Source: Promethearchaeota archaeon
GTDB taxonomy: Archaea; Asgardarchaeota; Lokiarchaeia; Sigyniarchaeales; SOKP01
DNA: 10,884 bases
Reading direction: 5' to 3'
NCBI GenBank assembly: GCA_048938895.1
Contig: JBHLLU010000097.1
Coordinates: 1-10,884 of the forward strand
Part shown: one piece after another, positions 1 to 10,884 of the stretch
How the letters are laid out: each line of letters starts with the position of its first letter
How positions within the stretch are numbered: position 1 is the stretch's first letter
Notes under the pieces: generated by a model
The model's database searches: none
The model's input: only the letters and a program-made list of their open reading frames with translations
Told to the model about the DNA's origin: nothing
Program-made: the position numbers and the translations under genes

Positions 1-1536
1 AAAGGAGTATTTATTCATATATTTGGAAAACTAAAAACAGCAAATTTATTTTTTAAACTAATGAGTCCATTTGCTCGGGGAGGGTATGAGAGCTTATTAC
101 TTTCTTTAGTTACTGAATCGAGTGTAAATTTGACCCTAATGCTTGCTAACGAACTTTTGTCGGGATTTGCTCAATTTATTATAAAATTAAAGGATGCCTA
201 TAGAGCATTTGATCATGAACCTAAGAATTTTAAAGCAGATCCAAATAAAAGGCATGAAATTAGAAATTTTTTCTTTTCCTATTTTGAGTCGATTAAGCCT
301 GTAATAAAAACTTTAGAAATGGCTGAAAAAAGATATCAAGCATTGTTTAAAGCTGCTAAAGATGCTATTTTCATAATGAATCGAGATTCTGGAGTAATAA
401 TTGATGTGAATTTGGAAGGGGAACAATTAGTAGAAAAAACAAAAGAAGAGATTGTTGGTATAAAAGCTTTAGGTCTAGAATTATTTGATGAGGGTTTAGT
501 TGATCAAAATATGGTTAAACATTTAATCAATCAACCCCCACCAATTATTTCCAGGACAAAAAAGTCTACAAATAAACAAATATATTTGGAAGTTAACGTA
601 AATGAAGTTAAACTTGGAGATGAATACTTTATACAATATATGTTTCATGATATAACTGATATACATGTGATTGAGGATAAGCTTAAAAAACAGATTAAAA
701 AAACTGAAATATTGAACAAAATTATAAGTATAGCCAATCAGGCTGATAATCTCTCGGCATTATTAGTTAATATAAGAGATAGCTTTATTAATTTATTTGA
801 ACTAGAAGGATGTGCTATATATTTAATAAATAAATCCCAAAATTTAGCACAAATCAAAGTGCATAAAGGATTCGCTTCTTATTTCATTTTAGAAAATAGT
901 GAATTAGATATTAATTTAGAACCTTATGACATTGTGTTTACAAAGGGAGTTGCACTTATCAACAATAATTTTCCTGATGTTATTAAACAGTTTTTTGAAG
1001 GATTAGAAATAAAATCTACCGCAATAATTCCTCTATTCTCCAAATTTGAGATTATAGGCTCTTTAAATATGATTTTCAAAGAAAATAGAGTGTTATTACC
1101 TGAAGAAATGGAATTGATAATTACGATTGGGTTAGAAATAGGAACAGCTATTGAAAGAATGCAAAATAAGGAAGAATTAAGACATAGCGAAATGCAAAAT
1201 AGTATTCTCTTTGAACATATACCATTCTCGATTTTCAAAATTTCGAACCAAGGGATATTTTTAGATATAAAATTAGATAAAAAAATTGAAAAGCTTATAG
1301 AGCAAATATTTACATCAAAAAAGTTCATAGGTAGACATATTCGGACACTTCTACCATCTGAGACGGTAGAAGAAGCACAAAATAAAATTGAACAAGCACT
1401 TAGTCGTAGAGATCCTCAAGAATTTAGATTCATTTTACCCATAGAGAATAACAAAATAATTTTTCAATCAAATATAATACCTTTCGGAGATAAAGAAGTA
1501 TTAGTTTTTTTACAAAATGTAACCAGAACTTGGTAA
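1..1536 (+). CDS. PAS-GAF-PAS sensor protein with putative N-terminal longin/uDENN-like domain, probably 5'-partial
   Basis: Frame 1 is open from base 1 (KGVFIHIFGKLKTANLFFKL) into the ATG at 61, so the true start probably lies upstream of the window. PAS1 at about 322-660 (EKRYQALFKAAKDAIFIMN...IIDVN...HDITD). GAF at about 700-1160 (S.AIIPLFSKFEIIGSLNM...IGTAIER). PAS2 at about 1180-1533 (ILFEHIPFSIFKISNQG...VFLQNVT). No HisKA, HATPase or GGDEF domain follows. Confidence 0.85.
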   Translation, partial: KGVFIHIFGKLKTANLFFKLMSPFARGGYESLLLSLVTESSVNLTLMLANELLSGFAQFIIKLKDAYRAFDHEPKNFKADPNKRHEIRNFFFSYFESIKPVIKTLEMAEKRYQALFKAAKDAIFIMNRDSGVIIDVNLEGEQLVEKTKEEIVGIKALGLELFDEGLVDQNMVKHLINQPPPIISRTKKSTNKQIYLEVNVNEVKLGDEYFIQYMFHDITDIHVIEDKLKKQIKKTEILNKIISIANQADNLSALLVNIRDSFINLFELEGCAIYLINKSQNLAQIKVHKGFASYFILENSELDINLEPYDIVFTKGVALINNNFPDVIKQFFEGLEIKSTAIIPLFSKFEIIGSLNMIFKENRVLLPEEMELIITIGLEIGTAIERMQNKEELRHSEMQNSILFEHIPFSIFKISNQGIFLDIKLDKKIEKLIEQIFTSKKFIGRHIRTLLPSETVEEAQNKIEQALSRRDPQEFRFILPIENNKIIFQSNIIPFGDKEVLVFLQNVTRTW

Positions 1537-1572
1537 AATTTTTAATAAAATATTCAAGGATTTTAAGTATCA

Positions 1573-2622
1573 TTAAGTAGTAATAAATTTTAACATACTG
1601 CTTATTTTCTCACTTTTAGTTTGAAAATCAATTGCAAGGGAGTCATCTCCTAATTCGAGACATAAATTGCTGATTTTTTCAAAAAGTACTGCAGCTTCAC
1701 TAAATTCACCCCCTTCTAAAGCCTTCTGAGCTTCATTCATTAAATTTTCTCTCTCAAGTAATGGCCTTAATAGTGGTGATACTTCTTTATCCATTTCTAA
1801 TAAATCTGCAATAATGCGTATCATTTTTGAACGATTTTCAACATCTATTGCTACAAAACCATATGTTTTTCTGCCCATTATTCTTTCTATGTCCTCAACT
1901 TTCATCGCATTAGGAACATCTTGCTTGTTAGCAATTACTGCGAATTGAGCATGAGGAACCGCTTTATTTGCTAATTCAATAAAGAATCGGCTTTTTTCGA
2001 TATTTTCCAATGTTGAATCAGTCATTAAGAGAACTGCATCACTCCCAGTTATAAACTTTTCCCATAAAAAATTGAACTCATCTTGTCCAGCAAAGTCCCA
2101 TAATAAGAATGACAACTTACCAATTTTGATGGTTGCTATTTCGCCTGTTATTGTAGGAATATGTCTCATTGGGATTTTATCTGATTTTATTAATCTGGTA
2201 GTAGTAGTTTTCCCAACTCCAGAAAAACCAACAATTGAAATTTTAGGTTTAAGGTTACTGTGAATCTTGTCGACAATTGGGTCTAAGACTTCATTTATTA
2301 CTTCAAAATCTTCCTCTCTGATGCTATCACCATAAAATTCCAAGAAGTCTCTTTTAAATTTTATCAGATGAGATTTGATCTCTTTAAAGTCATCAATTAT
2401 TCCAGACACAAATAGTATTATTAAATCAGAATCTTTATCAATAATATATGAGAGTTTATACTTAAAAACCTCATATGTCCCTATGTTTGTCTCTGACTCT
2501 ATGAGTTCAATGCTTTTTACTATTTGAAATGTATCTGTTAAAAGATTTTTATCTAATCCTTTCGCGTATTTCCTTTGATAGATCAATTTATCATTTAAGA
2601 TTATAAATATTTGGCGTAGCAT
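1573..2622 (-). CDS. Arf-like small GTPase with N-terminal longin-like domain and C-terminal helical (TPR/MIT-like) extension, paralog A
   Basis: G1 GFSGVGKTT, G2 PTIT, G3 WDFAGQ and G4 ANKQD; WDxxGQ plus ANKQD are Arf-family-like. The roughly 120-aa N-terminus (MLRQIFIILNDKLIYQRKY...) has a longin/adaptin-like beta-beta-alpha-beta-beta-beta-alpha pattern, judged by eye. The C-terminus is amphipathic helices (EAQKALEGGEFSEAAVLFEKISNL). Confidence 0.9.
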   Translation of the reverse strand: MLRQIFIILNDKLIYQRKYAKGLDKNLLTDTFQIVKSIELIESETNIGTYEVFKYKLSYIIDKDSDLIILFVSGIIDDFKEIKSHLIKFKRDFLEFYGDSIREEDFEVINEVLDPIVDKIHSNLKPKISIVGFSGVGKTTTTRLIKSDKIPMRHIPTITGEIATIKIGKLSFLLWDFAGQDEFNFLWEKFITGSDAVLLMTDSTLENIEKSRFFIELANKAVPHAQFAVIANKQDVPNAMKVEDIERIMGRKTYGFVAIDVENRSKMIRIIADLLEMDKEVSPLLRPLLERENLMNEAQKALEGGEFSEAAVLFEKISNLCLELGDDSLAIDFQTKSEKISSMLKFITT

Positions 2623-2647
2623 CTTAATACCTTATTATTCCATTATC

Positions 2648-2657
2648 TATATAAAAA
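2648..2657 (-). promoter_or_regulatory. Candidate archaeal TATA box for GTPase paralog A
   Basis: The minus strand reads TTTTTATATA 26-35 nt upstream of the ATG at 2622, a spacing compatible with a leaderless or short-leader transcript. The AT-rich background weakens this. Confidence 0.35.
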
Positions 2658-2742
2658 TCTATTAATATAAATTCTCCTTTCATTCATCAAATATCCTAAT
2701 TTAATGAAGATATAAGGTGGTTTTAATGATTCATTTGATCTT

Positions 2743-2793
2743 AAAAAATCTTTAAAAAAACTACCAGAATCTGATATCAAAGCTATAAAAAAA
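2743..2793 (-). terminator. Candidate oligo-T terminator signals downstream of paralog B
   Basis: Minus-strand T7 (2787-2793), T7 (2754-2760) and T6 (2743-2748) runs follow the stop at 2811. Confidence 0.35.
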
Positions 2794-2810
2794 CTCGTTA
2801 ATATCTAACT

Positions 2811-3863
2811 TCATGAACTAGTCAGAGATTTTAGCATGCTATTTATTTTCTCACTTTTGCTTTGAAAATCAATAGCAAGAGAATCATCTCCTAATTCGAG
2901 ACATAAATTGCTGATTTTTTCAAAAAGTAAAACAGCATCGCTAAATTTTCCCCCTTCTAAAGCCTTTTGGGCTTCATCCATTAAATTTTCTCTCTCAAGT
3001 AAGGGTTTTAATAATGGAGATACTTTAGTGTCCATATCTAATAAATCTGCTATAATTCGTATCATTTTTGGACGATTTTCAACGTCTATTGCTATGAATC
3101 CATATGTTTTATTGCCCATTAATCTTTCTATCTCCCCTACTTTCATTGCATTAGGTAAGTCCTGTTTATTAGCGATCACAGCGAATCGTGCATAAGGAAC
3201 TGCCTTATTAACTAATTCAATAAAGAATCGGCTTTTTTCGAGGTTTTCCAAGGTTGAATCAGTCATTAAGAGCACCGCATCACTTCCTCTTATAAATTTT
3301 TCCCATAAAAAATCGAATTGATCCTGTCCTGCGAAATCCCATAAAAAGAAAGATAATTTACCTATTTTGATGGTCGCGACTTCACCTGTTATTGTAGGTA
3401 TATGTTGCATTGGTATTTCTTCTGATTTTATTAATCTGGTAGTAGTTGTTTTCCCCACCCCTGAAAACCCAACAATCGAAATTTTTGGCTTTAAATTTCT
3501 ATGTATGGAATCTACAATAGGATCTAAAACTTCAGCAATAATTTCAAAACCATCTTCTTTAAGACTCTCACCGTAAAATTCCAAGAATTCTTTTCGGAAT
3601 TTTTTTAGTTGAGGTTCTATATCTTTAAAATCATCCCCTAATCCAGAAACGAATAATATTACTAAATCTGAATCATCATCAACAATATAAGAAAGTTTAT
3701 ACTCAAAAAATTCATAAATTCCTGTTTCAGTCCCAAATTTAGAAAGCGCCATCTTTTTAACTTTTTGATAAACACTTGTAAATAAGGAAGTATCTAATCC
3801 CTTAGCATAACTCCTCTGATAACCTAATTTGTCGTTTAATATTATAAAAACTTGGCGCAGCAT
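2811..3863 (-). CDS. Arf-like small GTPase with N-terminal longin-like domain and C-terminal helical extension, paralog B
   Basis: Same G motifs as paralog A (GFSGVGKTT, PTIT, WDFAGQ, ANKQD). It aligns to A without gaps at about 78% amino-acid identity by manual count. Confidence 0.9.
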   Translation of the reverse strand: MLRQVFIILNDKLGYQRSYAKGLDTSLFTSVYQKVKKMALSKFGTETGIYEFFEYKLSYIVDDDSDLVILFVSGLGDDFKDIEPQLKKFRKEFLEFYGESLKEDGFEIIAEVLDPIVDSIHRNLKPKISIVGFSGVGKTTTTRLIKSEEIPMQHIPTITGEVATIKIGKLSFFLWDFAGQDQFDFLWEKFIRGSDAVLLMTDSTLENLEKSRFFIELVNKAVPYARFAVIANKQDLPNAMKVGEIERLMGNKTYGFIAIDVENRPKMIRIIADLLDMDTKVSPLLKPLLERENLMDEAQKALEGGKFSDAVLLFEKISNLCLELGDDSLAIDFQSKSEKINSMLKSLTSS

Positions 3864-3902
3864 ATTATGATTCTAATATTCTATTATGTTCGTATAAAAT
3901 AA

Positions 3903-4805
3903 TTAATTTAAATCCTTCTTTAATTCATCTAATATCTTAATCATATCTTCCTTTTCTAAAGTTTCAGAAAAAATTATAATATATTTAAAACTAGGATTAT
4001 GGTTATCAACATTTGTTATCACTCTATTAAATAATTTAGGCCCTAGACTCACAACATTGCTCTTAATTGAAACTAGTTCTGAAGATTTACTAATATTGTA
4101 AACATCTTCATATAAGTAGTATAATATGTTCGTGTCAAAATCTTCTGATATTTCTTGAATTATAAGGTAATTATCTTGATTTGTAACAAAACAACTTGTT
4201 TTTGAAGAATTCTGTAATTTATTCTTGATATTTTCTTTCAATGTCGAAGTATTTTCTGTGAAATTACTAATTGTATTTGAAATGGCATTATAAGTTGTAT
4301 AAATTAAGTTAGGGTGAAGGCTTGTAAAATAAAGGGGGAGTTCTTCAGGAAGTTCTAGCTGCTTTATTATTTGCTTTCGTATAAAAGAGAGTAGTGTTCC
4401 TATCTTTTTCTTAATTATTAGGTCAATTTTGTGTAAAAATAATACGATTTTCGCGCCAAAATCATGTTTTTTATTAATTTCATAGATTTTTCTAATATCA
4501 TCAATAATATCTTGAGAATCTGATATCCATGTAGGATAATCAAATACGTATATGATAGCCCCTGCATCTCCAAATGCTAATATCTGTTTTTGTTCATCTT
4601 GTAAAATAATAGGTAATGATTGACCTGGAGCATCTATTAAACTAACTTTAGAATCCATAAATTGATGAACTGAGTATTTAATTCCAATTGTAGCTTCAAG
4701 AGGGAAGAGGATTAAATCACTTGGATCTTCTCCCTCAAATATGACTTTTTTGATCGTTGTTTTACCCATACTAGGTTTTCCGATTAAACTCACTTTAGTA
4801 GCCAT
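3903..4805 (-). CDS. Rag/Gtr-family GTPase with putative C-terminal roadblock-like domain
   Basis: G1 GKPSMGKTT followed by IKKVIF, switch I LEAT, G3 DAPGQ, then F..AGAIIYVFD, G4 HKID (His in G4 is a Rag hallmark) and G5 FTSL followed by TYNAIS. The roughly 115-aa alpha/beta C-terminal extension sits where Rag GTPases carry the roadblock domain. Confidence 0.85.
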   Translation of the reverse strand: MATKVSLIGKPSMGKTTIKKVIFEGEDPSDLILFPLEATIGIKYSVHQFMDSKVSLIDAPGQSLPIILQDEQKQILAFGDAGAIIYVFDYPTWISDSQDIIDDIRKIYEINKKHDFGAKIVLFLHKIDLIIKKKIGTLLSFIRKQIIKQLELPEELPLYFTSLHPNLIYTTYNAISNTISNFTENTSTLKENIKNKLQNSSKTSCFVTNQDNYLIIQEISEDFDTNILYYLYEDVYNISKSSELVSIKSNVVSLGPKLFNRVITNVDNHNPSFKYIIIFSETLEKEDMIKILDELKKDLN

Positions 4806-4871
4806 TCTATAACCTCAACCTATTGTTATCGTTTATTTTTTAAGATACATACAAGGAGCTTTTTTATTATC

Positions 4872-4917
4872 AAATAAAAGAAAAAATATTTAAATTTGAG
4901 TAAATAAAAAGAAAAAT
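4872..4917 (-). terminator. Two near-identical T-rich tracts; candidate terminator of the oxidoreductase pair
   Basis: Plus-strand AAATAAAAGAAAAAAT (4872-4887) and AAATAAAAAGAAAAAT (4902-4917) give oligo-T tracts on the minus strand 31-76 nt after the stop at 4948. Confidence 0.4.
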
Positions 4918-4947
4918 CTCTTAATGTAGGATTAGTGCAATCTTCTT

Positions 4948-6186
4948 TTATATTCTGGAAGCAATTAAATCAATAATATCAATAACATCAATTATGTCAT
5001 TGATTTCTTGACCATATTCATCATATGTTGATTTTAAATTGCCTATACAAAAAGGGCAACTGGTAGTTAAGATCTCAGCTCCAGAATCTATGGCTTCTTT
5101 AATTCTTTCTTTTGCTATTCCCTTAGCTAAATCTGGATATTGACTTTTTACCCCTCCTCCAGCACCACAACACCAAGAATGAGAACGGTTCCTTTTCATC
5201 TCAATTAATTCTAAGTTGGGGATCTTCATTAAAACTTCTCGTGGTATTTCATATAAATTCATATGACGTCCCAAATGACACGGATCATGGTATGTGACTT
5301 TTAATAGTTCATTCTCATGAGGTTTAAATGGAATTTGATTGTTGTTGAGAAGGTCAATTAATATTTCTGTAATATGCTTTACTTCAAAGGGTAATTTTAT
5401 TCCCAAAATCTCAGGATAATCTTTTTTTAAGGTTCGATAACAGCCTGCGCAAGCGGTAAATACTGTTTTAGCACCCATATTCTCTAGAAGTTTAAAATTA
5501 TGTCTCATCATATTTTCTCCGCTTTCACCGACTCTCAATCCTATCGAACCACAACACCATTCATCTTTTGATACTGCAATTTCAATTTCAGCAGCCTGGA
5601 AAATTTTCATCATATTTTTCAAAGTATTCACCTGTCGTAAAGGCATTGTACATCCCCCGAAGAACACTAAATCCCCTTTTTCTTTAATATTTGGGAATGA
5701 AGAGATCCAATCAAATTTTTTCCCTTGTTCTTCTCCATACGGATTTTTTATATCTACGTTATTCATCCACTCAATCAGGGAAGCATGCTTTTCAAGCGGA
5801 GCAAATCCTGCTTTCACTAAATCTTTTCGTAATGCATTCCATACTTTACAATGATCAATCCATTTAGAGATATTTAAAACCACATTATCATCCGATTGGT
5901 GACAAGTTTCAGTGCAATTACCACATTCAGTGCACTGATATACAAATTCTGCTAACTCTCTACTTAATGGGATTGAACCTTTTAATATACTTTTTAACAC
6001 ACTCATCCTCCCTCTTGAAAAGTATATCTCAAATGCTTCTTCTCCTAAGGCTTCTTTCACAGGACAGGTCAAATCTATACCTACCATAGGATTTATGGCA
6101 AAACCACATTCTCCACACCCCATACATGAAAATATTGCGTTCCATTCTTTTTTCAAGTTTTCTAATTCAGTCATGAGTTCAATCAC
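4948..6186 (-). CDS. Fe-S oxidoreductase, GlcF/HdrD-like (two 4Fe-4S ferredoxin motifs plus two CCG domains)
   Basis: CMGCGEC...CP and CTECGNCTETC ferredoxin motifs. CCG-domain motifs FFGGC, EWCCGS, ACAGC, YHDPCHLGR, WCCGAGGG and TSCPFC. It overlaps the upstream gene by 8 nt; an alternative start is the ATG at 6174. Confidence 0.92.
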   Translation of the reverse strand: MIELMTELENLKKEWNAIFSCMGCGECGFAINPMVGIDLTCPVKEALGEEAFEIYFSRGRMSVLKSILKGSIPLSRELAEFVYQCTECGNCTETCHQSDDNVVLNISKWIDHCKVWNALRKDLVKAGFAPLEKHASLIEWMNNVDIKNPYGEEQGKKFDWISSFPNIKEKGDLVFFGGCTMPLRQVNTLKNMMKIFQAAEIEIAVSKDEWCCGSIGLRVGESGENMMRHNFKLLENMGAKTVFTACAGCYRTLKKDYPEILGIKLPFEVKHITEILIDLLNNNQIPFKPHENELLKVTYHDPCHLGRHMNLYEIPREVLMKIPNLELIEMKRNRSHSWCCGAGGGVKSQYPDLAKGIAKERIKEAIDSGAEILTTSCPFCIGNLKSTYDEYGQEINDIIDVIDIIDLIASRI

Positions 6187-7690
6187 CTTTTAAATTGAAT
6201 TTACCTCTACTTAAAATATACTTTGGATCAAGAATTTTCTTGATTGACTTCATAAGATTATAATATTCTTGTGAGTAAGCACCAATCTCAACCATAAGGC
6301 TTGATGGGAGGGTTCCAAACATATAATATTGTACTCCATGCTTGAACATTCTAATCAGCAATGATTTCCATAATTTTAGATTAAGATCATCAATAATCTC
6401 ATGCACTCTGCCATCATGATAACTGGAAGAAGTATTAAAGCCTACTGTATATTCTACATTACTTCCATCGATTAGTGCTATCGGCCCAGATCCACTCATA
6501 ATAACAAGATTTCCTGTGATATCTGAGATTTGATTCATATCTTCTCTATGTTCATTTTCCCAGGTTTGTGTATCTAAAAATAATTCAGGAAGCATACCAG
6601 CGGGAGTGAAACATTCAGCTGTAAATGGTTCGCTCGCGGCTACTAATCCCCAGAGATTATGATATAAGTGCCAGGGATTTTCATATTGCCATTTCGCGAA
6701 ATTACCATCTGAAATTTCTGGTCCTATTTCCTCTGATTTCTTATTTAGAAATATCTTATCTAATTGTTTAACTCTTTCAGATAGCTCTATTTCAGTGTTA
6801 GCTTCAATAGTATAAAAAAGGATTCCTCGTTTTCTTTTTAAATTGTCCCATAATGGAAATACGCCTAGAGGTGCTGAAGTAGCCACAATTAACTGAGGTA
6901 TGTAGATTGCATCAAAAACATCAATCCCTTTCCTTCTAATTTCCATTAAAATTTGAGATGCTGCCTCTACATCCTTACGTGGTAATAAATAAGTTTTATA
7001 TTCAGCAAAAGGAGGTCTTGGAAACACTTGTAATGATATTTTTGTTTTTACACCGTAAATTCCATTATCACCACAAAAGAGTCCTGCTAGATCTGGACCA
7101 TTCCCCGTCCGATTGAAAGGAAATTTCGAAAATATGTTTGCTTGTGAACCTGTTTCAATAATGTCACCTGTTGGTAGAACAACTTCTAATGACACTAATT
7201 GATTTGTACAAGCACCATATTTAGCACATCCACCGGCTCCAACTGAATGATGAGAGATTCCACCTCCTATTGAGGCAGTCAAACCAGATCCTGGTCCTAA
7301 ACACCCGGTATAAAGTCCAAACTGAGATAGATAGTCATTTAATGCTCCCCAGGAAATACCTGCTTCAGCAGTTATTATAAGATTATCCTGATCCAAATTT
7401 ATAATATTACTCATTCTTTTCATGTCTAAAAGAATCCCTGTATTTCCATCCGCAATACTGCCCCCCCATTCACAACAACCCCCTCCACGTTGAATTACAG
7501 GTATGTTTTCTTCATTTGCAATTTTGAGAACTTCTGAAATTTCACTTGCATCTTTAGGACGAATAACAATATCAGGAACGCCTTGTAAAACGGGATTTAC
7601 ATTACGGGAATATGCATGGCGTACATAAAGATCTTTTGATATAAATCGTTTTGACACAATTTTTTCTAATTTATGAAATGTATCTGACAT
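6179..7690 (-). CDS. FAD-binding oxidoreductase, VAO/PCMH-type (GlcD/D-lactate dehydrogenase-like), substrate unknown
   Basis: PDIVIRP...E.SEVLKIANEENIPVIQRGGG, AEAGI, ASIGG, KYG...SLEVVLPTGDII, GPDLAGLFCGDNGIYGVKT and a C-terminal LDPKYILSRGK. It is paired with a GlcF-like gene. Confidence 0.9.
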   Translation of the reverse strand: MSDTFHKLEKIVSKRFISKDLYVRHAYSRNVNPVLQGVPDIVIRPKDASEISEVLKIANEENIPVIQRGGGCCEWGGSIADGNTGILLDMKRMSNIINLDQDNLIITAEAGISWGALNDYLSQFGLYTGCLGPGSGLTASIGGGISHHSVGAGGCAKYGACTNQLVSLEVVLPTGDIIETGSQANIFSKFPFNRTGNGPDLAGLFCGDNGIYGVKTKISLQVFPRPPFAEYKTYLLPRKDVEAASQILMEIRRKGIDVFDAIYIPQLIVATSAPLGVFPLWDNLKRKRGILFYTIEANTEIELSERVKQLDKIFLNKKSEEIGPEISDGNFAKWQYENPWHLYHNLWGLVAASEPFTAECFTPAGMLPELFLDTQTWENEHREDMNQISDITGNLVIMSGSGPIALIDGSNVEYTVGFNTSSSYHDGRVHEIIDDLNLKLWKSLLIRMFKHGVQYYMFGTLPSSLMVEIGAYSQEYYNLMKSIKKILDPKYILSRGKFNLKGD

Positions 7691-7819
7691 GTTAATCGTT
7701 AAATAAGTAGTAATTCTAAAGTAATTTATAATAGAAACGATAAACTACTTAAAGTTATTCAATTTTAAAAATTCGTCAGAGAGTTATTTGAATGAAAATT
7801 ACAAAGATAGAAATAAACA

Positions 7820-8104
7820 ATGTATTATAGGGGATACATTTTAATAAGATTGAGAGAAATTGGAACTGAATGGGAGGTTGTTAAAAAATTAACAGGCTTA
7901 CATTCCACAGAACCGGGTGATGATTGGAAGATAACATATGTTACTCCAGTCTATGGCGGATGGGATATTATCATTGAATGTTCTTTTTCTAAACTTAAAG
8001 ATTTAGACAAAATAGTTGCTTTTTGCAGAGTTGATAAAGATTTATCATTATGGATTGAAGAAACAACTACTTTAATGGGATCAAAAAGAGATTTTCCTGA
8101 TTAG
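7820..8104 (+). CDS. Stand-alone Lrp/AsnC ligand-binding (RAM) domain protein, no HTH
   Basis: GYILIRL...EVVKKL...VYGGWDIIIEC...DLDKIV...IEETTTLM matches the AsnC C-terminal domain pattern (V.G.[YW]D, T.T). It is only 94 aa long. Confidence 0.75.
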   Translation: MYYRGYILIRLREIGTEWEVVKKLTGLHSTEPGDDWKITYVTPVYGGWDIIIECSFSKLKDLDKIVAFCRVDKDLSLWIEETTTLMGSKRDFPD

Positions 8105-8110
8105 CTATAT

Positions 8111-8737
8111 TTGAATTATATAATGGTTGTTTTCATGAGAAAATTCACGATAATTATCGTATTTACTTCAATTTTAATAATTCCACCGTTTTTTGATGTT
8201 TACCCTGACTTTCTAGCTGTCAAAAGCATAAAATTACAGGAGATTTTATTTATAATCTTAGGTTGTCTTTTACTATTTTTAATTGGTTTGTTTATCAACT
8301 TTTTTGGTTTCAATCAAGCAGATATAGAAAACATGAGAAATCATACTGTTATCGAAGCATTAATCAATAAGAATAACGTAATTTTGTGGATTTTCTTTCC
8401 AGTTACTATGTTGATGGAGGAACTACTTTTTAGATATTATATATTAAGTTTCCTATCTTCGACATTAGAATTCACCATATTATTAAGCGTTCTAATATCA
8501 AGTATAGCATTCTCTCTTTATCATATTCATACATGGTTTACTTTTAAAAGCCAAAAAATATTATTTGTTAATCTTAGCTATACTTTTATTTTGGGATTAA
8601 TTCTCGGGTATGTATTCTTTATGTCAGGGATAATTCCTTGTATCTTAATCCATTATTTAGTTGCATTCAATCTTTATTATATTATCTATAAGAAAAATTT
8701 TAAACAGGTTGATAAGAATAAAATTGAGTTTCTATAA
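8111..8737 (+). CDS. CPBP-family (Abi/Rce1-like, type II CAAX) intramembrane glutamic endopeptidase
   Basis: EELLFR, FSLYH and IHYLVAFN motifs plus several hydrophobic segments. The annotated start is TTG; the ATG at 8123 or 8135 may be the real start. Confidence 0.88.
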   Translation: MNYIMVVFMRKFTIIIVFTSILIIPPFFDVYPDFLAVKSIKLQEILFIILGCLLLFLIGLFINFFGFNQADIENMRNHTVIEALINKNNVILWIFFPVTMLMEELLFRYYILSFLSSTLEFTILLSVLISSIAFSLYHIHTWFTFKSQKILFVNLSYTFILGLILGYVFFMSGIIPCILIHYLVAFNLYYIIYKKNFKQVDKNKIEFL

Positions 8738-8873
8738 ATAATCTTGGTTTACCATTAAAACACAATAATATACGAATAAATGAACTTTAAATCAAAGTGT
8801 AAAACAAAAGTATAAATAATAAGTATGCAAATCTACCAATATTCCATATGTAAAGAAATGGACAAAAACCAAA

Positions 8874-10884
8874 ATGACTTATTCAAGGAATAAAAAGAGA
8901 ATAAATATAATAGCTGGTTTGAGTTTTATTATAGTATTCATCCTACCAGTAAATAAAATTCTTATCAATAATTCAATTATAGCAAATAACAATGTTGATG
9001 GTACGTTACCTTATCAGAATATCAATTTGAGCAATGTGAAATTCGAAGATGAAAAAATATTTGAATGGGAGCAAAACTTAATCTATGCTGATAAGAATAA
9101 AAATTTTTTAGATGACAATTTAGAAAAAAGGTTACAAGAAGTAATTAAACTTGAAAAACATCCAATACCAAATAAATCAAATGAACAAACACAGATTACT
9201 GATATCACGAATCAAAAATATCAAAAACCTACAAAACTCTCTTTAGCTAATATTCCTTTAATTGTGAGCTTCCCTGAGGGTGATTATACACAAGTATCAT
9301 ATTATTTTGAGGCTCTAGGAGGAAAACTAAAATCGACTTATAAAGCAGCTTTAAATGGGTTTGCAGGAGAAATAGATCAGACTTCCTTAAATAGATTCTA
9401 CAATACTTTGAATCAATATAGAATACCTTATTTTATAGAAGAAGACAGAATTTACAAAGCCGAATTATATTATGCAGGCAGAAACATGAATCTTAGACCT
9501 TATGTCTGGAATAATCTCTCGTATAAGGGGGATGAATACAGTTCGATAGCTATTCTTGATACGGGAATAGATGATTCTCATAATTTTTTCAGTCCAGGTT
9601 ACTCTTCAGGAGACTATAATTACAAAATGATAGGATGGAGAGATGAGGTAAACGGGTTAAGCTTACCTTATGATGATAACGGACATGGATCACATTGTGC
9701 AGGAATTGCTGCAGGAAATGGCAACACGACCTACGATTCAAGCGGAAGAACTGTTGCTACCGCTGCTTATAATCTCAACTATACAGGATATGACTTTCCC
9801 TCCGATGTCTATATAATTAATTGGTCAAGATTTAATGTAACCAATCCTGGATTAATCGAACTCTTTTGTGAGTTTGAGGATCTAACTCCACCAACTGATG
9901 ATGTTGATTTTTGGGTTTATTTATATTATGAAAATACCCTAGTAGATTCCTATGAAGTGAATTCTGACTCTTGGTCGAGTACACTATCTTATTCTGCCAG
10001 CTCTGGTTCTCTAGGTATGTATTCCTTTAGGTTTATCATGAATCTTATAGATAATACCGGAGATGGATATGTGAGCGATTTTGATATAAAATTTCGTAGT
10101 GAAATTCATTGGCCATTTGATCCTCCTCTTTTTAATAGTGGAGATCCTTGGAAAGGAATCGCAAATGATGCTCATATAGTCGGAGTAAAAGTACTTGACC
10201 AGTACGGGAGTGGTTATAGTTCTGACATAATTAACGGAATAGATTGGGTAATAAGTAATAAATTGGTATACAACATTACAACAATGTCTCTGAGTATTGG
10301 AGGTTCCTCTGGAGATGTTGGACTGATAAATGCGGTAAATACCGCTGTTGATAATGGTATTGTAACAGTTGTTTCAGCGGGAAATTCTGGTCCAGGTTTT
10401 AATAATATAGGATCTCCTGGGGATGCCGATAATGTGATAACTGTGGCAGCAATGAATATTGACGATGAAGTTACGGATTATAGTAGTGAAGGTGGTTCAT
10501 CATACACAGGCAACACAATTAAACCAGATATTACTGCCCCAGGAGGAAGTTTTAATAACTTACAAATGTTTTCTGCAGATACCAATGATAATGATGCAGA
10601 AGGTGCATATATTGATTCATTTCTAAATGATCTACAGGGGGCTCAGGGGACGTCAATGTCTGCACCTGCAGTAGCCGGAGCTTCAAACTTGTTAATTGAA
10701 GCAATGGGCGGTCATCTAAGTTGGGGTTATACTAGTACTGAGGCAAAAAGAGTAAAAGCCTTATTATTGATGTCTGCAACAGAAACTTATCCGTTAACAC
10801 GAGAAATTTATGGTAGTTTAGACTCTCCTGAATTAAATCGTGGAGGAAAAGATGTCCATGAAGGGTATGGAAGATTAAATATTG
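8874..10884 (+). CDS. Secreted S8 subtilisin-like serine protease, 3'-partial and absent from the ORF track
   Basis: Manual translation from the ATG at 8874 gives MTYSRNKKRINIIAGLSFIIVFILPV, a signal peptide or anchor. An I9-like propeptide spans about 9252-9467. Catalytic Asp is in IAILDTGID (9558), His in DNGHGSHCAG (9684), the oxyanion Asn in SAGN (10383) and Ser in GTSMSAPAVAG (10653). GYGRLN lies at the window edge, and no stop was seen in about 670 codons. Confidence 0.95.
   Translation, partial: MTYSRNKKRINIIAGLSFIIVFILPVNKILINNSIIANNNVDGTLPYQNINLSNVKFEDEKIFEWEQNLIYADKNKNFLDDNLEKRLQEVIKLEKHPIPNKSNEQTQITDITNQKYQKPTKLSLANIPLIVSFPEGDYTQVSYYFEALGGKLKSTYKAALNGFAGEIDQTSLNRFYNTLNQYRIPYFIEEDRIYKAELYYAGRNMNLRPYVWNNLSYKGDEYSSIAILDTGIDDSHNFFSPGYSSGDYNYKMIGWRDEVNGLSLPYDDNGHGSHCAGIAAGNGNTTYDSSGRTVATAAYNLNYTGYDFPSDVYIINWSRFNVTNPGLIELFCEFEDLTPPTDDVDFWVYLYYENTLVDSYEVNSDSWSSTLSYSASSGSLGMYSFRFIMNLIDNTGDGYVSDFDIKFRSEIHWPFDPPLFNSGDPWKGIANDAHIVGVKVLDQYGSGYSSDIINGIDWVISNKLVYNITTMSLSIGGSSGDVGLINAVNTAVDNGIVTVVSAGNSGPGFNNIGSPGDADNVITVAAMNIDDEVTDYSSEGGSSYTGNTIKPDITAPGGSFNNLQMFSADTNDNDAEGAYIDSFLNDLQGAQGTSMSAPAVAGASNLLIEAMGGHLSWGYTSTEAKRVKALLLMSATETYPLTREIYGSLDSPELNRGGKDVHEGYGRLNI

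Follow-up and report, generated by a model that had tools for sequence, protein, structure and literature searches.

The window analysed here (10,884 nt) is the entire contig C42 of a Loki-type Asgard archaeon. It carries one open reading frame for a putative sensor protein (ORF1), which converges tail-to-tail on two paralogous genes for longin-Arf-like GTPases (GTPase A and GTPase B) and on one gene for a Rag-like GTPase. The features are listed below in window coordinates.

1..1536, plus strand: ORF1, open at its 5' end, where it is cut by the contig end; codons 43-553 of 553
1..333, plus strand: N-terminal FLCN/NPRL2-type longin domain, remainder (strands 3-5 and helices), and long linker helix; full-length residues 43-153
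76..78, plus strand: codon of Arg68 (window residue 26), candidate arginine finger in the motif FARGG, in the beta4-beta5 loop of the AF2 model
331..645, plus strand: PAS domain A; Pfam PAS 2.1e-6, NCBIfam sensory_box 3.6e-12
748..1158, plus strand: GAF domain; Pfam GAF_3 9.1e-6 and GAF_2 2.3e-5, both slightly below the curated cut-offs
1309..1527, plus strand: C-terminal PAS domain B (Pfam-matched part); Pfam PAS_9 8.1e-9
1537..1572, no strand: AT-rich spacer of 36 nt between the converging stop codons
1573..2622, minus strand: GTPase A, 349 aa; longin (residues 1 to about 120), Arf-like G domain and C-terminal helical tail
2811..3863, minus strand: GTPase B, 350 aa; classical longin (residues 1-126), Arf-like G domain and three-helix tail (residues 285-348)
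3864..3902, no strand: spacer of 39 nt from the Rag-like gene to GTPase B, both genes in the same direction
3903..4805, minus strand: Rag-like GTPase, 300 aa; G domain (DAPGQ, HKID) and C-terminal domain of about 120 aa

The missing 5' end of ORF1 was located on contig C33, whose end is identical to that of the window over 77 nt; this 77-mer was found in no other contig when the genome's contigs were searched. The joined frame encodes 553 aa from a TTG start, with the start and the first 42 codons on C33. A database protein (P0001) also has 553 aa and is 98% identical across the matched N-terminal query region, and the join is therefore confirmed.

The stop codon of ORF1 ends at position 1536 and that of GTPase A begins at 1573. 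The layout described in the initial annotation, i.e. a PAS-GAF-PAS protein without conventional output and a 36-nt gap to three converging GTPases, was confirmed by the ORFs and by the Pfam/NCBIfam matches. Because ORF1 and the GTPase genes converge, co-transcription is excluded and they do not form one operon; the Rag-like gene and GTPase B likely constitute a two-gene operon. A tblastn search with the G domain yielded 53 HSPs in the 4.65-Mb genome, and a run of three GTPase genes immediately following a given gene is thus not expected by chance.

The assignment to two longin-Arf-like GTPases and one Rag-like GTPase was upheld by Pfam (Arf, Gtr1_RagA) and by VIA-align on GTPase B. GTPases A and B (Pfam Arf, 5.9e-19 for residues 117-253 and 1.1e-18 for residues 123-253, respectively) are 78% identical, and GTPase A is a recent tandem copy of B; among the loci examined, the second copy occurs in genomes G000 and G002 only. 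Their N-terminal 116-122 residues (approximately) are unmatched in Pfam/NCBIfam. The AF2 model of GTPase B has an overall pLDDT of just 71; its residues 1-126 were aligned by VIA-align with the longins of VAMP7 (Z 14.3), sedlin (13.5), AP2 (13.4) and SRX (11.7). The longins of the GTPases are of the ordinary SNARE/sedlin/adaptin type, an Arg-less class distinct from that found in ORF1; their beta4-beta5 loops, DKDSD in GTPase A and DDDSD in GTPase B, are devoid of arginine, as had been noted from the sequence.

In GTPase B, the P-loop, WDFAGQ and NKQD are all conserved. The Rag-like GTPase matches Pfam Gtr1_RagA at residues 4-235 (2.2e-23; 83.3 bits against a cut-off of 22), an alignment of 28 sequences shows no variation in its P-loop, DAPGQ and HKID columns, and its C-terminal part of about 120 aa is conserved; HKxD is typical of Rag proteins. 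Across all aligned orthologues of both GTPase types, the P-loop, the switch threonine, the DxxGQ glutamine and N/HKxD are kept. With these catalytic motifs intact, the GTPases have the appearance of active switches, for which an arginine would have to come from another protein.

The longin and sensor domains of ORF1

Full-length ORF1 comprises, in this order, an N-terminal longin domain, a helical linker, and PAS, GAF and PAS domains (residues 111-215, 250-386 and 437-509 of the window ORF in Pfam/NCBIfam). The GAF domain is present in the orthologues too, and ORF1 ends three codons past the Pfam-matched part of PAS domain B. No further Pfam/NCBIfam domain was predicted in ORF1, neither a kinase nor a DNA-binding output, and histidine kinase and receiver domains are likewise absent, by Pfam/NCBIfam, from ORF1 and from its orthologues of 552-554 aa. 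By appearance, ORF1 is a soluble sensor protein.

That the N-terminal domain has a longin fold, as proposed in the initial annotation, was borne out on the completed ORF1 by AF2, Foldseek and VIA-align. In the AF2 model of P0001 residues 1-154 (pLDDT 92.5), the order of elements is strand-strand-helix-strand-strand-strand-helix-helix, i.e. that of the longin fold, with strands at residues 4-11, 15-22, 45-50, 53-63 and 71-81, helices at residues 28-39, and a helix at residues 88-104. The top Foldseek matches were NPRL2 chains of GATOR1 (3.9e-6 to 1.9e-4), and yeast Npr2 and chains of FLCN complexes were among the further best matches. By VIA-align, the domain was aligned with FLCN at Z 13.6 (rmsd 2.8, 136 aligned residues), with NPRL2 at Z 12.5 and with Npr2 at Z 11.6; Sec22b, Lst4, Ykt6, adaptin sigma and DENND1 scored Z 10.6 or below. 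The modelled domain thus appears structurally nearer to FLCN/NPRL2 than to other longins, by a margin of 1-3 Z units. At the sequence level, the N-terminal domain has no Pfam match (Folliculin and NPR2 models included), whether taken from P0001 or from the window ORF, and searching PDB sequences with a profile of it gave a best E-value of 0.22 and no link to FLCN or NPRL2; one distant relative, P0176, matches Pfam Folliculin under the cut-off (7.9e-4).

Two motifs stand out in this domain. The Gly-Pro motif (FDPLYGP, full-length residues 10-16, at the start of strand 2) is encoded on C33 and is present in P0001; its G15 is invariant and its P16 at least 90% conserved in alignment A4 (n=12), and a few members of the wider family in alignment A1 are without the motif. 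Arg68 is invariant in both alignments (30 of 30 in A1, 12 of 12 in A4), and across the 30 family members of A1 it occupies one of only two invariant columns. In the VIA-align alignment with NPRL2, residues 1..145 of the model correspond to residues 6..144 of the chain, which is, at the level of ranges, compatible with Arg78.

For the function of ORF1, we consider a role as a signal-gated GAP of the neighbouring GTPases with the longin domain as the effector, and we give this reading a probability of roughly one in three (0.35). The effector would be the N-terminal folliculin/NPRL2-type longin, and the PAS-GAF-PAS array would bind a signal and, via the long linker helix, shift the position or the exposure of the longin domain. 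The latter would dock on the Rag-like and/or the longin-Arf-like GTPases encoded tail-to-tail, and Arg68, beside the Gly-Pro motif, would enter the nucleotide pocket and accelerate GTP hydrolysis. ORF1 might then be a one-protein counterpart of GATOR1 or FLCN-FNIP. It is binding, the substrate GTPase, GAP as against another regulatory activity, and control by the sensor array that we infer here.

Gene neighbourhood and relatives of the longin domain

The adjacency of ORF1 and the GTPase genes, which the initial annotation had made a point of comparison, is kept in related genomes. Of 29 informative orthologous loci (room of 1 kb or more), 28 have the converging longin-GTPase immediately after the ORF1 orthologue, and the Rag-like gene then follows in 26 of the 27 loci with enough room; the gap between ORF1 and GTPase varies between a 12-nt overlap and +48 nt, apart from one locus at 210 nt. 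A remnant was also seen in the comparison of orthologous loci. Across 24 genomes of the genus, ORF1 and the Rag gene are both present in 13 and both absent in eight, so that their occurrence agrees in 21; in the other three, ORF1 was found without the Rag gene, in two of them at a contig end. Given that the genes are neighbours, this match is explained by single deletions.

It is quite possible, if short of probable, that this order is merely inherited, with the longin of ORF1 serving another partner and the converging GTPase pair being an independent two-gene unit. The partner could be one of the many other GTPases, or the Gly-Pro longin/coiled-coil protein encoded three genes upstream. The whole block of about 12 kb is collinear within the genus (AAA ATPase, longin/coiled-coil gene, FTR, transglutaminase, ORF1, GTPases, often followed by two oxidoreductase genes), so that the adjacency could be inherited order, and the unrelated transglutaminase gene upstream of ORF1 is kept beside it as consistently as the GTPases are. 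The convergent orientation points the same way. In two genomes of a second genus, a shortened ORF1 orthologue of 443-445 aa, without the last PAS domain, persists in the same block with no GTPase genes beside it, and neither genome (completeness 98% and 82%) yielded a Rag orthologue. Further, no GTPase was detected in the fetched flanks of 11 loci of more distant longin-PAS paralogues, as searched with narrow purpose-built HMMs rather than Pfam, and the pair of Rag-like gene and longin-GTPase recurs across several genera with other neighbours.

Against mere inheritance stand two further loci. In G125, from another genus, the C-terminus of ORF1 (43% identical) converges on the same GTPase pair (55% and 52%), although the flank beyond the pair, past the Rag gene, differs. 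On a short contig, L148, a diverged trio lies on one strand and comprises a Rag-like GTPase (42%), a longin-GTPase (51%) and a longin-PAS protein whose N-terminal domain is 41% identical to that of ORF1. In addition, for the Gly-Pro longins of this genome, a position within or next to a GTPase gene is much commoner than the approximately 7% estimated for a random stretch of 6.5 kb. A profile of the N-terminal domain matched seven ORFs in the genome; in two, the longin is joined to an Arf-like G domain, three (including ORF1) have a GTPase gene within 2 kb, and one adjoins a LAMTOR3-like roadblock gene.

In a scan of 73 relatives from the database, the longin is followed immediately by an Arf-like G domain in many, and in many the same longin stands ahead of a complete histidine kinase (PAS-HisKA-HATPase_c). 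The closest relatives of the ORF1 domain (33-42% identity) are single-chain longin-Arf-like GTPase-PAS-(GAF)-histidine-kinase proteins of Lokiarchaeia, with the G domain within the chain; ORF1 has none, and the GTPases are separate neighbouring genes. Since the longin precedes a full histidine kinase in such relatives, it need not be an output and may there be an input.

On this basis, the longin of ORF1 might bind the neighbouring GTPases in a role other than that of a GAP, as an exchange-factor-like platform, a scaffold or an effector site, which we regard as rather unlikely. The state of the GTPases and the PAS/GAF signal would then be integrated and, in the relatives, feed a histidine kinase. 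The position of the longin, or of the longin and Arf-like G domain, ahead of PAS-HisKA-HATPase_c is the usual position of an input, and longin and roadblock dimers are described chiefly as GEF platforms (PMC10933270, as far as its available text goes). ORF1 itself, however, is without a kinase for relaying a GTPase signal, and the loop arginine, strictly invariant here, and the Gly-Pro motif are reported, in the available portion of PMC12290439, as features that set GAP-type longins apart.

PAS/GAF sensors are usually dimers, and the second-best structural match of the N-terminal domain (8yqg_B; VIA-align Z 13.2) is a solved Lokiarchaeial longin dimer, but a mere dimerisation or localisation module unrelated to GTPases is improbable, for it would leave the invariant arginine in a surface loop unexplained, and the same domain is repeatedly fused to GTPases or encoded beside them.

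Comparison with known systems

Catalytic longins of eukaryotes are NPRL2 (in GATOR1, for RagA/B), FLCN (with FNIP, for RagC/D) and SMCR8 (with C9orf72, for Arf1). ORF1 resembles these in its best structural matches, the Gly-Pro motif, the conserved loop arginine, and the Rag- and Arf-like GTPases at hand; it differs in that it has no sequence-level match to them, is without a DENN or NPRL2 C-terminal domain, and has a predicted activity only. A second longin subunit is known from the eukaryotic GAP complexes but not for ORF1, and sensing is located in separate proteins in eukaryotes and in the same chain in ORF1.

The motif pair of Gly-Pro and loop arginine has been described as the signature of GAP-type longins (Traffic 2025, PMC12290439). 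ORF1 shares this pair and the structural class with the Asgard FLCN/SMCR8-type longins of that article, which are, in the text available, mostly Heimdallarchaeial and taken from deposited models, with neither sensor fusion nor gene neighbourhood reported. The same portion of the article poses as questions which GTPases (ArfR or Rag) the Asgard Gly-Pro longins of FLCN/NPRL2 type target and whether they are GAPs.

Asgard proteins that combine an NPRL2-like longin with domains of two-component type have already been described (Liu et al., bioRxiv 10.1101/2020.10.19.343400). As in ORF1, an N-terminal NPRL2/FLCN-like longin is combined there with prokaryotic sensor domains in Loki-type Asgard archaea, as far as the accessible text describes them; ORF1 has PAS-GAF-PAS only and is without a kinase or receiver. 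The protein type of ORF1 is thus known, and its PAS-GAF-PAS-only form is a variant of it. The accessible text of Liu et al. (10.1101/2020.10.19.343400) mentions neither a partner GTPase nor a neighbourhood of this kind.

GTPases A and B have the L-G architecture of Tran et al. 2024 (PMC10933270), and the Rag-like gene fits the class of GTPases with a C-terminal domain in that article, to judge from the sections available. According to these sections, gene order rarely helps to pair Asgard GTPases with their regulators, and the small GTPase genes of MK-D1 are generally not in operons with longin or roadblock genes; unlike in MK-D1, the Rag-like and L-G pair is here kept beside a longin sensor gene.

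The interpretation in the initial annotation, that the N-terminal domain is the output of the sensor and regulates the neighbouring GTPases, is partly supported. Counted for the GAP reading are the fold, the motif pair, the longin as sole candidate for an output, the active-looking GTPases, the neighbourhood, and the links of the family to GTPases; counted against it are the convergence, the collinear block, the GTPase-less orthologue and paralogue loci, the GTPase pair elsewhere with other neighbours, the lacking sequence-level link to FLCN/NPRL2, and the kinase-fused relatives. Taken together, ORF1 is a good candidate, and a plausible one, for a signal-controlled GTPase off-switch, i.e. a sensor-gated GAP. 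If this is true, Rag/Arf-like switches were regulated by GAP-type longins, under direct sensor control, before eukaryotes arose; if the GAP reading is false, the locus cautions against projecting eukaryotic functions onto Asgard look-alikes.

A more far-reaching and doubtful proposal is that the three genes represent an archaeal precursor of the GATOR1/FLCN-Rag nutrient switch, condensed into one regulator, in which PAS-GAF-PAS would read a small-molecule or redox signal and thereby exert direct control over an arginine-finger longin GAP for a heterodimer of the Rag-like and longin-Arf-like GTPases. On this view, the wiring of GAP-type longins to Rag-like GTPases and to signal control would be older than eukaryotes and would have relied on prokaryotic sensor domains in place of separate sensors.

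The locus names a small, defined set of proteins, soluble by appearance, i.e. a sensor of 553 aa, a Rag-like GTPase and a longin-Arf-like GTPase. The sensor and the GTPase set are kept together in dozens of genomes, and Arg68 is the obvious site for a point mutant.

The ORF1 gene and its neighbours in the window

The genome (G000) comprises 4.65 Mb in 174 contigs, of which contig C42 is the window in its entirety; the G+C content of the ORF1/GTPase part is about 28-31%. The following features are considered:

1..1536 (+), ORF1, sensor protein with N-terminal longin domain, open at the 5' end of the window
1573..2622 (-), GTPase A, longin-Arf-like
2811..3863 (-), GTPase B, longin-Arf-like, 78% identical to GTPase A
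3903..4805 (-), Rag-like GTPase (Gtr1/RagA family)
4948..7690 (-), CCG/4Fe-4S protein (GlcF/HdrD-like) and FAD-binding oxidase (GlcD-like), paired with an 8-nt overlap
7820..8104 (+), 94-aa ORF without a Pfam or NCBIfam match, adjoining a CAAX-type protease gene

The first 77 nt of the window are identical to the end of contig C33, and this 77-mer was found in no other contig of the genome. Joined over C33, ORF1 encodes 553 aa, with a TTG start 125 nt 5' of window position 1. With the first 112 window residues of ORF1 as query, a database search yielded 147 proteins, including one of Lokiarchaeum GC14_75; among the 120 matches listed, nearly all are 552-554 aa long. The join is sound, since these relatives include P0001, a database orthologue of 553 aa with 98% identity over the N-terminal query region, which was used as stand-in for full-length ORF1. 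The contig break falls inside the ORF1 N-domain, and the exact overlap has the look of an assembler k-mer; the break may be due to paralogous N-domain DNA on contig C150 (75-79% identical in short stretches).

PAS, GAF and PAS domains were predicted in ORF1 by Pfam and NCBIfam, and no other domain was matched; 36 nt separate the converging stop codons of ORF1 and GTPase A. The initial annotation, a PAS-GAF-PAS sensor converging across 36 nt on three small GTPases, was confirmed in every point by ORFs, Pfam and NCBIfam. The best-supported mechanism, with a probability of about 0.35, is a sensor-gated GAP for the neighbouring GTPases: the sensor part of ORF1 would gate its GAP-type longin, i.e. 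a longin like the catalytic ones of eukaryotic GAP complexes (FLCN, NPRL2, SMCR8), which would in turn act on the adjoining GTPases. Fold, motifs and neighbourhood are observed; the further steps we infer.

A Gly-Pro motif and an arginine finger are described as specific to GAP-type longins, and as both present in some Asgard longins, in a recent paper (Traffic 2025, PMC12290439), which also raises the question of whether these Asgard proteins act with ArfR or with Rag GTPases. The geometry of the SMCR8 arginine finger on Arf1 has been solved (PMC8213707), and the L-G and G-roadblock architectures have been catalogued by Tran et al. (PMC10933270). The longin-PAS architecture of ORF1 with its neighbourhood appears in none of the papers found on Asgard longins with PAS domains or histidine kinases, as far as their running text goes. 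Added here are the limits of the synteny argument, truncated and diverged copies of the locus, the Rag/longin-GTPase pair as the older unit, and the assignment of the GTPases' own longins to a different class.

Conservation of the gene neighbourhood

Among 24 further sampled members of the genus, 16 carry a full-length ORF1 orthologue, and none was detected in 16 genomes that represent other families of the order. A total of 31 distinct orthologous loci was collected (58-85% identity to the window part), 29 of them with at least 1 kb beyond ORF1; a search of the genome contigs for related loci with the N-domain-only alignment (A4) recovered only 27 orthologous loci, because its pattern is too narrow for paralogues. 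A converging longin-GTPase is the gene after ORF1 in 28 of the 29 loci with room (from a 12-nt overlap to a spacing of 48 nt, and 210 nt in one case), and in the 29th the Rag-like gene is the next recognisable one, 618 nt off. Of the 27 loci with enough room, 26 have the Rag-like gene beyond the longin-GTPase; in the exception, the GTPase gene is truncated as well. The adjacency of sensor and GTPases noted in this genome is conserved in related genomes. The GTPase pair has undergone tandem duplication in some genomes, and others have two Rag copies; GTPase A, a recent extra copy, was seen in G000 and one other genome (G002) only.

A serious alternative, only a little less probable, is that the gene order is simply inherited and that the longin of ORF1 works with another partner. 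ORF1 and the GTPases lie within a collinear block of AAA ATPase, longin/coiled-coil gene, FTR, transglutaminase, ORF1, GTPases, often two oxidoreductase genes, the 94-aa ORF and CAAX protease, and the transglutaminase gene adjoins ORF1 as constantly as the GTPases do. This collinearity of the whole block makes the synteny argument weaker than it appears. In 21 of 24 genomes, ORF1 and Rag are either both present (13) or both absent (8); the other 3 have ORF1 alone, two of these at contig ends. In one genome an ORF1 remnant with stop codons abuts the FAD gene and the GTPases are gone, which matches the outcome of a single deletion.

The arrangement also occurs beyond the genus. It was found unchanged in G097, a genome assigned to another genus. 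In G125, of a third genus, the contig begins inside an ORF1-like gene (last 141 aa 43% identical, same C-terminal end). A longin-GTPase (55%) and then a Rag-like gene (52%) lie tail-to-tail with it, followed by a different set of genes. Two other genomes of the latter genus carry an ORF1 orthologue of 443-445 aa without the last PAS domain in the old block, with a GNAT gene at the place of the GTPases; no Rag orthologue was found in these two genomes. A diverged trio on one strand (locus L148) comprises a Rag-like gene (42% identical), a longin-GTPase (51%) and a longin-PAS protein of 385 aa, whose N-domain is 41% identical to that of ORF1. This trio rests on one 3.5-kb contig, as the longin-PAS protein as such was found in one of 131 genomes in a family-wide search; none was found in a metagenome scan. 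For eleven more distant longin-PAS paralogues, no GTPase was detected in the fetched flanks with custom HMMs. The pair of Rag-like gene followed by longin-GTPase is an older and wider unit than the trio with ORF1, and with other neighbours it recurs in four or more additional genera or paralogous lines.

The number of tandem copies of the transglutaminase-like gene 5' of ORF1 varies from one to three between genomes (loci L035-L048, L079-L105), and the GlcF/HdrD-like and GlcD-like pair is found in some orthologous blocks and missing from others; the 94-aa ORF is 71-85% identical at the same place in relatives. In another genus, a gene whose start lies off the contig (L189:2-304, +) converges on a Rag-like and longin-GTPase pair; it ends in a histidine-kinase dimerisation hairpin in which the phospho-accepting His reads Tyr (SYELRD).

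The longin of ORF1 and the longins of the GTPases

The N-terminal domain of ORF1 had been proposed to be a longin, and the fold is borne out by structure prediction and structural searches. The AF2 model is a confident longin (pLDDT 92.5), in which strand 2 begins with the Gly-Pro motif and the loop of strands 4-5 carries Arg68, the candidate arginine finger; from the sheet topology of the model, this loop would adjoin that of strands 1-2. Foldseek placed NPRL2 chains of GATOR1 on top (3.9e-6), followed by yeast Npr2, a solved Lokiarchaeial longin, FLCN-complex chains and Lst4. VIA-align gave Z scores of 13.6 for FLCN, 13.2 for the Lokiarchaeial longin, 12.5 for NPRL2, 11.6 for Npr2, and 10.6 or less for ordinary longins. 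At the sequence level, no match to the FLCN/NPRL2 families was found with Pfam or with the A4 profile against PDB sequences. The profile of the 30-member alignment (A1) was swamped by Arf matches owing to its fused G domains, and is uninformative as to the longin.

Among 1.84 billion representatives, phmmer found 76 relatives of the N-domain, with the domain N-terminal in all. Four contexts were seen in a Pfam scan of 73 of them: longin-PAS(n)(-GAF) with or without HisKA-HATPase_c; longin-Arf-like GTPase-PAS...-HATPase_c; longin-Arf-like GTPase alone; and short stand-alone proteins. Within the 30 aligned members, only Asn57 and Arg68 are invariant, and most have retained the Gly-Pro motif, which reads FDPLYGP in ORF1. 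A role of the longin as a non-GAP platform or effector appears unlikely; that the N-domain is a mere dimerisation module is quite improbable. In the longin-GTPase fusions P0176, P0177, P0178 and P0184, the P-loop or DxxG is apparently degenerate by eye in the alignment, and these relatives may be pseudo-GTPases.

The longins of the GTPases are of a different class from that of ORF1, as hhalign of the two N-domains gave a probability of 1.3%, i.e. no detectable sequence relation. Residues 1-126 of GTPase B, whose model is only moderately confident (pLDDT 71), match the VAMP7 longin (Z 14.3), then sedlin, AP2 and SRX; FLCN and NPRL2 are absent among the 50 matches listed, and Lst4 has a Z score of 10.6. 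The beta4-beta5 loop of these longins lacks Arg, as noted in the initial annotation (DDDSD in GTPase B, DKDSD in GTPase A). The Arf-like G domain of GTPase B is followed by three helices (aa 285-348), and a protein atlas look-up with this C-terminal tail gave no usable match. The 31 GTPase B orthologues and 28 Rag-like orthologues compared show no variation in any of the G motifs. A complex prediction for GTPase B, the Rag-like GTPase and ORF1-family residues 1-154, run without controls, scored 0.00, which speaks neither for nor against binding.

The same longin class elsewhere in the genome

Seven ORFs of G000 match the N-domain profile. Two carry a fused Arf-like G domain; three, including ORF1, lie no more than 2 kb from a GTPase gene, in one case with the GTPase gene directly downstream and on the same strand; and one adjoins a LAMTOR3-like roadblock gene. 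By our rough estimate, 53 G-domain HSPs in 4.65 Mb correspond to a chance of about 7% per random 6.5-kb stretch; against this, fusions and proximity support a general functional tie between the longin class of ORF1 and small GTPases.

Four loci of G000 with longin-like genes are the following:

C152:46845-48637 (L191), 367-aa Gly-Pro longin protein directly upstream of a 205-aa Ras/Arf-like GTPase, same strand; likely an operon
C144:24556-26092 (L193), LAMTOR3/MAPKK1_Int-like roadblock (Pfam 1.4e-6), small ORF and, last, 140-aa longin-family member, one strand
C33:2102-3025 (+; L180:2102-3025), 307-aa protein without a Pfam family, three genes upstream of ORF1
C33:77179-79377 (L196), 348-aa paralogue of GTPases A and B (Arf 1.7e-18), tail-to-tail with a gene for a 370-aa protein at a distance of about 40 nt

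In the 307-aa protein, a longin-like start that contains the Gly-Pro motif EIDQSFGPNI leads into coiled-coil-like sequence, and the gene keeps its position in most orthologous loci. The protein may be a second longin subunit; the idea of an Arg-less partner subunit was weighed against its orthologues, in which an Arg close to strand 4 is retained. The 370-aa protein of L196 has no Pfam match, and its N-terminus resembles the longin of longin-Rag-roadblock proteins; this locus is a second tail-to-tail pair of such a kind in the genome.
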